Shown here piece after piece: positions 1 through 64,000 of a DNA stretch of 64,000 nucleotides; within the stretch, counting starts at the first letter, position 1; the number at the start of each line of letters is the position of its first letter. Made by a program: the position numbers and the translations under genes. The stretch is from Burkholderiales bacterium (GTDB taxonomy: Bacteria; Pseudomonadota; Gammaproteobacteria; Burkholderiales; SG8-39). The notes under the pieces are model-generated. The model ran no database searches and was not told the DNA's origin. It was given only the letters and a program-made list of their open reading frames with translations. Location of the stretch: assembly GCA_038903735.1 (NCBI GenBank), contig JBCKLP010000001.1, positions 1,767-65,766 of the forward strand. Direction: 5' to 3'.

Positions 1-118
1 ACAGGGGGCATGGCCACATTTAGAATTGCTGCCGGGAAACGGCCCTTGAACCGCAAGACACCTTGGTTGCTACAATTACTAGCTGCGGACAGATCGTGAC
101 TGATCGGAGGGTAAGACC

Positions 119-661
119 ATGCAGATTAATGACGCCGCTTTTGAACCCCGCAATTCGAGCGCAGTGGTAAAGCCGTATCTGTTGTCCCATGGCACGCTTG
201 AGTGTGTAAGCCTGAAAGCCTCGCGCCGCTTCTACGAGGAGTTCCTGGGCCTGGAATGCGTGCGCCACGGCAAGATTTCGATGCTGATCCGTTGCGGGAT
301 GAAGTGGCATATCGTCGCCGTGCAGGTGCGCAACAATGTGCATCCGACGCACCTGCTCAATCACTGGGGCGTGGAAGTGCGCAGCAGGGAGGAGGTCGAC
401 CAGGCCTGGTTCGATGCCAGCCGTCTCAAGGACGAGTACGGGATACGCAAAGTCCAGAAGCCGGGCCTGCAGCACGGTGTGTACGGCTTCTATTTGCAGG
501 ATCTCGACCAGAACTGGTGGGAGATTGCTTACACGTCCAATTTCAGGCACGACGATCACTACCGGGCAGGAGACCGCTTTGGCCACGAGGATGAGAATGA
601 TGCCAAGGCGATTGCTGCGGCATTGCAGGAGCGAGACGCCGCCGACCGGACCGAGGGCTGA
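119..661 (+). CDS. VOC (glyoxalase/bleomycin-resistance/extradiol dioxygenase) superfamily protein
   Basis: 180-aa ORF. The N-terminal HGTLECVSLKASRRFYEEFLGLE fits the VOC module pattern. It is tightly packed against the next gene. Confidence 0.55.
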   Translation: MQINDAAFEPRNSSAVVKPYLLSHGTLECVSLKASRRFYEEFLGLECVRHGKISMLIRCGMKWHIVAVQVRNNVHPTHLLNHWGVEVRSREEVDQAWFDASRLKDEYGIRKVQKPGLQHGVYGFYLQDLDQNWWEIAYTSNFRHDDHYRAGDRFGHEDENDAKAIAAALQERDAADRTEG

Positions 662-664
662 GCC

Positions 665-1627
665 ATGAAACTGGTCACCATCGACTCTCCGCCGGCGGGG
701 CGCGTGGGCGCACTACTCGCCGATGGCACAATCCTCGATCTGTTGCGCTGCCGCCGCCCCGGTACGCTGGAGGCATGGATGCCGGGCTCCGTGCGCGCGG
801 TACTGGAAGCCGGTGAAGAGGGACTGAATGCCGTAAGGCGGATCGTGGATCGCGCCCAGCAGGCCGCCGGCAGTGCGCGCGACGAATTGCAGGCCCGCGG
901 TGCGCTGCTACCAGCCGATACGCCGCTGCTTGCGCCCTTGCCCGACCCTGCGCTGATCGTTGCGGCTGGCATGGCCTACCGCTCGCACCTGGCGGAAATG
1001 AAGACCGCGGCTCCGAAGAACCCCAGTGGCTTTATCAAGGCAGGCGCGTCGATCATCGGGCCGGGCGCGCCCATCCTGCTGCCGCCCCAGGCGCCCGGAA
1101 TGGTGGATTTCGAAGGAGAGTTCTCCTGCGTCATCGGCCGCGCCTGCCATAATGCCACGCCTGCCGAGGCGATGGAGTGCGTGGCTGGATACACGATCAT
1201 CAACGACGTCTCGGCGCGCGACTGGGTGGAGGCCGCCCTCGGGCCGAAGGAACCGCAGGCGGCCGCTGCCGGCTGGCGCCTGAATCATCTGGGCAAGCAG
1301 TTCCCCAGCTTCTGCCCGATGGGGCCGGTGTTTGCGACGCGTGACGAGTTTGCCGATCCGCCCGACCTGCAGCTCTCAACTCGCCTGAATGGAACATTGA
1401 TGCAGTCGGCGCGCACCGCGGACCTGATCTTCCCGATCGGGGAGACCATCGCCTACTTCTCGCGCTGGTACCGTTTCATGCCGGGTGACATCATCACCAC
1501 CGGTTCGCCCGCCGGTGTGGGCTACGGGCGCGACCCGAAGCTGTTCATGAAGGATGGCGACATCGTGTCAGTCGAGGTAGAGGGTATCGGTGTACTTGCC
1601 AATCCCATTCGCCGGGTGAGCGCATGA
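665..1627 (+). CDS. fumarylacetoacetate hydrolase (FAH) family protein
   Basis: 320-aa ORF with FAH-family motifs DFEGEFSCVIGR and GDIITTGSPAGVG. Confidence 0.8.
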   Translation: MKLVTIDSPPAGRVGALLADGTILDLLRCRRPGTLEAWMPGSVRAVLEAGEEGLNAVRRIVDRAQQAAGSARDELQARGALLPADTPLLAPLPDPALIVAAGMAYRSHLAEMKTAAPKNPSGFIKAGASIIGPGAPILLPPQAPGMVDFEGEFSCVIGRACHNATPAEAMECVAGYTIINDVSARDWVEAALGPKEPQAAAAGWRLNHLGKQFPSFCPMGPVFATRDEFADPPDLQLSTRLNGTLMQSARTADLIFPIGETIAYFSRWYRFMPGDIITTGSPAGVGYGRDPKLFMKDGDIVSVEVEGIGVLANPIRRVSA

Positions 1628-2121
1628 ATGTCCAGGCGGGAGGCATGAGTTTTGAGCAGATCAGGGATATCGTGCTGAATGCGGATGCTTTTGGTATGAC
1701 GCCGTCACCCCATGCGCAATCGGCGCGTCAGGCATGCCAGGACGTGGCCTACGGCATCTTCGCTTTGACGGACTTTGGCAGAGCGGCCGCGTCGCTCTCG
1801 TTGTATTCGGAGAATATCGTGATGGATCTGGACGGGCAGCGTCTGAACCGCGCAGAGCGCGTCAAGCGCAGTCGCGGCCGGGAGGCCAACACCTCGAGAC
1901 GTACCCGCCACGCCATCAGCAATTTTCTGTTCCGCATGATCGATGAGGGCACCGCATACGCCCTGTCACTGGTGGTCATTTACCACGAGGACGACTGCAC
2001 ACGGCCGGGTGTGCCACCGCTGGCGATCGCCGATTGCGCCGATCGATTTGAGCGCGAGGCCGACGGTCGCTGGCGGATCACCTATCGCTGCCTGAAGACC
2101 GTGGCTGGCGCAGCGCACTGA
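1624..2121 (+). CDS. hypothetical protein, possibly NTF2/SnoaL-like fold
   Basis: 165-aa ORF whose ATG overlaps the FAH stop (ATGA), suggesting coupling. The fold assignment is only an impression from size and sequence pattern. Confidence 0.35.
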   Translation: MNVQAGGMSFEQIRDIVLNADAFGMTPSPHAQSARQACQDVAYGIFALTDFGRAAASLSLYSENIVMDLDGQRLNRAERVKRSRGREANTSRRTRHAISNFLFRMIDEGTAYALSLVVIYHEDDCTRPGVPPLAIADCADRFEREADGRWRITYRCLKTVAGAAH

Positions 2122-2150
2122 GCCCCGCCTTGGGCGGGAAGCAAGCCGGC

Positions 2151-3158
2151 TTACTCCAGCTTGGCCCCGGAAATGCGCACCACCTCTGCACGTGCGGCAA
2201 GCTCATTCCTGATTAAGGCGGCAAATTCGTCGGGACCGAGCCCCGAGGGTTCGTAGGCCCGGCCGATCAACTCGCGATTGCGGAATTCAGGGTCGTTGAT
2301 CACCGCGACAATGTCCCTGTGAATACGCTCGACCAGCGGACGCGGCATGCCGGCGGGGCCGATCACGCCGAACCAGACCGACATAGCCACTTCAGGAAAA
2401 CCAGCCTCCGCAAAGGTCGGCAGGTCCGGAAGATAGGGCGTGCGCCTGGCGGCGCCATAGCCGATCGCCTTTAGCTTTCCCGCAGCGACTTGAGGTCGAG
2501 TGGAAAACACGCCGACCCAGGTGAGATTGACTTCCCCGCTGAGCACCGCTGCCATCATTTGCGGAATGCCTTTGTAGGGTACATGCAACATGCTGATCTT
2601 CGCCCGGTTGGCGAGCATTTCTGAAAGCAGGTGCATCTGGCTGCCGGCGCCAATCGAGGAATAAGTCAGCTTGCCGGGTGCGGAGCGCGCCAGCGCTACC
2701 AGTTCGGCAATATTGTTGGCCGGCAGTGAGGGGTGCGCCACCAGCACAGTGGCGAAAGTATTGACCTGGGTAATGGGCGTGAAATCACGTACCGGGTCAT
2801 AGGGGAGCTTGCTGTACAGATGCGGATTAATGGTGAACGCCACGTCGATCGCGAACAGCAGCGTATAGCCGTCGGGCGCGGACTTCGCCACCAGATCAGC
2901 GGCCACGGAGGTGTTCGCGCCGGGGCGGTTATCCACCACCACAGGATGTCCCCAGGTTGTGGACAGTTTTTGCGAGAGAGCCCGTGCAAGCGGGTCGCTG
3001 CCGCCACCCGGTGGCAGCCCGATCAGCATGCGCACGGGCTTTATCGGCCAGGCCTGCGCGGCAGCGCTGCCAATCGCACCAGGCCCGGATACCATGGCCG
3101 CTACTGCAGCCATGAACGTAAAAGCACTGGCTAAACCGACTCTGTTACGGCTCTTCAT
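2151..3158 (-). CDS. Bug/TctC family tripartite tricarboxylate transporter substrate-binding protein
   Basis: 335-aa ORF with a signal peptide and the family N-terminal motif PIKPVRMLIGLPPGGGSDPLARAL. GGAGG SD lies 6 nt upstream of the ATG at 3158. Confidence 0.85.
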   Translation of the reverse strand: MKSRNRVGLASAFTFMAAVAAMVSGPGAIGSAAAQAWPIKPVRMLIGLPPGGGSDPLARALSQKLSTTWGHPVVVDNRPGANTSVAADLVAKSAPDGYTLLFAIDVAFTINPHLYSKLPYDPVRDFTPITQVNTFATVLVAHPSLPANNIAELVALARSAPGKLTYSSIGAGSQMHLLSEMLANRAKISMLHVPYKGIPQMMAAVLSGEVNLTWVGVFSTRPQVAAGKLKAIGYGAARRTPYLPDLPTFAEAGFPEVAMSVWFGVIGPAGMPRPLVERIHRDIVAVINDPEFRNRELIGRAYEPSGLGPDEFAALIRNELAARAEVVRISGAKLE

Positions 3159-3222
3159 TTGTCTACCTCCCTAATATCCTGGTTTTCCGCTGCATGGTTG
3201 CTCGCATGGCGTTCGTTGCGGT

Positions 3223-3312
3223 TTCATCTAAAACTAACTCCGGTTTGAAACCCCGCCCTTTAGGGCGGTGGGAGCCGACCCCGGCCTGAAGGCCTGTCGC
3301 TAATTTCTTGCT
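3223..3312 (-). mobile_element. Family-1 structured repeat, internally deleted copy (MITE/REP-like)
   Basis: Matches both ends of the 163-167-bp copies at 29699-29865 and 33847-34009. The interior between the two internal GGCCTGAAGG repeats is missing. Confidence 0.8.
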
Positions 3313-3478
3313 CGTCAGTGTAGCCGTATCCAACCTTACACCGTATTGCTCGAATGCGGCATGATGCGATACTCGTTCAGCACATCGGCCTGCACCCGGG
3401 CGCGGATCGCGCAGCCGCGGATGACCAATTCCGCCGCCGCCAGATCGATCGGCATCTCGCCGCTGAGGGCGCTCTCGA

Positions 3479-3920
3479 CTTCGGTTCGACGAAGGCGTTG
3501 AGCACCGTGGTTGAGGTGCGTTCGAATTCGCGTGCCACCTCCGACGAGGTGCAGAGGTACACGCTGGGCAGCAGAGAGGTCTGCCGTTCGCGTGCCTTTT
3601 CTTCGTGTGCGGCGTTGGCGTAGGCGTGCAGAAAGCAGATTGCGAGCGCTTCCAGCCCTTGCTCGCGAACGGTTTGCGCAATCTGTTCAAGGCCTGTTTC
3701 ATCCAGCGGCGTGAGCACTGCGCCGTCCGGGGAAATGCGCTCGGTGACTTCAAAGCGCAGATGGCGCGGCACGAAGGGCTCGGACTTCAGGTAGAAAAGG
3801 TCGTAGTTGGCCGGCCGGTTGCCACGGCCGATTTCCAGCACATCACGAAACCCGCGCGTGGTCAGAATGCCGGTTTTAGCGGCCTTTTCCAGGGCGGGGT
3901 GCCGATTGAAAACCGGGATG
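3479..3920 (-). pseudogene. hydantoinase/oxoprolinase (HyuA-like) gene fragment
   Basis: Translation KTGILTTRGFRDVLEIGRGNR...LAICFLHAYANAAHEE...TSSEVAREFERTSTTVLNAFVEPK resembles the middle of the HyuA N-terminal domain. There is no N-terminus, and the frame is lost after VEPK. Confidence 0.6.
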
Positions 3921-4012
3921 GCAATGGATCGTGGTGATCGGGCCTGACAAGCGTTGTTGCGCGCGCAGCTTGCCGCGTAAGACGCTATAGGGGGCCATCG
4001 GCCACCCGGAAT

Positions 4013-4045
4013 AAAAAAAGGCAGGGCCGTCTGGCCCTGCCTTTT
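4013..4045. terminator. bidirectional rho-independent terminator
   Basis: AAAAAAA-GGCAGGGCC-GTCT-GGCCCTGCC-TTTT. On the minus strand the stem is followed by T7, downstream of the lipoprotein gene. Confidence 0.7.
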
Positions 4046-4073
4046 CCGCTTGGGGTACTGAATGAAAAGCCGC

Positions 4074-4124
4074 TTTAATCTCTCCGGGTTGAATTCCCCG
4101 CCCCTTGGGGCGGGGAAATTTATT
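4074..4124. repeat. Family-2 palindromic element, copy 1 (51 nt)
   Basis: TTTAATCTCTCCGGGTTGAATTCCCCGCCCCTTGGGGCGGGGAAATTTATT is near-identical to 61405-61455. The core hairpin is CCCCGCCCC-TTG-GGGCGGGG. Confidence 0.8.
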
Positions 4125-4587
4125 TGCTCGCTGCGGGCTTTGGCTTCGCCGCTTCGGGTTTCGCCGCTTCGGGCTTCACTGCTACAGGCTTTGGTTTGGG
4201 GAGAAATACAATGGGGGCAACGCCCAGCGGTTTGTAATCCTTGTCGGCAACGGTGAGCATCGCCGTGCCGGGGCTGATTACACTCACATACGCAGTAAAG
4301 ACCCATTCCGCGGCCCATACGCCGTCCGCGTTCGGAACCGGCGCCGGCGTAACGGCCCCGCTGAGGCCGCTCATTCCTCCAGCAGAATCCTTGAGCAACA
4401 GTACGAGTTCCTGCTTTGGCGCAAAGCCGGTTCCGTACATTACAACCTTGCCGCCCGGGGCGAGCGTTACCACAGGGGTGGTTACCACAAACGATGGTCC
4501 CTGCCTCATGACGTCCTGGCTAGCGCAACCCATTAGAAAAAGCCCTGCACACGAAACAACTGTCAGTAACCGAAATCCCTGCTTCAT
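4120..4587 (-). CDS. putative lipoprotein with C-terminal Pro/Ala/Lys-rich repeat
   Basis: 155-aa ORF with signal peptide and lipobox (LFLMGC). The C-terminus is KPKPVAVKPEAAKPEAAKPKPAASK. GAGGAG SD lies upstream of the ATG. Confidence 0.6.
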   Translation of the reverse strand: MKQGFRLLTVVSCAGLFLMGCASQDVMRQGPSFVVTTPVVTLAPGGKVVMYGTGFAPKQELVLLLKDSAGGMSGLSGAVTPAPVPNADGVWAAEWVFTAYVSVISPGTAMLTVADKDYKPLGVAPIVFLPKPKPVAVKPEAAKPEAAKPKPAASK

Positions 4588-4883
4588 TGTGGTTTCTCCT
4601 CGTGATGGTTCATTGAATTTATTGACTGCAATTTGACGCTAAACTTTCAACCAGCAAAGGCGCGCTGATTCCACCACGCTCCTTTTGAAACCGGGAAAAG
4701 AATGGGGCCACTGCCGGGGTATCGTTCCTGTCAACCTCTGCAAAGACCATTTTCTACCCGTTTTTATTGTTGCACAAAATTTCCTCATGCAAAGCCAAAT
4801 TGCGATATTGCAGCAAAGTTTGTCCGGCTGTATTTGACTGTATTCGACTTTGCGGGTGTTGCGATGGCAGGCATCGACCCCTT

Positions 4884-4913
4884 GGGTGGGCGGTACTAGG
4901 GTGGGCGGTACTA
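4884..4913. repeat. 15-bp tandem duplication (GGGTGGGCGGTACTA x2)
   Basis: A perfect direct duplication read from the sequence, inside an unassigned ~430-bp region. Confidence 0.8.
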
Positions 4914-5069
4914 CGGGCGGCTCCAGCGAGGTGACGGTGATAACCTCCAATGAGAGCGCTGTTTGCTTGGGATGCATCGGGGGGCAGCAACCCGATTGTC
5001 TGCCCGGTAATCCGTACGTAAGTGCCAATCGGGCCGGTGACGTAAATCCGCTGCCCGGTGGCGGCTTGC

Positions 5070-5921
5070 CTAATCGCGCAGCCGGATAGCCTGGAGCACC
5101 GGCAGCAGGTATCCGCGAAATTTCTCCGGGTTTTCGCTCATCGGAAAATGCCCCAGTTCGTGCATGATCTGCGCCTTTGCGCCGGGAATCGACGCGGCGG
5201 TCCTGAGGGTGTCTTCGGGCGTGCAGGAGTAATCGTATTCGCCGGTCATCAGGTAGAGCGGGCAGACGCCCGTGTCGATCAGGTGGGTGCGGTCCCTGTA
5301 ATCGGAATCCTAGCGGTAAAAGTAGAGATCGCCACGAAACACCCCCGGCCCGCTCTGCAGATAGCCCCACAAAGTCTCCCAGCGATAGCGCGCGGGTGAT
5401 TGCGGCGCCACCAGTCCCGAGACCATCGCCGCGCAGATTTCGCCGCCGTGCACATCGGCGCGATCCAGCCAGGCGGTGTCATACCAGGGGGTCTGGTGAT
5501 CGGCACCTTCCAGGCCGATCAGCGCGCGAAAGCGCGCAGCGTGATGCGCGCCCATGTGCAGCACGATGCGCCCGCCCATGGAGCAGCCCATCAGCACCGG
5601 ACGTTCCAGTTCGAGCGCATCGGCGACGGCGAGGATGGCTTCGGCATAGGACTCGGTGGTGAGCCGGTACTCTTCGTTTTCATATCCCTCGGGGGGCAGC
5701 GACTTTCCGTGCCAGGGCAGATCAAAAGCAATCACCCGAAAATGATCGGTGACGGCGCGATCGAGCATGAGGTGACGGAACTGGCGCGAATCCGCGCCGG
5801 CGGTGTGCAGGCAAAGGAGCGGGATGCCGCTGCCGGCTTCTTCGATATAAACCCGGCAGGGGCGCGAATCCAGCGTGAGCGTGGCATAGCGCCCGGTGAT
5901 GGGCTCGAAGCTAATGCTCAT
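5070..5921 (-). pseudogene. alpha/beta hydrolase interrupted by one in-frame TAG
   Basis: 203 codons, then TAG at 5310-5312, then 79 more in-frame codons to TAG at 5070-5072. The nucleophile elbow GCSMGG lies upstream of the stop. The likely acid and His (MTGEYD, ELGHFPMSENP) lie downstream. Confidence 0.75.
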
Positions 5922-6334
5922 GCGGACGCTCCACTGGCGGCAGCACGCCGCGGCGCTTCCAGCACTTCCTTGAAATAGCGCAGATTCGCCATCAGCGGCT
6001 GCAGATCACCCTCGATGACGGCGCGGCCGAAGCGGGTCATGGCAAGCAGGTCATGAAAGCCGGGTTCCGGAAGTGGCTGCCAGAACCGGCTCCAGGCATC
6101 GGCGTCGGCACGTACGGCGAATCGCCAGGAGAGCATCAACACAGGGCCGCGCAGCACTTCGATCACCTTTCCCTCGGCAATGGTGACGTGCAGCGGCAGG
6201 GACCCGGCCCCGAGCAGAAATGATGTTGAACACCAGCGTCCGCGCCTCACCAGCGCGGCATCGGCATTCACCAGCGCTGGCAGGCGCTCGAATGTTGCTG
6301 CGACTTCGGCATCACTCAAGGTGCTGTGTTTCAT
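5918..6334 (-). CDS. SCP2 sterol-binding-domain-like protein
   Basis: 138 aa from the ATG at 6334 (MKHSTLSDAE...). The longer track ORF runs into the tandem repeat. The stop overlaps the hydrolase start (ATGA). The family call is tentative. Confidence 0.45.
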   Translation of the reverse strand: MKHSTLSDAEVAATFERLPALVNADAALVRRGRWCSTSFLLGAGSLPLHVTIAEGKVIEVLRGPVLMLSWRFAVRADADAWSRFWQPLPEPGFHDLLAMTRFGRAVIEGDLQPLMANLRYFKEVLEAPRRAAASGASA

Positions 6335-6390
6335 TCGGATAAACGCCGAGCAATTCGATTCGGAAGAACGCTTGATTCGGCTTATTATTA

Positions 6391-6705
6391 CTGAAGGGAG
6401 GACTGAACAAGGGGCCTGCGCCCCTTGTATATCCCCAATATTAGTGGGAAAAGTCTGGCATCTCGTTGGAAAATGGGATTTAAGCAGTATTTCCTGAAGG
6501 GAGGACTGAACAAGGGGCCTTCGCCCCTTGTATATCCCCAATATTAGTGGGAAAAGTCTGGCATCTCGTTGGAAAATGGGATTTAAGCAGTATTTCCTGA
6601 AGGGAGGACTGAACAAGGGGCCTTCGCCCCTTGTATATCCCCAATATTAGTGGGAAAAGTCTGGCGTCTCGTTGGAAAATGGAATTTAAGCAGTATTTCC
6701 TGAAG
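6391..6705. repeat. tandem repeat, 103-bp unit x3 plus 6 nt
   Basis: Units start at 6391, 6494, 6597 and (partial) 6700, with only a few substitutions. Each holds the hairpin ACAAGGGGC-CTKC-GCCCCTTGT. 103 is not a multiple of 3. Confidence 0.95.
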
Positions 6706-6732
6706 TAATTGCAAACCCGAAGAGGAGCTCCC

Positions 6733-7692
6733 ATGAAACATTTTCTTATTGCTACTGGAATTGCACTGGCCGGCGTTGTTGCGCCGCTGGTCGCCCAGGA
6801 ATATCCGGTGAAACCCATCCGTTTGGTTATTCCCAACTCACCCGGCGGTGCGCTTGACGTCGCAGCGCGCCTCACGCAACCGCGCCTGATGGAGTTTCTC
6901 GGACAATCCATCGTGCTGGATTACCGGGTCGGTGCCGGCGGCGTCGTTGGTGCAAATAATGTGGCACAGTCACCGGCTGACGGTTACACGCTGCTCATGG
7001 TGTTCGACAGCTTCGCCTCCAATCCCTATCTCTTCAAGGGGGTGCAGCACGATACCGTGAAGGATTTTCAGCCGATATCGCTGTTCGTCAAGGGGGTGCA
7101 GGTGCTCGCGGCCTATCCGGATGCCGGCGTCAGGAATTTCAATGAATTCATGAAGCTCGCCAAATCGAAGGGCAGCGCGCTTGACATCGGCACCGCCGGT
7201 GCCGGCACGTCCAGCCGCTTGAGCATCGAACTTTTCAAGCAGGCCACCGGAATTGATGCCACGCTGATTCACTACAAGGGCGGCGGGCCTCTGATTACCG
7301 CGACCATGGGTGGGCAGATTCCGGCGACCATCATCACCATGGGCGTGGCGATGTCGCAAATCCGGTCCGGCAAATTGCTGGCACTGGCCGTAACCTCGCC
7401 TAAGCGGAGCAAGCTGTTGCCGGATGTGCCCACCATCGGGGAGGTGTTTCCGGGCTTCGAGTCGCAATCCTGGCTCGGCCTCTTGGCCCCGGCGGGGACG
7501 CCGCGGCCTGTCGTGGATCGCCTCAATGCCGCGGTGAAGCGCACCCTGGCAAGCCCCGAGGTGCTCGATCGCTTCGAGTCGCAGGCCTACGAAATCGTCG
7601 CCAGTTCGCCCGAGGAGTTCGGCGAATGGATCAAGAGTGAGTCGACCAAGCTCGGACGCCTGATTAAGAGCATGAACATCAAGCTCGATTGA
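6733..7692 (+). CDS. Bug/TctC family substrate-binding protein
   Basis: Starts MKHFLIATGIALAG with GAGGAG SD upstream. Has a signal peptide followed by YPVKPIRLVIPNSPGGALDVAARL. Confidence 0.85.
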   Translation: MKHFLIATGIALAGVVAPLVAQEYPVKPIRLVIPNSPGGALDVAARLTQPRLMEFLGQSIVLDYRVGAGGVVGANNVAQSPADGYTLLMVFDSFASNPYLFKGVQHDTVKDFQPISLFVKGVQVLAAYPDAGVRNFNEFMKLAKSKGSALDIGTAGAGTSSRLSIELFKQATGIDATLIHYKGGGPLITATMGGQIPATIITMGVAMSQIRSGKLLALAVTSPKRSKLLPDVPTIGEVFPGFESQSWLGLLAPAGTPRPVVDRLNAAVKRTLASPEVLDRFESQAYEIVASSPEEFGEWIKSESTKLGRLIKSMNIKLD

Positions 7693-7703
7693 CAGACCCG
7701 CGA

Positions 7704-7737
7704 CGTGGTGCGGCACCAGGTCCGCACCACGATTTTC
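7704..7737 (+). terminator. rho-independent terminator
   Basis: CGTGGTGCGG-CACCAGGT-CCGCACCACG followed by ATTTTC, 12 nt after the Bug stop codon. Confidence 0.6.
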
Positions 7738-7759
7738 AATTCTTACAAGGAATCGCTTA

Positions 7760-8635
7760 ATGGAACATAAGGTCTCTTTTCGCTCCGGCGAGCTGAAGCT
7801 GGAGGGTGTGGTGCATCTGCCGGAAGACATGACACCGGGGGAGAAGCGCCCTGCGATCATGGTGTTGCACGGATTCGGCAATAACAAGGATTCGGCCAAT
7901 TCGATCAATCCCTGCAATCTGCTGACCCGCATGGGCTATGTCACCCTGCGCTTTGATTTCCGCGGTTGCGGGCAAAGCGAAGGCGAGCCCGGCATGGTGA
8001 TTCCCCTGGAGCAGGTGGAAGACACGCAGGCTGCACTGACCTATATGGCAACGCGCCCTGACGTGGATCCGGCGCGCATTGGCGTAGTCGGCTCGTCGTT
8101 CGGTGGTGCAGTGGCAATTTATGCCGGTGGTGTCGACAAGCGTGTTGGCTGCGTCATTTCATCGGGCGGCTGGGGGCACGGCGAACAGAAGTTCCGCAGG
8201 CAGCATCCCACGCCCGAGGCCTGGGCGAAATTCACCAACATGCTGGAGGAGGGCCGCCGCCATCGCCTGCGCACCGGCAAGTCGCTGATGGTGGACCGCT
8301 ACGACATCGTGCCCATCCCCGCGCACCTGCGCAATCATCTCAATCCCACGGCGCACTACCAGTTTCCTGCCGAAGTCGCACAGGCCATGTACAACTTCAA
8401 CGCCGAGGACGTGGTGGCCGGCATGGCGCCGCGACCGCTGCTCCTCTTGCACAGCTCGACCGATTCGGTGACGCCCACCGAGCAATCCTTGCGCCTCTTT
8501 GAGCGCGCGGGCAAGCCCTGTGATCTGCATCTGTTTGCCGAAACCGACCACTTCATGTTCCATGAGGGGAACCAGCGGGTGATGCAGGTGCTGGGCCCCT
8601 GGCTGGAGGAGTTCTTTCCCGTCAAGGCGCGTTGA
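7760..8635 (+). CDS. alpha/beta hydrolase (dienelactone-hydrolase-like size and layout)
   Basis: 291-aa ORF with HGFGNNKDS, nucleophile motif GSSFGG and a C-terminal DH pair (ETDHF). Confidence 0.7.
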   Translation: MEHKVSFRSGELKLEGVVHLPEDMTPGEKRPAIMVLHGFGNNKDSANSINPCNLLTRMGYVTLRFDFRGCGQSEGEPGMVIPLEQVEDTQAALTYMATRPDVDPARIGVVGSSFGGAVAIYAGGVDKRVGCVISSGGWGHGEQKFRRQHPTPEAWAKFTNMLEEGRRHRLRTGKSLMVDRYDIVPIPAHLRNHLNPTAHYQFPAEVAQAMYNFNAEDVVAGMAPRPLLLLHSSTDSVTPTEQSLRLFERAGKPCDLHLFAETDHFMFHEGNQRVMQVLGPWLEEFFPVKAR

Positions 8636-9694
8636 ATGGCTGCGCCGCGCGGCGTGGTGGTGGCTGACCACCATCAGCTAGAGACATTTATTGCCGCCTT
8701 GTTCGCCGCGAAAGGCATGCGTGCGGAGGATGCCGCGACACTCGCCCTGGTACTGGTATGGGCGGATCTGCGCGGCACCGCCTCGCACGGCGTCTCCCGG
8801 GTGGAGCGCTATATGGAGATGGTCGCGGCGGGCGAGCTCGATGTGCAGGCACGCGTGTCGCTGGAAGACAAAGGCCCGTCGCTCGTATTGATGCGCGCAG
8901 CGCGGGCCGCTGGGCCGATCTCCATGACCGCCATGGCCGCTGCCGCTGCGGAAAGAGCCGAAAGCAATGGCTGCTGCATCGGCATCGTCTCGCAGACCAC
9001 GCACACCGGCGCCATCGGCGTCTATGCCGAGTGGCTGGCGCAACGCGGCTTCGCCTCCATCATCGCAGCGGCGGGCACGCCGCTGATGGCCTATCACGGC
9101 GCGCGTGTTGCCAGCCTCGCGACCAGCCCCATCGCCATGGGTGTGCCGAGGGGCGACACGCCGCTGCTCTTCGACATGGCCACCAGCGTGGTGCCCATGC
9201 AGCGCCTGAAACAGTCGAAGCAGGGTGAGGTGCGGCTCGAACCCGGCTGGGCGCTGGACAAGGATGGCACGCCCACCACCGATCCGGACAAGGCCAGCAC
9301 CGCCATGCCGCTGGGTGGCCCCAAGGGCTCGGGCCTTTCCTTCATGATCGAGTGCCTCACGGGGATGCTGGCGGGCACCCCCATTCTCGCCGCCACCATC
9401 GGCCCATCGGGTGATGGACGCCACCGCCAGAATGCCCTGATGGTGGTGATCAAGGTGGCAGCCCTGTGCGACCCGGCCGACTACGCGCGCGATGTCGAGC
9501 AGTTGGCAAAGACAATCAAGTCATTGAAGCCACGTGAAGGGTTCGATGAAATACTGTTGCCCGGCGAGCGCGGCGCGCGTGTGGCCTCGCAACACCGGCT
9601 CAAGGGCGTGCCGGTTTCGGGCAACAGCTGGCGTTTTCTGGGCGAGCTGGCCGCCGCGCAAGGCATCGCATTGCCGCCGGTTACGCAATCCTGA
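8636..9694 (+). CDS. Ldh2 (malate/L-lactate/sulfolactate dehydrogenase) family oxidoreductase
   Basis: 352-aa ORF with the motif GTASHGVSRVERY. It starts directly after the upstream stop. Confidence 0.75.
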   Translation: MAAPRGVVVADHHQLETFIAALFAAKGMRAEDAATLALVLVWADLRGTASHGVSRVERYMEMVAAGELDVQARVSLEDKGPSLVLMRAARAAGPISMTAMAAAAAERAESNGCCIGIVSQTTHTGAIGVYAEWLAQRGFASIIAAAGTPLMAYHGARVASLATSPIAMGVPRGDTPLLFDMATSVVPMQRLKQSKQGEVRLEPGWALDKDGTPTTDPDKASTAMPLGGPKGSGLSFMIECLTGMLAGTPILAATIGPSGDGRHRQNALMVVIKVAALCDPADYARDVEQLAKTIKSLKPREGFDEILLPGERGARVASQHRLKGVPVSGNSWRFLGELAAAQGIALPPVTQS

Positions 9695-9844
9695 GACTGA
9701 AAAATACGCGAGGCAATGGGCTGGAAACCCAGTATTGGCGGGCATTTCCGGGCGATTACCCCGCCATGAACAGGGAGAGTTGCGGCGAACCGCGATGCTT
9801 ATCAAGAATTATCTATGTTCGTGGCAGTTTTCCCTCATCCCAAC

Positions 9845-10085
9845 CCTTCTCCCAGTGGGAGAAGGGCTTTGCATCCCTCTCCCGTTGGCGACCGGAGGGA
9901 GAAGGGCTTTGCATTTCTCTCCCGGAGGGAAACAGGCTTTTCATCCCTCTCCTGTCGGCGACCGGAGGGAGAAGGGCTTTGCATTCCTCTCCCGCCGGCG
10001 ACCGGAGGGAGAAGGGCTTTTCATCCCTCTCCCGGCGGCGACCGGAGGAAGTCCCAGTGGGAGAGAGGGACCGAGGGTGAGGGGA
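9845..10085. repeat. array of ~6 REP-like imperfect palindromes (~40-bp units)
   Basis: Repeated TCCCTCTCCC-N-GCGACCGGAGGGAGAAGGGCTTTGCA units, each self-complementary, between convergent genes. Confidence 0.85.
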
Positions 10086-10126
10086 ATTCGCGTCGTGGCC
10101 TCGCCCGTCGCGAGGTTTCGTAACCC

Positions 10127-11188
10127 TCAATTGAAGCGGGGGCGCTCGCCGTGATATGCCTGCGTGATCAGTTCCACCAGATCGGCGCGTGAGACCGGCC
10201 GGGGATTGGAAATCGGACTGGCAGCGAGCACAACTGCCGCCACCTCGATATCGCTTTCCTTTAGGCCCAGATCCTTCAAGCCGGTGGGAATGCCCAGGCG
10301 CACATTGAGATCGTACAAGCCCAGGCCCGCGTCCTTCACGTTCAGCGCGCGTTGCATTTTCTTCATGGCCTCAGGGGCCGCTGCACGGTTGAAGGCGATG
10401 GCATAGGGCACCATGACGGCGTGGGTGCCGGCATGGCTGAGTCCGAAGCGGGTACGCACCTTCTGTGCGATCGCATGTTCAACGCCGATTTGCGCGCGAA
10501 ACGCCGCTGCGAGCCATGCGCCATAGAGCGCATCGGTGCGCGCGTCGATGTCATCGGGCCGCGCCACCACGCGCGGCAGACTGGCGCCCAGCATCTGAAT
10601 CGCAGTTTCAGCCAGGGTTTCCACTGCCGGGCTGCGATCCGCGCCATAGAGGGACTCTACCGCGTGTGCCATGGCATTCATGCCGCTTTGCGCAGAAGTG
10701 ATGGCAGGCAGTCCGAGCGTTAATTCCGGGTCGTAGATGGCGGTGGCGGGTAGCGCGGAGAGACTGTTGCCGTTGTTTACTTGCCTGCCCTTGCCATAGG
10801 TCCAGTTGGACGCCATTTCCGAACCCGAGTAGGTAGTGGGCACGGCGATCCAGGGCAGGCCGGTATTGGCGGCGACGGATTTTCCCAGACCGATGGGCGT
10901 GCCACCGCCGATGCCGATGAAGCCGCCGGCATTCATGCTTTTCGCAAGCGCGGTAGCGCGCCCGAAATCCTCTGTCGTGATGCTGACGCTGGCAAGGCGC
11001 AGTACTTCAATGGTGCAATCAGGCGTGGACGCGGCGATGCGCTGCGCCAATGCCGCACCAGAGCCGCTGCACAGAATGAAGGCACGCGAAATTTTGTGGC
11101 GCGCCAGTTCGGCAGGCAAGGATGCAATGCTGTTGCGGCCGAACAGGACGCGCGGGGTGGGGGACTGGAAAACGAATGGGTCGATCAT
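10127..11188 (-). CDS. iron-containing alcohol dehydrogenase family protein, maleylacetate reductase-like
   Basis: About 353 aa with GIGGGTPIGLGKSVA and His-rich metal-site motifs. Size and N-terminus (F.FQSPTPRVLFG) are typical of maleylacetate reductases. The start is uncertain (ATG 11188 or TTG 11200). Confidence 0.65.
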   Translation of the reverse strand: MIDPFVFQSPTPRVLFGRNSIASLPAELARHKISRAFILCSGSGAALAQRIAASTPDCTIEVLRLASVSITTEDFGRATALAKSMNAGGFIGIGGGTPIGLGKSVAANTGLPWIAVPTTYSGSEMASNWTYGKGRQVNNGNSLSALPATAIYDPELTLGLPAITSAQSGMNAMAHAVESLYGADRSPAVETLAETAIQMLGASLPRVVARPDDIDARTDALYGAWLAAAFRAQIGVEHAIAQKVRTRFGLSHAGTHAVMVPYAIAFNRAAAPEAMKKMQRALNVKDAGLGLYDLNVRLGIPTGLKDLGLKESDIEVAAVVLAASPISNPRPVSRADLVELITQAYHGERPRFN

Positions 11189-11269
11189 GTTGGATTCCAA
11201 TGTCAGTCGCTGATTCTGTGGAGGTACGCAATATAGGCAATCTTTGAGTGCTCTGCCCGCGCATGGTCT

Positions 11270-12049
11270 TCAGCCGCCGAAAAACAGGCCGCCGTTGAGG
11301 TGAATGACTTGGCCTGTCATATAGCCGAACGCAGGCGTGCAAAGCGCGAGCACGCTGCTGACCGTTTCATCGACGCGGCCAAAGCGCGCGATGGGCAGCT
11401 TTTCCGGTGTGCAGTAGGCGCGCAGGTCAATGGCTCGCTGTGCCGGGTCGCTCGGCGCCATCATCACGCCGGGGCAGAGGCAGTTGACGGTGATGCCCTG
11501 CGCGCCGAGCTCATGCGCCAGTGCGCGCGTCAGGCCCTCCAGCCCTGCCTTGGCCGCCGCAACCGCCGCACCGCCGGCGGCAGGCACATGCGAGGCCACA
11601 CCACTCAAGCTTATGATCCGGCCGGCACCCGAAGCGCCCAGGTGCGGCGCCGCGTGCTTGGCGCACAGAAAGCTGCCGTCCAGAGTGCTTGACATGACAG
11701 TGCGCCAATCCTCCAGCGACATCACGGCGAGCGCGGCGTGCTTGCGCACCACGGCGTTATTCACCAGGATATCCAGCCTGCCGTAGCGTTCGATAATCGC
11801 TGCCATCATGCCTTCCACGGCGCGTTCATCGGTGATGTCCGCCATGCACAGCAGCGCGCGACCGGTACCATGGCGGGCGTCGATTTCGCTGCAAAGCTGC
11901 TCTGCTTCACGACGCGAGGTTTTTGCGTTGACGACTACCGACGCGCCCGCCGCGGCAAACGACTCGATGAGGGCGCGGCCGGTGCGCCGCGCACTACCGG
12001 TGACCAGGGCCACCCTGCCCTGCAGAAAATTCCCGTCAATTGCAAGCAC
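11270..12049 (-). CDS. SDR family oxidoreductase (atypical active site)
   Basis: 259 aa with a GTG start, Rossmann motif [12 protein letters not shown] and NNAV. At the expected YxxxK position the sequence reads VAAAK. Confidence 0.7.
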
Positions 12050-12173
12050 GCACTATCCTTTCCATGAGTGGCGGAAGCCTCCAAATTCAGCGCATTCTGC
12101 CCGGATATCAAGGGGATGGCCGGGTCGCTGGTCTATAATTGCGCTCCAGTCACCGCCAGCTCAGCCGATGTCC

Positions 12174-13436
12174 ATGCAGTTGTTCGCCCTTGGCATGAAC
12201 CACCAGACCGCCCCGCTCGAACTGCGCGAGAAGGTGGTGTTCGCGGCTGAGCGCCTGCAGTCAGCCCTGGCCGAACTGGTTCAGGCGAAACCGGTGACCG
12301 AGGCGGCAATTATTTCCACCTGCAATCGCACTGAAATTTATGGTGCTTCGGGTGAGCCCGGCGCGGCGCTGGAATGGCTGGCCGGCTACCATCGCATGTC
12401 ATCTCATGAGCTGAAACCCTATGTCTATGCCTTGCCGCAGGGCGAGGCGGTACGGCATGCGTTTCGCGTGGCGGCGGGCCTGGATTCCATGGTGTTGGGC
12501 GAACCACAGATTCTCGGCCAGATGAAGGATGCAGCGCGCGCCGCGGCCTCCGCAGGCACCCTGGGGACGACCCTGAACCGCTTGTTCCAGCGCAGCTTTG
12601 CCGTGGCCAAGGAAGTGCGCAGCAATACCCGCATTGGCGCCAACGTGGTGTCCATGGCGGCGGCGGCAGTGAAACTCGCCGGACGGATTTTCTCCAGTGT
12701 GGGCGAGCAGAAGATTCTTTTCATCGGCGCCGGAGAAATGATCGAGTTGTGCGCCACACATTTTTCCGCGCAGCATCCGCGCGCGATGGCCTTTGCCAAC
12801 CGCACCCCGGAGCGCGCCCAAGCGCTGGCGCAGCGCTTCAATGCGCGCGCACTTTTGCTGCGTGAACTGCCCGAGGTGCTGGCCGAGTTCGATATTGTGG
12901 TGTCCTGCACTGCGTCCTCGCTGCCCATCATCGGTAAGGGACTGGTGGAGAGCGCCATTCGCACGCGCCGCCACCGCCCCGTGTTCATGGTGGATCTGGC
13001 GGTGCCGCGTGACATCGAGCCCGAAGTCGGCAGCATGGACGATGTGTTCCTGTATTGCCTGGATGACCTTGCCGCCCTGGTGCGCGAGGGAATCGATGAG
13101 CGCCAGAGCGCGGTGGTGCAGGCCGAGGCGATTATCGAGACCCAGGTGGATTCCTTTCTGCACTGGATGCGCGGCCGGGAGCGCGTGCCGCTGATCCGCC
13201 AGTTGCGCGAGACCGGCGAGACGGCGCGCCGCGCGGAACTCGAGCGCGCCTTGCGGGCGCTTGCGCGCGGCGAGGATCCCAAAACTGTGCTGGATGCCCT
13301 GTCGCACGGCCTGACCAACAAGCTGCTGCATGCGCCCACTCAGGCGATCAACCAGGGTGACAGGGCGGGCGATGAAAATGGTGAAGTGCTCACCCGCGCC
13401 ATCGCACAGATCTACCACTTACGCGCAGACGACTGA
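12174..13436 (+). CDS. hemA: glutamyl-tRNA reductase
   Basis: Begins [21 protein letters not shown] and contains [10 protein letters not shown]. It precedes prfA as in the classical hemA-prfA-prmC arrangement. The start could be 12168. Confidence 0.9.
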
Positions 13437-14518
13437 TGAAGGCCAGCATTGAATTCCGGCTTGAGCAGCTTTCGCGGCGGCTTGACGAACTGGACGCCCT
13501 GCTCAGTTCAGAGGGTGCCACGCGCGACATGGACCAGTACCGGCGCCTGACGCGCGAGCATGCGGAACTCGGGCCGGTCGCCGATCTGTATCGCCAGTAC
13601 CGGCAGACGGTGAATGACGAGAAGGCGGCCGAGGAAATGCTGGTCGACCCGGAGATGAAAAGTTATGCCGAGGCCGAGATACGCGCCGGCGGGGAGCGTC
13701 AGGCGCAGCTGGAGGTCGAGCTGCAGAAGCTGCTTCTGCCACGCGACGCCAATGATGATCGCAATATCTTTCTGGAAATCCGCGCCGGCACCGGCGGCGA
13801 TGAATCGGCCCTGTTTGCGGGCGACCTGTTGCGGATGTACACGCGCTTTGCCGAGCGCCAGCGCTGGCAGGTGGAACTGGTTTCCGAGAGTGTCGGCGAG
13901 ATGGGTGGTTACAAGGAGGTCATCGCGCGCATCCTCGGCCAGGGCGCTTACTCACGGCTGAAATTCGAATCCGGCGGGCATCGAGTGCAGCGCGTGCCCG
14001 ACACTGAGACTCAAGGGCGCATCCATACCTCGGCCTGCACGGTGGCGGTGATGCCCGAGGCCGACGAGGTGGGCGAGGTGGTGCTCAATCCGGCAGAGCT
14101 GAAGATCGACACCTATCGTGCCTCCGGCGCGGGCGGTCAGCACATCAACAAGACCGACTCCGCGATCCGCATCACCCACCTGCCCACCGGCATCGTGGTG
14201 GAGTGCCAGGACGATCGCTCGCAGCACCGCAACCGCGCGCGCGCCATGGCGGTGCTGGCGGCGCGCATCAAGGACGGACAGCGGCGGGCGCAGCAGGCCA
14301 AGGAAGCCGCCACGCGAAAATCGCTGATCGGCTCCGGGGACCGCTCCGAGCGCATCCGCACCTACAATTTTCCGCAGGGCCGTGTCACCGACCACCGCAT
14401 CAATCTCACGCTCTACAAGATCGCTGCCATCATGGACGGCGAGCTAGATGAGCTGAGCGGCGCGCTGATGGCCGAGCATCAGGCCGAGCAGCTTGCGCAA
14501 CTGGCGGAAGCCGCCTGA
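13436..14518 (+). CDS. prfA: peptide chain release factor 1
   Basis: 360 aa with GGQ motif ([11 protein letters not shown]) and [17 protein letters not shown] (PxT). Confidence 0.95.
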
Positions 14519-14532
14519 ATCCAGGACAAGGC

Positions 14533-15357
14533 ATGGCCAGCCTTGCGGCGCTGATCAGGGAAAGTGGTCTGCCGGCGCTGGAGGCGCGTGTGTTGGCCGC
14601 TTGTGCCCTGGGCGTGGAGAGAGCCTGGATTGTCGCGCACGACAGGGATGAGCTGGGGGCAAAGGCGCAGCGCGATATCCAGGCCTTGTATCAGCGCCGC
14701 CGCGTCGGCGAGCCTATTGCCTATCTGACTGGCGAGCGAGAGTTCTACGGCTTGTCACTGGCGATTACGTCGGCGGTTCTCATTCCCCGTCCGGAAACCG
14801 AACTGCTGGTGGAGCTTGCGCTGTCGCTTCTCAAGGACGGGCAGCGCCTGCTTGATCTGGGGACGGGCAGTGGCGCGATCGCCATTGCGGTGGCGCTGGA
14901 ACGGCCCGGCGCGCGGGTCTCGGCCTGCGAGTCCTGCGCAGCGGCCATCGAGGTCGCGCGCACCAATGCCAGCCGTCATGGCGCGCCGCTCGAGTTGTTG
15001 AGGAGTGACTGGTTTTCCATGCTGGGTGGCGCGCAGTTCGATGTGGTGGTTTCCAATCCGCCCTATATCGCCGCTGACGATCCCCATCTGCTCGAGGGCG
15101 ATCTGCGCTTCGAGCCGCGTGCTGCACTGGTGGCGGGCAGGGAGGGCGTGGAATGCCTGGAAGCCATTGCCGCTGCGGCCCGGGGGCATCTGCTGCCGGG
15201 TGGCTGGCTGCTGCTGGAGCATGGCTACGATCAGGGAGAGGCTTCTGTGCGCCTGCTGGAACGACTCGGTTATACGGCAGTGCGCGATCATTGCGATCTG
15301 GCTGGCATTGCCCGCGTAGTACAAGCGCGGTTTGACCCTGTTTCCGCCAGGCGCTAG
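14533..15357 (+). CDS. prmC: release factor glutamine N5-methyltransferase
   Basis: 274 aa with DLGTGSGAIA and NPPY motifs, downstream of prfA. Confidence 0.9.
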   Translation: MASLAALIRESGLPALEARVLAACALGVERAWIVAHDRDELGAKAQRDIQALYQRRRVGEPIAYLTGEREFYGLSLAITSAVLIPRPETELLVELALSLLKDGQRLLDLGTGSGAIAIAVALERPGARVSACESCAAAIEVARTNASRHGAPLELLRSDWFSMLGGAQFDVVVSNPPYIAADDPHLLEGDLRFEPRAALVAGREGVECLEAIAAAARGHLLPGGWLLLEHGYDQGEASVRLLERLGYTAVRDHCDLAGIARVVQARFDPVSARR

Positions 15358-15404
15358 AATCCCGACGAATTTAGTCGAGTATAAAACCAACATTGGAGTC
15401 CCCG

Positions 15405-15713
15405 ATGGATACCAAAGAACGCATACACGAAACCGTTACCAGTCACCCCGTGGTCTTGTACATGAAGGGCACGCCCGATTTCCCGCAATGCGGTTTTTCC
15501 GCCAACGCGATTCAGTTGCTTGCCACCTGTGGCGTGAGCACTCCGCACACCGTGAATGTGCTGGAAGACCCGGAAGTGCGCCAGGGCATCAAGGAATACG
15601 CCAACTGGCCCACCATTCCCCAGCTCTATGTCAATGGCGAATTTGTCGGCGGATCTGACATCCTGCGCGAGATGTACCAGTCGGGTGAATTGCAGAAACT
15701 GTTGGAAGCGTAA
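15405..15713 (+). CDS. grxD: monothiol glutaredoxin (Grx4 family)
   Basis: CGFS active site ([10 protein letters not shown]) and [22 protein letters not shown] lies upstream of the ATG at 15405. Confidence 0.9.
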
Positions 15714-15729
15714 ACCCGGAAAGCTTCAG

Positions 15730-15810
15730 AACAGGGGAGGGGAGAGTTCCCTCCCTTCCCCTTCGGGGAAAAGTAACGAACAGGGGAAGGGAGAGTTCGC
15801 TCCCTTCCCC
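15730..15810. repeat. two 33-nt palindromic repeats, 48 bp apart
   Basis: GAACAGGGGARGGGAGAGTTCSCTCCCTTCCCC occurs twice. Each forms an ~11-bp stem. Confidence 0.8.
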
Positions 15811-15823
15811 CCAACCCTTCCTG

Positions 15824-15860
15824 AAAAACAATGCCCGCAGCGAGCGGGCATTGTTTGTTT
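15824..15860. terminator. bidirectional rho-independent terminator
   Basis: AAAAACAATGCCCGC-AGCGA-GCGGGCATTGTTTGTTT between convergent grxD and the kinase gene. Confidence 0.75.
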
Positions 15861-15887
15861 CCGGTACCGGGATTTCCGGTCTTTGGG

Positions 15888-17174
15888 TCACACGGCGGTG
15901 AGGCGGGTATTGGCGAGCGACAGCCTCTCCACCAGAATGCCCATGAAGGCGCGGTCAAAGCGGTAGCGGCAGGCATCGGAGGCGGTTTCCAGGTCTTCGG
16001 TGCGTATGCGGATGATGCGCGATTCGTTCAGCGTCGAGACATCGGCGCTGCGTTCGTTGCCGCTGCGTGACAGGTAGGCCATCTCGCCGAAGCATTCGCC
16101 AGGCGAGAGGATGTTGAGCAGCTTGTTGCGCTCGGTGACCTTCACCTCTCCCGAGGCCAGCACGCAGAAAAAATCACCCTTGTCACCATCCTTCATGAGC
16201 AACTGTCCGCCCGGCAGATTCTCCCAGGTGGAAATGCGCATGACTTCCCACAGTTCCGCATCGCTGAATTCGTCAAAAAAAGCCAGCGCCCGCATGCTGT
16301 TGAATTTTTCACTGTCGGCGACCTCTTCGCTTTGTTCGCCAAGATGGTCGCTGCGGAAGGCCTCCGCCAGATCATAGGAAAACTCTTCCCAGGTCCGGTA
16401 GCGGCGATCGAGCTCCTTTTGCATGGCTTTCTTGACGATCTTGTCCACGGACAGCGGAATCTCCCGGCGCAGGGATGAAGCGATCGGCGGTTCCACATTG
16501 GTGATCTGGTACATCATCGAATAGTTGTTGGACGCCTGATAGGGCAACTGCCCGGTCAACAGCTGGAACATCACCACGCCCAGGGAATAGATGTCGGTCT
16601 GCCGATCCAGGGGATGATCCTTGATCTGCTGCGGGGACATGTAGGCCGGGGAGCCGATGCCCGCGACCTGAGTCTGGTCCACCGTGGACATCAGCGCAGC
16701 CCCGAAATCGGATATCTTGATGTCGGTTTCCGAAGAGACCAGGATGTTCGCCGGTTTGATGTCGCGATGGGTCACGCCCATCCGGTTGGCGAAGTCCAGC
16801 GCGCGTGTGCACTTGAAGATGATCTCGACGATCTTGTCGATGGGCAGCAGGGCGTCCTTGCTGCAATGCTGTTCCAGGGTGCCGCCGGGGATGAATTCCA
16901 TCACGATGTAGGACAGATCTTCGCCCACCACCGCGTCAAAAATCTGCACGATGTGGGGATGATTCAGCTTCCCAGCGAGCGAGGCTTCGGTGATGAAAAG
17001 CTTGCGCGTGAGCCGGCCGTCGTCGGATTGCCCCAGGCGGTCCTCGAACACCACCTTGACGGCCACCTCGCGGTTGTTGAAGCTGTCCCCGCAAAGATAG
17101 ACTTCGCTGGTGGCGCCTTCGCCCAGCTTGCGTTTGACCGCGTATTTGCCGATCCGCTGCAAGGGCCCGCTCAT
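15888..17174 (-). CDS. Ser/Thr protein kinase fused to a C-terminal cyclic-nucleotide-binding domain
   Basis: Kinase motifs: LGEGATSEV, VAVK, HRDIKPANIL, DFG. The C-terminal cNMP-binding signature is CFGEMAYL...RSADV. GGGAGG SD lies 7 nt before the ATG at 17174, 16 nt after the argH stop. Confidence 0.85.
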   Translation of the reverse strand: MSGPLQRIGKYAVKRKLGEGATSEVYLCGDSFNNREVAVKVVFEDRLGQSDDGRLTRKLFITEASLAGKLNHPHIVQIFDAVVGEDLSYIVMEFIPGGTLEQHCSKDALLPIDKIVEIIFKCTRALDFANRMGVTHRDIKPANILVSSETDIKISDFGAALMSTVDQTQVAGIGSPAYMSPQQIKDHPLDRQTDIYSLGVVMFQLLTGQLPYQASNNYSMMYQITNVEPPIASSLRREIPLSVDKIVKKAMQKELDRRYRTWEEFSYDLAEAFRSDHLGEQSEEVADSEKFNSMRALAFFDEFSDAELWEVMRISTWENLPGGQLLMKDGDKGDFFCVLASGEVKVTERNKLLNILSPGECFGEMAYLSRSGNERSADVSTLNESRIIRIRTEDLETASDACRYRFDRAFMGILVERLSLANTRLTAV

Positions 17175-17190
17175 GGCCGCCCCTCCCGGG

Positions 17191-18615
17191 TCATCCAGTT
17201 TTGTTGAGAACGCGGCGCGCGGCGGCACGCACCCGCGCGGGAGCAGTGCCGCCGGGATGGCGGCGCGCGGCAACCGAGCCCTCCAGGCTGAGCGCGCGAC
17301 TCACATCAGCACCTATTTTTGGCGAAAAGCGACGCAGCTCGGCAAGCGGCAGTTCGGCCAGATCGCAGGGCACGGATTCGGCGTGGCGCACGGCGCGCGC
17401 CACCACCTCATGCGCATCGCGAAAAGGCAGGCCTTTTTTGACCAGATAATCCGCCAGGTCGGTGGCCGTTGCATAACCCTCGCGCGCCGCGGCGAGCATG
17501 CGCTCCGGATGCACGCCGATTCCCGGCACCATATCGGTGAAGATCGCCAGCGTTTCGCGCAGGGTGTCGACGGCATCGAACAGCGGCTCCTTGTCCTCCT
17601 GATTGTCCTTGTTGTAGCTGAGCGGCTGGCCTTTCATCAAGGTCAGCAGCGCCATCAGGTCACCGTAGACACGCGCGGACTTGCCGCGCGCAAGCTCGGG
17701 GACATCGGGATTTTTTTTCTGCGGCATCATCGATGAGCCGGTGCAAAAGCGGTCGGGCAGGCTGATGAAGCCAAAGCGCGGGCTCATCCACAGCACCAGC
17801 TCTTCGGACAGGCGCGACAGGTGCATCATGGCCACGGCCGCACAGGCGCAGAATTCAATGGCGAAATCGCGGTCGGATACCGCGTCTATTGAATTGGCGC
17901 AAATGCCGTCGAATCCCAATTCCCGCGCCACCATCTCACGGCGGATCGGAAAGGTGGTGCCCGCCAGCGCGCCTGCGCCAAGCGGCAGGCGATTGAGCCG
18001 CTTGCGGCAGTCGAGCAGACGCTGCAGGTCGCGCTCGAACATTTCGCAGTAGGCGAGCAGGTGATGGCCGAAGGTTACCGGCTGCGCCACCTGCATATGC
18101 GTGAAGCCGGGCATGATCAGCGCGGCATGGGTCTGGGCCTGCAGGGCCAGCGCGTGCCGCAGCGAACGCAGTAGTGCGGCTATGCCATCCAGCTCGCCGC
18201 GCAGCCACAGGCGCACGTCCGTGGCCACCTGATCATTCCTGGAGCGCGCGGTATGTAGTCGTTTACCCGCCTCGCCCACCAATGCGGTAAGGCGCCGCTC
18301 GATGTTCAGGTGTACATCTTCGGCATCCAGGGACCACTCGAACGTGCCGTTCTCGATCTCCGCAGAAATGGTTTTCATGCCGCGCTCGATGGCGGCGAGG
18401 TCGCGCCCGGTGATGATCCCGCTTGCTGCCAGCATGCGCGCGTGCGCCAGCGAGCCGCGGATGTCTTCGCGCGCCAGGCGCTGATCAAAACCCACCGACG
18501 CGGTGTAGCGCTTGACCCGCTCGGCGACAGGCTCCGCAAAACGCCCCGACCATGCGGCGCCGGCCGGCTCGGTTGTGCGGGAATTCTTCCTGGCAGGCGG
18601 GGATTTTCTTGGCAT
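17191..18615 (-). CDS. argH: argininosuccinate lyase
   Basis: WSGRF N-terminus, SRNDQVATD, and the fumarate-lyase signature [11 protein letters not shown]. Confidence 0.92.
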
Positions 18616-18721
18616 AAAATGGTAGGAACCTGATCGGCAAAGCAGCAAAACGCACCGCGACGGGATACCGCCCGGTACATCCGGATTTTCTATCGTCTCA
18701 ACCTGGCCCGCGCTTTCATCA

Positions 18722-19762
18722 TTGAACGCTTATCAGCCCGCTTATCAGCCTAAGAGTATAAGGCAAACATTCGGCGGCCCTCCCGATTTCCGCAATCTGG
18801 GTGTGGTGGTTCGCGTGCTGCTGGCGGCCAATTTTGCAGGCCTCCTAGCCGCCTTGTTGCGCTCGAATACGCTGCGCGAGGTACCGGATCAGTTCATGCA
18901 GATTGCGACAGTTTTGGAGCCTGCTCTGCTGGCCACGCTGGTTTGCCTCAATTTGCTCAACAGCCTGTTGCGCGCGGCGGGATTTCTCGCGGGACTGGCG
19001 ATCATCCTGGTGCTTGCCAGCGGCATTGCCGCGGGAGTCGCTGCAGGATTGAGGAAGCTCGGACTGGACCAGACGAACCTGGCTTGGAGCGCCGCTTATG
19101 CGGTGCTGCTTGCGTTGTTGCTTTCCGGATACTTTCGCCTGCGCGAGAAGGCTTTCTCCCCGGCACTGGCCGAGGCGCGCCTGCAGGCCCTGCAGGCGCG
19201 CATCCGCCCGCACTTTCTGTTCAACAGCATCAATGCGGTGTTGTCCCTGATGCGTCGCGACGCGAGGCGTGCGGAAACGGCGCTGGAAGATATGGCCGAG
19301 TTGTTCCGCAGCGTCATGACCGACAATCGCAATCTGGTCACCCTCGGCGAGGAGATCATGTTGACCCGTCGTTACCTGGAACTGGAGCACCTGCGGCTGG
19401 GTGATCGCCTGCAGGTGGAATGGCACGTGGACCCGGGCTGCACGCCGGCACTGGTGCCGGCCATGTTGCTGCAGCCGCTGGTGGAAAACGCGGTGTATCA
19501 CGGCATCGAACCGGGAGCGGAGCCCGGCAGGATCGAAATCAGCGTGCAGCGCGAGGGGGATAATCTGCGCTTGGAGCTGTTCAATCCTTATTGGCCGGAG
19601 CACCAGCATCGCCAGGGTAACCGCATGGCATTGGCCAATATCAGCGAGCGCCTGGCCCTGCACTTTGACCTGGAAGCAAGGCTCGAGACCTCAATTGTCG
19701 GCGAGCGCTTTCGCATTTTCATCTCGATCCCGTGGCGCGCCGGCGCGCAGGGAGCCTCATGA
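18722..19762 (+). CDS. algZ: LytS/AlgZ(FimS)-type sensor histidine kinase
   Basis: Multi-pass N-terminus, the His-kinase motif [14 protein letters not shown], and an ATPase domain. It is divergent from argH and upstream of a LytTR regulator and hemC, as in Pseudomonas. Apparent TTG start. Confidence 0.7.
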
Positions 19763-20526
19763 GCGAACCTCTGCGCATTCTGCTGGTGGATGATGAGGCG
19801 CCTGCGCGGGATCGGTTGCGGGTCATTCTCTCCGATTGTGCCGATGAAGTGCCCAATCTCGTTGTGGGCGAGGCCGCAGGCGGCATCCAGGCGCTGGCCT
19901 TGATGCCTGATTGCCAGGCGCAGCTGGCGCTGGTGGATATCCATATGCCCGGCATGAGTGGCATCGAATTCGCTCGCCACCTGCAGGTTCTGGAAGCGCC
20001 GCCGGTAGTGATATTCGTCACCGCGGACGACCAGTACGCGGTGCAGGCTTTCGAGCTCAATGCCATCGACTATCTGCTCAAGCCGGTGCGCGCGACGCGC
20101 CTGGCCGAGGCACTGCAGAAGTTCGCCGGCGGCAGTGGTGCCGGCCGGGAGCAACTGGCGCGCGCCGATCCCGGGCCGCGGCGCTTTTTCAGCGCAGCCG
20201 AACGGGGAAAGGTGCACCTGGTACCGGTCGAGGAGGTGCTTTTTCTGAGAGCGGAATTGAAATACGTCACCGCTCACACCCAGGCGCGTGAATATCTGAT
20301 CGAGGACTCACTCAACCAGATAGAGCAGGAATCGCTGGGGCGCTTCGTGCGCGTGCATCGCAACTGCCTGGTTGCTGCCGAGCGGATTCGAGGCGCCGAG
20401 CGGCTGGCAAGCGAAGGGGGCGACGGGGATGCCGGCCACTGGGCGGTACGGCTGGAGGGTTATGCAGAGCTGATTCCCGTCAGCAGGCGCCAATGGAGCG
20501 CGGTGAAGGTGCTGGTGAAACGCTGA
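19759..20526 (+). CDS. algR: LytTR-family response regulator (AlgR-like)
   Basis: Receiver domain (RILLVDDEAPAR, D at VDIHMPG) plus a LytTR C-terminus (FVRVHRNCLV). The ATG overlaps the kinase stop. Confidence 0.8.
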   Translation: MSEPLRILLVDDEAPARDRLRVILSDCADEVPNLVVGEAAGGIQALALMPDCQAQLALVDIHMPGMSGIEFARHLQVLEAPPVVIFVTADDQYAVQAFELNAIDYLLKPVRATRLAEALQKFAGGSGAGREQLARADPGPRRFFSAAERGKVHLVPVEEVLFLRAELKYVTAHTQAREYLIEDSLNQIEQESLGRFVRVHRNCLVAAERIRGAERLASEGGDGDAGHWAVRLEGYAELIPVSRRQWSAVKVLVKR

Positions 20527-20597
20527 GGGGCGCACAGGCTGCGGCCTGCTCTGCCCGTGGGTCAATGGCCCGCTGGCCCGCTGGCCCGCCTCAAACA

Positions 20598-21161
20598 TCA
20601 ACGGCCGCCTGGCTTGCCACGCGCACGTAGAGCCGCGAGCGCGGTGTTGATACGTTCATCGATATAGGCGCCATAAAAATCCCTGCTTTGATAAGCAACC
20701 AAGGGCTCGGCCAGCACCTCGCCCTGGGGGCCGAGTAGCAACACCGTGGGCATGATGCGGATGCGGTAGTGGCGTGCCAGTTCGGCCTGGGTGCTTGCTC
20801 GTCCCGAAAAATCCCGGAGCGGCGTTTTCAGATCGACATCCACCTGGAAAAACATGACTTTTTTCTGATATCCGGCATTGCGCTGCATCGGCAACAGGTA
20901 ATCGCGTCGCAAGCGTTCACAGAATTGGCAGCCGGTTTCGCTGAACAACACCAGCAGGGGGCGGCCTTCGCTTGCGGCTGCTGCGGCGGCTGCGCCCAGG
21001 TCGGTGGGTTGCGGCAGGTGCGCGGGTGCCTGCGCCAGCGCAGCCGGCAAGTGTGCACATGCTAATATCGACGCACATGCAAATATTCTGCATGCGGCCC
21101 TTCCGGCAAGCGCGGCGCGCCCGCTGGCTTGCCCTGGCACACCACTGATCCATTTGAACAT
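20598..21161 (-). CDS. periplasmic thioredoxin-fold protein (CxxC)
   Basis: About 187 aa with a signal-peptide-like N-terminus and [17 protein letters not shown]. The start is uncertain (ATG 21161 or GTG 21140). The track ORF's long N-terminal extension is antisense to hemC and was rejected. Confidence 0.6.
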
Positions 21162-22071
21162 CGACCGCCTCGTCATCGCATCCCGCGAAAGCCGGCTCGC
21201 CATGTGGCAGGCACGGCATGTGCAGGACGCCTTGCGGCAATTATATCCGGCGTGCGCGATCGAGATTCTGGGCATGAGCACCCAGGGCGACCGGATACTG
21301 GATGTCACCCTGGCGAAAATTGGCGGCAAGGGCCTGTTCGTCAAGGAACTGGAATCGGCGATCCTCGATGGTCGGGCGGATTTCGCTGTGCATTCGGCCA
21401 AGGATGTGCCCATGGTGCTGCCGCCGGGCTTCTGTCTCGCGGCCATGCTGCCACGTGAGGATCCGCGTGATTGCCTGGTATCAGGACGCTTTGCCAGCCT
21501 TGAGGATCTCCCCCGCGGGGCGCGCGTGGGCAGCTCCAGCCTGCGGCGCGAGGCACAGTTGCGCGAACGCTTTTCCCACCTGCAGGTGGTGCCGGTGCGC
21601 GGCAATCTGGATACGCGCCTGGCAAAGCTCGACCGCGGCGAGTACGACGCCCTGGTGCTGGCTGTCGCGGGAATGAAACGCCTCGGGCTGGAGGAGCGCA
21701 TTCGCACTTACATTGCGCCCGAGCACAGCCTTCCCGCGCCAGGCCAGGGTGCGCTCGCAATCGAATGCCGCGACGATGCGCCCGACCTGATCGCCCTGCT
21801 TGCCGCGCTGAACGATGCCAAAACGGATGCCTGCGTGCGCGCCGAGCGCGCTCTGAGCCGCGCTCTCTCGGGTAGCTGCCAGCTCCCGCTGGGCGCCTAC
21901 GCGACTATTGAGGCTGGCGTGTTGCTGCTGCGAGGTCTGGTGGCCACGCCCGACGGCGGCACCGTGTTGCGTGCCGAGATCAGCGGTGCGCCTGGCGAGG
22001 CCGAGAACTTGGGGCAGGCCCTGGGTGCCACCTTGCGCGCCAAGGGTGCGGACCGCATTCTTGCTGGCTAG
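21154..22071 (+). CDS. hemC: hydroxymethylbilane synthase (porphobilinogen deaminase)
   Basis: [18 protein letters not shown] near the N-terminus. The TTG at 21154 is the nearest plausible start. The ATG at 21004 would overlap the opposite-strand gene by ~160 nt. Confidence 0.85.
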
Positions 22072-22077
22072 GCGCTG

Positions 22078-22848
22078 ATGGGCGCACGCCTCAAAGCCTG
22101 CGGCATTCTGATCATCCGGCCGGCAGGTCTTGGCAATGCGCTGGCGGAAAAGATCCGCGCGGAACAGGGTGAAGCCATTCTGCTGCCGGCGATTGACATC
22201 CTTCCCGCGGCACGCCCGGCGCGCCTGGCCCTGTTGATTGCCCGCCTGCATACCTTCGATTGGGCGATTTTTATCAGTCCGACAGCGGTGCGCGAAGGCA
22301 TACGCAGGGTGCGCGAGCGCCGGCACTGGCCACCTGGGGTGCGTCTGGCCGCTGTGGGGCGTGGCACCGCCGAGGCGCTGCTGGAATCAGGTTTCGGCGA
22401 GGTACTGGCGCCGGCTCCGCCCGGAGACAGTGCCGCCCTCGCGGCGCTGGGCGAATTGCAGGAGATCGTTGGCCAGAACGTGCTCATATTCCGTGGTGAT
22501 GGCGGCCGCGAAGTACTGGGCCGCACCTTGGCCGCGCGTGGGGCACGCGTGGAGTATGCCGAGTGCTATCGGCGCGCGCGGCCTGCCCTGGATTTGACGG
22601 CGTTGCTGAGTCGCTGGCGCGCCGGCGCGGTGCATGCGATCTGCGCTGCCAGCAGTGAAGCACTCACCAATCTGCGCGCTCTGGCCGGGCCGGCGGATGC
22701 GGCACTGCTGTTGGAAACGCCGGTTTTCGTGCCGCACCCGCGCATTGCCGAGTCTGCACGTGAGCTGGGATATTCCCGGGTGATTGTGATTATCGGCGGC
22801 GACGCAGCAACGGCGGAAGGTCTTGCCGCCTTTTTTGCTAAAGTGTGA
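22078..22848 (+). CDS. hemD: uroporphyrinogen-III synthase
   Basis: 256 aa, positioned directly after hemC, with the typical weakly conserved HemD pattern. Confidence 0.8.
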   Translation: MGARLKACGILIIRPAGLGNALAEKIRAEQGEAILLPAIDILPAARPARLALLIARLHTFDWAIFISPTAVREGIRRVRERRHWPPGVRLAAVGRGTAEALLESGFGEVLAPAPPGDSAALAALGELQEIVGQNVLIFRGDGGREVLGRTLAARGARVEYAECYRRARPALDLTALLSRWRAGAVHAICAASSEALTNLRALAGPADAALLLETPVFVPHPRIAESARELGYSRVIVIIGGDAATAEGLAAFFAKV

Positions 22849-22872
22849 ACAGTACGATATGAATGCATACCG

Positions 22873-23940
22873 ATGAACCAGCCGGCAAATCACGACGATG
22901 GGAAGGAGCCGGCTGCGCCTGAACGCCCTGCGCCGTCTGCGCCCGCGAATTCTCCTGCCGCAGCACATACGCCCCGATGGATGGCGGGCATCTCGCTGTT
23001 GCTGGCTGTGGCGCTGCTTTGGCTCTGGAATGACACCCGGATCGAAGTGACGACGCTGCGCCAGGAACTGGCGGGCAAATTGCGCGAGACCGATTCGGAC
23101 AGCCGGGATGCACGTGCTGCAGCGCGCCAGGCGCAGGAGGTGGCACGCGACATGCAGACGCGCATTATCACGCTGGAATCGCGCCTGGCTGAATCGCATA
23201 GCCAGCAACTGGCGCTTGAATCGCTTTATCAGGAAATCGCCCGTGGTCGCGACGAATGGGTGCTGGCCGAGGTCGAACAGATTCTGGCGATTGCCGCGCA
23301 GCAATTGCAGCTGGCCGGTAACGTGCAGGCGGCGCTGGTCGCACTGCAGACGGCGGATGCTCGCCTTGCACGATCCGAGCGGCCGCAGCTGGTTTCGGTG
23401 CGCAGGGCCATGGCGCGCGACATTGAGAGGCTAAAGGCATCGCCTCTTGTCGATGTGGTCGGCATGGCGCTGAAAATCGACCAGGTCATTGCCGTGGTCG
23501 ACAGCCTGCCATTGGCCTCCGATGAGCGGGCAGCACCTACACCGGTGGAAGCTCGCGACGAAGGTTTCTGGCGGCGGCTGGGCGGGGGCTTGCTGGATGA
23601 ATTGCGACAACTGGTGAGGGTGCGCAATATCGAACAGGGCGATGCGCCCTTGCTGGCGCCGACGCAGGCTTACTTCCTGCGTCAGAACCTGCATCTGCGG
23701 CTGCTCAATGCGCGCCTGGCCCTGCTGGACCGGAATGAAACCTTGCTGCGCGCGGACCTGGCGGCGGCCAATGCCTGGCTGACGCGCTACTTCGATACAC
23801 GCGCAAAACCGGTGCTGGCTGCCGGTGCAACGCTCAAGCAGGTTTCCGCAAGCGCCATCAGCATCGACATACCCAGCGTCGCCGAGAGCCTTGCTGCCGT
23901 GCGCAGCTTCAAGTCTGCCCACGACAAATCGGCGCGGTGA
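22873..23940 (+). CDS. hemX: HemX-like membrane protein (uroporphyrinogen-III C-methyltransferase-annotated family)
   Basis: 355 aa with one N-terminal TM segment followed by a long coiled region. Called from its position after hemD. Confidence 0.7.
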   Translation: MNQPANHDDGKEPAAPERPAPSAPANSPAAAHTPRWMAGISLLLAVALLWLWNDTRIEVTTLRQELAGKLRETDSDSRDARAAARQAQEVARDMQTRIITLESRLAESHSQQLALESLYQEIARGRDEWVLAEVEQILAIAAQQLQLAGNVQAALVALQTADARLARSERPQLVSVRRAMARDIERLKASPLVDVVGMALKIDQVIAVVDSLPLASDERAAPTPVEARDEGFWRRLGGGLLDELRQLVRVRNIEQGDAPLLAPTQAYFLRQNLHLRLLNARLALLDRNETLLRADLAAANAWLTRYFDTRAKPVLAAGATLKQVSASAISIDIPSVAESLAAVRSFKSAHDKSAR

Positions 23941-23977
23941 GCCTGGGGATGCGCCCGCAGATTGTTCGGAGCGCGGC

Positions 23978-25198
23978 ATGAGGGGCTTGCTGTGGGTGGT
24001 GGGCGCCTTCGCGGCCGCGGTGGCTCTGTCGCTGGCCCTGCAGGGCGATGGTTACGTTCTGGTAACCCTGCCACCCTGGCGTGTCGAGGTGTCCCTGGTG
24101 TTCGCCATCGCCGTGCTGCTGGCGCTGTTCTGGGCCGCTTATATTGGCATTCGGCTGGCTGCACACACGCTGGCGCTACCGGCGCATGTGCGCGCATTCT
24201 GGCAGCGCCGGCGCGCCGCGGCTGCACGCAAGGCCTTTCTCACCGCGCTGCAGTCGCAACTGGAAGGGCGTTACGCGCGGGTGGAGAAATTTGCCGGAGA
24301 GTCCTGGGAGAAAGGGGAAAACCCCGCGCTTTCCTGCCTGATCGCCGCGCGTGCCGCGCAGCGCCGGCATGATTTCAAGCGACGCGACGAATGGCTTGAT
24401 CGTGCCCAGGCCGGCGATCCGGAATGGCGCAATGCGCGCCTGTCGCTGCAAGCCGAGCTGCTCATCGAGGAGCGCCGTTACGAGGATGCGAAACGGGTCA
24501 TCAGGCAGTTGCATGCCGGCGGGTTGCGGCACCTCTCCAGCCAGCAATTGCTGCTGCGCTGCGAACAGGCTTTGGGCAACTGGGAGGAGGTAATCCGCCT
24601 GGCGCAACTGCTTGCCAAGCGCAACGCGATGACCCCGGAGGCGCTTGCGGGTGTCCTCAGCGGCGCCCATGTCGCGCAGCTTGCGCGGCTGGTGAAAGAC
24701 CCGGCGCGTCTTGCGCAATACTGGCGCGCACTGTCTGCCGCACAGCGCGCCAATGTACGCGTAGCCTCGGCCGCGGCGCGCGCATTCATCGAACAGGGTG
24801 ATGGCACGATGGCACGACGCGTGATCGAGAACGCGCTGGAGGCGGGCTGGGACGAGGAACTGGTGCTCCTTTACGGTAATTGCGCCGGCGCGGATACCAT
24901 GGCCCGTATCGAGCGCTGCGAGGCCTGGTTGCAGGCACAAGCGCGGGACCCCGCGTTGCTGCTGGTGCTGGGAGAGCTGTGCAGCGAGCGCGAATTGTGG
25001 GGCAAGGCGCAAAGCTATCTGGAGGCCAGCCAGGCCGCGCGGCCGTCGCGGTCCGCGCACATTGCGCTGGCACGGCTGTTCGAGAAGATCGGTCGGGTGG
25101 AAGACGCCAATCGCGAGTATCGCGCCAGTGCTGCGGAGGCACCTATTGATCATTCCCAAAAACATGTCAGCCTCGTCAGAGGCATGTTTTTGTCATGA
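23978..25198 (+). CDS. hemY: HemY-like TPR membrane protein
   Basis: Starts MRGLLWVVGAFAAAVAL, has two N-terminal TM segments and TPR-like repeats. Called from its position after hemX. Confidence 0.7.
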   Translation: MRGLLWVVGAFAAAVALSLALQGDGYVLVTLPPWRVEVSLVFAIAVLLALFWAAYIGIRLAAHTLALPAHVRAFWQRRRAAAARKAFLTALQSQLEGRYARVEKFAGESWEKGENPALSCLIAARAAQRRHDFKRRDEWLDRAQAGDPEWRNARLSLQAELLIEERRYEDAKRVIRQLHAGGLRHLSSQQLLLRCEQALGNWEEVIRLAQLLAKRNAMTPEALAGVLSGAHVAQLARLVKDPARLAQYWRALSAAQRANVRVASAAARAFIEQGDGTMARRVIENALEAGWDEELVLLYGNCAGADTMARIERCEAWLQAQARDPALLLVLGELCSERELWGKAQSYLEASQAARPSRSAHIALARLFEKIGRVEDANREYRASAAEAPIDHSQKHVSLVRGMFLS

Positions 25199-25243
25199 AT
25201 TATGAATTTCTCGATAATTACTGAAATGCTGCGCCGCCGCCAT

Positions 25244-25894
25244 TCAGCCCAGCAGTTCTTGCAGGCGGATCACGGCACTGTCGGGGCTGCTCAGCATGGG
25301 CGAGGGCAGGACCTGGCGTGCGCGAGTCGCGGCACGCGCCATGGAAAATTGCGCCAGCAGCACCGCATCGCAGGGTTTAATGGCGCTGAGTGCGGCGGCG
25401 ATCATGGCGTCGTGAGCCTCTGCCTTACCTGCCGCGAGCGCATCCATTGCGCCGGGAACATGCAGCGATTGAATGTGAACCGTTTTGCCGCGTGCACGGG
25501 CCAGCGCCCGCAACTCGTCCTCCATCGAGGCGATGGAGGGCTCGAAGGTGGCCACGATGGCCAATCCCGGCCCCATGGCAAGCGCCTCTTCGAGCATGGC
25601 TTGGTTGGGTTTGAGCACCGGGATGCGCACGCACCTCGCTGCCGCTTCGATGGCCGCGCCAAAGGCCGAGCAGGTAAACAGGATCGCATCCGCGCCGCTG
25701 GCTTCGCTGTAACGCGCCAGGGTTTCGAAGCGCTGGATCATGGCCGTATCCAGTTGTCCGCGGGCGGCAAGGTCTGCAGACAGCGAGTCCTCCAGCAAAT
25801 TGGTGGTGCGGACCGCCGGCCATAAACGGGCAAATGCCTCGCGGACCGGTTCGATTGCCAGTGCCGTGGCATGTATCAGGGCGATTCGTTTCAT
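25244..25894 (-). CDS. Asp/Glu/hydantoin racemase family protein
   Basis: 216 aa. The two-lobed pattern with ILFTCSAFG and AVLLAQFSM resembles this family. Confidence 0.5.
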   Translation of the reverse strand: MKRIALIHATALAIEPVREAFARLWPAVRTTNLLEDSLSADLAARGQLDTAMIQRFETLARYSEASGADAILFTCSAFGAAIEAAARCVRIPVLKPNQAMLEEALAMGPGLAIVATFEPSIASMEDELRALARARGKTVHIQSLHVPGAMDALAAGKAEAHDAMIAAALSAIKPCDAVLLAQFSMARAATRARQVLPSPMLSSPDSAVIRLQELLG

Positions 25895-25901
25895 AAGGCT
25901 C

Positions 25902-26831
25902 TCAGCTTTCCCCCAGCCAGTCGCGTGGGCTCAGAAAATCCCGGTAAAAGCGTTCTTCCTTGCTACCCTCCGGTGGGCGCCAGTCATACCGCCATTTCAC
26001 GATAGGCGGCAGGGACATCAGGATCGATTCGGTGCGCCCGCCGGACTGCAATCCGAATAATGTGCCGCGATCCCAGACCAGGTTGAACTCCACATAGCGC
26101 CCGCGGCGGTAGGCCTGAAAATCACGCTCGCGCTCACCGAATGTGAGCGCGCGGCGCTTCGCCAGAATCGGCAGGTAGGCCGGCAGAAAATGGTCGCCCA
26201 CGCTTCGGGTCAAGGCGAAACTTTGCGCGAATCCGGGCTCATGCAGATCGTCGTAGAAAATTCCGCCGATGCCGCGCGGCTCGCCGCGGTGCTTGAGAAA
26301 GAAATATTCGTCACACCAGCGTTTATAGCGTGCATGGCAATCGCCGCCGAATGGCGCGAGCGCGTCCCGGCAGGCGCCGTGAAACTGGCGGCAGTCCTCC
26401 GCGAATCCGTAATAGGGAGTGAGGTCCATGCCGCCCCCGAACCAGAAAACCGGGTCTTTGCCAGGCGCTGTGATCTGCAGGAAGCGCACATTCATGTGCA
26501 CCGTCGGGCAATAGGGATTGCGCGGATGCAACACCAGCGATACGCCCATGGCCTCAAAGTCTCGGCCGGCGAGTTCAGGCCTGGCGGCCGTGGCAGACGG
26601 CGGCAGCCGGGCCCCGCTCACATGCGAGAAAGCGACACCACCACGCTCGAAAAGCGCGCCATCCTCGATGATGCGGGTGTCGCCGCCACCCCCCAGTCCG
26701 GAAGGCTCATCTTTTGCGCGTTCCCAGGCATCACTGGTGAAGCGGCCCCCGTCAGCCTTTTCCAGCGCCTCGACAATACGCACCTGCAAACCGAGCAGGT
26801 AGCGTTTCACCTCGCCGGAATCGGAATGCAT
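25902..26831 (-). CDS. hemF: oxygen-dependent coproporphyrinogen III oxidase
   Basis: 309 aa with [13 protein letters not shown] and [10 protein letters not shown] motifs. Confidence 0.92.
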
Positions 26832-26857
26832 GCTGTGCGGGCTCGGGCCGGGGGGCC

Positions 26858-28135
26858 TCAGGACTGGCGGGGAGTGAGCGCGCGATGACCTATGTCGCGG
26901 CGGAACTGCATGCCATCAAAGTGGATGCCCTCGATGAGCGCGTAGGCGCGACGCTGCGCCACCTTGATCGAATCGCCCAGCGATGTGACGCATAAAACCC
27001 GGCCGCCGTCGCTTAGAACCTTGCCCTCGCGCAACACAGTGCCAGCCTGGAAGACGTGAAAGTCTTCCTCGCCGGCGGGCAGCGCGCCGATGACATCACC
27101 CTTGCGCGGCGCTTCCGGATAACCGTGCGCGGCGAGCACCACGCCCAGCGCTGCGCGCCTGTCCCACTCGACCTGGGCCGTGTCCAGACGGCCCTCGAGC
27201 GCATTTTCTATCAGCTCGAACAGATCGCTTTTCAGGCGCAGCATGATGGGCTGCGTTTCCGGGTCGCCCAGCCGGCAATTGAATTCGAGCACCGTGGGCA
27301 CGCCGTCCTTGCCTATCATCAGGCCGGCGTAGAGAAAGCCGGTATAGGGCGTGCCGGCCGCGGCCATGCCGTTCATGAGCGGTTGTATGACTTCGCGCAT
27401 CACCCGGGCATGTATTTTCGGAGTGATCACCGGGGCCGGTGAATAGGCGCCCATGCCGCCGGTATTGGGCCCTTCGTCACCATCGCGCAAGCGCTTGTGG
27501 TCCTGGCTGGTGGCCAGCGAAAGCACATTGTGGCCGTCGCACATGACTATGAAACTGGCCTCCTCGCCGTCGAGAAAATCCTCGATGACCACACGCTGCC
27601 CGGCGTTGCCCATGGCCTTGTCGATCAGCATCCAGTCGATGGCGCGGTGCGCCTCTTCCCGAGTATTGGCCACTACCACGCCCTTGCCGGCCGCCAGTCC
27701 ATCGGCTTTGATGACAATCGGCACCGGCTTGCTGTCCACATAGGCATGGGCCGCATCCCCATCGGAAAAAGCGGCGAATCCGGCGGTGGGAATGCCATGG
27801 GTCTGCATGAAATTCTTGGCAAACTCCTTGGAGCTTTCCAGCCGTGCGCAGGCCTGTGACGGGCCGAAGATGCGCAGCCCGCGGGCGCGGAAAAAATCCA
27901 CTATCCCCTCGGCCAGCGGCGCTTCCGGTCCAACCACGGTCAGATGAATGGGTTCGCTGGCCGCGAAATCGGCAAGCGCAGCCATGTCGGTGAGCGGCAG
28001 ATTTTTCACCCCGGTTTCGCCGGCGGTGCCGGCATTACCGGGCGCCACATAGACCATCTGCACCCGCGGGCTTTGCGCCAGCCGCCAGGCGATGGCATGC
28101 TCGCGTCCTCCATTACCGATAACAAGTAGCTTCAT
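26858..28135 (-). CDS. purD: phosphoribosylamine--glycine ligase
   Basis: 425 aa starting [19 protein letters not shown], with an ATP-grasp core. Confidence 0.95.
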
Positions 28136-28137
28136 GG

Positions 28138-29703
28138 TCAGTGGCGGAAGTGGCGCACGCCGGTAAACACCATGGCGATGCCCAGTTCGTCGGCCGCGGC
28201 GATGACTTCATTGTCACGCAGGCTGCCGCCGGGTTGAATGATCGCCCTTGCGCCTGCCTGGGCTACCACATCGACACCGTCGCGAAACGGGAAAAATGCA
28301 TCCGAGGCCACGACCGATTTTTCCAGAGACAGCCCGGCATTCTGCGCCTTGATGGCGGCCATGCGCGCACTGTCCACGCGGCTCATCTGGCCGGCGCCCA
28401 CGCCCAGTGTGCGACCTCCGCCGCAAAACACGATGGCATTGGATTTGACGAATTTGGCAACCCGCCAGGCAAACAACAGGTCCGCCATCTGCGCGGCGTC
28501 GGGCGCGAGGCGTGTGACTACACGCAGGTCAGAGGCCGCCAGATTGCGATTGTCGGGTGTTTGCACCAGGAGCCCCCCGCCAACGCGCTTGAGATCGCGC
28601 TCAGCCGAGGCGTCGCCGGCGGCAATTTCGAGCAGACGGACATTGGCCTTGGCCGCCATGATCTCGCGTGCGGCCGGGGAAATTTCCGGCGCGATCGCCA
28701 CTTCGACGAAAAGCCTGGCGAGCGCTTGTGCGGTGTCGGCATCCAGCGGGCGGTTGAAGGCAACGATACCGCCGAATGCCGAGGTCGGATCGCAGGCAAG
28801 CGCCGCCTGATAGGCTTGCAGCGCCGTGCCGCCCACGGCAACGCCGCAGGGGTTGGCATGCTTGACAATGACACAGGCCGGCGTGTCGAAGGTTTTCACG
28901 CATTCCCAGCCAGCATCGGCGTCGGCAATATTGTTGTAGGACAACTCCTTGCCCTGAATCTGCCGATAGTTGGCCAGTGCGCCGGCAAAGGGCTGCGGAT
29001 CCCGATAAAACGCCGCGCTTTGATGGGGGTTCTCCCCGTAGCGCAGGTCCTGCACTTTCGAGAATTGCAGCGTCAGTCGCTCCGGCCATGGCTGACGTTT
29101 TCCGTCCGCATCCACGCTGCTCAGGTAATTGCTGATCGCCGCGTCGTAGGCGGCGGTATGGGTAAATACCTTTTTTGCCAGCTCAAAGCGGCGCGCGGCG
29201 CCGAGCGCGCATTCATTAGCCTGCAGTTCGGCGAGCAGGCTGGCGTAATCATGCGGATCGACAAGCACGGCAACACCCTGATGATTCTTGGCCGCTGCCC
29301 GCAACATGCTCGGCCCGCCAATATCGATATTCTCGATGGCCTCATCGAGGGAGCAGTCGGCACGCGCCACGGTTTTCTCGAAGGGGTAGAGATTCACCAC
29401 CACCAGGTCTATGGGCTCGATGTCGGCTTCGCGTATGGCACGCATGTGCTCGGGCAGGTCGCGCCTGGCAAGCAAGCCGCCATGGATGCGCGGATGCAGG
29501 GTCTTTACCCGGCCGTCCAGCATTTCCGGAAAACCTGTGTAATCGGACACTTCAGTGACGATAATGCCGGACTGTGTGAGTGCCTTCGCGGTGCCGCCCG
29601 TGGAAACAATGGCGACCCCAAGTCCGCTCAGCACGCGGGCAAACTCCACCACGCCGGTTTTATCGGATACGCTGATGAGCGCCCGGCGAATGGTGATGTT
29701 CAT
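28138..29703 (-). CDS. purH: bifunctional AICAR transformylase / IMP cyclohydrolase
   Basis: 521 aa with [11 protein letters not shown] and a C-terminus ending FTGVRHFRH. The start codon lies inside the Family-1 repeat. Confidence 0.95.
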
Positions 29704-29865
29704 CTAAAACTAACTCCGGTTTGAAACCCCGCCCTTTAGGGCGGTGGGAGCCGACCCCGGCCTGAAGGCCGGGGTTTCGGGGGCGGGCGTTTTGGGAGGG
29801 GATGCAAACCCCTTCCAAAACATGTTAGAGCGACAGGCCTGAAGGCTTGTCGCTAATTTCTTGCT
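29699..29865 (-). mobile_element. Family-1 structured repeat, full copy (MITE/REP-like, 167 bp)
   Basis: Near-identical to 33847-34009. It has four or more hairpins and no ORF. It is flanked by GATG(T) direct repeats. Its gene-proximal end is GGAGTTAGTTTTAGATGAA. Confidence 0.85.
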
Positions 29866-29924
29866 GATGTCAGGTGGAACCTTGTTGGCGCGTTCTTGCA
29901 TGCTTGGCACCGCGGGGGAGTGCG

Positions 29925-30176
29925 TCAACTGTTGATTTTCAGGGCGTTGATTTTCTTGCGCAGCGTATTTCTGTTGATGCCAAGCATCTCCGCGGCGATT
30001 GTCTGGTTGCCCTCGGCATGATCCAGCACGGCTTCGAGCATGGGGCGCTCCACATTCTTCAGAACCATTTCATAGATCGAGCAGGGGCGCGTGCCGTCCA
30101 GATCCTTGAAATAGCGTTCCAGAGAACGACGCACACTGTCAGCTATTTCATTGCCTTGCCGCAATCCCGTGCTCAT
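29925..30176 (-). CDS. fis: DNA-binding protein Fis
   Basis: 83 aa with the C-terminal HTH NQTIAAEMLGINRNTLRKKI. It overlaps the dusB stop. Confidence 0.92.
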   Translation of the reverse strand: MSTGLRQGNEIADSVRRSLERYFKDLDGTRPCSIYEMVLKNVERPMLEAVLDHAEGNQTIAAEMLGINRNTLRKKINALKINS

Positions 30177-31180
30177 GCCGCCTCCAGTTCGAGGTATTGA
30201 AGATGCCTGCCCTGCTGCGTCATCTGGCAGAAAAAGCCGTCGACCGCAGCCAGTTGCTCCTCGCAGATTTCAATCTGGTTCATCCGCTGCCGGAAACTTG
30301 CGGACCCCGCCAGACCCTTGGTGTACCAGGAAATATGCTTGCGCGCGACCTTCACGCCCCGTTCCCTGCCGTAGAAGGAGTAAAGCTCATGCAGGTGCGC
30401 AATCAGTACTTCATGGATCTCGCTCACCAGCGGCGGGTCGAGTTTGCGGCCGGACGCCAGAAAATATTCAATCTCGCGGAAAATCCATGGCCGGCCCTGT
30501 GCCGCGCGCCCGATCATCACGCCGTCCGCGCCGGTGTAATCGAGCACATGCCTGGCATCTTCGGGGGTGAGAATATCGCCATTGGCCACAACAGGGAGCG
30601 GGCTCGCGTTCTTGACCTCGCGTATGGTGTCGTACTCGGCATGTCCGGAAAACCCGCAGGCGCGGGTGCGTCCGTGCAGGGAAAGCAATTTGATGCCGCT
30701 TTCTGCGGCGATGCGCGCCACCGTGAGAGCGTTGCGGCTGCTGGCATCCCAGCCGGTGCGAAATTTCAGCGTGACCGGCACGCGGGAGGCCTGCACGACG
30801 GCTTCGAGGATTTTGCCCACCAGGCTTTCGTCGCGCAGCAATGCCGAGCCTGCCATGGCGTTGCATACCTTTTTGGCGGGACAACCCATGTTGATGTCGA
30901 TGATCTGCGCGCCCTCGTCGACGTTGTAGCGCGCGGCATCGGCCATCATCTGCGGGTCGGCCCCCGCAATCTGCACCGAGATCGGGTCGACTTCGCCGTC
31001 ATGATTGGCGCGCCGGCGCGTTTTCTCGCTGCCCCACAAGAGGGAGTTCGAGGAGACCATCTCGGAGACGGCAAGTCCGGCGCCAAACTTTTTGCACAAC
31101 TGCCGGAATGGCCGGTCAGTGACGCCTGCCATCGGCGCGACAAAAAGGTTATTGCGCAGCACATGGGTGCCGATTTGCAT
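30173..31180 (-). CDS. dusB: tRNA-dihydrouridine synthase B
   Basis: 335 aa with VAPMAGVTDRPFR and a TIM-barrel Dus pattern. The dusB-fis order is conserved. Confidence 0.92.
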   Translation of the reverse strand: MQIGTHVLRNNLFVAPMAGVTDRPFRQLCKKFGAGLAVSEMVSSNSLLWGSEKTRRRANHDGEVDPISVQIAGADPQMMADAARYNVDEGAQIIDINMGCPAKKVCNAMAGSALLRDESLVGKILEAVVQASRVPVTLKFRTGWDASSRNALTVARIAAESGIKLLSLHGRTRACGFSGHAEYDTIREVKNASPLPVVANGDILTPEDARHVLDYTGADGVMIGRAAQGRPWIFREIEYFLASGRKLDPPLVSEIHEVLIAHLHELYSFYGRERGVKVARKHISWYTKGLAGSASFRQRMNQIEICEEQLAAVDGFFCQMTQQGRHLQYLELEAA

Positions 31181-31220
31181 TGGATTTATTCAGGATGGGT
31201 GGATCAAGCGGGGTAACAAT

Positions 31221-31249
31221 TCTATACCCAATCACCGCGCGTCTGACAA
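31221..31249 (-). promoter_or_regulatory. candidate sigma70 promoter for dusB-fis
   Basis: On the minus strand, TTGTCA-17 nt-TATAGA lies about 40 nt upstream of the dusB ATG. Confidence 0.35.
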
Positions 31250-31387
31250 TGCTGCTTTGTCAGTCATGGTCAAGGCAATGTGCCGGGATGTGTGCCGGGA
31301 TGTTGACGTCCGCGGGCAGTAGTGATAGCGGTTGGTCACACGGAATCCGTGAGCAGGATAATTTTCCCTGCAACGCACCCGCTGAGG

Positions 31388-32536
31388 TCAGCGCGAACGG
31401 CGAAGGCCGTACATCATCAGGTCGGCAAGCAGGCTTCTCGCACCGGGCAGCGTATCGATGGCGAAGAGGGCGCCGCCGCGCGCCGCGCGCGCAAGCCCGC
31501 TGTCGAGCGTGAAAACACGCGCCAGCGCGTCTGTCATGGCGATTCCCGCGCGGCGGTCATTACGGCGCCGGCGCTCGTAATCAGTGGCAAATTCCGGCCG
31601 ATTGCGCGCTTCACCGGCATCAAGGATGGCGGCGCCCAGCTCCCAGGCATCGCGCAAGCCCAGATTGAGGCCCTGGCCGGCCACCGGATGCAGGCTTTGC
31701 GCGGCGTTACCGATGGCAATCACCCCGGGTGTGGCGGGCGTCTTGTGATAGCGAAGCACCAGCATGACGCTGTGGCGCGCGCTGACCTCCAGAAAGCGAC
31801 CCAGGCGCGTTCCAAAGGCGCTGCCGATCCTTGCCAGGAAATCCTGCTCTTCAATGGCACACAGTGCGGGCCCGGCGCCGCGCGGCAGGCACCATACCAG
31901 CGAAAATCCGTTGCTGCTGGGCAACAGGGCAAGAGGTCCGTCCGGCAGAAAACGCTCGTAGGCGACATTGTTGTGGGGAATTTCCGTGCGCAGCTGTGCC
32001 ACCAGGGCGTCCTGGCGGTAATCGCGGTATGCCGGATCGACGCTGCCGGAGAGGTGTGCGCCCGAACCGGGTCCGCCGCCATCCGCCAGCACCAGCAGTC
32101 GGGTATGGAATTCCTGCTCTTCACCATCGTGCAGGGCCACCCGCAGGGTGATTCCGCTTGCTGCTGTTGACCATGCGGTGAGCTGCCCGGCGAGCGCGCC
32201 CTCCAGGCGTGCGTCCATGGCCGCGCGAATCGCGTTGTAAGGGCTGACGTAACCCAGTGCCGGGAGTCGATAATCGTCGGCGCAAATCAACACACGGCCC
32301 AAGGTGCCGCGCTGCGAGACGTGAATGCTGCGAACCGGTGTGACGGCCAGATTCGAAAATACGCCCAGGGGCTCCAGCAACAGGCGCGAGCCTGCGGACA
32401 ATACGATAGGCCGCTCGCTGCCGGCTTGCGCATGATCGACGCGCAGCACGGCCAGTTGCGATTCGCGCAGGGACAGTGCCAGCAGCGCACCCACCGGGCC
32501 GCCGCCGGCAATGACCACATCGAAGTTCCGGTCCAT
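31388..32536 (-). CDS. ubiH: UbiH/UbiF/VisC/COQ6 family FAD-dependent monooxygenase
   Basis: 382 aa with FDVVIAGGGPVGALLA and GNAAQSLHPVAGQGLNLG. It lies directly downstream of pepP, as in the E. coli pepP-ubiH order. Confidence 0.7.
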   Translation of the reverse strand: MDRNFDVVIAGGGPVGALLALSLRESQLAVLRVDHAQAGSERPIVLSAGSRLLLEPLGVFSNLAVTPVRSIHVSQRGTLGRVLICADDYRLPALGYVSPYNAIRAAMDARLEGALAGQLTAWSTAASGITLRVALHDGEEQEFHTRLLVLADGGGPGSGAHLSGSVDPAYRDYRQDALVAQLRTEIPHNNVAYERFLPDGPLALLPSSNGFSLVWCLPRGAGPALCAIEEQDFLARIGSAFGTRLGRFLEVSARHSVMLVLRYHKTPATPGVIAIGNAAQSLHPVAGQGLNLGLRDAWELGAAILDAGEARNRPEFATDYERRRRNDRRAGIAMTDALARVFTLDSGLARAARGGALFAIDTLPGARSLLADLMMYGLRRSR

Positions 32537-32546
32537 GGCCGAACGC

Positions 32547-33851
32547 TCAGGCCGAGCCTACCAGCGCCTCGATTTCCGCGATGCTTTTCGGCGTGGCTGC
32601 GCTCAGAACCTCGTTGCCGGTTTCCGTAACCAGCACATCGTCCTCGATACGCACGCCGATATTCCAGAATTCACGCGGAATGGATTCGTGCGGGCGTATG
32701 TAGCAGCCCGGTTCGACGGTCAGCATCATGCCGGGGCGCAATGGCCGCCATTCGCCGGCGGTTTTGTACTCGCCCGCATCATGCACATCCAGCCCCAGCC
32801 AGTGGCCGGTACGGTGCATGTAAAAGCGCTTGTAGTCCTCTTTCTCCAGAACCTCAGCCAGGCTTCCCTTGCAAAGACCCAGATCGATGAATCCCTGCGC
32901 CAGCGTTTGCACGGCCGCCTCGTGCGCTTCGTTCCAGTGCCTGCCGGGCGCGACCTTGGCAATGGCGGCTGCCTGTGCGGCCAGCACCAGCCCATAAATT
33001 TCCCGCTGTCGCGCCGTGAATTTTCCGCCGATCGGCCAGGTCCGGGTGATGTCCGAGGCATATCCGTCAAGCTCGCACCCGGCATCGACCAGCAACAGTT
33101 CGTTCTCTCGCAGTGCGGCGTTATTGTCGCGATAATGCAGTATGCAGGCATTGGCGCCGCCGGCGACGATGGGCCAGTAAGCGGGGTATTGCGCGCCAAG
33201 GCGTCGAAACTGGTACAGCAGCTCGGCCTCGATCTCGTGCTCGTGCATGCCGGGGCGGGTGGCGCGCATGGCACTGCGATGGCCAGCGTCCGAAATCAGC
33301 GCAGCCCTGCGCATGGTGGCAATCTCGGTCGCGTCTTTGATCAGCCGCATCTCGTCCAGCGGGCCGCGCAGGTCGTGAATCTCAGCCGGCGCAGTGACAC
33401 CGGTGCGCGCTTGCGCGCGCACCTGATTCAGCCAGGACATGATGCGCGCGTCCCAGGCGGGATCGGCGCCGGGCATGTAATGCAGGCAGGGCTGGTCGGC
33501 GAGCAGTTTAGGAAGCATCTCATCGAGCTGCGAAATCGGGTGCGCCTCGTCAAAGCCAAAGCGCTCGCGGGCCGCCTCGGGGCCGAAACGAAAGCCCTCC
33601 CAAAGTTCCCGCTCGACATTCTTGTCGCGGCAGAACAGCAGCGACTTCGGCTCGCTTCCGGCAACCAGCACCAGAACCGCTTCCGGTTCCGGAAACGCCG
33701 TCAGGTAATAGAAATAGCTGTCATAGCGATAGAGGTAATCGCTGTCGCGATTGCGAAGTCGCTCGGGTGAGGTGGGAAGGATGGCCACACCACCCTGCAT
33801 GCTGCTGCAGAGTGCTGCACGGCGTCGTGCCTGTTCGATAGCTGTGTTCAT
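32547..33851 (-). CDS. pepP: Xaa-Pro aminopeptidase
   Basis: 434 aa with metal ligand motifs DAGCELDGYASDITRT and HRTGHWLGLDVHD. The start codon lies inside the Family-1 repeat. Confidence 0.92.
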   Translation of the reverse strand: MNTAIEQARRRAALCSSMQGGVAILPTSPERLRNRDSDYLYRYDSYFYYLTAFPEPEAVLVLVAGSEPKSLLFCRDKNVERELWEGFRFGPEAARERFGFDEAHPISQLDEMLPKLLADQPCLHYMPGADPAWDARIMSWLNQVRAQARTGVTAPAEIHDLRGPLDEMRLIKDATEIATMRRAALISDAGHRSAMRATRPGMHEHEIEAELLYQFRRLGAQYPAYWPIVAGGANACILHYRDNNAALRENELLLVDAGCELDGYASDITRTWPIGGKFTARQREIYGLVLAAQAAAIAKVAPGRHWNEAHEAAVQTLAQGFIDLGLCKGSLAEVLEKEDYKRFYMHRTGHWLGLDVHDAGEYKTAGEWRPLRPGMMLTVEPGCYIRPHESIPREFWNIGVRIEDDVLVTETGNEVLSAATPKSIAEIEALVGSA

Positions 33852-34009
33852 CTAAAACCAACTCCGGTTTGAAACCCCGCCCTTTAGGGCGGTGGGAGCC
33901 GACCCCGGCCTGAAGGCCGGGGTTTCGGGGGCGAGCGTTTTGGGAGGGGATGCAAACCCCTTCCAAAACATGTTGGACAGGCCTGAAGGCTTGTCGCTAA
34001 TTTCTTGCT
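33847..34009 (-). mobile_element. Family-1 structured repeat, full copy (163 bp)
   Basis: Near-identical to 29699-29865. It is flanked by a perfect 6-bp direct repeat GCTGTG (33841-33846 and 34010-34015). Confidence 0.85.
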
Positions 34010-34051
34010 GCTGTGAAGTATAGGGTCAAGCCGTGACGCATGGATTGCCCA

Positions 34052-34723
34052 TTATTTTCGCGCCAAATCCCGATCAAGGTCGGCCAGGCGTTGCGGCGTG
34101 CCGATGTCGTGCCAGGCGCCGCAATAAAGTTCTGCGCTGGCGCGCTCCGCGGCGGCGGCTGTGCGCAACAGCGGCGCCAGCGCGCAGCGCGCGCCGGGCT
34201 CGATCTCCGCAAACAACGCAGGGTCATACAGGCCGATGCCGGAAAAAGTATGCTGCTGCGGGCCTTCATTGCGCAGGAGGGTTCCATCGATCGCGAAATC
34301 GCCTTTCAGCTTATGCGCAGGGTTGGGGACCAGGACCAGGTGAGCGCTGTTAGTGCCGAGCCGATGCCCGCGTAGGCTACCGAAATCGAAATCACAGTAG
34401 ATGTCGCCCGCCACGGCAATGAAAGCCTCATTGCCCAGCAAGGGCATGGCCTTGGCGATGCCACCTGCTGTTTCCAGTGCCTTGCCTTCTGCGGAATAGC
34501 GTATCGATACGCCAAAGCGGCGGCCATCTCCCAGGGCGGCCTCTATTAGTGCACCCAGGTGCGCATGGTTGATAACGATGTCGAGTATCCCGCCCTCGCG
34601 CAGGCGCTCCAGAGTCCAGACGATCAAAGGCTTGCCGCCGGCGGCCAGCAGGGGCTTGGGTGTGGCATCGGACAATGGCCGCATGCGCTCGCCGCGCCCG
34701 GCCGCAAGTATCATCGCTCTCAT
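34052..34723 (-). CDS. murU: nucleotidyltransferase, MurNAc-alpha-1-phosphate uridylyltransferase-like
   Basis: Begins MRAMILAAGRGERMRPLSDATPKPLL. The ATG overlaps the stop of the upstream kinase gene (ATGA). The pairing with amgK next to lptD matches Pseudomonas. Confidence 0.65.
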   Translation of the reverse strand: MRAMILAAGRGERMRPLSDATPKPLLAAGGKPLIVWTLERLREGGILDIVINHAHLGALIEAALGDGRRFGVSIRYSAEGKALETAGGIAKAMPLLGNEAFIAVAGDIYCDFDFGSLRGHRLGTNSAHLVLVPNPAHKLKGDFAIDGTLLRNEGPQQHTFSGIGLYDPALFAEIEPGARCALAPLLRTAAAAERASAELYCGAWHDIGTPQRLADLDRDLARK

Positions 34724-35811
34724 TGGCTGGCAGCGGCGCCGTGCGCTGCGAGTTGATCGAGCAGGCGGGCCAGGCCGCCCAAGTCCCGGTAGCGGCGGCA
34801 CGTGGCGAGAAGATAGCCGAGCACCCTCGGCTGGTCGCCAAGATACCCACGTTTGCCGTCACGAAAGGCAAGGCGGGCAAAGATGCCGACAACCTTGAGT
34901 TGGCGCTGCACGCCCATCCATTCGAAATCCCGGTAAAAAACCGCGAAATCGGCCGCAACCGGGAGGCCGGCGCGGCGCGCTGCCTCCCAATAGCGTACGC
35001 ACCATTCGATGACGAGTGCCTCTTCCCATGCCACATAGGCGTCGCGCAGCAGCGACACCAGATCGTAGGTGAGGGGTCCGTGAACGGCATCCTGGAAATC
35101 CAGAATGCCCGGATTGGGGCTGCAAACCATCAAATTTCGCGAATGATAGTCGCGATGCACGAATACCCTGGGTTGCGCCAGATTGTTGTCGACAATGGCA
35201 GCAAATGCGGCATGTAATACTGCCTGCTGGGCCGAAGAAAGCGTTATTCCCAGTTGTTTTGCCACATACCATTCGGGAAACAAGCGCAACTCGCGCATGA
35301 GAAGGGCGCGATCATAATCGGGCAGATTGCGGGCAAGGTCGGCCTGCTGGATGGTGACCAGGGCCTCCAGCGCATCGCGATAAAGGTGATCGATATCGCC
35401 GCTATGCGATGCACCGGTGTCCTCACGCCACTGGCGCAACTGGTCAAGGTAGGTGCAGCCGCCCAGGTCGGAGAGCAGCAGAAATCCCCTGGCAGTGTCC
35501 TGCGCCCGGATAAGGGGCACGTTGACCCCCGCTTCATGGAGGAGGGCTGCGACGTGCAGGAAGGGTTGGCAATTTTCCTGGGCTGGCGGCGCATCCATGG
35601 CTATCAAGCTGCTGCCGTCGCCGCGGCGGATACGGAAGTAGCGCCGAAAACTGGCATCAGCGGAGGCCGGTTCCAGATCCAATGGCTCCTCCGGCAACTG
35701 TTCCTGCAGCCAATCGCGCAGCAGCGCCAGCCGATCCGGCACGTCCGGCGGGTCCGCCGGCGCAGGCATCATTGCGGATGCGGGGGGCACTGATTCATGA
35801 GCATCGGTCAA
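34720..35811 (-). CDS. amgK: aminoglycoside-phosphotransferase-fold kinase, anomeric MurNAc/GlcNAc kinase-like
   Basis: 363 aa with the catalytic loop HRDYHSRNLMV, followed by ILDFQDA. Confidence 0.6.
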   Translation of the reverse strand: MTDAHESVPPASAMMPAPADPPDVPDRLALLRDWLQEQLPEEPLDLEPASADASFRRYFRIRRGDGSSLIAMDAPPAQENCQPFLHVAALLHEAGVNVPLIRAQDTARGFLLLSDLGGCTYLDQLRQWREDTGASHSGDIDHLYRDALEALVTIQQADLARNLPDYDRALLMRELRLFPEWYVAKQLGITLSSAQQAVLHAAFAAIVDNNLAQPRVFVHRDYHSRNLMVCSPNPGILDFQDAVHGPLTYDLVSLLRDAYVAWEEALVIEWCVRYWEAARRAGLPVAADFAVFYRDFEWMGVQRQLKVVGIFARLAFRDGKRGYLGDQPRVLGYLLATCRRYRDLGGLARLLDQLAAHGAAASQ

Positions 35812-35884
35812 TCCGTGTTGCCTTCCGCATTGAATTGTGCGATTTTAGCATCGCACTCTTCATCAGATTCCTGACCTCACCCCT

Positions 35885-38140
35885 ATGTCCGCCGTCATTC
35901 TGCGCGTTGTGGCGCTTGCCACCTCATTGCTGGCCGCCAGCCATCTTGCTGCGCAGCAGCCCGCGCTTCGCACCCCCGCTGCCGCACCTCGTGCCGGCCC
36001 CGTCGATCTGCCCACCTCGCTCTCGGCGCGGCGCATAGACGGCGTTGCCGACAAGGAAACGGTTGCCGAGGGCGACGTGATATTGCGCCGTGGCGAGCGG
36101 ATCATCGCTGCCGACTGGTTGCGATTCAGCAGTGAAAATGACGAGGTTGAGGCCAGGGGCAATGTGCGTCTTGAGCAGGGCGGCGCCCGCATTTCCGGGC
36201 CGGCGCTGCGCCTGCGCACTACGGATTCCATTGGCAGCATGGAAAAGCCCGTGTATTCGATCACCGGCCAGGCCAAGGGCCGTGCCGCGCCGATCACTGC
36301 CCGCGGTGAGGCCAGTCGCGTCGATATTGACGGCGAAAACTTCTATCGTCTGGTCAATGCGACCTTCACCACCTGCGTGCCGGGGGATGATGCCTGGTAC
36401 TTTCAGGTGGAAGAATTGACGCTGGACTACGGGCGCCAGGTGGGCACCGCGCAATGGGCAACCTTGTACTTTTTCGACACACCGATAGTCAAGGTGCCGT
36501 ACCTCGATTTTTCACTGAACAACCAGCGCAAGTCCGGATTCCTGTCACCGACCATGGGGACCAGTGGCAAGAATGGCCCGGAGATTGCGCTTCCCTATTA
36601 TTTCAACCTGGCAGCCAAGCGGGATTTGACCGTTACGCCGCGCTATATGGCCAAGCGCGGACTGATGTTCGGCAGCGAAATCCGTTATCTGGAGCCCAAT
36701 CACCGTGGCAATGCCCGCATCGAGTATCTGCCCGATGATCAGGTGCGTGGCGGTCGGCGTTCGGCGCTATCCCTGGTGCATGGATTTGACAGCGGTCCCT
36801 ATGCGGCAGGATTGAGCCTTAACAAGGTCTCGGACAGCGACTATTTTCGCGATCTTTCCAGCCGGCTGAATTTTGTTTCTCAATCCTACCTGCCGCGGGA
36901 GGGATTCGCGCGCTATACCGGCACCTGGTGGGGAACCGGAACCTGGAGCACCACGGCACGTGCGCAGGCGTTTCAGACGCTCCAACTGCCCAATCTGCAG
37001 GTGCCGATCCAGTATTCCCGGCTTCCGCAGATGCTGCTAAAGGCGAGCAAACCAGACATTCATGGGACGGATCTCGCCGTCGATGGCGAGGTGGTTGACT
37101 TCCACCATCCCACCCGGGTCCGCGGCGTGCGCACCACGGTCAATCCGAGCCTGGCGCTGCCATTGTTGTCGCCCGGGGCCTACCTCACGCCCAAAATCGG
37201 CTTTCATGCAACCACCTACAGTCTCTCCAACGCGGGCGTGGGCGCAAGCACGTCGATACAACGCACCCTGCCGATCATGTCAGTCGATTCGGGTCTGGTG
37301 TTTGAGCGCGACTCCACTTATTTTGCTCAGGCTTTCCAGCAGACACTGGAGCCGCGCGCTTACTACCTCTACGTGCCTTACAAGGATCAGCGCCGCATCC
37401 CGGTGTTCGACACCGCGGCGGCCGATTTCAACTATGCGCAGATTTTTTCGGAAAACAGCTTTACCGGCGGCGATCGGGTGAATGACGCGAACCAGGTCAC
37501 CGTGGCGATGACCTCGCGTCTGCTCGCTCCGGCGAGTGGTCAGGAGGCATTTCGCGCCACCATCGCCCAACGCTACTATTTCGCAAAGCAGCAGGTGACC
37601 CTTGATCCGGCTGCGCCACCCCGTGACTTCTTTTCCTCTGACTGGCTTGCCTCTGTGGCGGGGCGCCTTACACCACGCTGGACCGTTGAGGGCGCCACCC
37701 AGTACAACCAGCGGGAGGGAAGGGTGGACCGCATGACGCTGGGCACGCGTTTCCAGCCGGAGGTGCACAAGACGCTCAACCTGAGTTACCGCTTCCTGCG
37801 TGATCAGTTCCAGCAGGTCGATGTATCCGGGCAGTGGCCATTGACTGCCCGAGTCTACGGCGTGGGGCGCTATAATTATTCGGTGCGCGATCATCGCGTG
37901 GTCGAGGCGCTGGCGGGCTTCGAATACAATGCAGACTGCTGGATAGGCCGTCTGGTGTTCCAGCGGTTCGCGGTGGCCACTGGTGTGGCCACCCATGCGA
38001 TTTTCCTGCAGCTTGAGCTGAACGGCGTTTCCAGAATCGGGTCCAATCCCATGGAAGCGCTCAAGCGCAATATTCCCGGCTATACGCGTCTCAACCAGGC
38101 GCTGAATCCCGGAAAATCTGGAGATTTTGATGATTACTGA
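35885..38140 (+). CDS. lptD: LPS-assembly outer membrane protein LptD
   Basis: 751 aa with a signal peptide, an OstA-like N-terminal domain and a large beta-barrel. It precedes surA. Confidence 0.9.
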   Translation: MSAVILRVVALATSLLAASHLAAQQPALRTPAAAPRAGPVDLPTSLSARRIDGVADKETVAEGDVILRRGERIIAADWLRFSSENDEVEARGNVRLEQGGARISGPALRLRTTDSIGSMEKPVYSITGQAKGRAAPITARGEASRVDIDGENFYRLVNATFTTCVPGDDAWYFQVEELTLDYGRQVGTAQWATLYFFDTPIVKVPYLDFSLNNQRKSGFLSPTMGTSGKNGPEIALPYYFNLAAKRDLTVTPRYMAKRGLMFGSEIRYLEPNHRGNARIEYLPDDQVRGGRRSALSLVHGFDSGPYAAGLSLNKVSDSDYFRDLSSRLNFVSQSYLPREGFARYTGTWWGTGTWSTTARAQAFQTLQLPNLQVPIQYSRLPQMLLKASKPDIHGTDLAVDGEVVDFHHPTRVRGVRTTVNPSLALPLLSPGAYLTPKIGFHATTYSLSNAGVGASTSIQRTLPIMSVDSGLVFERDSTYFAQAFQQTLEPRAYYLYVPYKDQRRIPVFDTAAADFNYAQIFSENSFTGGDRVNDANQVTVAMTSRLLAPASGQEAFRATIAQRYYFAKQQVTLDPAAPPRDFFSSDWLASVAGRLTPRWTVEGATQYNQREGRVDRMTLGTRFQPEVHKTLNLSYRFLRDQFQQVDVSGQWPLTARVYGVGRYNYSVRDHRVVEALAGFEYNADCWIGRLVFQRFAVATGVATHAIFLQLELNGVSRIGSNPMEALKRNIPGYTRLNQALNPGKSGDFDDY

Positions 38141-38176
38141 CATGCGTGCTGGCTGTTCAGCGCTGCCGGATTAGGC

Positions 38177-39505
38177 ATGTATCCGCAAAAAAGCCCGATG
38201 CGGCGGTGGCTGTCCGGATTGTTGGCCCTGATGGTGATGGCTGCTGCGGGGCCCGTTAATGCACAGACCGGGCGTACGCGGATCACCCTGATTGATCGTA
38301 TCGTGGCGGTGGTCAACAACGAGGTCGTTACCAAATTCGAGTTGGAGCGCCGGCTGCAGTCCTCGCTCGACGACCTTCGGCGGCGCGGCATCCCGCCGCC
38401 AGCTCGTGAAGAATTCGAGAAGCAGGTGCTTGAGCGCATCATCACTGAACGGGTGCAACTGCAATTCGCAAAAGATACCTCGGTGAGGGTCGAGGAGCTG
38501 GACCTGGACCGCACTATCGGGCGAATTGCGGAGGCCAACAAAATGTCTTTGCCGGAGTTTCGCGGGGTGCTGGAAAAAGACGGCGTGACCTTTGAGAAAT
38601 TCCGCGAAGACTTGCGCAAGGAGATCATCATTGAGCGGCTTCGCGAGCGCGAGGTCGACAGCAGGATCAATATTGCGGAAAGTGAGATCGAGAACTTTCT
38701 GCAAGAGCAAAAGGATGTCAGCGAGGCCAGCGGCGAGGTGCGACTGTCGCATATTCTGGTACGAGTTCCGGAGCAGGCAAGTCCCGATCAACTGGAACGC
38801 CTGCGCGCGCGCGCGCAGGAAGTGGTTGGCAGGATGAAACAGGGCGGGGACTTCGCGCAGTTGGCGGCGAGTTATTCAGACGCACCCGACGGCCCGCAGG
38901 GGGGGGATATGGGTTGGCGCGGACAGGAGCGCCTGCCTGAATTGTTCGCGGAGGCCGTGTCCAAGTTGAGGCCCGGGGAAATGAGCAGCGTGCTGCGCAG
39001 CCCGGCCGGGTTTCATATCATCCGCCTGGTGGATCGCCGTGGCGGCAGCGCGCCTGCGCTCGTGGAACAGGATCATGTTCGTCACATTCTGATGCGTACC
39101 AATGAGGTGACCTCCGAGGACGAGGCCAGGCGCAAGCTGAGTTCCTTGCGCGAGCGCATTGTCAATGGAACTGATTTCGGTGAACTGGCGCGCCTGCAGT
39201 CCGAAGACTCCTCGGCCTCACGGGGCGGCGATCTGGGATGGCTGTTTCCGGGAGATACGCTTCCCGAATTCGAGCGCACCTATAAGAGCCTGAAGCCCCT
39301 GGAGGTCAGTGAGCCGGTCAAGACGCAATTCGGCTGGCACCTGATTCAGGTGTTGAGCCGCCGCGCCTCGGATGCGTCCAGCGACCGCAGGCGCCTGGAT
39401 GCGCGCAAGGCATTAAGGGATCGCAAGAGCGACGAGGCCTACCAGGACTGGTTGCGGCAGATGCGTGATCGTGCCTACGTCGAGTACCGGCTCGAAGACC
39501 GGTGA
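38177..39505 (+). CDS. surA: periplasmic chaperone / peptidyl-prolyl isomerase SurA
   Basis: 442 aa with a signal peptide and two parvulin domains (GFHIIRL, GWHLIQV). Confidence 0.9.
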   Translation: MYPQKSPMRRWLSGLLALMVMAAAGPVNAQTGRTRITLIDRIVAVVNNEVVTKFELERRLQSSLDDLRRRGIPPPAREEFEKQVLERIITERVQLQFAKDTSVRVEELDLDRTIGRIAEANKMSLPEFRGVLEKDGVTFEKFREDLRKEIIIERLREREVDSRINIAESEIENFLQEQKDVSEASGEVRLSHILVRVPEQASPDQLERLRARAQEVVGRMKQGGDFAQLAASYSDAPDGPQGGDMGWRGQERLPELFAEAVSKLRPGEMSSVLRSPAGFHIIRLVDRRGGSAPALVEQDHVRHILMRTNEVTSEDEARRKLSSLRERIVNGTDFGELARLQSEDSSASRGGDLGWLFPGDTLPEFERTYKSLKPLEVSEPVKTQFGWHLIQVLSRRASDASSDRRRLDARKALRDRKSDEAYQDWLRQMRDRAYVEYRLEDR

Positions 39506-39556
39506 TTCCTGAATTTGCGACTGGCAGAACCGAGCTTGCCAATGCAAGCTGAGCGG

Positions 39557-40545
39557 ATGCCGGTAATAGCGCTCACTTCCGGGGAGCCTGCTGGCATTGG
39601 ACCGGACATCTGCCTGGACCTGGCAGGCAGGGTGGCCGATGCCCGGGTGGTGGTGATTGGCAATCTGCGGCTTTTTCAGGAGCGCGCGGCGCAACTTCAC
39701 AAAAGTGTTTCCCTGCGCAGCTACCCGGCGCAGGGTCCCGCGGCCTCCGGCGGAATTGACGTGCTTGATCTGCCCATGGGCGCGGACTGCCGTATCGGGC
39801 ATCTGGATTCGCGCAACAGCCGCTACGTGCTGGCGGCAATCGAGCGGGCTTATGACGGCTGCGTCAGCGGGGAATTCTCCGCCATGGTCACCGCGCCGGT
39901 CAGCAAGGCGGTGATCAACGAGGCCGGGATTCCTTTCCTCGGGCATACGGAGTATCTGGCGGAGCGTGCTGGCGGCATGCACGTGGTGATGATGCTTGTG
40001 GGGGGGGGGGCTTGAGGGTGGCGCTGGCGACCACTCATCTGCCCTTGCGCGAGGTGCCGGACGCGATCACTGCGGCGGGACTTGAACGGACCCTGAGGGT
40101 ATTGTTCAAGGGATTGCAAACTGATTTTGGATTGCCCGCGCCTAGGGTAGTTATGGCGGGCCTCAACCCGCACAGTGGCGAGGACGGCTATCTGGGCAGG
40201 GAAGAAATCGATGTCATGCGGCCTCTTATCGCGCGCCTGCAAAAGGAAGGGATGGACTTGTCGGGCCCGTTGCCAGCCGATACCCTGTTCAATCCGGCGC
40301 GGCTGCGCGGCATCGATTGCGTGTTGGCCATGTATCACGACCAGGGGCTGCCGGTTCTCAAATTTGCAAGCTTTGGCTCCGGTGTCAATGTCACGCTGGG
40401 GCTTCCGATCATTCGTACTTCCGTTGATCATGGCACGGCGCTCGATATTGCAGGCAGCGGCACGGCAGATCCGGGAAGTCTGGTGGAAGCGGTGCAGTTG
40501 GCCGCGAGCATGGCTGCGGCAGGCACCCGTCGCCCCGGCGTCTGA
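39557..40545 (+). pseudogene. pdxA: 4-hydroxythreonine-4-phosphate dehydrogenase, frame broken at a G11 tract
   Basis: The N-terminal half (MPVIALTSGEPAGIGPD...[10 protein letters not shown]) ends at TGA 40013-40015. The C-terminal half ([12 protein letters not shown]...) continues in another frame from 40012. The break is at the run of 11 G at 40000-40010. Confidence 0.85.
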
Positions 40546-40560
40546 GCGGCGGCCCATAAC

Positions 40561-41328
40561 ATGCGGCATATTCCGCGCAAGCGCTTCGGCCAGCATTTTC
40601 TGACCGACAATTCGATACTTGAGCGGATTGTCGAATCCATCGCCCCCGCGCCGGGCGATGTTTTCGTCGAAATTGGTCCGGGTGAGGGTGTGCTGACCGC
40701 AAAAATGCTGGCTGTGATTCCGCAACTGCACGCCATCGAAATTGATCGCGATCTCGCCGCCGGGTTGCGCGCCAGATTCAGCAGCGGACAATTGAGTCTC
40801 ATTGAGGGCGATGCGCTTGCATTTGATTTCGCCTCGTTGCCGGCCGGATTGAGGGTGATCGGAAACTTGCCCTACAACATCTCCACCGCCCTCATGTTTT
40901 ACCTCTGCGGTTTTGCGGGGCGTTTCACGGACATGCACTTCATGTTGCAAAAGGAGGTTGTGGAGCGCATGGCGGCGGTGCACTCCACCCCTGAATACGG
41001 CAGGCTGTCAGTGATGACCCAATACTGGTTCGACGTGGCCCCGTTGTTCGTGGTGCCGGCCCAGGCGTTCCGGCCGCCACCGAAAGTGCAGTCGATGATG
41101 GTGCGACTCAAGCCTCGCGAGGCAGCCTTGCGCGGCGAAGCGGAAGAACTCCGGCTCAAGCGGGTTGTAAGTGCTGCGTTTTCCCATCGGCGCAAGACAT
41201 TGAAAAATTCTCTGGCGGGTTTGCTGAGCGAGTCCCGGCTGCTTGAGCTTGGATTGAATCCGGGGCTGCGCGCTGAGAACCTGAGTCTTGCAGACTATGT
41301 CAAACTTGCCCGTAATATGGAATCATGA
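40561..41328 (+). CDS. rsmA: 16S rRNA (adenine1518/1519-N6)-dimethyltransferase
   Basis: 255 aa with KRFGQHFL, VEIGPGEG and GNLPYNIST motifs. Confidence 0.92.
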   Translation: MRHIPRKRFGQHFLTDNSILERIVESIAPAPGDVFVEIGPGEGVLTAKMLAVIPQLHAIEIDRDLAAGLRARFSSGQLSLIEGDALAFDFASLPAGLRVIGNLPYNISTALMFYLCGFAGRFTDMHFMLQKEVVERMAAVHSTPEYGRLSVMTQYWFDVAPLFVVPAQAFRPPPKVQSMMVRLKPREAALRGEAEELRLKRVVSAAFSHRRKTLKNSLAGLLSESRLLELGLNPGLRAENLSLADYVKLARNMES

Positions 41329-41452
41329 GGCCGCTTTCCCATTCACAAAGACCGCGGACACTGGCACAATTCAGCCTTTCCGGCGGGGTTTTGCGGCCGT
41401 AATCCTGCCGCGAGTTTTAATCGGGGTCTAACCCCAAATTTGGAGACCTTAT

Positions 41453-42115
41453 ATGGGCCTGCTCGATGATTTGAAGAAACAGGCGGAACTGGCCAAGTCC
41501 CAGCAGATTTCGGCGCAGTCAATACGCGGAGAAACCGTCAAGGTCGTGGAAGGCAAGATGAAGCAGACCTTCCAGTACGTGCATGAACTGCTCAAGCAGT
41601 TGTCGGTGCTGAAGCCGGTCAATCCGCTGAATTTTTCGATACCAAGCGTAACCGAACTGAAGAATCTGCAATTCCTTGACTCATTCATTGATAACCGCAA
41701 GAAGCGCATCGACGATGTCGAGGTGATCGATTACATCAGTTTCTACATAAAATGGGGCAGCACCGCGAAGATCAACCTGGATCGCGACATGCCGGCACCC
41801 GCGCAGAAGATCCGCGAAGGATTGACCCAGAACGGTGTCAAATTCACTGAAGAGGAACTGCGCAGCCCCCGCGGAACCATTGCGGGATGGCGCTTCGCGG
41901 TCGATCAGGCCATCACGACTGATGTGAAGATTCGCGCCGACCATAACCAGCCGCGCCTGTTGATAGGTGTACGCAATCTTGTCCGGCTGGGCAGCGACGA
42001 GTTTGCTGTTCCCGCACATGATGTCGATGACGCCTGGCTGGAGGAGTTCGCCAAGACGCTACTGGGCCATCCCAGTACGCTGCGCAAATATAAGGTGCAA
42101 ACCCCTCTGGGTTGA
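41453..42115 (+). CDS. hypothetical protein
   Basis: 220-aa ORF with GGAG SD upstream. It looks soluble, has an N-terminal helical or coiled region, and carries no motif I recognise. Confidence 0.5.
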   Translation: MGLLDDLKKQAELAKSQQISAQSIRGETVKVVEGKMKQTFQYVHELLKQLSVLKPVNPLNFSIPSVTELKNLQFLDSFIDNRKKRIDDVEVIDYISFYIKWGSTAKINLDRDMPAPAQKIREGLTQNGVKFTEEELRSPRGTIAGWRFAVDQAITTDVKIRADHNQPRLLIGVRNLVRLGSDEFAVPAHDVDDAWLEEFAKTLLGHPSTLRKYKVQTPLG

Positions 42116-42167
42116 ATCTTGCCGGCAGGGTTGACGCCGTGTTCCTCGAATGCGGTGTTGCCGGGCC

Positions 42168-42560
42168 TCAGGCAGCTTTGGGGCGCTGGATCAGTTCGAT
42201 CTTGTAGCCGTCAGGGTCCTCGGCAAACGCGATCACTGTGGTGCCGCCCTTCATCGGTCCGGCTTCGCGTGTAATCCTGCCGCCACGGTGCTTGATTTCC
42301 GCGCAGCTCTGATAAGCATCCTCGACGGCGATGGCGATGTGGCCGTAACCGTCGCCGAGCTGGTAGTTCTGAACCCCCCAGTTGTGCGTCAGTTCGATTA
42401 CCGCGGTATCGCTTTCCTCGCCGTAGCCCACGAAGGCCAAAGTGAATTTGCCTTCCGGAAAATCGCGCCGGCGCAGAAGTTTCATTTGCAGAATCTCGGT
42501 GTAAAACTTGAGCGAGCGATCCAGATCGCCCACGCGCAGCATGGTATGCAGAATTCTCAT
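42168..42560 (-). CDS. gloA: lactoylglutathione lyase (glyoxalase I)
   Basis: 130 aa starting [22 protein letters not shown], with GYGHIA. GAGGAG SD present. Confidence 0.9.
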
Positions 42561-42609
42561 GGCAGTCTCCTCGATTACAGGCTGGTGATCGCCGCAATCA
42601 CGCGGTGCT

Positions 42610-43383
42610 TCATAAATCGGGCAAATTTTTTCCCAGCACATTCAGTTCACGCCGCGCCTCGCGGCAGCCCGGGCAGGCGCTTTCCACCAGTGCCCAAAAT
42701 TTCTCTGAGTGGTTCATCTCCCTGAGGTGCGCCACCTCATGGGCCACCACATAGTCGACCAGGCGGAACGGCAGATGAACCAGGCGCCAGTTGAGCAGCA
42801 CCCGTCCCGAGGCATTGCAACTCCCCCATTGCGTGCGCGCATTGGACAGGCGCACCTCGGGTACGGGTACGCCCAGCAGTTGCGCAAAATGAACAACCCG
42901 GTCGCGGAACATCGTCAAAGCGGAGGCGCGCAGCCAGGGGAGGACTGCGCTGCGCAAATTCACGGGACCCTCCGATGGATCCACAGGTACTTTCAAGCAC
43001 TCACTTTCGAGCAGTATCTCCCGTCGCAGGCTGGTGGCAGTCGCAGGCACCGATTCCAGCACGAGCAGCCTGCCAAAGAAAGGCAGGTAGGCGCCATCGC
43101 GCCAGGCAAATGATTCCTGCCCGTGCCGAAAATCAGCCATGCGCCGCCGTATCCAGTTCTCTTTTTCGCGGATGAATGCCTCGACTTGCGTGATGGAAAC
43201 CCAGCGCGGCGCGCGGATTTCGATGCCCTGGGGCCTCACTGTTATGCTCAGCGTGCGGCGCTTTGCACGGGTAAAGCCGTAGGGCAACCAGCCATCTGCG
43301 AGGAGAATCCGGCGGGCCGCGGCGTTTGCTAATGTGGCGCGCGGCACCTCGAATTGCAAGGGCAACTGTCCCATTGCAGTCAT
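42610..43383 (-). CDS. YgjP-like (DUF45/M48-like) metal-dependent hydrolase
   Basis: [12 protein letters not shown] (HExxH) near the C-terminus. The ATG at 43383 overlaps the plsC stop (ATGA). Confidence 0.7.
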
Positions 43384-44120
43384 GGTGCCGGGCACAGGAT
43401 GCTCATGCGCGACTCGATCCAGGCTTCAGCCTTGGCATTGAGTTGTTCGGGTGTCAGGCCTTCGCTTTCCAGGGGTTCACCGATCAGAACGCGGATTTCG
43501 CCAGGCCGTTTGACAAAGGCGTTTCGCCTCCAGAACAGCCCCGCATTGTGCGCGACCGGAATCACAACTGCGCCGGTGCGTACGGCAAGCCAGGCCCCGC
43601 CAATGCGGTATTTCGCTTTCGCGCCGGGTTGCACCCGCGTGCCCTCGGGAAATACCACGATCCAGAACCCTTGCGCGAGGCGTGCAGCACCTTGTTCGGC
43701 CATTTGCCGCAGGGCACGCACACCACGGCCGCGATCAATGGCAATCGGGCTCATCAGCGCCAGGCCCCAACCGAAAAACGGAATCCACAGCAACTCACGC
43801 TTGAGCACATGCACCTGGGGAGGGAATATCAACTGGAAGGCGAGCGTTTCCCAGGCAGATTGATGTTTGGACAGGATGAGCGCGGGGCGGGTGGGCAGGT
43901 GTTCAGCTCCCTCGACACGGAATCTCAGTCCGAGCACGACCCGCGCAAGCCAGATGACGCTGTGTGACCAGCCGGCGATAACCCGCCAGCGCGCATGGCG
44001 CGGCAGCACCACGGTCATCAGCGCCAGAATCGAATAGGGAGGCGTAAGAAGAACCAGCGAGAGTGCAAAAAGCACTGAGCGCAGGAAATTGGGTAGTGGC
44101 CGATCGGTGTAGGTATGCAA
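43380..44120 (-). CDS. plsC: 1-acyl-sn-glycerol-3-phosphate acyltransferase
   Basis: 246 aa with an N-terminal TM segment and the acyltransferase blocks SKHQSAWE and FPEGTR. Confidence 0.85.
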   Translation of the reverse strand: MHTYTDRPLPNFLRSVLFALSLVLLTPPYSILALMTVVLPRHARWRVIAGWSHSVIWLARVVLGLRFRVEGAEHLPTRPALILSKHQSAWETLAFQLIFPPQVHVLKRELLWIPFFGWGLALMSPIAIDRGRGVRALRQMAEQGAARLAQGFWIVVFPEGTRVQPGAKAKYRIGGAWLAVRTGAVVIPVAHNAGLFWRRNAFVKRPGEIRVLIGEPLESEGLTPEQLNAKAEAWIESRMSILCPAP

Positions 44121-44174
44121 TCGCTTGGTTGCCGTGGCGGTTATTTGGCAGAAACCCGTGGGGCGCGCTCAGGG

Positions 44175-44708
44175 CTATTCAAGCAGTGACTGGGCGACGG
44201 CGGCAAGATCGGAAAATACACGTGTTTCCTCCGGCAGTCCGCCCAGCCTGCGGGTCTGGCGGCCCTTGCCGCTAAGCACCAGATAAGGCTGGGCGCCTGC
44301 GGATGCCGCCGCCTGCAGGTCACGCAGGCTGTCTCCTATCGCCGGTACCGCGGCCAGGGGCGTGTTGAAACGCTCGGCTATGGCAAGAAGCATTCCCGGA
44401 TTGGGTTTGCGGCAGGCCGAGTTGGAGTCAGCGCTGTCCGGGCAATAGAAAACCGCTTCGATGTGGCCGCCGGCCTGGGTTACTGCCTTGTGCATCTTGG
44501 TGTGCATGGCATTGAGTATTTCCATGCTGAACAGGCCGTGCGCGATGCCCGACTGATTGGTGGCCACGGCAATGCGCCATCCCGAATGCGTGAGCCGCGC
44601 AATGGCCTCCAGGCTGCCGGGTATCGGACGCCACTCATCAGGATTCTTGATGTACTGGTCACTGTCGATGTTGATCACGCCGTCGCGATCCAGGATGAGC
44701 AGTTTCAT
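44175..44708 (-). CDS. gmhB: D-glycero-beta-D-manno-heptose-1,7-bisphosphate 7-phosphatase
   Basis: 177 aa with the HAD motif LILDRDGVIN, and CRKP. It overlaps the glyS stop. Confidence 0.85.
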   Translation of the reverse strand: MKLLILDRDGVINIDSDQYIKNPDEWRPIPGSLEAIARLTHSGWRIAVATNQSGIAHGLFSMEILNAMHTKMHKAVTQAGGHIEAVFYCPDSADSNSACRKPNPGMLLAIAERFNTPLAAVPAIGDSLRDLQAAASAGAQPYLVLSGKGRQTRRLGGLPEETRVFSDLAAVAQSLLE

Positions 44709-46807
44709 GTGGCGAGCTTGGAGAGATCCGCAATCTGGTTCATCTCTTTCTGCAAATCGCGAAGCAGGGCGAGACGGTTGTTGCGCACCACTGGATCATC
44801 CACCATGACCATCACCGACTCGAAGAAGGTATCGACGGGCGCTTTCAGCATGGCAAAGGTTTTCAGATAAGCGGTGTAGTCCCCGCTTTGGAACAGGGGT
44901 CTTGCCTGGCGCGAGGCCTCGCCAAGGGCGTCGAACAGCTTGCGCTCGGCATCCTCGGTCATGGCGGCTGAATCCGCATCTCCAAACGACAGGCCCTTGG
45001 CATGGGCTTGTTTGAGTATATTGGCCACACGCTTGTTGGCGGCGGCAAGGCTTGCCGCCTCGGGCAATGCGGCAAAGGCGCGCACCGCCGCGAGTTGACG
45101 CGGAATGGGCGCAAGCTGGACCGGGTGGACGCTGATAACGGACTCGATCTCGTTGCTGCTATAGCCCGCATCACGCAGGTAAGCACGCAGACGCTCGCGG
45201 ATGAATTCGAGCAGATCTGTCCTGGCATCGCCGATCATCCCTTCAGGAAACGCCTGAAAAGCAAAATCAACCAGTTCTGAAACTGAAAATCCGATATTGC
45301 GTTCAATGAGAATGCGCACAACCCCAAGCGCGTGCCTGCGCAGGGCAAAGGGATCCTTGTCGCCGCTGGGCTGTTGGCCTATGCCGAACAGTCCGGCCAG
45401 GGTTTCCAGCTTGTCGGCGAGTGCCAGCGCCACCGCGATGTCCTCATCGGGGATGGCATCGCCGGCAAAGCGCGGCCGGTAATGCTGCTCGATTGCCATG
45501 GCCACCCGGGGGTCTTCGCCGTCCGCGCCGGCGTAGTAGCGCCCCATGATGCCCTGCAATTCCGGAAACTCGCCAACCATATGGCTCACAAGATCTGCCT
45601 TGGCCAGCATGGCGGCGCGTTCGGCCAGCAAGGGATCCGCGCCAATGGCGCGCGCGATCCGCGCAGCCAGTCCCTGTATGCGCTCGCAGCGTTCGAGCTG
45701 GGTTCCCAGCTTGTTGTGATACACGATCTTCGCCAGTTGTGAAACCCGGGTCTCCAGACGCGTCTTGCGATCGGTCTCGAAGAAAAACCGCGCATCGGCC
45801 AGGCGCGGCCGCACCACACGCTGATTGCCTTCGACAATGTTTTTCGGATCCGCGAGCCAAAGGTTACTGACAATGAGAAAGCGATTCTCCAGTTTTCCGC
45901 TGGCCTCAAACAGCGGGAAATATTTCTGATGGGTGCGCATGGTCAGCACCAGGCATTCCTGTGGAACCGACAGAAATTCGCTCTCGAATTCGCCGGCATA
46001 GACAGCCGGGTTCTCCACCAGCGCGGTGACTTCATCCAGCAATGGCGCGACATCGTCTTCCGGGCCGAGCGATGCGCCAAGCGCTGCGGCGCTTGCCCGC
46101 AATTGCCGGTTGATTTCCGCGCGGCGCTCGTCAAAAGAGGCAATTACCTTGCCATGGGCGGCGAGCGCTTCTTCGTAGGCATCGGCTGTGGCTACCTCAA
46201 TATCCGCCACACCCTGAAAGCGATGACCATGGGTGATGCGGCCCGCCTGCAGTCCGAGTAGCGATACTGGAATAATCTGCGAGCCGTGCAGGGCAAGCAG
46301 GCCGTGCGCCGGGCGCACGAAGTGCACGGTGCTTGCGCCATCGGCGAGCTGATAACTCATGACCCGGGGAATGGGCAGCTTGTCGATGGCCTCCAGCAGC
46401 GCGAGCTGCAAGCCGGCGGCCAGCGTCAATCCGGGAATCTGCTGGTTCAGGTAGACGTACTCCGTGCCGCCTTCCAGCTTGCGCTCGATCTGTTGCGCAT
46501 TGGCGTTCTCCTTCTCCAGCCGTTTGAGCAACGCTGCGCTGGGCATGCCGTCGGCGCCAAAGGCCACCTTGGCGGGCATCAGCTTTTTCGATTCGCTGCG
46601 TTCAGCGGCTTTGGGCAGCACCTCGGCGATCAGCACAGCAAGGCGCCTGGGCGTGGCGAAAACCCGCGGCGGACCGCCCTCAGGCGCCTTCAGGTAACAG
46701 CGAACCAGACCTTCAAGGATGCGTTGCGCAAAACTTTCCCCCAGTTTGCGCAGCGCCTTGGGCGGCAATTCCTCGCAGAAAAGTTCGACCAGAAGATTCT
46801 CGTTCAT
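44705..46807 (-). CDS. glyS: glycine--tRNA ligase beta subunit
   Basis: 700 aa starting [13 protein letters not shown]. It overlaps the glyQ stop. Confidence 0.95.
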
Positions 46808-47745
46808 GTCGCTTCCGCCGGTGCCAGTGAGGCGCGCAAAGCCTCGAGATCAATGCCGAGCTGCTGCAGTTGGCCGGGCGGGCAAAGCGGAAAACCGCTG
46901 CGCACGCGCGAATCGAAATAGGCCTGCGACACGCTGCGCGCAAGATTCCGGATGCGGCCGATATAGGCGGCGCGCTCGGTTACCGAGATGGCGCCTCGCG
47001 CATCCAGCAGATTGAAGGTGTGCGCGGCCTTGAGCACCTTTTCGTAAGCCGGCAGGGCCAGCCTGGCCTGCATCAGGCGTCTGGCGTCGGTTTCATGATC
47101 GGTGAAATGCCGGAACAGCATGCCGACATCCGCTTGCTCGAAGTTGTATATCGATTGCTCGACTTCGTTCTGGTGATAGACATCGCGATACTTCAGGCCC
47201 GGCGTCCACACCAGGTCAAATACATTCTCCACATCCTGCAGGTACATGGCCAGACGTTCCAGGCCGTAGGTGATTTCGCCCATGACCGGCTTGCAATCCA
47301 GCCCCCCTACCTGCTGAAAATAGGTGAGCTGGGTGATTTCCATGCCGTTCAACCAGACCTCCCAGCCCAGTCCCCATGCGCCCAGCGTGGGGTTTTCCCA
47401 GTCGTCCTCGACAAAGCGCACGTCGTGCGCGCGAGGATCGATACCTATGGCTTCCAGCGACGCGAGGTAAAGATCGAGAATCTGCGGTGGAGATGGTTTG
47501 AGAACCACCTGGTACTGGTAATAATGCTGCAAGCGATTGGGATTGTCGCCATAGCGACCATCCTTGGGGCGTCGCGAGGGCTGAACATAGGCGGCCCGCC
47601 AGGGTTCCGGGCCGATGGCGCGCAAAAATGTTGCCGTGTGCGAGGTGCCGGCGCCGACTTCAAGGTCGCAGGGCTGCAATAGCGCGCAGCCTTGTTCTGC
47701 CCAGAATTGCTGCAGACGAAGTATGAGTTCCTGGAAGGTGGGCAT
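46804..47745 (-). CDS. glyQ: glycine--tRNA ligase alpha subunit
   Basis: Starts [20 protein letters not shown] and is highly conserved throughout. Confidence 0.95.
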
Positions 47746-47807
47746 GAGGCAGGTGGCCAACAGAGGTTGATGATAAGCGCCGCGATTTTACCGGCATTTG
47801 CCCTGTA

Positions 47808-49346
47808 TCAGGCGCCAGGTGAGCGACTGATTGGTGGTGAATGGCGTAATCGCAATGCCAATAGAATCGCGACCAGCAGCATCAGGATGGAAATGCCCAG
47901 CACGGCACGATTTCCCAACCGGACATAAGGCGTGGCGCCGCCCAGGGGCTGTGCCCGCGCAAGCAGTACCCCTTCGGAGAACTTGGGCAACTGTGCGAGC
48001 ACGGTGCCACGTTCATCAATGATGGCCGTGATCCCGGTATTGGTCGCGCGCAGCATATTGCGGCCGGTTTCCAGTGCGCGCATGCGCGAGATCTGCAGGT
48101 GCTGCCCGGGGGCCAGCGAATCGCCGAACCAGGCAACGTTGGACAGATTGGCAAGCAGGGTGGCCTCGGGAAGCTGCGCGATCAATTCTTCGCCGAAGGC
48201 ATCTTCGTAGCAAACGCTAATGCCCACCCGCACCCCGGCGGCACGCAGCGGCCGCGCTGGTGTGCCGGCGCTGAAATCGGATAGCGGAATTCGTAAGGTT
48301 CCCATTATCCATTTGAATTCCGGCGGCACAAACTCCCCCAGCGGAACCAGATGGGATTTGGCATAGAACTGAAGATCGGAGGTCCCCAGGCTGACGACTC
48401 CGTTGAAGTAGCTGCCGCTGTTATTGCGAAACGGCGCGCCCAGCAGGATATCGGCGCGTTGGCGGCGTGCCGAATCGCCGAGGCTGTCCAGATATCCCGG
48501 ATCGACCAGATCGAGAAAGCGCGGAATCGCGGTCTCCGGGAGCACGATCAGTTTGGCTTCGCTGGCATCGATCAGCCGTTGGTAGGTAGCCAGCGTGGCC
48601 GCGTACTGCGAGGGTTCAAACTTCATGCTTTGCGGGATATTTCCCTGAATCAACGCGACCGGTACCGCTTCACCATCAGGGGTGACCCAATCCACCAGGC
48701 GCAACAGCGCACCGCCGGCAAACAGTGCGGCGGCCAGGGTCAGCATTCCCAGCCGCAGATAATTTGATTTGACAGTAATAGCCGCAGCCAGTGCGCCAGC
48801 CGCAATCGCGATCAGAAGAGAAAGGCCGAACACCCCCAGTAGCGGCGCGTAACCGCTGAGCGGTGTGTCGATCTGCGCGTAGCCCATGGAGAGCCACGGA
48901 AAACCGGTCAGCAGCCAGCCACGCAGCCACTCGGTGAGCATCCACAGTGGCGGAATCAGCAGCGTGGCACGCAGCGCGGGCGCCAGTTCCAGGCGCGCCT
49001 GCAGTGATCCGGCCAGCGCGGGAAACAGCGCCAGGTACGCGCAGAAAAAGGCGGTGGCAAGCGCGGCCAGCGGCGCGGGCATCATGCCGAACTCATGCAG
49101 GCTGACGTAGACCCAGGATGCGCCTGCGCCGAAAAGACCGATGCCGAAGGCAAAACCCTGCAAGGCGGCCTCCCGCGGAGCGGGGGTTCGCAGCCAGAGA
49201 AACACCAGCAGTGCCAGGCAAAGCCCGGACAACCAGGGCAGGCCTATGGGCGAAAATCCCGCCGTGGCGCCGACGCCCGCGGCAACTGCGGAAAAAGCAC
49301 GTCCGTTTCGCGAATCAAAAGTTCGCGCGATGCCCGCCCTGTTCAA
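47808..49346 (-). CDS. lnt: apolipoprotein N-acyltransferase
   Basis: 512 aa with a multi-TM N-terminus and a CN-hydrolase domain carrying ISVCYEDAF. Confidence 0.9.
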   Translation of the reverse strand: MNRAGIARTFDSRNGRAFSAVAAGVGATAGFSPIGLPWLSGLCLALLVFLWLRTPAPREAALQGFAFGIGLFGAGASWVYVSLHEFGMMPAPLAALATAFFCAYLALFPALAGSLQARLELAPALRATLLIPPLWMLTEWLRGWLLTGFPWLSMGYAQIDTPLSGYAPLLGVFGLSLLIAIAAGALAAAITVKSNYLRLGMLTLAAALFAGGALLRLVDWVTPDGEAVPVALIQGNIPQSMKFEPSQYAATLATYQRLIDASEAKLIVLPETAIPRFLDLVDPGYLDSLGDSARRQRADILLGAPFRNNSGSYFNGVVSLGTSDLQFYAKSHLVPLGEFVPPEFKWIMGTLRIPLSDFSAGTPARPLRAAGVRVGISVCYEDAFGEELIAQLPEATLLANLSNVAWFGDSLAPGQHLQISRMRALETGRNMLRATNTGITAIIDERGTVLAQLPKFSEGVLLARAQPLGGATPYVRLGNRAVLGISILMLLVAILLALRLRHSPPISRSPGA

Positions 49347-50173
49347 CTGCGACCGGGAAGCTTCTGTACCGAGAGCAGATACAAGCGCCGGCTGTCAGCG
49401 CGCAACACTGAGATGCGCAGGCCCTCGATGGTGGCTGATTCGCCGCGCTTGGGCAGTCTGCCGAAGCGGTGGATAAGGAGTCCTCCGGCGGTGTCGAAAT
49501 TTTCCACGGGGAAGGAGGTGCCGAATACCCGGTTGAAGTCGGCGATTTCGGTTTGTGCCTTGACACGATATTGCCCGCCGGTTTCGCTGACGATGTTGTC
49601 CGCTGCGTCGTCGAAATCGTATTCGTCCTCGATTTCGCCCACGATCTGCTCGAGCACATCCTCAATGCTGATGAGGCCGGCCACACCGCCGTACTCGTCC
49701 ACCACAATGGCCATGTGATTGCGGTTGGCGCGAAACTCACGCAACAGGACATTGAGCGGCTTGGCTTCGGGTACGAACACCACGGGCCGCAGCATCTCGC
49801 GGACGCTGAACTCCTCCTCGCCCGCGTAGTGGCGCAACAGGTCTTTTGCCAGCAGTATGCCGATGACATTGTCGCGGTTCCTGTCGATCACGGGAAAGCG
49901 TGAATGCGCGGTCGCGATCACGAACGGGATGAACTGCTCGGGCGTTTCGTTGATGTCGATGACCTCCATCTGCGCCCGGGGCACCATGATGTCGCGCACC
50001 TTCAATTCCGAGACCTGCAGCACCCCCTCGGTCATCAACAGGGCATCGGCATCCAGGAGGTTGCGCTGGTGAGCCGAGTGCAGCAGTTCGAGCAACTGCT
50101 TGCGGTCCTGCGGTTCGCGCATCAGCAGCGCCGACAGCCGCTCGATCAGTGATGGCTTATCAGTTTCGTTCAT
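49343..50173 (-). CDS. corC: CBS-pair / CorC_HlyC domain protein (Mg/Co efflux-associated)
   Basis: 276 aa with two CBS motifs and a C-terminal transporter-associated domain. It sits in the ybeZ-ybeY-corC-lnt order. Confidence 0.85.
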   Translation of the reverse strand: MNETDKPSLIERLSALLMREPQDRKQLLELLHSAHQRNLLDADALLMTEGVLQVSELKVRDIMVPRAQMEVIDINETPEQFIPFVIATAHSRFPVIDRNRDNVIGILLAKDLLRHYAGEEEFSVREMLRPVVFVPEAKPLNVLLREFRANRNHMAIVVDEYGGVAGLISIEDVLEQIVGEIEDEYDFDDAADNIVSETGGQYRVKAQTEIADFNRVFGTSFPVENFDTAGGLLIHRFGRLPKRGESATIEGLRISVLRADSRRLYLLSVQKLPGRS

Positions 50174-50607
50174 AGGTAGGGATCAGGATAGCCCAGTTCG
50201 CGCAGGATGCGCCGCTCCCGGCCTTCCATCAGACGCGCGGACGCGGCGTTGTCGTGATCATAACCGCGCAGGTGAAGGACGCCATGCACGGTGAGGTGCG
50301 CGTAATGGGCCATGATGGATTTGCGTTGCTCGCGAGCCTCGCGCTTGATGACGGTGGCGCAAAGGACCACATCACCGCGGGTGACAGGGGCGGATTCATA
50401 GGAAAACGACAGGACGTTGCTTGCATAATTGCGGTCGCGGAACTGCCGGTTCAGGGAGCGTCCTTCGCGTGTGCCCACCACGCGCACCGTCAGTTCGGCG
50501 CGTTGGCCCAGCGCAGCGCGAGCCCAGCGGCGCAGGTGAGCGCCGCGTGGCACGTCCTTCGCGCGAGTGGCGACCTGCACACTGATGGATGGCAGCGCGG
50601 ATTTCAT
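50170..50607 (-). CDS. ybeY: rRNA maturation endoribonuclease YbeY
   Basis: 145 aa with the zinc motif HGVLHLRGYDH. Confidence 0.92.
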   Translation of the reverse strand: MKSALPSISVQVATRAKDVPRGAHLRRWARAALGQRAELTVRVVGTREGRSLNRQFRDRNYASNVLSFSYESAPVTRGDVVLCATVIKREAREQRKSIMAHYAHLTVHGVLHLRGYDHDNAASARLMEGRERRILRELGYPDPYL

Positions 50608-51665
50608 CCGGGCTGCTCGTCATAGGCGTCCACGATGCGCTGCACCAGCGGATGCCGCACGACATCTTTCGAGGTGAAAGTGGAAAAAGCGATGCCACGG
50701 ACCCCGGTAAGCACCGCGCGAGCATTGACCAGCCCGCTGCTATGGCCGCGAGGCAGATCGACCTGGGTGACATCGCCGTTGACCACCGCCTTGGACCCGA
50801 AGCCGATGCGGGTCAAAAACATTTTCATCTGCTCCGGCGTGGTGTTCTGCGCCTCATCGAGAATGATGAATGAATGGTTGAGGGTGCGGCCGCGCATGTA
50901 GGCAAGCGGCGCAAGCTCGATGGCACCGCGCTCGAAGAGTTTGCCGACCTTGTCGTAGCCCAGCAAATCGTAGAGGGCGTCATACAGCGGCCGGAGATAA
51001 GGATCCACTTTCTGCGCCAGATCGCCTGGCAGAAATCCCAGCCGCTCGCCTGCCTCCACCGCGGGCCGCACCAGAACAATGCGCTTGACCGTGTCGCGTT
51101 CTATCGCATCCACGGCGCAGGCCACCGCGAGATAGGTTTTGCCGGTGCCTGCAGGGCCGATGGCGAAGGTGATGTCATGCGCGAAAATGTCGCGCAGGTA
51201 GGCGCGCTGATTGGGTGTGCGTCCTCTCAGATCGGGCTTGCGGGTGGCAAGTGCGGGTTGCCCGGCATCGTCGGATTCGGGGTCCGTGTTTGCCTGTTCC
51301 ACCAGGGCAAGCTGGATATTTTCCACCGACAGCGTGTCTCCGGAACTGTCGTACAGGGATTGCAGCAGCTTGGCGGCACGGGCGGCATTTTCCGGGTCGC
51401 CGGCAAACGTGAATCGTTCCCCGCGCCGCGCGATGGACACACTCAGCCCGGTCTCGATTTGTCTGAGGTTTTCATCAAGCACGCCGCACAGCCTTGCCAG
51501 GCGCGGATTGTCTATGGGGGCGAAACGCAGTTCGACAGGCTTGGGTTTCAATGCGAAGGAATCTGAAAATCCGGAACGTATAGTGTCGCAGCTTTGCCGG
51601 TCGCCGTGCAAATCTGCTGCCTGCGTTTCCTGGGTTGCGCGAAGGCCGGCAAATTGCCCGGCCAC
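50604..51665 (-). CDS. ybeZ: PhoH-like ATPase
   Basis: Walker A GPAGTGKTYLAVA and IILDEAQN. Apparent GTG start; the exact start is uncertain. Confidence 0.88.
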   Translation of the reverse strand: MAGQFAGLRATQETQAADLHGDRQSCDTIRSGFSDSFALKPKPVELRFAPIDNPRLARLCGVLDENLRQIETGLSVSIARRGERFTFAGDPENAARAAKLLQSLYDSSGDTLSVENIQLALVEQANTDPESDDAGQPALATRKPDLRGRTPNQRAYLRDIFAHDITFAIGPAGTGKTYLAVACAVDAIERDTVKRIVLVRPAVEAGERLGFLPGDLAQKVDPYLRPLYDALYDLLGYDKVGKLFERGAIELAPLAYMRGRTLNHSFIILDEAQNTTPEQMKMFLTRIGFGSKAVVNGDVTQVDLPRGHSSGLVNARAVLTGVRGIAFSTFTSKDVVRHPLVQRIVDAYDEQPG

Positions 51666-51702
51666 GGGACGGCTGACGGCGCTGCCGGGATGCCTGGCAG
51701 AC

Positions 51703-53031
51703 TCAAGCGAGCAGTTCGCCGCGCAGCGTATGTTTTCTGACCTGTGTGATTTTCACCGGCGCAAAGCTGCCGATCAAACGCCTGTCGGCAGGAAAATTCA
51801 CCGTACGGTTATTGCTGCTGCGACCCGCAAGGTCGGCGGAGGTCTTTGCAGAAAGTGCTTCCACCAGAATTTCCTGCGTGCTGCCCAGCATGCCCTGGCT
51901 GATGGCGAGTTCCAGCGCATCGAGCTTATCCTGCAGGCGATGCAGGCGTTCCATTTTCTGCGACTGCGGGGTCTCATCGGCCAGCGCGGCGGCCGGCGTG
52001 CCCGGCCTCGGGCTGTAGACAAAGCAATACGACGCGTCAAAACCAATTTCATCAACCAGATTTAGTGTTGCCGCGAAATCCGTTTCAGTTTCCCCCGGGA
52101 AGCCGACAATGATGTCGGTACCCACGGAAATGCCCGGCCGGGCAGCGTGCAGCCTGCGTATGATGGATTTGTATTCCAACACGGTATAGCCGCGTTTCAT
52201 GGCGGCAAGAATCCGATCCGATCCTGATTGGACCGGCAGGTGGACATGCATTGCGAGTTTGTCGATGCGCGCATGGGCTTCAATCAGCCGGGGGCTGAAT
52301 TCACGCGGATGCGAGGTGGTATAGCGGATTCTTTCAATGCCGGGGATATCGGCCAGGTGTTCGAGCAACAGGGCGAAATCGCAGCCGCCGCGGCTTTCAG
52401 GCGCTGAGTCACGATAGGCATTGACATTCTGTCCCAGCAGCGTGACTTCCCGCACCCCCGCGGAGGCAAGTGCGGCAATCTCGGTGAGCACATCGGCAAG
52501 CGGACGCGAGACTTCCTCGCCACGGGTGTAGGGAACCACACAGAAGCTGCAATACTTGCTGCATCCCTCCATGATGGAAACAAAGGCGCTGGGCCCGTTC
52601 GAGCGCGGTGCCGGCAGATGATCAAATTTTTCGATTTCAGGAAACGATATGTCCACCTGGGGTTTGCCGGAGCTGCGCCGCGCGGCAATCAACTGCGGGA
52701 GGCGATGCAGGGTTTGCGGACCGAATACCAGGTCCACGTAGGGCGCCCGCCTCACGATGGCCTCACCCTCCTGGCTGGCGACGCACCCGCCCACGGCGAT
52801 CAGCAGATCGGGATTGGCCTGCTTGAGATGGCGCACGCGGCCCAGATCATGAAAAACCTTCTCCTGCGCTTTTTCGCGCACAGAGCAGGTATTGAACAGA
52901 ATCAAATCCGCGTTCTCGGGGGTGTCGGTTCGCTCATAGCCTTCGTAGTCGTTAAGGACTTCCGCCATTTTGTCCGAGTCATAGACGTTCATCTGGCAGC
53001 CGAAGGTACGCAAATAAAGCTTTTTGGACAT
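51703..53031 (-). CDS. miaB: tRNA-i6A37 methylthiotransferase
   Basis: 442 aa starting [12 protein letters not shown], with the radical-SAM motif [11 protein letters not shown] and a TRAM C-terminus. Confidence 0.95.
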
Positions 53032-53117
53032 GGTTCAGCCCGCGCCGTATTCAGGCAGGGACGCTGCCGGAAGCGACGGCAGGCAAGTGGATTTTATTGA
53101 AATGAGGCGCTCGAATG

Positions 53118-53444
53118 TCACGGGCGCTGCGGCCTTTCACGCGCCGCCTCTTGGGCAGTCAGCAGCCAGGCACGCGCGATCTGCCCGTTGCGGTCCAGCA
53201 GAAATTCGGCCAGGGCCCCGTCGTTTGGCAGCGCGGCCGGAACGACGATCAGGTTTAGCTGATTGCGTATGGTTCCGCCTGGGGCCAGGTGGACTTGTTT
53301 TTCGTCAATGCTGAGCACGAATCCCTGTATATGCCGCAACCAGCCCCGCTGCGCATCGGCGGGAATCTGGCGCAATTGCGCATGGCTCAGGTTGACCAGA
53401 CACAGGAACAGGCTGCCGATAAGGTACAGTAGCCATCGATTCAT
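53118..53444 (-). CDS. small exported hypothetical protein
   Basis: 108 aa with a clear signal peptide (MNRWLLYLIGSLFLCLVNLSHA). No recognisable motif. Confidence 0.5.
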   Translation of the reverse strand: MNRWLLYLIGSLFLCLVNLSHAQLRQIPADAQRGWLRHIQGFVLSIDEKQVHLAPGGTIRNQLNLIVVPAALPNDGALAEFLLDRNGQIARAWLLTAQEAARERPQRP

Positions 53445-53500
53445 AGCGCTGGGACCCTTGTGACGTTAGTGCCTACTTACGCATAGGACCAAGAGAATCG

Positions 53501-53547
53501 TGGTGGCGAATGTAGGATTCGAACCTACGACCTGCGGATTATGATTC
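53501..53547 (-). repeat. 47-nt copy of a tRNA(CAT) 3' half (att-like direct repeat / tRNA fragment)
   Basis: Matches tRNA 55133-55209 from the anticodon loop to CCA. The exception is a T-stem carrying compensatory changes (GTAGG/CCTAC versus CACAG/CTGTG). The 5' half is absent. Confidence 0.85.
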
Positions 53548-53599
53548 GGGCGAGTGGAGAAATTCAGCACAAGCTGCAATATACAACAACAATCGAATC

Positions 53600-53692
53600 A
53601 TCGGCTTGTTATCGGCTTGTCATCGGCTTGTCTATTCCTGGTTGTTCCTGCTTTTTCCTGCTTTGTGTGCCTCAGTGTGCCGCCAGTGTGCC
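53600..53692. repeat. three consecutive triplets of short direct repeats with ~10-11-bp phasing
   Basis: ATCGGCTTGTY x3 (53600-53632), TTCCTG x3 at 10-bp spacing (53635-53660), and GTGTGCC x3 at 10/11-bp spacing (53665-53692). Confidence 0.85.
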
Positions 53693-53845
53693 ACGGCGAA
53701 GCGGATTGAATAGGCGTTCAGTCGATAATGCCGTCCACGGTTCGCCAGGATCGCGCCCAGGCGCGCACGCCGGCTGGCCCGGTAAGTCACGCATATCCCA
53801 AACAAGTTATCCGGTAAACAATCTGTGGCCTGTTTAACGCTTCAG

Positions 53846-54835
53846 TCAGACTGGCGCGCCCGAGGCGCGTATTACCGGCGCCCAGCGCTTCAACTCGGCT
53901 GCGACGAAAGCGGTAAATGCCTTCGGATCGAGATTGCCCAGTTCGATACCTTCGGGCCGCAGCCGCTGAAGTACTTCGGGAAGCCGAAGAATCCGGCGTA
54001 CTTCGGTGTTCAGGCGCTGCACGATGTCCTGCGGCATTCCAGCCGGACCTGACAGGGAGATCCAGAGCGTGGCCGTCAGTTCCGGATGACCGAGTTCGGC
54101 GAACGTCGGGACATCGGGAAAGTCGGGCACGCGCGAGGTCGAGGCTACTGCGAGCGCTCGCGCTTTTCCGCTCTTTATTTGCTCGGACACTACCGTCATC
54201 GACGTCGAGATGGCAGGGATGTGTCCGGCAATAAAATCGTTGACCGCCAAAGCCGCTCCCTTGTAGGGCACATGCAGCATGTCGATTCCGATCAGTTGCT
54301 TGAAATTCTCGCCGAACAGATGGCCTAGCGAGCCAACGCCCGCGGAGCCGTAGCTCAGCTTGCCCGGCTGGGACTTGGCGTACGCGATGAATTCTTTAAG
54401 GTCGCGCGCGGGGACGCTTGGGTGTACCGTCAGCGCGTTAGGCGGTCCGCCGAAAAGTGCAATATGCGTGAAGTCGCGCATAGGATCGTACGGGGCTTTC
54501 TTCGACATCGTTGGTGCGGTTACGAGCGAAGCGACCCCGGATACGAGCAGCATGTAGCCGTCGGGTGGCGCCTTCGCTACCCTATCGGAACCGATCAGGT
54601 TACCTGCGCCCGGGACGTTTTCAACGACGAAAGCCTGCTTCATGCTCTCGGTAAGCTTCTGCGCAACAATCCGTCCCAGTATATCCGTGGTGCCGCCCGG
54701 AGCGGACGGTACGACGATGCGTACCGGTTTTGCAGGCCAAGCTTGCGCGGCTGCTGTCCCACAAGACAGTGATAATGCAATCAGCAAAGCGCGCAGACCA
54801 AGGCCGGTGAGCGATGATTTCATATTCATATTCAT
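53846..54835 (-). CDS. Bug/TctC family substrate-binding protein
   Basis: Starts MNMNMKSSLTGLG with AGGAG SD. Has a signal peptide followed by WPAKPVRIVVPSAPGGTTDILGRIV. Confidence 0.85.
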   Translation of the reverse strand: MNMNMKSSLTGLGLRALLIALSLSCGTAAAQAWPAKPVRIVVPSAPGGTTDILGRIVAQKLTESMKQAFVVENVPGAGNLIGSDRVAKAPPDGYMLLVSGVASLVTAPTMSKKAPYDPMRDFTHIALFGGPPNALTVHPSVPARDLKEFIAYAKSQPGKLSYGSAGVGSLGHLFGENFKQLIGIDMLHVPYKGAALAVNDFIAGHIPAISTSMTVVSEQIKSGKARALAVASTSRVPDFPDVPTFAELGHPELTATLWISLSGPAGMPQDIVQRLNTEVRRILRLPEVLQRLRPEGIELGNLDPKAFTAFVAAELKRWAPVIRASGAPV

Positions 54836-55064
54836 GAGAAATCTCCTAAGCAGATCAGAATAAATAGCAACAACGGTAATCTTATGGTTATTTTTAAAGT
54901 TCCGTTTAAACACAGTAGGTTGTTTTTACATCGTGACGATATGGCACACAATTGGCACAGTAGCGGCCCCGAAGGTGTGCTTATCCACAGGCTAGGGTGG
55001 TTGCGGTATTCTTGACAGTAGTCGGGGCTGGTGCGGTGTGGCGTCTTGGCAATTGCGCTGGGTA

Positions 55065-55086
55065 AGTGTGCCAAGAGTGTGCCAAG
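55065..55086. repeat. AGTGTGCCAAG x2 tandem (same GTGTGCC core as 53665-53692)
   Basis: A perfect 11-bp duplication 46 nt from the tRNA 3' end. Inverted GGCACAC/GGCACAG copies lie at 54943-54960. Confidence 0.8.
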
Positions 55087-55132
55087 AGACACAAAAGAAA
55101 GCGGTCACTATCGTTAGAAACCGTATGAATAC

Positions 55133-55209
55133 TGGTGGCGAATCACAGATTCGAACTGTGGACCTGCGGATTATGATTCCGTCGCTCTAACCGACTGAGC
55201 TAATTCGCC
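55133..55209 (-). tRNA. tRNA with CAT anticodon (Met; Ile2/lysidine type not excluded)
   Basis: 77-nt cloverleaf folded by hand: GGCGAAT/ATTCGCC acceptor, GCTC/GAGC D stem, anticodon loop ATCATAA, CACAG-TTCGAAT-CTGTG T arm, encoded CCA. Confidence 0.85.
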
Positions 55210-55223
55210 ATGCAAGGCCGCAA

Positions 55224-55252
55224 ATTGTCGTTTTTTATCCCTTCATTGTCAA
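55224..55252 (-). promoter_or_regulatory. candidate sigma70 promoter of the tRNA gene
   Basis: On the minus strand, TTGACA-17 nt-GACAAT. The -10 element ends about 14 nt upstream of the tRNA 5' end. Confidence 0.5.
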
Positions 55253-55336
55253 GGAGATAGCCCTGATACCCGGTTGCCCATACCCCTTGATTCCGGCCTT
55301 GGCGGACAGCTTGGCAACGCCCTGTGGATCACCCCT

Positions 55337-56530
55337 ATGCGCCCCGGAACGCCGGTGAGCGATGCTTCGGTCTGTGATGTGTTGGTCGTCGGTGCCGGGC
55401 TGAGCGGCGCAAGTCTGGCCTGTGCTTTGCGGGGAAGCGGATTACGAATTACCGTCCTTGAATCCTTGCCCCCGGCGGAGGCCTCAGCAAACTGGGACAC
55501 GCGGATTTACGCTTTGTCGCCGGCCAGCCAGGAATTCCTTGCCAAGCTTGGACTGTGGGAGCAACTTGATCAGGGTCGCATTGAGCCGGTCCGCGCCATG
55601 CGGGTTTTCGGCGATGACGGTGAATCACGGCTTGAATTTTCGGCCTATGAGTGCGCGGTTGATCGCCTGGCAAGCATTGTCGAAGCGGGTGCGGTGCAAC
55701 GAATGCTCTGGCAGACACTGCAGAGTGCACGCGAGGTTGAACTGCTGTGTCCGCAAACTGCCACGGAATTCAACTGGCATGACGAGGCTTGCGAAATCCG
55801 CCTGGCTGGCGGACGGCGAATCACAGCGCGGTTGGTGGTTGCCGCCGATGGCATGTATTCCGCGCTGCGCGCCGCCGCGGGCATCGCCGCGCAGATTGAA
55901 CCCGCAGGCCAGCAGGGTGTGGTTGCGAATTTTTCCTGTTCGCTGCCGCATCGTGGTTCAGCGTTTCAGTGGTTTCGGGAGGACGGGGTGCTTGCCTGGC
56001 TGCCTCTTCCGGGCGGGCGCTGCTCCATGGTGTGGTCGGCCGGCGAGGACCATGCGAGCCGCCTGCTGGGCATGGATGAGGATTCCCTTTGCAGGCAGGT
56101 GGCACAGGCGGGCGATCACCGGCTCGGCGAAATGACACTGCTTGGCCCTGTGGCCGCATTTCCGCTGGCCTGGCTTGCCGTGCGCAATCGGGTTCAAGCC
56201 CGTCTGGCACTGATAGGCGATGCCGGTCACGTCGTGCATCCACTGGCGGGGCAGGGCGCTAACCTGGGACTGGGCGATGCCCGTGTGCTGGCTGGACTGC
56301 TTGTGACCTGCGCGGCGCGACGTTCCGACCCCGGCGATCTCTTGTTGTTGCGAAAGTTCGAGCGCGCGCGCGCGGAGCCTATACTCGCCATGCGTCTGGC
56401 CACCAAGGGCCTGAAGGGATTATTCGAGGCACGTTCGCCGGCGTTGGCGAAACTGCGCAATTTCGGATTGAACTTGACCGACCGGACAGGTGTCCTAAAG
56501 AAGATTCTCGCCCGCCATGCCATGGAATAA
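55337..56530 (+). CDS. UbiH/UbiF/VisC/COQ6 family FAD-dependent monooxygenase
   Basis: CDVLVVGAGLSGASLA dinucleotide fold and GDAGHVVHPLAGQGANLG. This is the second paralog in the window. Confidence 0.8.
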   Translation: MRPGTPVSDASVCDVLVVGAGLSGASLACALRGSGLRITVLESLPPAEASANWDTRIYALSPASQEFLAKLGLWEQLDQGRIEPVRAMRVFGDDGESRLEFSAYECAVDRLASIVEAGAVQRMLWQTLQSAREVELLCPQTATEFNWHDEACEIRLAGGRRITARLVVAADGMYSALRAAAGIAAQIEPAGQQGVVANFSCSLPHRGSAFQWFREDGVLAWLPLPGGRCSMVWSAGEDHASRLLGMDEDSLCRQVAQAGDHRLGEMTLLGPVAAFPLAWLAVRNRVQARLALIGDAGHVVHPLAGQGANLGLGDARVLAGLLVTCAARRSDPGDLLLLRKFERARAEPILAMRLATKGLKGLFEARSPALAKLRNFGLNLTDRTGVLKKILARHAME

Positions 56531-56534
56531 AACG

Positions 56535-57242
56535 ATGCTGCGAATACTGCTTGCCGGTTCCATGTTTCTTGCTGCGCTGGCGCACGCTGACGAGGCCATC
56601 GTGCGGCAGTTGGTCGAGGCGCGCTTCTCCGCAAAAGTCGATGGCGTTCTCAAGACGGCCTATGGCGGGCTGTACGAGGTGCGGATGGGCGATACCCTGG
56701 TCTACACGGACGAGAAGGTTAGTTTTCTGCTGGTCGGCAATCTGATTGACGCAAAGACGCGCGCCAATATTACGGATGCCCGCAAGGAGAAGCTTTCGCA
56801 GGTTAAATTCGAGGATTTTCCGCTGGATGCGGCCATCAAGGTGGTGCGCGGCAATGGCAAAAATGTTTTCGCGGTTTTTGCCGATCCCAATTGTGGTTTT
56901 TGCAAGCGTTTCGAGCGCGATCTGGCCACGCTGCAGGATGTCACCGTTTATACCTTCCTTTATCCCATCCTGGACAACAGCAATGGCGGTGATTCCATGC
57001 GCAAGTCAAAGGCCATCTGGTGCGCCAAGGACCGCGGCAAGGCATGGATGGATCTGATGCTGAAAAACGTGTCGCCCATCATGGTGGGCAATTGCGATAC
57101 CTCGGCACTGCAACGCAATATGGAATTGGGTCAGAAACTCAATATCAGCGGCACCCCCACCAGTTTTGCTGCCAACGGCCAGCGCATTATCGGGGCCAGA
57201 TTTCCCGAATTGCGCAAAGCCATAGAGGGGGCAAAAAACTGA
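56535..57242 (+). CDS. dsbC: DsbC-family thiol:disulfide interchange protein
   Basis: Signal peptide, an N-terminal dimerisation-like domain, and a thioredoxin fold with CGFC. Confidence 0.75.
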   Translation: MLRILLAGSMFLAALAHADEAIVRQLVEARFSAKVDGVLKTAYGGLYEVRMGDTLVYTDEKVSFLLVGNLIDAKTRANITDARKEKLSQVKFEDFPLDAAIKVVRGNGKNVFAVFADPNCGFCKRFERDLATLQDVTVYTFLYPILDNSNGGDSMRKSKAIWCAKDRGKAWMDLMLKNVSPIMVGNCDTSALQRNMELGQKLNISGTPTSFAANGQRIIGARFPELRKAIEGAKN

Positions 57243-57248
57243 CGCCAC

Positions 57249-58484
57249 TCAAGGCTGTGGCGGCTGCGAATTTCGCGGCCAGAGAACCCACATCTGTCCC
57301 TGTTGGCGCATGCGTCCGGCCTGAGCGCCGGCAGCCGCGCCAAAACCCCAGAAATAGTCGGCGCGCACGGCACCGCGAATGGCTCCCCCGGTATCCTGCG
57401 CGAACACCAGGCGCTGCAATGGCGTGTTGGTTCCCGGGACACTGGTAGCCAGGAACACCGGCACACCCAGCGGAACGAAGCGGGGATCAACCGCGATAGA
57501 CCGCAGCGGCGTCAGGGGCGTGCCCATGGCGCCCGGCGGACCCAGCGCGGGATCGGCCGCGCCGCGAGGCAATTCCCTGAAAAACACATAGCTCGGATTC
57601 TGGCCCAGCAATTCGGCGAGGCGCGCCGGATTGGCGCGCGCCCAGGCCTGGATGCCCTGCATGGAGGCATCGCTTGCCTGCAGTTCACCGCGTTCAATCA
57701 GCGTGCGGCCAATCGATACATAAGGATGGCCGTTCTGATCCGCGTAACCCAGCCGCAGTGTTTCCCCGTTCTCGAACTGGATCCGGCCCGATCCCTGGAT
57801 CTGCAGAAAGAACGCCTCGATGACATCGTCCACCCAGACCAGTTCCTTGCCCGCCAGCGGCGCGGCGCCCCGCTCGATATCGGCGCGTGAAAAATAAGGA
57901 ACCACGCGGCGCCCGTCGATGCGCCCGCGCAGGCGCAGGTTGCGCAATTCCGGGTTGATGGACGATAGTTCAATCACCAGCAGATCATCCGGCGGCGCAT
58001 AGAGAGGCACCTGGAAGCGTCCCTGCCGGGTGCGGCTGCCACGCAACAGGGGTTCGTAATAACCAGTGACCAGACCGGAGGTGTTGCCATCGGCGGCGGC
58101 AATCCGCCACGGCACAAAATGCTCTTCGAAGAACCTGCGCAGCAGCACCGCGCCTACATTCGCACCGGGCATCGCAGCGCAGGCTTCACGCCAGGCGCTC
58201 TGGCTGCGCAGGCGCTCGCAGGAAATGCGCAACGCGCCCCATGCGCCGGCAAGATCGTCTTCGCGCCAGCCCGGCAGGCGGGCAAAATCGACGGGTTCGA
58301 AGAGGTTGGCGCGGGGCAATTCCGCTGCCGGCTTTAGCGGCTCGGGAATGGCCGGACAGACAGGGCACACCGGGCACGGCGCCTGCGCCGGGCAGGCGGC
58401 AATTTCCGCAGGCCCCGGTGTGGCACAGCCGGCGAGCAGCATGGCAAGCAAAACAGCCCCGGCAAGCCCATAGGACCGTCTCAT
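57249..58484 (-). CDS. mltA: membrane-bound lytic murein transglycosylase A
   Basis: Start MRRSYGLAGAVLLAMLLAGC (lipobox). MltA-like domains, including the C-terminal 3D-type AQDTGGAIRG. Confidence 0.8.
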   Translation of the reverse strand: MRRSYGLAGAVLLAMLLAGCATPGPAEIAACPAQAPCPVCPVCPAIPEPLKPAAELPRANLFEPVDFARLPGWREDDLAGAWGALRISCERLRSQSAWREACAAMPGANVGAVLLRRFFEEHFVPWRIAAADGNTSGLVTGYYEPLLRGSRTRQGRFQVPLYAPPDDLLVIELSSINPELRNLRLRGRIDGRRVVPYFSRADIERGAAPLAGKELVWVDDVIEAFFLQIQGSGRIQFENGETLRLGYADQNGHPYVSIGRTLIERGELQASDASMQGIQAWARANPARLAELLGQNPSYVFFRELPRGAADPALGPPGAMGTPLTPLRSIAVDPRFVPLGVPVFLATSVPGTNTPLQRLVFAQDTGGAIRGAVRADYFWGFGAAAGAQAGRMRQQGQMWVLWPRNSQPPQP

Positions 58485-58737
58485 CCAGTGAAATGGGCCC
58501 GGGTGATGCTGCCGCGAGGGCGCGCTGTTTTTAAAGTAATGGAAAGCAACTGATTTCATCCTGAAAACCGCAGTTACCATAGGAGGATATCGTGGAAAGC
58601 CGCGTCAGTGCTGGCTCTTCGGCCAATTGACTCATATGCGGAGCAGTTCCTTTTAGGTGATGCCGATATCATGAAAAGGTCATTCCACATCAGGCAATTC
58701 GCAAGTTCTGGTCCGTTCAACTGCGTTTTTTAGGTTC

Positions 58738-58854
58738 ATGGGTTCCGGATTCTGGATTTTCATTCTTGAGGGCGCGCTGGCGCTGGCGCTGCTGGTATTC
58801 ATAGTCTGGTGGACGCTGCCCAAGCGGCCCAAGCGGCCCAAGGATAGGCAATAG
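58738..58854 (+). CDS. possible 38-aa single-pass membrane peptide
   Basis: MGSGFWIFILEGALALALLVFIVWWTLPKRPKRPKDRQ has one hydrophobic helix and a basic tail. It is below the ORF-track cutoff, and no strong SD was seen. Confidence 0.3.
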   Translation: MGSGFWIFILEGALALALLVFIVWWTLPKRPKRPKDRQ

Positions 58855-58883
58855 CATTCGCAAATTCAGGTCGCCGGGCAGGA

Positions 58884-59465
58884 TCATTGTTTTCTCAGGC
58901 GTATCAGCCGGAACCAGCCGCCAAACGCGGCGGCCTGATCGCTTTCCAGGCGCAAGCGCGGCGCCTGCGGTAACAAGGCCTCGAACACCACATCCAGCCG
59001 GGTGGCGAGCCTTGAAACCACAATGTTGGCGATCCGGCGCAAGGGCGCGGCTTTGCCAGGGCGCAGAAATTTGTCGAATACCAGCAGCGTGCCGCCGGGT
59101 TTGAGCACCCGCGCCGCTTCGCGCAAGGCGCGCTCCGGCGCGGGCACCACGGCGAGAATCAGGTGCATGAGCACGTGATCAAAACTTTCATCGGCAAAGG
59201 GCAGGCACATCGCATCGGCCTGCGCCAGCATGAGGTCATGTTCTCCCCGGGGAATCCGCGCAAGCATCGCCTGCGTGAGATCGCAGCCGACGTACTCACG
59301 ATCCCTGGGCAACAGGGGCAGATCAAGGCCGGTGCCGATGCCGGGCAGCAAAACGCGCCTGCCCGGTTCCAGCGAGGCGATGCTGCGTTGCCTGGCTGCT
59401 GCGGTGGCACGCGCAATTGCCAAATCGTACAGCGGCGCAATCAGGGTATAGCTTTGCCGCAGCAA
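58884..59465 (-). CDS. class I SAM-dependent methyltransferase
   Basis: Motif I VLLPGIGTGLD, with LKPGGTLLVFD later. A TTG start at 59465 just after the apaG stop is assumed. The upstream part of the track ORF overlaps apaG. Confidence 0.6.
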   Translation of the reverse strand: MLRQSYTLIAPLYDLAIARATAAARQRSIASLEPGRRVLLPGIGTGLDLPLLPRDREYVGCDLTQAMLARIPRGEHDLMLAQADAMCLPFADESFDHVLMHLILAVVPAPERALREAARVLKPGGTLLVFDKFLRPGKAAPLRRIANIVVSRLATRLDVVFEALLPQAPRLRLESDQAAAFGGWFRLIRLRKQ

Positions 59466-59469
59466 GGTG

Positions 59470-59865
59470 TCAGTGCAGCACGCGGGGTACGGACAACGTG
59501 AATTCCGGTATGGGCGCCTCGAATACGCTGCCGTCGTCGTCGACCATTTCATAGCTGCCGCGCATGGTGCCCACCGGGGTCGCAATGATGGTGCCGCTGG
59601 TGTACTCGAAACTTTCACCCGGTTTCAAAACCGGCTGCTCGCCCACCACGCCCATGCCGCGCACTTCCTGGACCCTGTTGCCGCTGTCGGTGATGATCCA
59701 GTGGCGCCCGATCAGTTGCGAGGTGACGCCGCCGGTATTGCGGATGGTGATGGTATAGGTAAAGACATAGCGTCCGGCCGCTTCATCGGATTGATCCGCC
59801 ACGTAGCGCGTATTGGACGAGACCGTGATCTCGCGTGTTTTTTCTGAGGGTGTTTTATGGGTCAT
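59470..59865 (-). CDS. apaG: ApaG (DUF525) protein
   Basis: 131 aa with GRYVFTYTITIRNTG and GEQPVLKPGESFEYTSG. Confidence 0.9.
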   Translation of the reverse strand: MTHKTPSEKTREITVSSNTRYVADQSDEAAGRYVFTYTITIRNTGGVTSQLIGRHWIITDSGNRVQEVRGMGVVGEQPVLKPGESFEYTSGTIIATPVGTMRGSYEMVDDDGSVFEAPIPEFTLSVPRVLH

Positions 59866-60052
59866 GGCTGGCATTGCACACGAAATCATCGCTCGTGGCA
59901 AGCCGCGTAAGCAGTTGCACAAGCAGCCGCGCAAGCAGCCGCACGCGTAGTTGAGGCAGCTTTGCGTGTCGGTGCGGTCCCCGTTCGGGAGTAATATCCG
60001 CGCATTCGATGAATTTCTCCCGGGGGTCTGCGTCGCAGGCAGCTCGGGACCT

Positions 60053-60742
60053 ATGCCCATGCCTCAATACCGCATTGCGCCCAGCATACTGTCCGCCAAC
60101 TTTGCCCGCCTTGGGGAGGAAGTGAGCGCGGTGCTTGCCGCGGGGGCGGACATGATCCACTTCGACGTTATGGACAACCATTACGTTCCCAATCTCACCA
60201 TCGGGCCGCTGGTGTGCGAAGCCCTGCGGCCGGTGACCAGTGCCGTGATCGATGTGCACCTGATGGTCGAACCGGTGGACCGCATCATTCCGGATTTCGC
60301 CAAAGCCGGCGCCAACATCATCAGCTTTCATCCCGAGGCCAGCCGCCATGTTGATCGCACCATCGGGCTGATCCATGAGCAGGGTTGCAAGGCCGGGCTG
60401 GTATTGAATCCGGCCACGCCGCTGGATTGCCTGGACCACGTGCTCTCGCGCCTGGACCTGGTGCTGATCATGTCGGTCAATCCGGGCTTTGGCGGACAGA
60501 AATTCATCGACCATGCACTGGTGAAACTGGCTGAGGTGCGCAGGCGCATCGATATTGAAACCCGCAACAGCGGGCGCCAAATCCTGCTGGAGATTGACGG
60601 TGGCGTGAAGACCGACAATATCGCTGCCATTGCCCGCGCCGGTGCCGACACCTTTGTGGCCGGTTCGGCGATATTTGGCTCAGCAGACTACAAGGCGACC
60701 ATCGCCGCGATGCGTGCGGCGCTGGCCGGCCTCACCCCGTGA
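60053..60742 (+). CDS. rpe: ribulose-phosphate 3-epimerase
   Basis: [30 protein letters not shown] and [12 protein letters not shown] motifs. The start is 60053 or 60059. Confidence 0.93.
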
Positions 60743-61473
60743 GCGGCGCGGCGCAGGGCGCACCGGTTCGCGCGGTGCTGTTCGATCTTGACGGTACTTT
60801 GCTCGATACCGCAGGTGATCTGGCCTGCGCGGCAAATCGCATGCTCGCTGCCATGGGGCTGGCGCCGCGCAGCGAGTCGGAAATACGCGACTTTGTCGGC
60901 AAGGGCACGGCGAAATTGGTGGAACGCTGCCTTGCAGGCTCGAAGGTCGCGTTCGCGGATGCCATGGCCTTGTTTGATGCCGCCTATCGTGAGGAATCCG
61001 GTCGCAGCGCGCGGGTCTATCCCGGCGTTCGTGAAGGCATCGCCATGCTGGCCGAGGATGGCCTGCCCTTGGGTTGCGTCACCAACAAACCTGCGGCATT
61101 CACCCTGCCGCTGCTGCGCGACGCGGGGCTGGCCGCCCACTTTGCCGTGGTGGTCTCTGGTGACACTGTGGCGCGGCGCAAACCCGATCCCATGCCTTAT
61201 ACCCATGCCTGTGAACAATTAGCTGTTCCCTGTGCCCAGGTGCTGGTGGTCGGGGATTCCGCGAATGATGTCGAGGCAGCGCGGGCAGCGGGTTGCCGCG
61301 TGCTGTGCGTGCCCTACGGCTATCGCGAGGGCCAGTCGCTGGAGTCGCTGGCCTGTGACGCGGTGGTGGCCGATGTTCGCGCCGCTGCGCAATATGTGCG
61401 GGAGTTGAATCTGTCCGGGTTCAATTCCCCGCCCCTTGGGGCGGGGAAATTTATTGCGGAGCTTGCAGGATGA
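60739..61473 (+). CDS. gph: phosphoglycolate phosphatase (with a 19-codon repeat-derived insertion near the C-terminus)
   Basis: HAD motifs [17 protein letters not shown] and [11 protein letters not shown]. It follows rpe, as is common. The C-terminus reads through the Family-2 element. Confidence 0.88.
61405..61455. repeat. Family-2 palindromic element, copy 2 (51 nt), intragenic
   Basis: TTGAATCTGTCCGGGTTCAATTCCCCGCCCCTTGGGGCGGGGAAATTTATT is the same length as 4074-4124 with three substitutions. Confidence 0.85.
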
Positions 61474-62873
61474 CTCGTTTGCTGGAACAGATAGGCGCCG
61501 CAGTGGGGACTGCCGGTTTGTTGCAGGGCGCTGATGCGGTGGCAAGCGCCACCGACTGGCGCAAACGCTATTTCGGCAAGGCGCTGGCGGTGGTGCGACC
61601 TGAGAACACCGCTGAGGTTGCGCAAGTGGTGCGTCTGTGTGCCGAGTCAGGCACGGCAATCGTGCCACAAGGCGGAAACACGGGGCTGTGCGGTGGCGCC
61701 ACCCCGGATGCGAGTGGCGCCCAGATTGTGCTCAGCCTGTCACGCATGAACCGTGTGCGCGCCATCGACACCCTGAACAACACCCTCACCGTGGAAGCCG
61801 GTTGCGTGCTCAGCGCCGTGCAGCAAGCCGCCGAAGCCGCGGGCCGGCTGTTTCCGCTCAGCCTGGCGGCAGAAGGCACGGCGCAGATTGGCGGCAATCT
61901 CTCCACCAATGCCGGCGGTACCGCCGTGCTGAGATATGGCAATACGCGTGAACTCACGCTGGGTCTGGAGGCAGTGCTGCCCAATGGTGATATCTGGGAC
62001 GGCTTGCGGGGCTTGCGCAAGGACAATACCGGTTACGATTTAAAGCATCTGTTTATCGGCGCTGAAGGCACCTTGGGTGTCATTACCGCGGCAGTGCTCA
62101 AACTGTTTCCGCTGCCCCGCGCCCGTATCACCGCGGTTGCGGCGTTGCAGGACGCGCAGACCGCGCTCTGCCTGCTTGGCTATGCGCAGGAGCGCCTGGG
62201 CAGCCGGCTCACCGGATTCGAACTGTTCTCCGATCTGTGCCTGGGACTGGTGTTGAAGCACTATCCGGCGAGCGTCGCGCCCTTCGCCGCGCGCTATCCG
62301 CAGTATGTGCTGATCGAATTGTCGGATCTGGAATCCGAGGCTGCGGCGCGCCAGTCACTGGAGGATGTTCTGGGTGGTGCGCTGGAGGCAGGGCTCATCA
62401 TTGACGCGGCGGTGTCGCAGAGCCTGGCGCAGTTCAAGGCCATGTGGTCGCTGCGCGACAATGTCTCCGAGGCGCAGGCCCATGAAGGACCGAACATAAA
62501 GCACGACGTCAGCGTGCCGATTTCGCGCATGGCCGAATTCATCACGGTGACCGATGCCGAGTTGGCAAGGGCGTTCCCGGGAATGCGCAATGTCACCTTC
62601 GGCCACCTGGGAGACGGCAACCTGCATTACAACATCTCGCCGCCCGAGGGCGTTCCCCATGCCGATTTCGTGCGCCGTACCGAAGAGGTCAATCGCGTGG
62701 TGCACGACAGCGTGGCGCGCTTCAATGGCTCGATTTCGGCCGAGCACGGCCTTGGCCAGTACAAGCGCGAGGAGATCACCCGCTACAAGTCTCCTGTGGA
62801 GATGGAGATGATGCGCAGCATCAAGCGGGCGCTGGACCCGCAGGGAATCATGAATCCGGGCAAGGTGCTCTAG
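61470..62873 (+). CDS. FAD-linked oxidase (GlcD / D-2-hydroxyacid dehydrogenase family)
   Basis: 467 aa with the FAD-binding PCMH motif IVPQGGNTGLCGG and a C-terminal EHGLG. The ATG overlaps the gph stop. Confidence 0.85.
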   Translation: MTRLLEQIGAAVGTAGLLQGADAVASATDWRKRYFGKALAVVRPENTAEVAQVVRLCAESGTAIVPQGGNTGLCGGATPDASGAQIVLSLSRMNRVRAIDTLNNTLTVEAGCVLSAVQQAAEAAGRLFPLSLAAEGTAQIGGNLSTNAGGTAVLRYGNTRELTLGLEAVLPNGDIWDGLRGLRKDNTGYDLKHLFIGAEGTLGVITAAVLKLFPLPRARITAVAALQDAQTALCLLGYAQERLGSRLTGFELFSDLCLGLVLKHYPASVAPFAARYPQYVLIELSDLESEAAARQSLEDVLGGALEAGLIIDAAVSQSLAQFKAMWSLRDNVSEAQAHEGPNIKHDVSVPISRMAEFITVTDAELARAFPGMRNVTFGHLGDGNLHYNISPPEGVPHADFVRRTEEVNRVVHDSVARFNGSISAEHGLGQYKREEITRYKSPVEMEMMRSIKRALDPQGIMNPGKVL

Positions 62874-62991
62874 TGTCAGCCATGGCGGGCCATGCGGGTG
62901 TTTGCATGATGCGGCCGGGGGCGGGAACGCTGTTTCCACCCGGCGCGGGCCGATGCCTTAGCGGAATTGCCGATTTTGGAGGGATGCAGCG

Positions 62992-63531
62992 ATGAAGCCT
63001 CGAGCGGAGGTAATTTCCGACGCTTATCTGGGCGAGCAGAAAAAATTGCACCTGAACCCGGATTACGGAATAGCGTCCATTTTTTTTGCACCGATGGTCA
63101 AGCAGTTGATGGATCAGGCACAGCCAACGTCGCTTTCCGACTATGGTGCCGGCAAGCAGAATCTGATCAAGGCACTCAAAGAAAAGTTTGGCGTCAGCAT
63201 CGACTACCGGCCCTACGATCCGGCGTTCCCCGAATATGGCGAGCCCAGACCGGCGGACCTTGTCTGTTGCATAGACGTGCTTGAGCACATAGAACCGCAT
63301 CTCTTGGACAATGTTCTGGACGAGTTGCAATCGATCACGCCCAAACTGGGTTTTTTCAGCATTCACACCGGGCCGGCGGTAAAAGTGCTGTCGGATGGCC
63401 GCAATGCGCACCTGATTCAGGAGCCCTCGTCCTGGTGGTTACCCCGCTTGTGCCAACGCTTTGAAATCGAGGCGCTCAACGGCACAGCCGGCGGGTTCTT
63501 TGTTCTCGTGTCGCCGAGACGGGGTGGCTGA
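62992..63531 (+). CDS. small class I methyltransferase-like protein
   Basis: 179 aa with GGAGGG SD, DYGAGKQ (motif I-like) and CIDVLEHIEP. Confidence 0.5.
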   Translation: MKPRAEVISDAYLGEQKKLHLNPDYGIASIFFAPMVKQLMDQAQPTSLSDYGAGKQNLIKALKEKFGVSIDYRPYDPAFPEYGEPRPADLVCCIDVLEHIEPHLLDNVLDELQSITPKLGFFSIHTGPAVKVLSDGRNAHLIQEPSSWWLPRLCQRFEIEALNGTAGGFFVLVSPRRGG

Positions 63532-63573
63532 GGATATACTCAGCACCTGTTCCCTGAACTGCGTTTCCCCGAA

Positions 63574-63677
63574 ATGAACTGCTTGTGTATTGAAAACCGC
63601 ACTGAAATCCGCAAAGGCTGGCGCTGCTGGCGTTGCTGATTTCGCGCCCGTATGCGGGCGCACGCCGAGCGGGTTTT
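63574..63677 (+). promoter_or_regulatory. candidate trp leader (21-codon peptide with 2 Trp codons plus hairpin)
   Basis: ATG at 63574 opens MNCLCIENRTEIRKGWRCWRC-stop (63637-63639). GCGCCCG-TATG-CGGGCGC follows at 63644-63661, with a TTTT run at 63674-63677. No clear SD and no textbook terminator. Confidence 0.3.
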
Positions 63678-63705
63678 CAAGCAGCACAATGTTCAGGAGC
63701 AGTTC

Positions 63706-64000
63706 ATGAATCAAGCAGATTTCGACCGGTTCGCCGCAGCCGGGCATAACCGGATACCCCTTGTCCTTGAAACCTTTGCGGATCTGGACACCCCGCTCTC
63801 GCTGTACCTCAAACTCGCCGACGCGCCCAACACCTATTTGCTCGAGTCAGTGGTGGGCGGCGAGCGCTTCGGGCGCTATTCCTTTATCGGTCTGCCGGCG
63901 AGAACCCTGCTGCGCGCCCATGAGCGGCGGCTTGAGGTGCTGCGCGATGGCGCCGTCACTGAGACCTTTGAAGGCAATCCGCTGGATTTCATCGCGGAAT
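63706..64000 (+). CDS. trpE: anthranilate synthase component I (5' part, runs off the window)
   Basis: N-terminus [22 protein letters not shown]...[20 protein letters not shown] is typical of TrpE. CAGGAG SD present. Confidence 0.88.

Follow-up and report, generated by a model that had tools for sequence, protein, structure and literature searches.

The structured repeat that abuts purH is probably a non-autonomous palindrome-associated transposable element (PATE) of the IS200/IS605 type, about 160-172 nt long, that inserts at TTCAT and docks on native ATG codons. The ATG of purH is the gene's own ancient start codon, and only the GGAG before it comes from the element. The window, i.e. the whole 64,000-nt stretch of Burkholderiales DNA that was analysed, holds three copies of the repeat, all on the minus strand. 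Two of these adjoin start codons, that of purH (copy 1) and that of pepP (copy 2). The features are as follows.

28138-29703, minus strand: purH, 521 aa, with its native upstream region pushed 162 nt away by copy 1
29699-29865, minus strand: copy 1 including ATGAA
29704-29865, minus strand: copy 1 proper, 162 nt, delimited by alignment to the element-free loci L120, L121, L122 and L123 and by the conservation collapse over 158 copies
29699-29703, minus strand: ATGAA of purH, the native start codon plus 2 nt; retained target (TTCAT on the plus strand) outside the element, as judged from element-free relatives and junction 5-mer counts
29714-29717, minus strand: GGAG brought by the element, 10 nt before the purH ATG, a putative replacement Shine-Dalgarno sequence
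32547-33851, minus strand: pepP, 434 aa, directly downstream of copy 2
33847-34009, minus strand: copy 2 including ATGAA
33852-34009, minus strand: copy 2 proper, 158 nt, boundary checked against the element-free locus L124
33847-33851, minus strand: ATGAA of pepP, the native start codon plus 2 nt; retained target, as judged from element-free relatives
3223-3312, minus strand: copy 3 including ATGAA, internally deleted
3228-3312, minus strand: copy 3 proper, 85 nt, with the right-end terminus and the left-end half kept and the interior deleted
3223-3227, minus strand: ATGAA target of copy 3, intergenic

The terminus GGAG-N10-ATGAA is common to all three copies, as had been claimed from the sequence alone. 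Read on the gene strand, copy 1 runs AGCAAGAAATTAGCG...GGAGTTAGTTTTAG, and on the plus strand it runs 5'-CTAAAAC... (left end) ...TAATTTCTTGCT-3' (right end). Over 133 nt, copies 1 and 2 share 98% identity. The ATG of copy 2 (33851-33849) opens the pepP ORF, a point missed in the original prediction, just as the ATG at 29703-29701 opens that of purH. Residues 6-432 of the pepP protein align to positions 5-433 of the 438 in the NCBIfam Xaa-Pro aminopeptidase model. The ATG beside copy 3 opens merely 18 codons; the real gene downstream begins at 3158 and has its own GGGAGG.

The start codons of purH and pepP are native, because element-free relatives start both genes at the same codon. The spacer between fis and purH measures 55-66 nt in these relatives versus 221 nt in the window, and their purH begins at the same ATGAACATCAC, with junctions reading ...CATT/ATGAACATCACC and ...CAAC/ATGAACATCACA (slashes mark the position of the element boundary). 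In 98 of 120 homologues, the purH start lies 10 residues before SVSDK. For pepP, the relatives use an ATGAA start at the identical codon, and most homologues share its length and N-terminus. At L124, which has no element, pepP reads ...GCAGGC/ATGAAACC, with the start at the same codon; the copy 2 boundary follows from CTTGCAGGC/ATGAAA at that locus versus CTTCACAGC/element/ATGAAC in the window. The reverse case is L045, where an element precedes murU: the element-free murU of the window uses the same ATG, ATGAGAGCGATGATA against ATGAAAGCGATGATC. ATGAA is likewise kept at the empty sites L109 and L118, whose occupied counterpart is L013. Between the occupied and empty sites of purH and pepP, the element is the sole difference. 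Full-length NCBIfam models are matched from model positions 1-13 onward by ten ORFs beginning at a junction ATG (pepP, slyD, gatB, murU, dsbE, amidohydrolase, iorB, nusB, waaF and enoyl-CoA hydratase); in nine cases the alignment begins at positions 1-5.

The original prediction was different. It held that the element carries both a Shine-Dalgarno sequence and an ATG, makes a short target-site duplication and landed inside the 5' coding end of the ancestral purH. In its favor are the ATGAA conserved at the end of all copies, direct repeats flanking copy 1 (5 nt) and copy 2 (6 nt), and an in-frame upstream ATG, which is found for pepP as well as for purH. The GGAG is indeed element-borne, and the 5-nt repeat (ACATC on the gene strand) and the upstream ATG both exist. 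Nevertheless, their proposed meaning was wrong. The comparison with element-free purH relatives, set beforehand as the decisive check, returned the same ATG start. Since ATGAACATCAC in purH and ATGAA in pepP already stand at the same codon without the element, and the homologues mostly have the same length and the same N-terminus, the insertion neither duplicated its target nor interrupted an ancestral 5' coding end. The GATG(T) taken for such a duplication is accounted for on the upstream side by a CATC that is native in L120, and 52 of 67 complete copies have no flanking repeat. An exact re-creation of MNIT by chance is not credible, and we regard donation of the start codon as extremely improbable. 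The original prediction had also named coincidental adjacency as its alternative; that does not hold either, as the ATGAA is the insertion target, TTCAT on the other strand, retained beside the element.

The family is much larger than the three copies in the window. One 21-mer of the element matches more than 119 stretches in public genomes, well above what chance would give, and 158 copies were collected from MAGs of Rhodocyclales and Burkholderiales and from one Polaromonas plasmid (JS666 plasmid 2, with one copy found by blastn against plasmids). The element family is widespread in termite-gut and environmental Betaproteobacteria. MAG assemblies break at the element, many copies being located at contig ends, and nested and truncated copies occur. 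Among the 158 copies, the 5-mer at the junction is ATGAA in 118, ATCAA in 10 (TTGAT on the other strand) and ATGAC in 9, and at the very next base conservation drops to about 0.3, from about 0.9 before it. The flank at the other end is unconserved. TTCAT also adjoins the left end in all three additional copies from a metagenome scan, and among 23 copies recovered without the GGAG motif as a seed, 19 retain it.

No terminal inverted repeats are present in the element: in the 58-copy consensus, the ends AGCAAGAAATTAGCG... and ...GGAGTTRGTTTTACG are not complementary. A comparison of flanks with shuffled partners in the 67 complete copies gave no family-wide target-site duplication. A classical DDE-derived MITE, for which terminal inverted repeats and a duplication of fixed length were both tested and found absent, was thus rejected. 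Direct repeats of 4 and 6 nt do flank the element plus ATGAA in both full-length window copies, and flanking repeats of at least 4 nt occur in 3 of 67 copies against 0.43 expected, an excess that counts against the present reading.

The four hairpins described from the sequence proved to be real. In copy 1 they lie as follows.

29830-29853, no strand assigned: hairpin 1, subterminal at the right end, GCGACAAGCC-TTCA-GGCCTGTCGC
29790-29820, no strand assigned: hairpin 2, TTTTGGAAGGGG-TTTGCAT-CCCCTCCCAAAA
29755-29774, no strand assigned: hairpin 3, CCCCGGCC-TTCA-GGCCGGGG
29729-29744, no strand assigned: hairpin 4, subterminal at the left end, CCGCCC-TAAA-GGGCGG

Folding is far stronger than in shuffled sequences (z = -7.6 for ssDNA, z = -5.8 for RNA). 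Across 58 copies, compensatory changes are found in hairpin 1 (AU 31/GC 24; CG 25/GC 21; CG 41/AU 13) and hairpin 2 (UA 44/CG 9; GC 22/UA 18; GC 34/CG 6). Together these two show 12 pairs changed on both sides, a number reached by none of 500 shuffles. Hairpin 3 is conserved, being 91% paired with few double changes, while in one subfamily a CGCC/GGCG stem, shifted in register, takes the place of hairpin 4. Between the subterminal hairpin and the element end there are 12 nt on the right and 25-26 nt on the left. On the plus strand, hairpin 1 is followed by a T-rich tail and resembles a terminator. G-T wobbles favor the TTCAT strand in hairpin 1 (18:5) and hairpin 2 (66:5). However, the left-end hairpin of one subfamily has its better pairing on the gene strand, with wobbles at 41:1, and this counts against a single-strand model. 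A structured, ORF-less and non-autonomous mobile repeat, as originally proposed, is upheld.

From its ends and its target, the element is predicted to move by HUH/Y1 chemistry. It would integrate immediately 3' of TTCAT, with the target staying attached to the left end, and on the opposite strand it would therefore always lie directly 5' of ATGAA. In all three window copies TTCAT is on the plus strand. Genes of both orientations show leading-strand GC skew on that strand, so the TTCAT strand would be the lagging-strand template, as IS200/IS605 predicts. Over 123 copies oriented by local 8-kb GC skew, the split was 71 versus 52, a weak bias that is not significant (p = 0.10) and counts against the single-strand reading.

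Searches of the window, of element-bearing loci totalling 830 kb and of plasmids, together with a filtered metagenome scan, turned up neither a Y1 transposase nor a full-length parent with the same ends. Tblastn for TnpA, using approximate IS200 and IS608 queries, gave nothing in the window and 119 loci. Plasmid blastn returned no IS and a phage collection nothing. When right and left ends were sought at distances above 400 nt, the matches were only chance ones and perfect 48-nt palindromes, which consist of the right-end hairpin and terminus only (e.g. L060:160-207 and L066:5685-5732). A metagenome pattern that excluded the PATE sequence inside the left-end hairpin had three matches, all short PATE variants. 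Any cognate gene is expected to be bounded by TTCAT/CGTAAAAC... and ...TAATTTCTTGCT.

That these searches gave no cognate Y1 transposase leaves room for another enzyme making the same duplication-free insertion beside TTCAT. It could be a rolling-circle transposase (Y2 HUH) of the IS91/ISCR type, a domesticated RAYT-like transposase with REP-like palindromes as its substrate, or some unknown recombinase. Elements of the IS91 type insert beside a fixed tetranucleotide and make no duplication, which speaks for this reading, and the 48-nt palindromes resemble REP/REPIN units. Nevertheless, REP units are 20-40 nt long and have no known fixed insertion target, and what the element shows, namely unlike subterminal hairpins at its two ends, a 5-nt target confined to one flank and deletion derivatives of PATE size, is what classical IS200/IS605 elements look like. 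TTCAT itself is documented as the target/TAM of the IS200/IS605 element ISGst5 of Geobacillus stearothermophilus, with PATE-like derivatives described in the same work (Meers et al. 2023, PMC10055086). We therefore consider a different enzyme unlikely and the IS200/IS605 assignment the probable one.

The docking on start codons would follow from the target. Insertions within genes would be lost, leaving about a third of the surviving copies exactly on a native start codon, wedged between its ATG and the gene's upstream region, which they displace. ATGAA starts 11 of the 56 genes of the window (about 20%; Met-Lys or Met-Asn), and about 30% of copies therefore lie exactly on native start codons; the junction ATG opens a coding ORF of at least 100 codons in 33 of 110 evaluable copies. 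On the gene strand, the last ~17 nt of the element, ...CCGGAGTTRGTTTTA(C)G, place GGAG 10-11 nt before the ATG with no terminator on that strand. An element-borne Shine-Dalgarno sequence could therefore allow purH, pepP and numerous further housekeeping genes still to be translated from the native ATG. For purH, the GGAG is accordingly described here as a putative ribosome-binding site, suggested by its position. Two observations count against this role: the GGAG stands 10-11 nt from the ATG, farther than the 7 nt at a nearby native gene, and in the window subfamily the RNA fold partly sequesters the GGAG. A regulatory switch by anti-SD pairing (CUCC with GGAG) was rejected, as it occurs in the window subfamily only and is not conserved.

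A selected regulatory sequence might give the same layout. The repeat would then be a cis-regulatory 5'-leader cassette of the REP2 type, with promoter, ribosome-binding site and start codon, maintained for co-regulation and spread by recombination. Many genes do lie directly downstream in the sense orientation, the compensatory hairpin changes could reflect RNA structure, and REP2 has been described with the same apparent layout (PMC3184786). Against this, nothing resembling a promoter was seen inside or beside the element, and a consensus scan of 29500-30300 on either strand gave no sigma-70-like site. On the gene strand, the element is free of promoter-like and terminator-like sites alike, which would also help its insertion to be tolerated. 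In most copies (67 of the 110 evaluable, plus 13 that lack an ATG) the junction opens no long ORF. The genes downstream share no functional theme, and the ATG is their own. Selfish spread typically leaves nested and truncated copies and contigs that break at the repeat, as is the case here. A leader cassette is thus considered quite improbable, and a PATE landing at TTCAT is preferred.

A bolder proposal, possible but doubtful, is that the family evolved as a 'start-codon-docking' transposon. TTCAT would make position -1 of Met-Lys and Met-Asn genes a main landing site. The left end, with its outward GGAG, a spacer rich in A/U and no terminator in the sense strand, would have been shaped to make insertion tolerable even for essential genes (purH, gatB and nusB, for example). 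Neisseria REP2 and Borrelia IR-A/B, repeats that have long been a puzzle, could be explained likewise, with the ATG as the retained target. A testable mechanism is thereby offered for REP2-like repeats, the spread of which has been an open question since 2000-2011.

The attractive reading, in which a repeat donates start codons to essential genes, is replaced by a simpler rule, a one-sided 5-nt target whose complement happens to be a common start context. In annotation, the conserved N-termini of these genes stand, and 160 nt of their 'leader' are transposon. Moreover, dozens of housekeeping genes carry one shared sequence in place of their whole ribosome-binding region and so provide a natural test of the importance of the native upstream region. 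No published mention was found of TTCAT as the complement of ATGAA start contexts or of the left end as a replacement Shine-Dalgarno sequence.

Among known systems, the element resembles MITEs (Correia/NEMIS, ERIC, RUP, Nezha) in being short, structured, high-copy, non-autonomous and intergenic; MITEs may be co-transcribed with neighboring genes, altering their expression. IStrons preserve an interrupted gene by splicing, and non-polar cassettes (aphA-3, with outward SD/ATG) do so by an outward ribosome-binding site. The likeness is one of concept: the gene that the insertion interrupts or precedes stays expressed. Unlike both, the element has no intron and no coding capacity, and preservation would come from landing 5' of a native ATG together with the GGAG. 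The BRE repeat (Hot et al. 2011; ~90-bp consensus TTTTTTGGCCGCGGGCCGCCCAAGGCAAAAAAGCCCCC...) was also considered, and the sequences in that paper's supplement are unrelated to the element. An Rfam 15 search of the window at gathering scores returned tRNA only, and a relaxed search gave only sub-threshold chance matches; the omega-RNA and HEARO models of Rfam did not match the element.

The element shares with IS200/IS605 PATEs, known also from Haloquadratum walsbyi (PMC3119063), a non-coding length of 100-200 nt without inverted termini or target duplication, different subterminal hairpins at the two ends, and insertion 3' of a fixed 4-5-nt motif that is kept at the left end. It differs from the PATE systems in that no TnpA, TnpB or IscB partner was identified for it and in that its hosts are Betaproteobacteria.

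The closest described phenomenon is that of the Neisseria REP2 repeats, through which repeats with an apparent ribosome-binding site and ATG at gene starts are already a known class. These are 120-154-bp repeats without terminal inverted repeats, with internal stem-loops, located immediately upstream of ORFs with an apparent ribosome-binding site and ATG fused to the ORF (reviewed together with Borrelia IR-A/IR-B by Delihas 2011, PMC3184786; primary reports Parkhill 2000 and Morelle 2003). Their origin and spread were stated to be unknown (PMC3184786). The element matches REP2 in the absence of terminal inverted repeats, the internal stem-loops, the position directly upstream of ORFs with a ribosome-binding site and ATG at the end, and a betaproteobacterial host. 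Compared by description, REP2 is reported to have a promoter and to define a contact-induced regulon, whereas the element has no promoter-like site in a consensus scan and precedes unrelated housekeeping genes. For the element, the adjoining ATG was shown to belong to the gene.

The window contains three copies of one repeat, all read on the gene (−) strand, with a common start, AGCAAGAAATTAGCGACA, and a common end, GGAGTTRGTTTTAGATGAA, on that strand. The copies and the two genes that they adjoin are as follows.

29865->29699, − strand: copy 1, full length; its terminal ATG opens purH
28138..29703, − strand: purH, 521 aa, opened by the ATG of copy 1
34009->33847, − strand: copy 2, full length; its terminal ATG opens pepP
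32547..33851, − strand: pepP, Xaa-Pro aminopeptidase, 434 aa, opened by the ATG of copy 2
3312->3223, − strand: copy 3, internally deleted, 90 nt; its terminal ATG opens only 18 codons

Copies 1 and 2 are 98% identical across 133 nt. The pepP start at copy 2 was missed in the original prediction. The gene downstream of copy 3 has its own GGGAGG-N7-ATG at 3158. The repeat and its four named hairpins are confirmed, and the element strand folded much more stably than shuffled sequence (z = −7.6 as ssDNA, −5.8 as RNA). An Rfam search of the element matched no family.

Donation of the purH ATG by the element was not borne out by comparison with element-free sites. In three relatives that lack the element and whose purH is 81–82% identical to that of the window, the fis–purH spacer is 55–66 nt, versus 221 nt in the window, and purH already starts at the same ATGAAC. 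The aligned starts read ...CATT|ATGAACATCACCCTGCGCCGC, ...CCAAC|ATGAACATCACAATACGCCGC and ...AAACC|ATGGACATCACC, and the window junction ...TTTTAG|ATGAACATCACCATTCGCCGG. The start lies exactly 10 residues ahead of SVSDK in 98 of 120 purH homologues, as it does in the window, and many of the homologues begin MNI, MNQ or MNT. Insertion inside an ancestral purH 5' end is thus unsupported. For pepP, most close homologues have 434 aa, and the element-free relative L124 reads CTTGCAGGC|ATGAAACCATACATCGACCAGGCA where the window reads CTTCACAGC|[158-nt element]|ATGAACACAGCTATCGAACAGGCA.

Other loci showed the same pattern. The element precedes murU in locus L045 (ATGAA), while murU of the window (ATG at 34723) has no element and the same start codon; the two form a natural pair differing at the fifth target base. 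At 34719-34726 this murU-like gene begins ATGAG, its ATG overlapping the TGA of the upstream gene (CCAATGAG). Both empty counterparts (L109 and L118) of the occupied locus L013 kept ATGAA. Ten ORFs opened by a junction ATG gave full-length NCBIfam alignments from model positions 1–13, nine of them from 1–5; such matches include gatB, nusB, slyD, waaF, murU and iorB. The ATG and the following two A's are thus the genes' own and not the element's, the outcome that the original prediction had named as its refutation.

The 21-mer GGGCGGGGTTTCAAACCGGAG from the conserved part matched more than 119 public-genome stretches. Among the matches listed, nearly all hosts were termite-gut and environmental MAGs of Rhodocyclales and Burkholderiales (labels Zoogloeaceae, 'Accumulibacter', Azonexus, Sulfurisoma, Burkholderiales, Trinickia and Ralstonia). 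A profile built on 58 complete copies gave 221 matches in the listed loci. Complete copies are mostly 166–173 nt, and deletion forms of 63–95 nt are common. Contig ends hold many of the copies, which is what a high-copy repeat would lead one to expect. Mattes et al., in 2008, are reportedly the source for a Polaromonas MITE.

Two further arrangements were seen in these loci. Perfect 48-nt palindromes holding only the right-end terminus and hairpin, AGCAAGAAATTAGCGGCAGCCCTGAAGGGCTGCCGCTAATTTCTTGCT, occur at L060:160-207, L066:5685-5732 and in L010 (about 5191-5234), and are REP/REPIN-like mini-derivatives. At L016:1960-2154, one copy directly follows the TTCAT looping the right-end hairpin of another copy (...GGCGACAGGCATTCAT|CGTAAAACC...); the second arm of that host hairpin is missing. 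This looks like a nested insertion with a single-stranded loop as the target.

The gene-proximal end was readable in 158 of the 221 profile matches. Conservation over these copies was 0.87–0.99 through ...ACGATGAA and only about 0.3 one base further on. The junction 5-mer was ATGAA in 118, ATCAA in 10 and ATGAC in 9. Such a fixed pentamer does not fit coincidental adjacency, the alternative offered in the original prediction. Because empty sites already hold ATGAA and have a base ahead of it that differs from the element's G, the pentamer is the target, kept after insertion; on the opposite strand it reads TTCAT or, less often, TTGAT. No conserved motif was seen on the opposite flank.

The short flanking repeat GATG(T) had been taken for a target-site duplication (TSD), which it is not. 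The purH relative L120 natively reads CATCATT ATGAA CATC, which explains the CATC...CATC of the window, and 52 of 67 complete copies lack a flanking direct repeat. Just outside copy 1 and its ATGAA the repeat is ACATC or CATC (29866-29870/29695-29699). Around copy 2 it is the 6-nt CACAGC (34010-34015/33841-33846), which has no counterpart in L124. Flanking repeats of at least 4 nt occurred in 3 of 67 copies versus 0.43 expected, a small unexplained excess. There are no terminal inverted repeats (TIRs), as the element ends are not complementary. A classical MITE was rejected, both defining features (TIR and TSD) being absent.

The two subterminal hairpins of the element are not alike; they lie 12 nt and about 26 nt from their respective ends. 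Absence of TIRs and TSDs, two subterminal hairpins, a one-sided 5-nt target and short deletion forms together match the anatomy generally described for the IS200/IS605 family and its palindrome-associated derivatives (PATEs). Hairpins 1 and 2 showed compensatory changes across the family, with double changes in 12 pairs, a level reached by 0 of 500 shuffles and no slid control. G–T wobbles favored the TTCAT strand, 18:5 in hairpin 1 and 66:5 in hairpin 2. TTCAT is on the + strand in all three window copies. Genes of either orientation show leading-strand GC skew on this strand, so that the TTCAT strand serves as lagging-strand template, as would be expected of IS200/IS605. The family-wide skew test gave 71:52, which is not significant, and the left-end hairpin is re-registered in one subfamily. 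The search for a TnpA or a full-length parent was negative in the window, 830 kb of loci, plasmids and a filtered metagenome scan. Given these three observations, another HUH-type or unknown enzyme possibly moves the element. In support of an IS200/IS605-type element, TTCAT is reported as the target/TAM of ISGst5, and PATE-like derivatives mobilised in trans are described in the same paper (PMC10055086). The predicted mobile, non-autonomous nature was upheld.

In 33 of 110 evaluable cases the copy adjoins an ATG that opens a coding ORF 100 codons long or longer. ATGAA is the start in 11 of 56 crude gene calls in the window, where about 100 of the 150 ATGAA/TTCAT sites fall within coding sequence. 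If selection purges insertions within genes, gene-start sites make up a large part of the remainder. The start-codon share is explicable without any preference beyond the target motif. It also shows that housekeeping genes tolerate insertion exactly at −1 to about the degree that insertion is tolerated elsewhere in spacers.

Insertion shifted the native upstream region 158–162 nt away in the window copies. The element end facing the ATG reads ...CCGGAG-TTRGTTTTA(C)G, with GGAG 10 nt ahead of the ATG in the window (29714-29717); in most copies the distance is 11 nt. On the gene strand, the element had no terminator-like and no promoter-like site; the sole terminator-like hairpin of the element points in the opposite direction to the gene. 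It may reasonably be inferred that translation of purH and pepP now uses the putative element-borne GGAG together with each gene's native ATG. Of the predicted donation, the Shine-Dalgarno part probably holds, and the ATG part is not supported. GGAG was kept in 19 of 23 copies recovered without a GGAG-containing seed; the four losses were all at non-start positions, a number too small for significance. A further copy on Polaromonas sp. JS666 plasmid 2 (NC_007950.1 222-387), 89% identical to the window element, again adjoins the ATG annotated as the start of a gene, here for an IclR regulator. The clear AAGGAG native to that gene has been pushed upstream, and the GGAG of the element is degraded to AAAG.

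Other repeats are present in the window. Five tandem units of about 30–40 nt at 9852-10078 have the hairpin form GGGAGAAGGGCTTTGCATCCCTCTCCC; this stem-loop is closely similar to the element's hairpin 2 (GGAAGGGGTTTGCATCCCCTCC), which points to either a separate family of REP-like hairpins or a module common to both. A G/C-rich hairpin repeat at 15734-15810 (GGGGAGGGGAGAGTTCCCTCCCTTCCCCT/AGGGGAAGGGAGAGTTCGCTCCCTTCCCC) has 29-nt arms, 83% complementary, and a 19-nt gap. At 6388-6705 a 103-nt unit forms three head-to-tail copies, 96–98% identical (family D3). A 51-nt repeat, 94% identical between 4074-4124 and 61405-61455 (family D7), carries a terminator-like hairpin, CCCCGCCCCTTGGGGCGGGG, and, after it, AAATTTATT. 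The 58 nt at 53495-53552 are 79% identical to 55127-55184, the 3' half of the tRNA-Met(CAT) gene at 55133-55209, and could be the tRNA-fragment scar of an integrated element; ARAGORN and Rfam called only the tRNA-Met(CAT) gene.

By mechanism, the closest known repeats are the IS200/IS605 PATEs. BRE was rejected, its sequence being different. The consequence of the element's target choice is neat and apparently unremarked before. By phenomenon, and compared by description, the closest is the Neisseria REP2 repeat, of 120–154 bp, without TIRs, with internal stem-loops and fused to ORF starts, which is quoted as 'containing a promoter, an RBS and an ATG'; Delihas 2011 (PMC3184786) gives its origin and spread as unknown. 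Borrelia IR-A/B has a description similar to that of REP2. The remark in the original prediction that this is not a described class therefore does not hold.

Follow-up and report, generated by a model that had tools for sequence, protein, structure and literature searches.

The gene pepP begins directly at the edge of a non-coding repeat, and purH, which is functionally unrelated, shows the same arrangement in the same DNA. This raises the question whether the repeat supplies the start codons of these genes or was inserted next to start codons that already existed, and which mechanism placed it there. The window, i.e. the whole stretch of 64,000 nt that was analysed (positions 1,767 to 65,766 of contig JBCKLP010000001.1, assembly GCA_038903735.1, from a Burkholderiales bacterium), contains three copies of the repeat, all in one orientation (Table 1). 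A sequence-only reading of this DNA had proposed that an element at 33847-34009 was inserted a few codons into pepP, duplicated the hexamer GCTGTG and rescued the truncated gene by bringing in a new Shine-Dalgarno (SD) sequence and a new ATG.

Table 1. Features of the element and its surroundings (positions refer to the window)
Feature	Position	Strand	Remarks
Internally deleted copy, 85 nt	3228..3312	+	3' of TTCAT at 3223-3227
purH sister copy, 162 nt	29704..29865	+	3' of TTCAT at 29699-29703, the native purH start ATGAA
pepP (Xaa-Pro aminopeptidase, 434 aa)	32547..33851	-	Native start at 33851; from ORF and orthologue comparison
Left GCTGTG	33841..33846		Within pepP coding sequence: third base of codon 2, codon 3 and first two bases of codon 4 (AAC ACA GCT, - strand)
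TTCAT insertion target, abutting the left end	33847..33851	+	- strand ATGAA: native pepP start and first 2 nt of codon 2
Mobile unit at pepP, 158 nt	33852..34009	+	Top strand is the window + strand, 5'-CTAAAACCAACTCCGGTTTGAAACCCC...GTCGCTAATTTCTTGCT-3'; from sharp family edges and empty sites
Conserved left-end (LE) block	33852..33882	+	Includes small AAACC-N6-GGTTT hairpin; identical in the 3 window copies
GGAG, SD-like, carried by the left end	33862..33865	-	10 nt upstream of pepP ATG; putative function
Variable internal hairpin modules	33875..33968	+	Predicted folds: module 1, CCCCGCCC/GGGCGG, 33875-33896; module 2, CCCCGGCC-TGAA-GGCCGGGG, 33903-33922; module 3, TTTTGGGAGGGG/CCCCTTCCAAAA, 33938-33968
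Right end (RE)	33976..34009	+	8-bp covarying hairpin (33976-33995) and tail GCTAATTTCTTGCT
Right GCTGTG	34010..34015		Last 6 nt of ancestral pepP upstream region (gene strand CACAGC), directly after conserved CCTATACTT; from alignment with empty sites L120, L122 and L123
murU-like nucleotidyltransferase gene, upstream of pepP	34052..34726	-	

The first part of this question can be answered from loci without the element. Four independent empty sites were found, in which TTCAT is joined directly to the other flank, as for a simple insertion (L120-L123 for pepP, L124/L125 for purH, L047 versus L009, and L044 versus L053). Two of these sites lie in a relative, at its orthologous murU-pepP and fis-purH junctions. 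In the absence of the element, pepP loci (...CCTATACTTGCAGGC/ATGAAACC..., the slash marking the junction) are colinear with the window (...CCTATACTTCACAGC/element/ATGAACAC...), and in L120-L123 the flanks meet exactly at the ends given for the mobile unit in Table 1, which defines its limits. The spacer between murU and pepP is 200 nt long in the window versus 30-64 nt in the element-free relatives. The PepP ORF of the window begins with MNTAIEQARRRAAL (gene strand at the start, GGAGTTGGTTTTAGATGAA), and PepP encoded without the element starts at the same position, also with ATGAA. Most PepP orthologues have 434 aa, and they share this start position, many of them with MN or MK. The element-free fis-purH junction encodes ATGAACATCACAATACGC, with 15 residues identical to the N-terminus of PurH in the window, and the start MNITIRR is the same with and without the element. 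Since the ATGAA of pepP is already present in the empty sites, it is the native start and served as insertion target. Genes whose start codon adjoins the element are complete, with the same start as in their orthologues.

The element belongs to a high-copy, non-coding family of 60-180 nt that is hosted by Rhodocyclales and Burkholderiales genomes. On the + strand, the organisation TTCAT/CGTAAAAC...TTCTTGCT, with sharp ends, is shared by about 200 copies in genomes and metagenomes of Betaproteobacteria. The LE sequence of the family is CGTAAAACYAACTCCGGTTTGAAACC, with variants among the copies, and the RE ends in ...TTGCT. TTCAT is the flanking pentamer of 108 of the 140 unique copies, followed by TTGAT (9) and GTCAT (8); conservation of the flank falls sharply at position -6, and none is seen beyond 5 nt. 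As the sequence-only reading had noted, the copies at purH and pepP have the same geometry, which we can now describe as insertion 3' of a TTCAT that is part of a native ATGAA start. They are 95.8% identical and differ by a 4-bp indel (29699-29865 for purH, including TTCAT). Between the internally deleted copy and the TctC-family gene downstream of it, which has its own GGAGG and ATG, lie 65 nt; the junction ATG of this copy opens only 18 codons. In the plasmid database the only match to the full element was on plasmid 2 of Polaromonas sp. JS666, and queries with LE or RE only gave no further matches. According to crude gene calls, the gene next to the RE runs in the same direction as the gene strand of the element in 57 versus 17 cases. 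Rfam scans gave no match for the window at the gathering threshold and chance-level matches only for 33700-34150 at permissive settings (E up to 10), with none to omega-RNA or HEARO.

The ends of the element are constant, and internal hairpin modules are exchanged or deleted among family variants. The terminal TTGCT is kept across subfamilies, including those with different RE tails. Covariation supports the RE hairpin: 94% of cells are paired, four pairs show compensatory changes, and none of 500 shuffles scored as high; in the stem G.T occurs 13 times versus 3 times for A.C. The LE carries a small hairpin and a GC hairpin, so that subterminal imperfect palindromes are present at both ends. 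Terminal inverted repeats (TIRs) are absent, with matches at 6 of 20 positions between the LE tip and the reverse complement of the RE tip, and the only block common to both tips is the internal palindromic hairpin core. RE-RE palindromes of 48 nt occur as short derivatives of the family. The + (top) strand folds more stably in 54 of 69 copies (Wilcoxon p = 2e-6; the copies are mutually related and the statistics indicative only). At the pepP copy a strong structure is predicted for both strands (z = -3.9 for the gene strand, z = -5.0 for the + strand), and a terminator-like site is present at the RE on the + strand only. TGAA within GGTTTGAAACCCC could pair with TTCA, in a region that the retrieval pattern had fixed. 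Copies flanked by TTGAT or GTCAT showed no linked change in this candidate guide region, to which the same restriction applies. The promoter scan called no sigma-70-type promoter for a leaderless native pepP, nor one directed outward from the element.

A 5-nt target at one end, combined with folding that differs between the strands and with covarying subterminal hairpins, argues for an IS200/IS605-type element. In this family TTCAT is the native target (TAM) of ISGst5, and palindrome-associated transposable elements (PATEs) that share its ends and encode no protein are also known (Meers et al., bioRxiv 10.1101/2023.03.14.532601). The mover would most likely be a single-strand Y1 transposase of the IS200/IS605 'peel-and-paste' type that acts in trans. 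In the PATE model TTCAT would represent the transposon-adjacent cleavage motif and the terminal TTGCT the element-borne cleavage motif, and we consider this mechanism moderately probable. By tblastn, no Y1 transposase or RAYT was matched in about 1.24 Mb of element-bearing loci with approximate IS200, IS608 and RAYT query sequences. A weak RAYT match in L051 was discarded, since its translation is that of a phenylacetate-CoA-ligase-like gene. The retrieved loci contain no LE...RE pair more than 260 nt apart that encloses a gene, and inspection of solo LEs and solo REs with their neighbouring ORFs revealed no autonomous partner. IS200/IS605 members are usually biased to the lagging strand. Judged by local GC skew, which on 8-kb MAG pieces is a weak proxy, the copies have no preferred orientation (70 of 128 on the G-rich strand, p = 0.33); orientations were mixed in 14 of 17 multi-copy loci, and both were found even within single 8-kb loci. 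The missing replication-strand bias is weak evidence against membership in IS200/IS605 and does not exclude it.

The same element and target could also be served by another mover, such as an IS91-type rolling-circle enzyme, an RNA-guided IS110-type recombinase or an unknown recombinase. This is possible but rather unlikely. It would be in agreement with the failure to find TnpA and with the lack of a replication-strand orientation bias. IS91-type elements use a tetranucleotide target beside one end and produce no target site duplication (TSD), and the same loci contain IS110-family transposases, which interact with the RE hairpin of the element. However, the targets of IS110-type enzymes comprise about 11-14 nt while conservation is limited to 5 nt here, and in L092 the element is interrupted by an IS110 copy, which is not bounded by element ends. 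A one-end target of 5 nt, a conserved 5-nt terminus, subterminal hairpins and folding asymmetry between the strands together constitute the signature of IS200/IS605 and speak against any other mover, as does the fact that a TTCAT target is documented for that family. The best overall explanation, which we regard as likely, is a non-coding, non-autonomous element that targets TTCAT, is docked at native start codons and is most probably of the IS200/IS605 type.

Insertion of an ATGAA-containing element within pepP, with a duplicated GCTGTG and rescue of the truncated gene, is very improbable. Several observations behind it are correct: GCTGTG is present on both sides of 33847-34009 with a full element copy in between, the pepP ATG (- strand; CAT at 33849-33851) adjoins this copy, and deletion of the element and one repeat brings an upstream ATG in frame, the arithmetic for the hypothetical fusion MRHGLTLYF/TAIEQ being right. 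The purH copy likewise has a flanking repeat of 4-5 bp, GATG(T). These observations have to be set against the empty sites, where the orthologous loci already have ATGAA in the exact place and two further sites retain TTCAT. The common start of the 434-aa PepP orthologues and the colinearity of the element-free loci argue against an insertion a few codons into the gene. The unchanged N-terminus of PurH in an element-free relative contradicts an element-supplied ATG, and is an observation that the sequence-only reading itself had named as refuting. Across 86 full copies for which both flanks are available, the lengths of suffix/prefix matches correspond to the shuffled expectation; the pepP copy alone matches over at least 4 bp, and a TSD that takes in the flanking pentamer was also rejected. 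The right GCTGTG aligns with GCAGGC, GCCGGC or CTTCGC in relatives, and the hexamer repeat, real as it is, is a coincidence. The proposed limits of the element also have to be shifted, as the empty sites identify TTCAT at 33847-33851 as host bases. Taken together, a native ATG, a TTCAT target and the lack of a TSD are virtually certain. Even less probable is a non-mobile cis-regulatory leader, riboswitch or sRNA gene common to pepP and purH, which would suit the strong predicted structure and the terminator-like 3' end of the + strand but not the lack of an Rfam match, the orthologous pepP and purH leaders without the element, the sharp edges with variable internal modules, or the approximately 200 copies, which neighbour unrelated genes, occur in either orientation and in many cases are located at contig ends. 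Here the preference of the sequence-only reading for a mobile element, placed by position preference and a selection filter, was borne out, with TTCAT as the target. Individual copies could still have a secondary regulatory role.

About one third of the copies lie flush against the start codons of unrelated genes, e.g., gatB, lepB, nusB and fliE. This docking follows from the target itself: TTCAT read on the opposite strand is ATGAA, and many genes start with ATG-AAx (Met-Lys/Asn). The junction ATG opens an ORF of at least 100 codons in 43 of 104 TTCAT copies. Nine of ten tested junction ORFs are full-length members of Pfam families, matched from model position 1-4 (LepB, GatB, NTP transferase, redoxin, GspG, NusB, FliE, M20 peptidase and heptosyltransferase), and on plasmid 2 of Polaromonas sp. 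JS666 the RefSeq CDS of an IclR regulator starts at the junction ATG. A crude census of unoccupied ATGAA sites was too coarse to reveal any start-codon enrichment beyond that expected for random TTCAT insertion combined with intragenic purging.

Insertion takes place immediately 3' of TTCAT, at pepP and purH between positions -1 and +1. Copies inside genes would be purged, and copies at start codons may survive with the left-end GGAG located 10-11 nt upstream of the junction and with a gene strand that has hairpins and no terminator, which would maintain read-through and translation initiation. The outcome at pepP would be a structured 158-nt leader in front of the gene. The spacing between GGAG and junction is 11 nt in the family consensus, and on the gene strand GGAG can be located in the loop of the AAACC/GGTTT hairpin. 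The chances that this putative SD sequence is functionally used appear about even. The native upstream regions of pepP and purH in relatives have no SD sequence at all, suggesting that these two genes may not need one. An adaptation of the family to start codons, as a mobile ribosome-binding cassette that swaps the genes' own initiation regions for a standard structured leader, seems unlikely; it would be based on a target complementary to ATG-AA and on an outward GGAG fixed 10-11 nt from the junction. If it were true, dozens of unrelated housekeeping genes could receive a common post-transcriptional input, e.g. via RNA structure, via temperature or via an antisense transcript of the + strand that stops at the RE terminator. 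In a limited literature search we found no earlier description of MITE or PATE insertion at start codons, nor of a built-in GGAG at fixed distance from the target together with docking at starts.

For annotation, our data imply that an abutting repeat is no ground for inferring an N-terminal truncation, a gene fusion or a TSD. A 5-nt rule, TTCAT, repeatedly sets a transposon precisely between upstream signals and first codon, and the abutted starts of gatB, lepB, nusB, fliE, purH and pepP represent natural experiments on how much of an initiation region is replaceable. If the link to IS200/IS605 is confirmed, it extends TTCAT-targeting PATEs to Betaproteobacteria and provides many natural TAM-adjacent sites of relevance to the biology of TnpB/IscB.

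Among known systems, IS200/IS605 PATEs such as those related to ISGst5/ISGst1 of Geobacillus stearothermophilus share with the element the lack of TIRs and TSD, insertion 3' of a fixed 4-5-nt left-end motif, subterminal hairpins at both ends, one structured active strand, and a protein-less nature with presumed mobilisation in trans. The mechanism of the IS200/IS605 family is known from IS608 and ISDra2, with the targets TTAC and TTGAT, respectively. In contrast to these PATEs, the family described here is found in Betaproteobacteria and has GGAG fixed near the target; no cognate TnpA, TnpB or IscB, no lagging-strand bias and no Rfam match of the omega-RNA type were found. REP/BIME sequences with RAYT (TnpA-REP) are likewise high-copy extragenic hairpins with stem covariation, an orientation constraint relative to genes, a presumed Y1-type enzyme and short palindromic derivatives (48-nt RE-RE here). 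However, REPs are single palindromes of 20-40 nt with a conserved tetranucleotide, whereas we observe a 158-nt unit with distinct LE and RE and a flanking 5-nt target, and no RAYT-like ORF was found in the element-bearing loci. Correia elements (Neisseria MITEs), ERIC, RUP and Nezha resemble the element as small non-coding intergenic repeats that alter expression signals of the downstream gene, but classical MITEs have TIRs and a fixed TSD (TA for Correia), both of which were tested in this family and are absent. Finally, Rickettsia palindromic elements are also hairpin-rich mobile repeats, located in or at the edge of unrelated housekeeping ORFs without being lethal to the gene. These are inserted in frame and translated, whereas at pepP and purH the element is not part of the ORF and adjoins the start codon on its 5' side.

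The hexamer GCTGTG is found at 33841-33846 and again at 34010-34015, and a 434-aa minus-strand ORF (MNTAIEQARRR...), the Xaa-Pro aminopeptidase PepP, has its ATG at 33849-33851 (CAT on the plus strand). As the sequence-only reading had described, these features are real, and the sequence between the hexamers is a true repeat, of which BLAST and a pattern search found three like-oriented copies in the window (see table). Rfam gave no family match for the repeat. Strong folding was predicted for both strands of the element (gene strand, here the minus strand, z = -3.9; plus strand, z = -5.0). By GC skew, which is positive on the plus strand in 8 of 8 8-kb bins (+0.011 to +0.042), the minus-strand block murU-pepP-ubiH-dusB-fis-purH-purD is on the lagging side.

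Copies of the element, filled and empty sites, and related features. L-numbers are fetched loci of other genomes, metagenomes or a plasmid; a slash marks the junction; RE, right end.
Feature	Locus	Position	Sequence or remark
Repeat copy at pepP	window	33847-34009 (with TTCAT)	
Repeat copy at purH	window	29699-29865 (with TTCAT)	95.8% identical, 4-bp indel
Third repeat copy	window	3223-3312 (with TTCAT)	~77 internal bases missing
Filled pepP site	window		...CCTATACTTCACAGC/(158 nt)/ATGAACACAGCT
Empty pepP site	L120/L121		...CCTATACTTGCAGGC/ATGAAACCATAC
Empty pepP site	L122		...CCTATACTTGCCGGC/ATGAACGAGTTC
Empty pepP site	L123		...CCTATACTCTTCGC/ATGAACACCTTC
Filled versus empty (another MAG)	L047 versus L009		...GGGTTTCAT/GGCGCT
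Filled versus empty (paralogous repeat)	L044 versus L053		CCGTTCAT/ACTTCGAC
48-nt RE palindromes, part in tandem	L010	5190-5235	
	L064	5685-5732	also its reverse-strand copy
	L071	560-683	

An exact-pattern scan of species-representative genomes revealed at least 119 loci with the element; among the matches listed, the majority come from termite-gut MAGs with the labels Zoogloeaceae, Accumulibacter or Azonexus, and others from MAGs of Sulfurisoma, Trinickia and Ralstonia. Another 59 loci were obtained by scanning metagenomes. Plasmid 2 of the cultured Polaromonas sp. JS666 carries a full copy with 87.5% identity (L126, NC_007950.1 222-387), which offers a way into experiments and into a transposase hunt on the chromosome of this strain. 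The 140 unique copies have sharply defined ends, and from left end (LE) to right end (RE) the plus strand reads ...TTCAT/CGTAAAACYAACTCCGGTTTGAAACCCCGCCC ... GRCAGCCC-TGAA-GGGCTGYC-GCTAATTTCTTGCT/.... The internal hairpin modules are variable (swaps, deletions, duplications), and copies are between ~60 and 180 nt long, most often 160-179. The pentamer preceding the LE is TTCAT in 108, TTGAT in 9 and GTCAT in 8 of the 140 copies. Flank conservation is gone at position -6. Comparison of the LE and RE tips showed no inverted repeats.

A 6-bp target-site duplication (TSD), which the GCTGTG pair might suggest, is refuted. In the 86 copies with both flanks present, match lengths between the flanks equal the shuffled distribution, and the pepP copy alone has a match of at least 4 bp. 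The empty sites retain TTCAT in four of four cases and show a duplication in none. From these sites, the mobile unit extends over 33852-34009, with TTCAT/ATGAA as its target in the host, and both pepP and purH start at native ATGs. The left GCTGTG falls on codons 2-4 of pepP and the right one on the end of the ancestral upstream region; their pairing is a coincidence of this lineage. PepP orthologues with 72-85% identity are mostly 434 aa long with a common start position, and many start with MN or MK; the murU-pepP spacer is 200 nt in the window versus 30-64 nt in element-free relatives. The fis-purH junction of a relative also used for pepP (L124/L125) lacks the element (...GAAACCAAC/ATGAACATCACAATACGC) and encodes a 15-residue N-terminus identical to that of the window PurH. 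Contrary to the proposal that the element inserted a few codons into pepP and supplied its ATG, ATGAA is already present at element-free pepP and purH sites, the start position is unchanged, and the postulated MRHGLTLYF-TAIEQ N-terminus is spurious. Both the duplication and the supplied ATG are refuted by the criterion that the sequence-only reading had set for itself. Its idea of a mobile element that prefers certain positions or passes through a selective filter was right, and the concrete rule is insertion 3' of TTCAT.

Since this target complements a common start-codon context, the element repeatedly lies flush with start codons. Among TTCAT copies with sufficient downstream sequence, in 43 of 104 the reading frame beginning at the junction ATG stays open for 100 or more codons; a codon-usage score rated this frame as coding in at least 28 of the 43 and the other open frame in 5. 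Nine of ten tested junction ORFs belong, at full length, to unrelated Pfam families (signal peptidase I, GatB, MurU-like nucleotidyltransferase, redoxin, GspG, NusB, FliE, M20 peptidase, heptosyltransferase), matching from model position 1-4, no more than a few residues from the N-terminus. On the Polaromonas plasmid, RefSeq places the first codon of an IclR-family regulator CDS (BPRO_RS26270) on the junction ATG. Unoccupied ATGAA sites in these 885 kb, counted by a crude census, comprise 69 called gene starts, 1438 intragenic sites and 595 'intergenic' sites, the last an overcount from the simple gene caller. Occupied sites thus show a strong deficit of intragenic positions. The census is compatible with random insertion at TTCAT and purging of disruptive copies, and also with an additional preference for start codons.

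At pepP and purH the element adds a GC-rich leader of 158-162 nt that is predicted to be structured. In relatives neither gene is preceded by a Shine-Dalgarno sequence; the GGAG of the element, 10 nt upstream of the ATG in the window copies and 11 nt upstream in the consensus, is a candidate. The shorter spacing reflects a 1-nt deletion at the LE, also seen in L085 and L089; all three window copies start with CTAAAAC (33852-33854, 29704-29706, 3228-3230), the consensus with CGTAAAAC. A terminator-like site (hairpin and GCTAATTTCT) is present on the plus strand only. The gene strand of the element has none, so transcription from murU or fis could still reach pepP or purH. The motif CCTATACT(T), which precedes the pepP ATG by 6-7 nt, is conserved in 4 of 4 lineages, without a Shine-Dalgarno sequence (window 34016-34024; L120 1478-1486; L122, L123), and looks like a -10 box positioned for a leaderless transcript. 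A simple promoter scan upstream of pepP called nothing, because a -35 is absent. If the -10 box is real, the insertion made leaderless pepP into a gene with a leader of ~165 nt.

Several loci show variants of the element. An 87-nt subfamily (L137 1112-1200; L145, L149, L179; metagenome loci) has the same LE and another RE, AACCGGCC-TGAA-GGCCGGTT-CTGGATAGTTGCT. The terminal TTGCT is all that the two REs have in common, which suggests that it is the element-borne cleavage motif. Free-standing, near-perfect 48-nt palindromes of the RE and its own reverse complement (AGCAAGAAATTAGCGGCAGCCC-TTCA-GGGCTGCCGCTAATTTCTTGCT) represent a miniature, REP-like form derived from the family. Chimeric copies (L017 1967-2170, L069 6986-7120) have inverted LEs at both extremities, with TTGAT flanking one LE and ATGAA the other, and appear to be joined at a common GGTTTG motif. 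In L016 (1958-2155) a copy lies directly 3' of a TTCAT in the loop of an inverted RE hairpin of the GGCA-TGAA-TGCC subfamily (GGCATTCAT, other strand), all that is left of an older copy; the element can serve as its own target. An IS110-family transposase gene (Pfam DEDD_Tnp_IS110 and Transposase_20) is located inside the RE hairpin of a copy in L092 (reverse strand, ~380-1480), and conversely a 48-nt RE-RE palindrome splits a near-identical IS110 transposase ORF in L059 (~7700-7841, reverse strand; MKYSGIDLHSNN...); the two repeat systems appear to target each other. At 9860-10030 of the window, ~55-nt tandem units are built on a hairpin, GGGAGAAGGGCTTTGCATCCCTCTCCC, similar to the element's internal module (GGAAGGGGTTTGCATCCCCTCCC, gene strand); this array may be a separate REP-like repeat that the element has taken up, or the two may have a common origin.

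Compensatory changes preserve the 8-bp RE hairpin (94% of cells paired, both sides changing in 4 of 8 pairs, 0 of 500 shuffles as high), and the mismatches in it are asymmetric on the plus strand (13 G.T versus 3 A.C). The plus strand, which reads the target as 5'-TTCAT-3' before the LE, has the more stable fold in 54 of 69 copies (mean -3.7 kcal/mol; Wilcoxon p = 2e-6, indicative only as the copies are related). By crude gene calls, the RE-side gene is co-directional with the gene strand of the element in 57 cases versus 17, which would be expected of an element that, in the opposite orientation, has polar effects on the genes downstream.

Single-strand transposition of IS200/IS605 elements and their protein-less derivatives, the palindrome-associated transposable elements (PATEs), leaves a signature of a fixed flanking motif at one end, a conserved terminus, no terminal inverted repeats (TIRs) or TSD, subterminal hairpins and one-strand folding asymmetry. 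The element resembles them in its fixed 5-nt motif adjoining one end, in the TTGCT conserved at the other even where the subfamily tail differs, in lacking TIR and TSD, and in subterminal hairpins with folding asymmetry favouring one strand. Counting against membership, no Y1 or TnpA-REP (RAYT) transposase was detected in ~1.24 Mb of element-bearing loci, none of the LE-RE pairs in the fetched loci encloses a gene, and orientation showed no bias relative to local GC skew. TTCAT has a precedent as the native target/TAM of ISGst5 from Geobacillus stearothermophilus, and PATEs sharing ends with an IS were described in the same work (Meers et al., bioRxiv 10.1101/2023.03.14.532601). Weighing the signature and this precedent against the missing enzyme, gene-bearing pair and orientation bias, we consider an IS200/IS605-type mechanism somewhat more likely than not; the remaining probability falls to other target-specific, TSD-less systems. 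The element is a newly found member of an already known sort of mobile element.

Follow-up and report, generated by a model that had tools for sequence, protein, structure and literature searches.

The gph gene of a Burkholderiales bacterium (assembly GCA_038903735.1) reads through a hairpin-forming dispersed repeat close to its 3' end, and it retains both its stop codon and its ATGA overlap with the downstream gene, as the initial annotation had recognized. The locus raises the questions of what this repeat is, how much of it is inserted DNA, and how it came to be tolerated in a coding sequence. We analysed the 64,000-nt stretch of contig JBCKLP010000001.1 that contains the gene (hereafter the window, to which all coordinates refer), and we propose that the repeat is very probably a 45-nt non-autonomous, terminal-only derivative of an insertion sequence of the IS200 group (IS200/IS605 family).

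A translated repeat in the C-terminal tail of Gph

The features of the gph locus are as follows.

60739-61473, + strand: gph (phosphoglycolate phosphatase) ORF, 244 a.a., with the insert as codons 226-240 (from the ORF list and NCBIfam profiles)
61405-61410, + strand: TTGAAT, host target hexamer at the left end of the element, encoding the ancestral L-N and lying outside the inserted DNA
61411-61455, + strand: inserted single-hairpin mini-element of 45 nt, translated as 15 residues, probably a terminal-only IS200-group derivative
61425-61448, + strand: perfect GC-rich hairpin TTCCCCGCCCC-TT-GGGGCGGGGAA, with 10 pairs and a CUUG-type loop (from the fold)
61447-61455, + strand: right-end tail AAATTTATT, the last 9 nt of the element, which follow the GGGG of the palindrome arm
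61458-61461, + strand: GGAG Shine-Dalgarno sequence of the oxidase gene, 2 nt past the element and intact
61470-62873, + strand: GlcD-like FAD-linked oxidase gene, with its start codon and the stop of gph sharing ATGA (from the ORF list)

Judged by profile searches, the protein is a genuine phosphoglycolate phosphatase (HAD-IA), since both curated cut-offs are passed (242.5 bits against NF009695, cut-off 225; 209.5 bits against TIGR01449, cut-off 180). The DxDGT motif is present as FDLDGTL at residues 15-21, and a protein identical to the window Gph is recorded in NCBI (P0001). The two profile matches stop at residues 221 and 212, respectively, both upstream of the insert. In the AlphaFold model (mean pLDDT 87 overall), the mean pLDDT is ~90 for residues 11-230 and then drops to 53 and 41 across residues 231-244, and the final helix spans residues 213-225. 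As modelled, the insertion site follows the final HAD-fold helix, in the low-confidence C-terminal tail. The downstream oxidase matches the glcD profile TIGR00387 below its cut-off. The 4-nt overlap between the gph stop and the oxidase ATG at 61470 is the same in relatives without the insert, and the Shine-Dalgarno position is occupied by GGAG in orthologue L029 and by GGGG in orthologue L030.

Alignment to orthologues shows an in-frame insertion of the repeat towards the 3' end of gph. Twenty-four orthologues, none of them more than 74% identical to the window Gph, align without the inserted segment (the closest empty-site orthologues being only ~74% identical), and in 14 of the 15 closest the tail reads ...YVRRVN-RAFSEVAG, comprising 12 residues versus 24 in the window Gph. 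The initial annotation had suggested checking orthologues for such an indel, and the outcomes it had named as refuting were not observed. Among the 120 homologues listed, none has the extra peptide apart from the window's own record and a sister strain, a member of the 90% cluster of that record; the peptide is seen only in the window genome and a ~96%-identical sister assembly, GCA_038903675.1 (locus L028; 94-97% nucleotide identity), which carries the identical insert. The insert adds 15 amino acids to Gph. Its length is a multiple of three and the GC-rich unit has no stop in the frame used, which is why the gph frame continues through it; stop codons are in fact absent from all three forward frames of the gph copy.

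The ends of the repeat match those of IS200-group elements

The 51-nt string at 61405-61455 comprises the hexamer and the element, which folds strongly (-27.4 kcal/mol, z = -3.6). The element begins with a leader, CT(C/G)TCCGGGTT(C/G)AATT, followed by a single and perfect palindrome, CCCCGCCCC-TT-GGGGCGGGG. In the gph copy, this sub-terminal palindrome is a perfect 9-bp GC stem lengthened by A-T pairs (61425-61448), and the 20-nt palindrome CCCCGCCCCTTGGGGCGGGG occurs exactly twice, against 0.05 occurrences expected for a mismatch-tolerant search. The stem is flanked by ..TTCAATT and AAATTTATT, where neither strand has a GTAG or CGTC, and the element begins with CTGTCC... and finishes with ...TTTATT, so its termini do not form an inverted repeat.

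The target hexamer plus the first 34 nt of the element (40 nt) are identical at 38 of 40 positions to a tnpA-bearing element in L088 and L059. In these and in L133 and L105, the motif TTTAAT followed directly by CTCTTGGGTTCAATTCCCCGCCCCTTGGGGCGG lies ~30 nt upstream of an ORF starting with MSEYLHRSHNVTVLMYHLVFPAKYRR. The identification of this ORF as a transposase gene rests on its best tblastn matches among plasmid genes with an IS200/IS605 tnpA annotation, at 61-74% identity. The same layout was found in a Megaera plasmid (L151, tnpA at 21493-21936) and a Chroococcidiopsis plasmid (L152). More broadly, nt 1-39 of the 51-nt string match plasmids at 85-90%, and several of these records also carry an IS200/IS605-type tnpA. 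The Megaera plasmid also has abundant other tnpA copies, but these are of another IS200 subgroup and their ends are unrelated, leaving only the copy at 21493 informative.

Versions of ~100 nt without tnpA are present in Trichlorobacter (L153), Klebsiella (L154), L039 and L081. The right ends of the IS copies and of these ~100-nt versions have ATACCCCGNNGC..GCGGCGGGG and then a further 9-12 nt that finish with ATT, the layout seen in GGGGAAATTTATT; GGGG plus 9-12 nt ending in (T/C)ATT is found in L151, L152, L153, L154, L039 and L081, more distant relatives on which the right-end match rests, as the L088 and L059 contigs end before their right end. In 19 of 20 left junctions, AAT directly precedes the element and position 3 of the hexamer varies (T, G, A or C), giving the consensus TTNAAT, or at least AAT. 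IS200/IS605 left ends are known for insertion 3' of a specific 4-5 nt target (PMC5027513). By these alignments, the element's ends are homologous both to tnpA-linked left ends and to right ends, with the AAT target conserved.

Other identities fitted less well. The possibility of a tRNA or tmRNA 3'-end remnant or attachment site, raised by the T-arm-like GGGTTCAATTCCC, was rejected on the basis of a mismatch in the flanking stem, the lack of an acceptor/CCA continuation, and an ARAGORN search that found nothing there. Rfam searches of the element gave only sub-threshold noise (best hit anti-hemB, E = 0.36). A pairing of nt 1-20 ("hairpin 1") was likewise discarded as an independent RNA domain, since it joins the host target hexamer to the left-end leader; it would be better read as the cleavage-site/guide complementarity typical of IS200/IS605.

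Other copies and the route to the one-hairpin form

The 51-nt string recurs once more in the window, at 4074-4124, with 3 mismatches (shuffled sequences expect 0.00). The features of this second locus are as follows.

4074-4079, + strand: TTTAAT, target hexamer of the second copy (from the reconstruction and comparison with L157/L158)
4080-4124, + strand: second mini-element copy, 45 nt, identical to the gph copy at 43 of 45 positions
4120-4587, - strand: putative lipoprotein ORF, 155 a.a., with its last 5 nt within the element

Outside the window, the same 45-nt unit, identical or nearly so, occurs three times in the GTDB genome JBCKWF01 (L003, L005 and L008), and a variant is found in a Polaromonas MAG (L001); the flanks of these copies are unrelated. 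Further one-hairpin mini-elements were found in metagenomes (L064, L085 and L128). Most of the at least 27 genome-contig pattern matches are unrelated GC hairpins; the strict 35-nt pattern had no match in metagenome contigs, nor did the 28-nt pattern in viral contigs. The top strand of both window copies lies on the + strand, which shows positive GC skew in 15 of the 16 intervals scored. IS200/IS605 elements are biased towards the lagging-strand template (PMC5027513), and the placement of both top strands on the G-rich strand is in the direction that such a bias would predict (n = 2 copies).

How did a one-hairpin form arise? Near-identical end palindromes in direct repeat would allow a deletion in the parent to remove tnpA and leave a single fused hairpin. 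Such a deletion could have preceded transposition, with the 45-nt unit itself being mobilized, or followed it. In the latter case, a full IS200-type element or a ~100-nt MITE would have inserted 3' of TTGAAT and then shrunk in situ to 45 nt by recombination between the end palindromes, with selection favouring an in-frame, non-polar survivor, and the 45-nt unit would be immobile. Several observations agree with reduction in situ. The left- and right-end palindromes of the relatives are direct repeats of each other (in Megaera, CCCCGCCGCTTGCGGCG versus CCCCGCTGCTTGCGGCGGGG), all three size classes were found (~700 bp, ~100 nt and ~45 nt), and archaeal PATEs and ISHwa23 provide a documented case of the same loss of the core, in which 1500 bp shrank to 52 bp (PMC3119063). 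In addition, once the 45 nt are removed, gph would end in ...YVRELN|AELAG* and fall short of the closest orthologues by three codons. An extra 9-nt difference must then be assumed beside the 45-nt insertion, a point against the simple 45-nt reading, and an untidy deletion could explain this deficit.

Against this stand the five near-identical 45-nt copies across two genomes, each with an exact right boundary, while no full-length or intermediate element was found in the ~90 kb of sequence searched; the other one-hairpin mini-elements in metagenomes also weigh against it, and a 700-bp terminator-bearing element in the operon would be polar on the oxidase gene. We therefore regard reduction in situ as possible but the less likely course, and lean somewhat towards mobilization of the 45-nt unit itself. 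The mobilizing enzyme in the window genome is only putative, since tblastn (E<=1e-3) against the 64-kb window and the 8-kb loci L003, L005 and L008 found no Y1 transposase gene.

The hairpin as a terminator-like site

A scan for Rho-independent terminators matched the hairpin of the gph copy (10 pairs, 8 of them GC; 4-nt loop; tail ATTTATTGCG), which thus looks like an intrinsic terminator by prediction, although it lies inside a translated ORF, 14 nt ahead of the start codon of the translationally coupled oxidase gene. The homologous left-end palindrome of IS200 (nt 12-34) is a proven bidirectional Rho-independent terminator (PMC4513863). The hairpin might then have been kept for a task in the mRNA, as a terminator, attenuator or stabilizer that sets the ratio of the gph and oxidase products, with the peptide as a by-product. 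The 10-bp stem followed by AUUUAUU, the location of other copies 22, 25 and ~80 nt past co-oriented ORFs, and the identity of the element between two genomes that differ at ~3.6% of neighbouring sites would all accord with such a role. However, only ~1.8 differences are expected over 45-51 nt, so that finding none is not significant, and placement after genes is expected of any insertion that survives selection. Moreover, ribosomes translating the ORF would melt the stem, and all other orthologues manage without a hairpin while having the same ATGA coupling. On balance, a retained mRNA function is improbable. The gph-oxidase hairpin offers a natural experiment on how far translating ribosomes shield a transcript from intrinsic termination.

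Boundaries of the 45-nt insertion

The second window copy shows the boundaries most directly. A relative with 88% identity (L157/L158) represents its empty site and is colinear with the window once exactly 4080-4124 is removed: L157/L158 reads ACG AAA TAG CGCTAC TTTTCATTCAG, and the window without 4080-4124 reads AGC AAT TAA AGCGGC TTTTCATTCAG. The reverse complement of 4074-4079, ATTAAA, holds the original TAA stop of the minus-strand ORF; its stop is now supplied by the right-end tail of the element (TAA, 4122-4120). Taking out 51 nt instead loses both the stop and the spacing. This empty site confirms a 45-nt insertion at 4074, and comparison of the sequences shows a 45-nt boundary with no target duplication.

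At gph, the empty-site DNA of L029 and L030 reads ...CGG CGC GTG AAT CGC GCA TTT TCG GAG ..GGA TGA. The presence of GTG AAT in the same codon register identifies TGAAT as host sequence. On the right, a 36-nt insertion with both flanks ancestral, suggested by a MAFFT protein alignment, was ruled out because AAATTTATT is common to the copies (identical in 4 of the 5 others, one base different in L008). A TTTAAT/TTTATT target-site duplication was also rejected, as the two ends mismatch within individual copies.

These boundaries differ from those of the initial annotation, which had taken the unit as 51 or 57 nt (19 codons). A 51-nt MITE- or RPE-like element would then be bounded by a 6-7 nt target-site duplication, GCGGGAG (61398-61404) and GCGGAG (61456-61461), and excision of 57 nt would restore ...AAQYVRE|LAG*, with an expected empty site of ...GTGCGGGAG|CTTGCAGGATGA. 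Both strings are indeed present at those positions, 57 is a multiple of three, and the two window copies have the 51-nt string in common. The resemblance of the flanks is coincidental: the left flank is GCGGGGG in the sister genome, and flanking repeats were found in none of the six copies checked. The asparagine that this excision assigns to the element is conserved in the 18 closest orthologues, where GTG AAT falls within the supposed element; the tail after excision would be 7 residues shorter than that of the orthologues; and the empty site of the 4074 copy fits removal of 45 nt, not of 51 or more. We consider this reading very improbable. Still less credible is an artefact of assembly or sequencing that creates a false read-through past a true upstream gph stop, a concern given a source that is probably a metagenome-assembled contig of 69,120 nt, because the sister assembly, independent and ~3-5% divergent, has the identical structure and the frame past the insert rejoins the conserved E-x-A-G* end and ATGA overlap of the orthologues.

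Proposed insertion and its tolerance

We infer that, for the 45-nt IS200-group derivative, a Y1 (HUH) transposase acting in trans would insert one DNA strand directly 3' of TTGAAT, an integration that would involve neither terminal inverted repeats nor target duplication. The dimeric Y1 transposase normally synapses two hairpins, a point against this proposal, and the one-hairpin unit would be only a candidate substrate for excision and pasting. Tolerance would follow from the site: the 15 extra residues extend a floppy C-terminal tail that follows the final HAD-fold helix, where the peptide is presumably neutral, and the insert leaves intact everything that lies downstream of it, namely the Shine-Dalgarno sequence and the stop with its ATGA overlap. 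Any effect of the hairpin on transcription is putative. The additional residues are best regarded as coming from a transposon, and it would be a mistake to take them for a functional extension of the enzyme.

More speculatively, and with considerable doubt on our part, the 45-nt unit could be an active transposable substrate, the smallest mobile IS200-type form in bacteria and a still-active transitional form linking IS200 ends with REP sequences, which moves between co-occurring bacteria of very different GC content, colonizes coding sequence and donates peptides or terminator hairpins. As a unit of 15 codons that is stop-free in most frames, it could colonize coding sequence if mobile. Mobility of the 45-nt form would bear on the minimum substrate of Y1 transposases and on the origin of REP-like repeats from IS200/IS605 ends. 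The signature TTNAAT, leader, CCCCGCCCC-TT-GGGGCGGGG and ~9 nt ending in ATT could be used to flag mini-elements, their ~100-nt cousins and full-length parents in other genomes and metagenomes.

Comparison with known systems

The initial annotation had likened the repeat to Rickettsia palindromic elements (RPEs). The analogy holds for the outcome, in that a housekeeping enzyme gene has taken up a palindromic selfish repeat without loss of frame, and the repeat is translated and apparently tolerated, but not for the origin, which lies in the IS200/IS605 family. RPEs (Ogata et al. 2000, as summarized in PMC10969869 and PMC3733652) are ~100-150 bp, CGTC-tagged, confined to Rickettsia and often located mid-protein. 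The window unit, in contrast, is 45 nt, IS200-derived, without a CGTC terminus and in the extreme C-terminal tail, and its host has a 62% GC, betaproteobacterium-like genome.

REP/REPIN sequences, which RAYT (TnpA-REP) mobilizes, are also similar: they are short single palindromes related to IS200/IS605 ends (PMC3733652, PMC8266576, PMC3337134), and, like the copies described here, they lie mostly just past genes, at times providing stop codons or being translated inside ORFs. The window unit differs in lacking a GTAG or CGTC tag at the stem, in being single with no inverted pairs, in an apparently low copy number (2 in 64 kb), and in its homology to bona fide IS200-type ends rather than to RAYT-flanking repeats.

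With IS200 of Salmonella, the unit shares a perfect GC-rich palindrome near the left end (nt 12-34 in IS200, nt 15-38 in the window unit; PMC4513863, PMC8266576), which in its full-length relatives lies upstream of a Y1 tnpA. It differs in having no tnpA and in size (45 nt versus 707 bp). The closest transposases found here reach no more than 74% identity to annotated plasmid genes, with Salmonella records below 60%. The IS200 hairpin terminates in both directions, whereas that of the window is a terminator by sequence match only.

A close parallel is the terminal-only PATEs (palindrome-associated transposable elements) of IS605-type elements in Haloquadratum walsbyi, including the 52-bp HqIRS46 and ISHwa23 forms, which arise by deletion between near-terminal palindromes and are possibly mobile (PMC3119063); PATE-like minimal elements have also been reported in Geobacillus (PMC10055086). 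Both PATEs and the window unit are ~50 nt long and present in several copies at unrelated loci, with no transposase, inverted terminal repeats or target duplication. Both retain a single near-terminal palindrome after deletion between two end palindromes, and have a 5' leader longer than the 3' one and a short conserved targeting oligonucleotide on the left. They differ in host (betaproteobacterial versus archaeal), in parent (here a tnpA-only IS200-group element with perfect palindromes, not IS1341/tnpB), and in size (45 nt versus 52 bp), and one window copy is translated. Given the 52-bp archaeal precedent, the concept of a tiny terminal-only element is not new. In-frame insertions of REP, ERIC and MITE sequences have likewise been reported outside Rickettsia, including in Thauera (PMC3733652, PMC10969869), so that the earlier impression that no equivalent had been described does not stand. 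Small repeats read through as protein and terminal-only IS605-type derivatives are both already known, and the element in gph is a further case.

An in-frame insertion in gph

The 3′ end of gph, the phosphoglycolate phosphatase gene, reads through a repeat, as the initial annotation had claimed. The features of this locus and of the second copy are as follows.

60739-61473, + strand: gph ORF, 244 aa (from the ORF list); rpe lies 5′, and a gene for a GlcD-like FAD-linked oxidase lies 3′
61405-61410 and 61411-61455: TTGAAT and the 45-nt insert
61458-61461: Shine-Dalgarno GGAG, 3′ of the insert and unchanged
4074-4079 and 4080-4124: TTTAAT and the second 45-nt copy
4013-4047: classic bidirectional terminator hairpin (AAAAAAAGGCAGGGCC-GTCT-GGCCCTGCCTTTT), 27 nt from the second mini-element

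In a profile search, Gph exceeded the curated cut-offs of NF009695 and TIGR01449, indicating that it is a real phosphoglycolate phosphatase; the two matches finish at residues 221 and 212, ahead of the extra segment. The 51-nt string at 61405-61455 (hexamer plus insert) has one further match in the window (4074-4124, 3 mismatches), and shuffled sequence yielded 0.00 such matches. The sister genome L028 (GCA_038903675.1), an independent assembly with 94-97% nucleotide identity and a 98% identical Gph, carries the identical 51 nt, and thus the insert is not an assembly artefact. With only ~1.8 differences expected, the lack of any change in the element between these genomes is not significant.

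We aligned the window protein with 24 orthologues, as had been suggested. The closest ones finish ...YVRRVN-RAFSEVAG, and the tail after Y/F-V comprises 12 residues in 14 of the 15 closest orthologues, versus 24 in the window. The extra peptide, which the initial annotation expected to be missing from orthologues without the repeat, was absent from all 120 listed homologues, the window's own entry and that of the sister strain excepted. The extra segment is an insertion. The insert-free relative L029 reads ...CGG CGC GTG AAT CGC GCA TTT TCG GAG GTC GCG GGA TGA, and L030 is similar. Because the window TTG AAT is in the same codon register as this GTG AAT and encodes the conserved (V/L)-N, TTGAAT is host sequence outside the inserted DNA. 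Taking the 45 nt out of gph leaves ...YVRELN-AELAG-stop, 3 codons shorter than the closest-orthologue tail. The missing 9 nt are plausibly an unrelated difference, since the closest orthologues are only ~74% identical and tail length varies more in distant ones; alternatively, they may have been lost along with the insertion or in a core deletion.

Boundaries of the inserted unit

Searching single genomes of each species for the pattern returned three copies in "Gammaproteobacteria bacterium SLM_MC1B_46-E17" (L003, L005 and L008) and a variant in a Polaromonas MAG (L001). The flanks of these copies are unrelated, and in every case the shared stretch runs from T(T)NAAT to AAATT(T/G)ATT. For the copy at 4080-4124, a true empty site exists in a relative whose lipoprotein is 88% identical (L157/L158); it reads ACG AAA TAG CGCTAC TTTTCATTCAG; the window less 4080-4124 reads AGC AAT TAA AGCGGC TTTTCATTCAG and is fully colinear, stop position included. 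The inserted unit is therefore 45 nt, directly 3′ of TTNAAT, without target duplication. A 51-nt unit was rejected at this locus, as its removal destroys both the stop and the spacing relative to L157/L158. GCGGGAG and GCGGAG, initially taken to bound a 57-nt unit, do flank the 51-nt string in gph, but they are not element boundaries, since the left string is GCGGGGG in L028 and the empty site defines a 45-nt unit. AAT directly precedes the element in 19 of 20 left junctions, and hexamer position 3 varies (T, G, A or C), so the left hexamer fits a host target sequence.

The old stop codon at the second locus lay in ATTAAA, the complement of the 4074 target, and the new stop is provided by the element tail (AATAAA). 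The terminator hairpin at 4013-4047 is conserved in L157, indicating that the second mini-element entered the gap separating a stop codon from the terminator belonging to the same gene.

Relation to IS200-group ends

Scanning metagenomes with a looser pattern gave >120 matches. In several of these (L088, L059, L133 and L105), TTTAAT followed by CTCTTGGGTTCAATTCCCCGCCCCTTGGGGCGG lies ~30 nt upstream of an ORF starting MSEYLHRSHNVTVLMYHLVFPAKYRR; among plasmid genes annotated as IS200/IS605-family tnpA, the best matches to this ORF reach 61-74% identity. The first 39 nt of the window element match plasmids at 85-90% identity, and a tnpA of this kind is present in several of the same records. In a Megaera plasmid (tnpA at 21493-21936) and a Chroococcidiopsis plasmid, complete copies have the left end at the same place and, 3′ of tnpA, a right end ATACCCCGNNGC..GCGGCGGGG with a further 9-12 nt that finish in ATT. 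Versions of ~100 nt without tnpA, in which a short linker joins the left end to the right end, were seen in metagenomes and in plasmids of Trichlorobacter and Klebsiella. The window element comprises a left-end leader, one palindrome and a right-end tail (GGGG-AAATTTATT), and is thus a left-end/right-end fusion, as expected from deletion between the two near-identical end palindromes.

Further one-hairpin minis were seen in metagenomes (L064, L085 and L128). Many distinct repeat families among L031-L150 share GGTTNNANNCCCCGCCCNTTNGGGCGG, each with its own conserved flanks (for example, TTATTCGTGCTGAGGGGTTTAATACC...GGTATTAAACCCCGAATGCAATT in Ga0209755 contigs) and with compensatory changes between families; presumably, these are ends of other IS200/IS605-type elements. 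The Candidatus Megaera polyxenophila plasmid (NZ_CP104168.1) matches IS200-type tnpA at 24 places, in at least 3 subgroups with unrelated ends, several interrupting Tn3-family transposase and integrase genes.

Possible routes of arrival

IS200/IS605 elements move as single strands ("peel and paste"), always integrate their left end 3′ of a tetra- or pentanucleotide that is specific to the element, have neither inverted repeats nor target duplications and prefer the lagging-strand template (PMC5027513); guide bases located 5′ of each palindrome select the cleavage sites by pairing (PMC8266576). All structural features checked in the window element fit these properties. The top strand of both copies (n = 2) lies on the G-rich + strand, the expected orientation. 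TTNAATC is complementary to GGTTNAA ("hairpin 1" in the RNAfold drawing), plausibly because the guide sequence contacts the cleavage site. A transposase gene was found neither in the window nor close to the other copies, so mobilisation of the mini-element in trans can only be inferred.

The mini-unit itself may have transposed into gph, or a longer element may have inserted and then lost its core via the palindromes, leaving the 45-nt form. Haloquadratum PATEs pose the same two-route ambiguity, with 52-bp terminal-only derivatives showing strain-specific insertions (PMC3119063). We consider it rather unlikely that this one-hairpin unit of 45 nt both moves by itself and forms a bridge between IS200 ends and REPs. 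JBCKWF01, an AT-richer genome with three near-identical copies (L003, L005 and L008), and JBCKLQ01 (L028) have neighbouring accession prefixes and may share a study or habitat of origin; if they do, the element or its parent could have spread horizontally in recent times.

Tolerance of the insert in gph

The 45 nt form 15 codons, and all forward frames of the gph copy are free of stops. The target lay after the last helix of the HAD fold: the AlphaFold model of Gph (mean pLDDT 87) shows a confident helix at 213-225, whereas pLDDT over residues 231-244 drops to 53, then 41. The gph stop also lies unchanged 3′ of the insert, sharing ATGA with the start codon of the following ORF (ATG at 61470), an overlap correctly described as retained. 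Relatives share the rpe-gph-oxidase order and the 4-nt overlap, indicating that the coupling is ancestral and was simply preserved. The gph hairpin fits a simple terminator pattern, and its homologue in IS200 has been proven to terminate transcription in both directions (PMC4513863). Any effect of the gph hairpin on the oxidase gene 3′ of it would have to arise inside a translated ORF.

Other features of the window

A longer, multi-hairpin repeat family occurs at 3221-3353, 29697-29875 and 33845-34019 (3/3 in + orientation), and at least the 29697 copy directly adjoins an apparent minus-strand ATG. It starts with CTCCGGTTTGAAACCCCGCCCTTTAGGGCGG, the leader-plus-palindrome module of the IS200-type left end, and probably represents a larger PATE/MITE derived from a related member of IS200/IS605. 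Within 53495-55209, ~1.6 kb (53548-55126) is missing from L028 and looks like a small tRNA-targeted insertion:

53846-54913, − strand: Bug/TctC-like periplasmic binding protein ORF, within the missing segment
55133-55209, − strand: tRNA-Met, on one side
53495-53552: 58-nt partial copy of the tRNA-Met, on the other side

Another ~290 nt (about 58560-58850) lacks a counterpart in L028, the blastn blocks breaking at 58559 and 58851. Of two tandem arrays (6388-6705 and 9852-10078), one has 3 copies with a 103-nt period and the other GGGAGAAGGGCTTTGCAT-type units spaced 30-40 nt apart. A long, spurious-looking minus-strand ORF (3377-4318) contains a stretch GILTTRGFRDVLEIGRGN... (3377-3950) with a possible resemblance to the N-terminus of hydantoinase/oxoprolinase, which may be a gene fragment.

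Comparison with known systems

The proposed analogy to Rickettsia palindromic elements (RPEs) holds for the in-frame outcome and goes no further; the element itself is not an RPE, and this identity was rejected. The initial annotation was not aware of an equivalent for this element family; in-frame REP, ERIC and MITE insertions, including in the betaproteobacterium Thauera, and stop codons provided by REP termini are documented (PMC3733652, PMC10969869). Unlike REPs, the window element has neither a GTAG/CGTC tag nor inverted pairs, and is therefore not a REP in the strict sense. It is a bacterial counterpart, from the IS200 group, of terminal-only PATEs.
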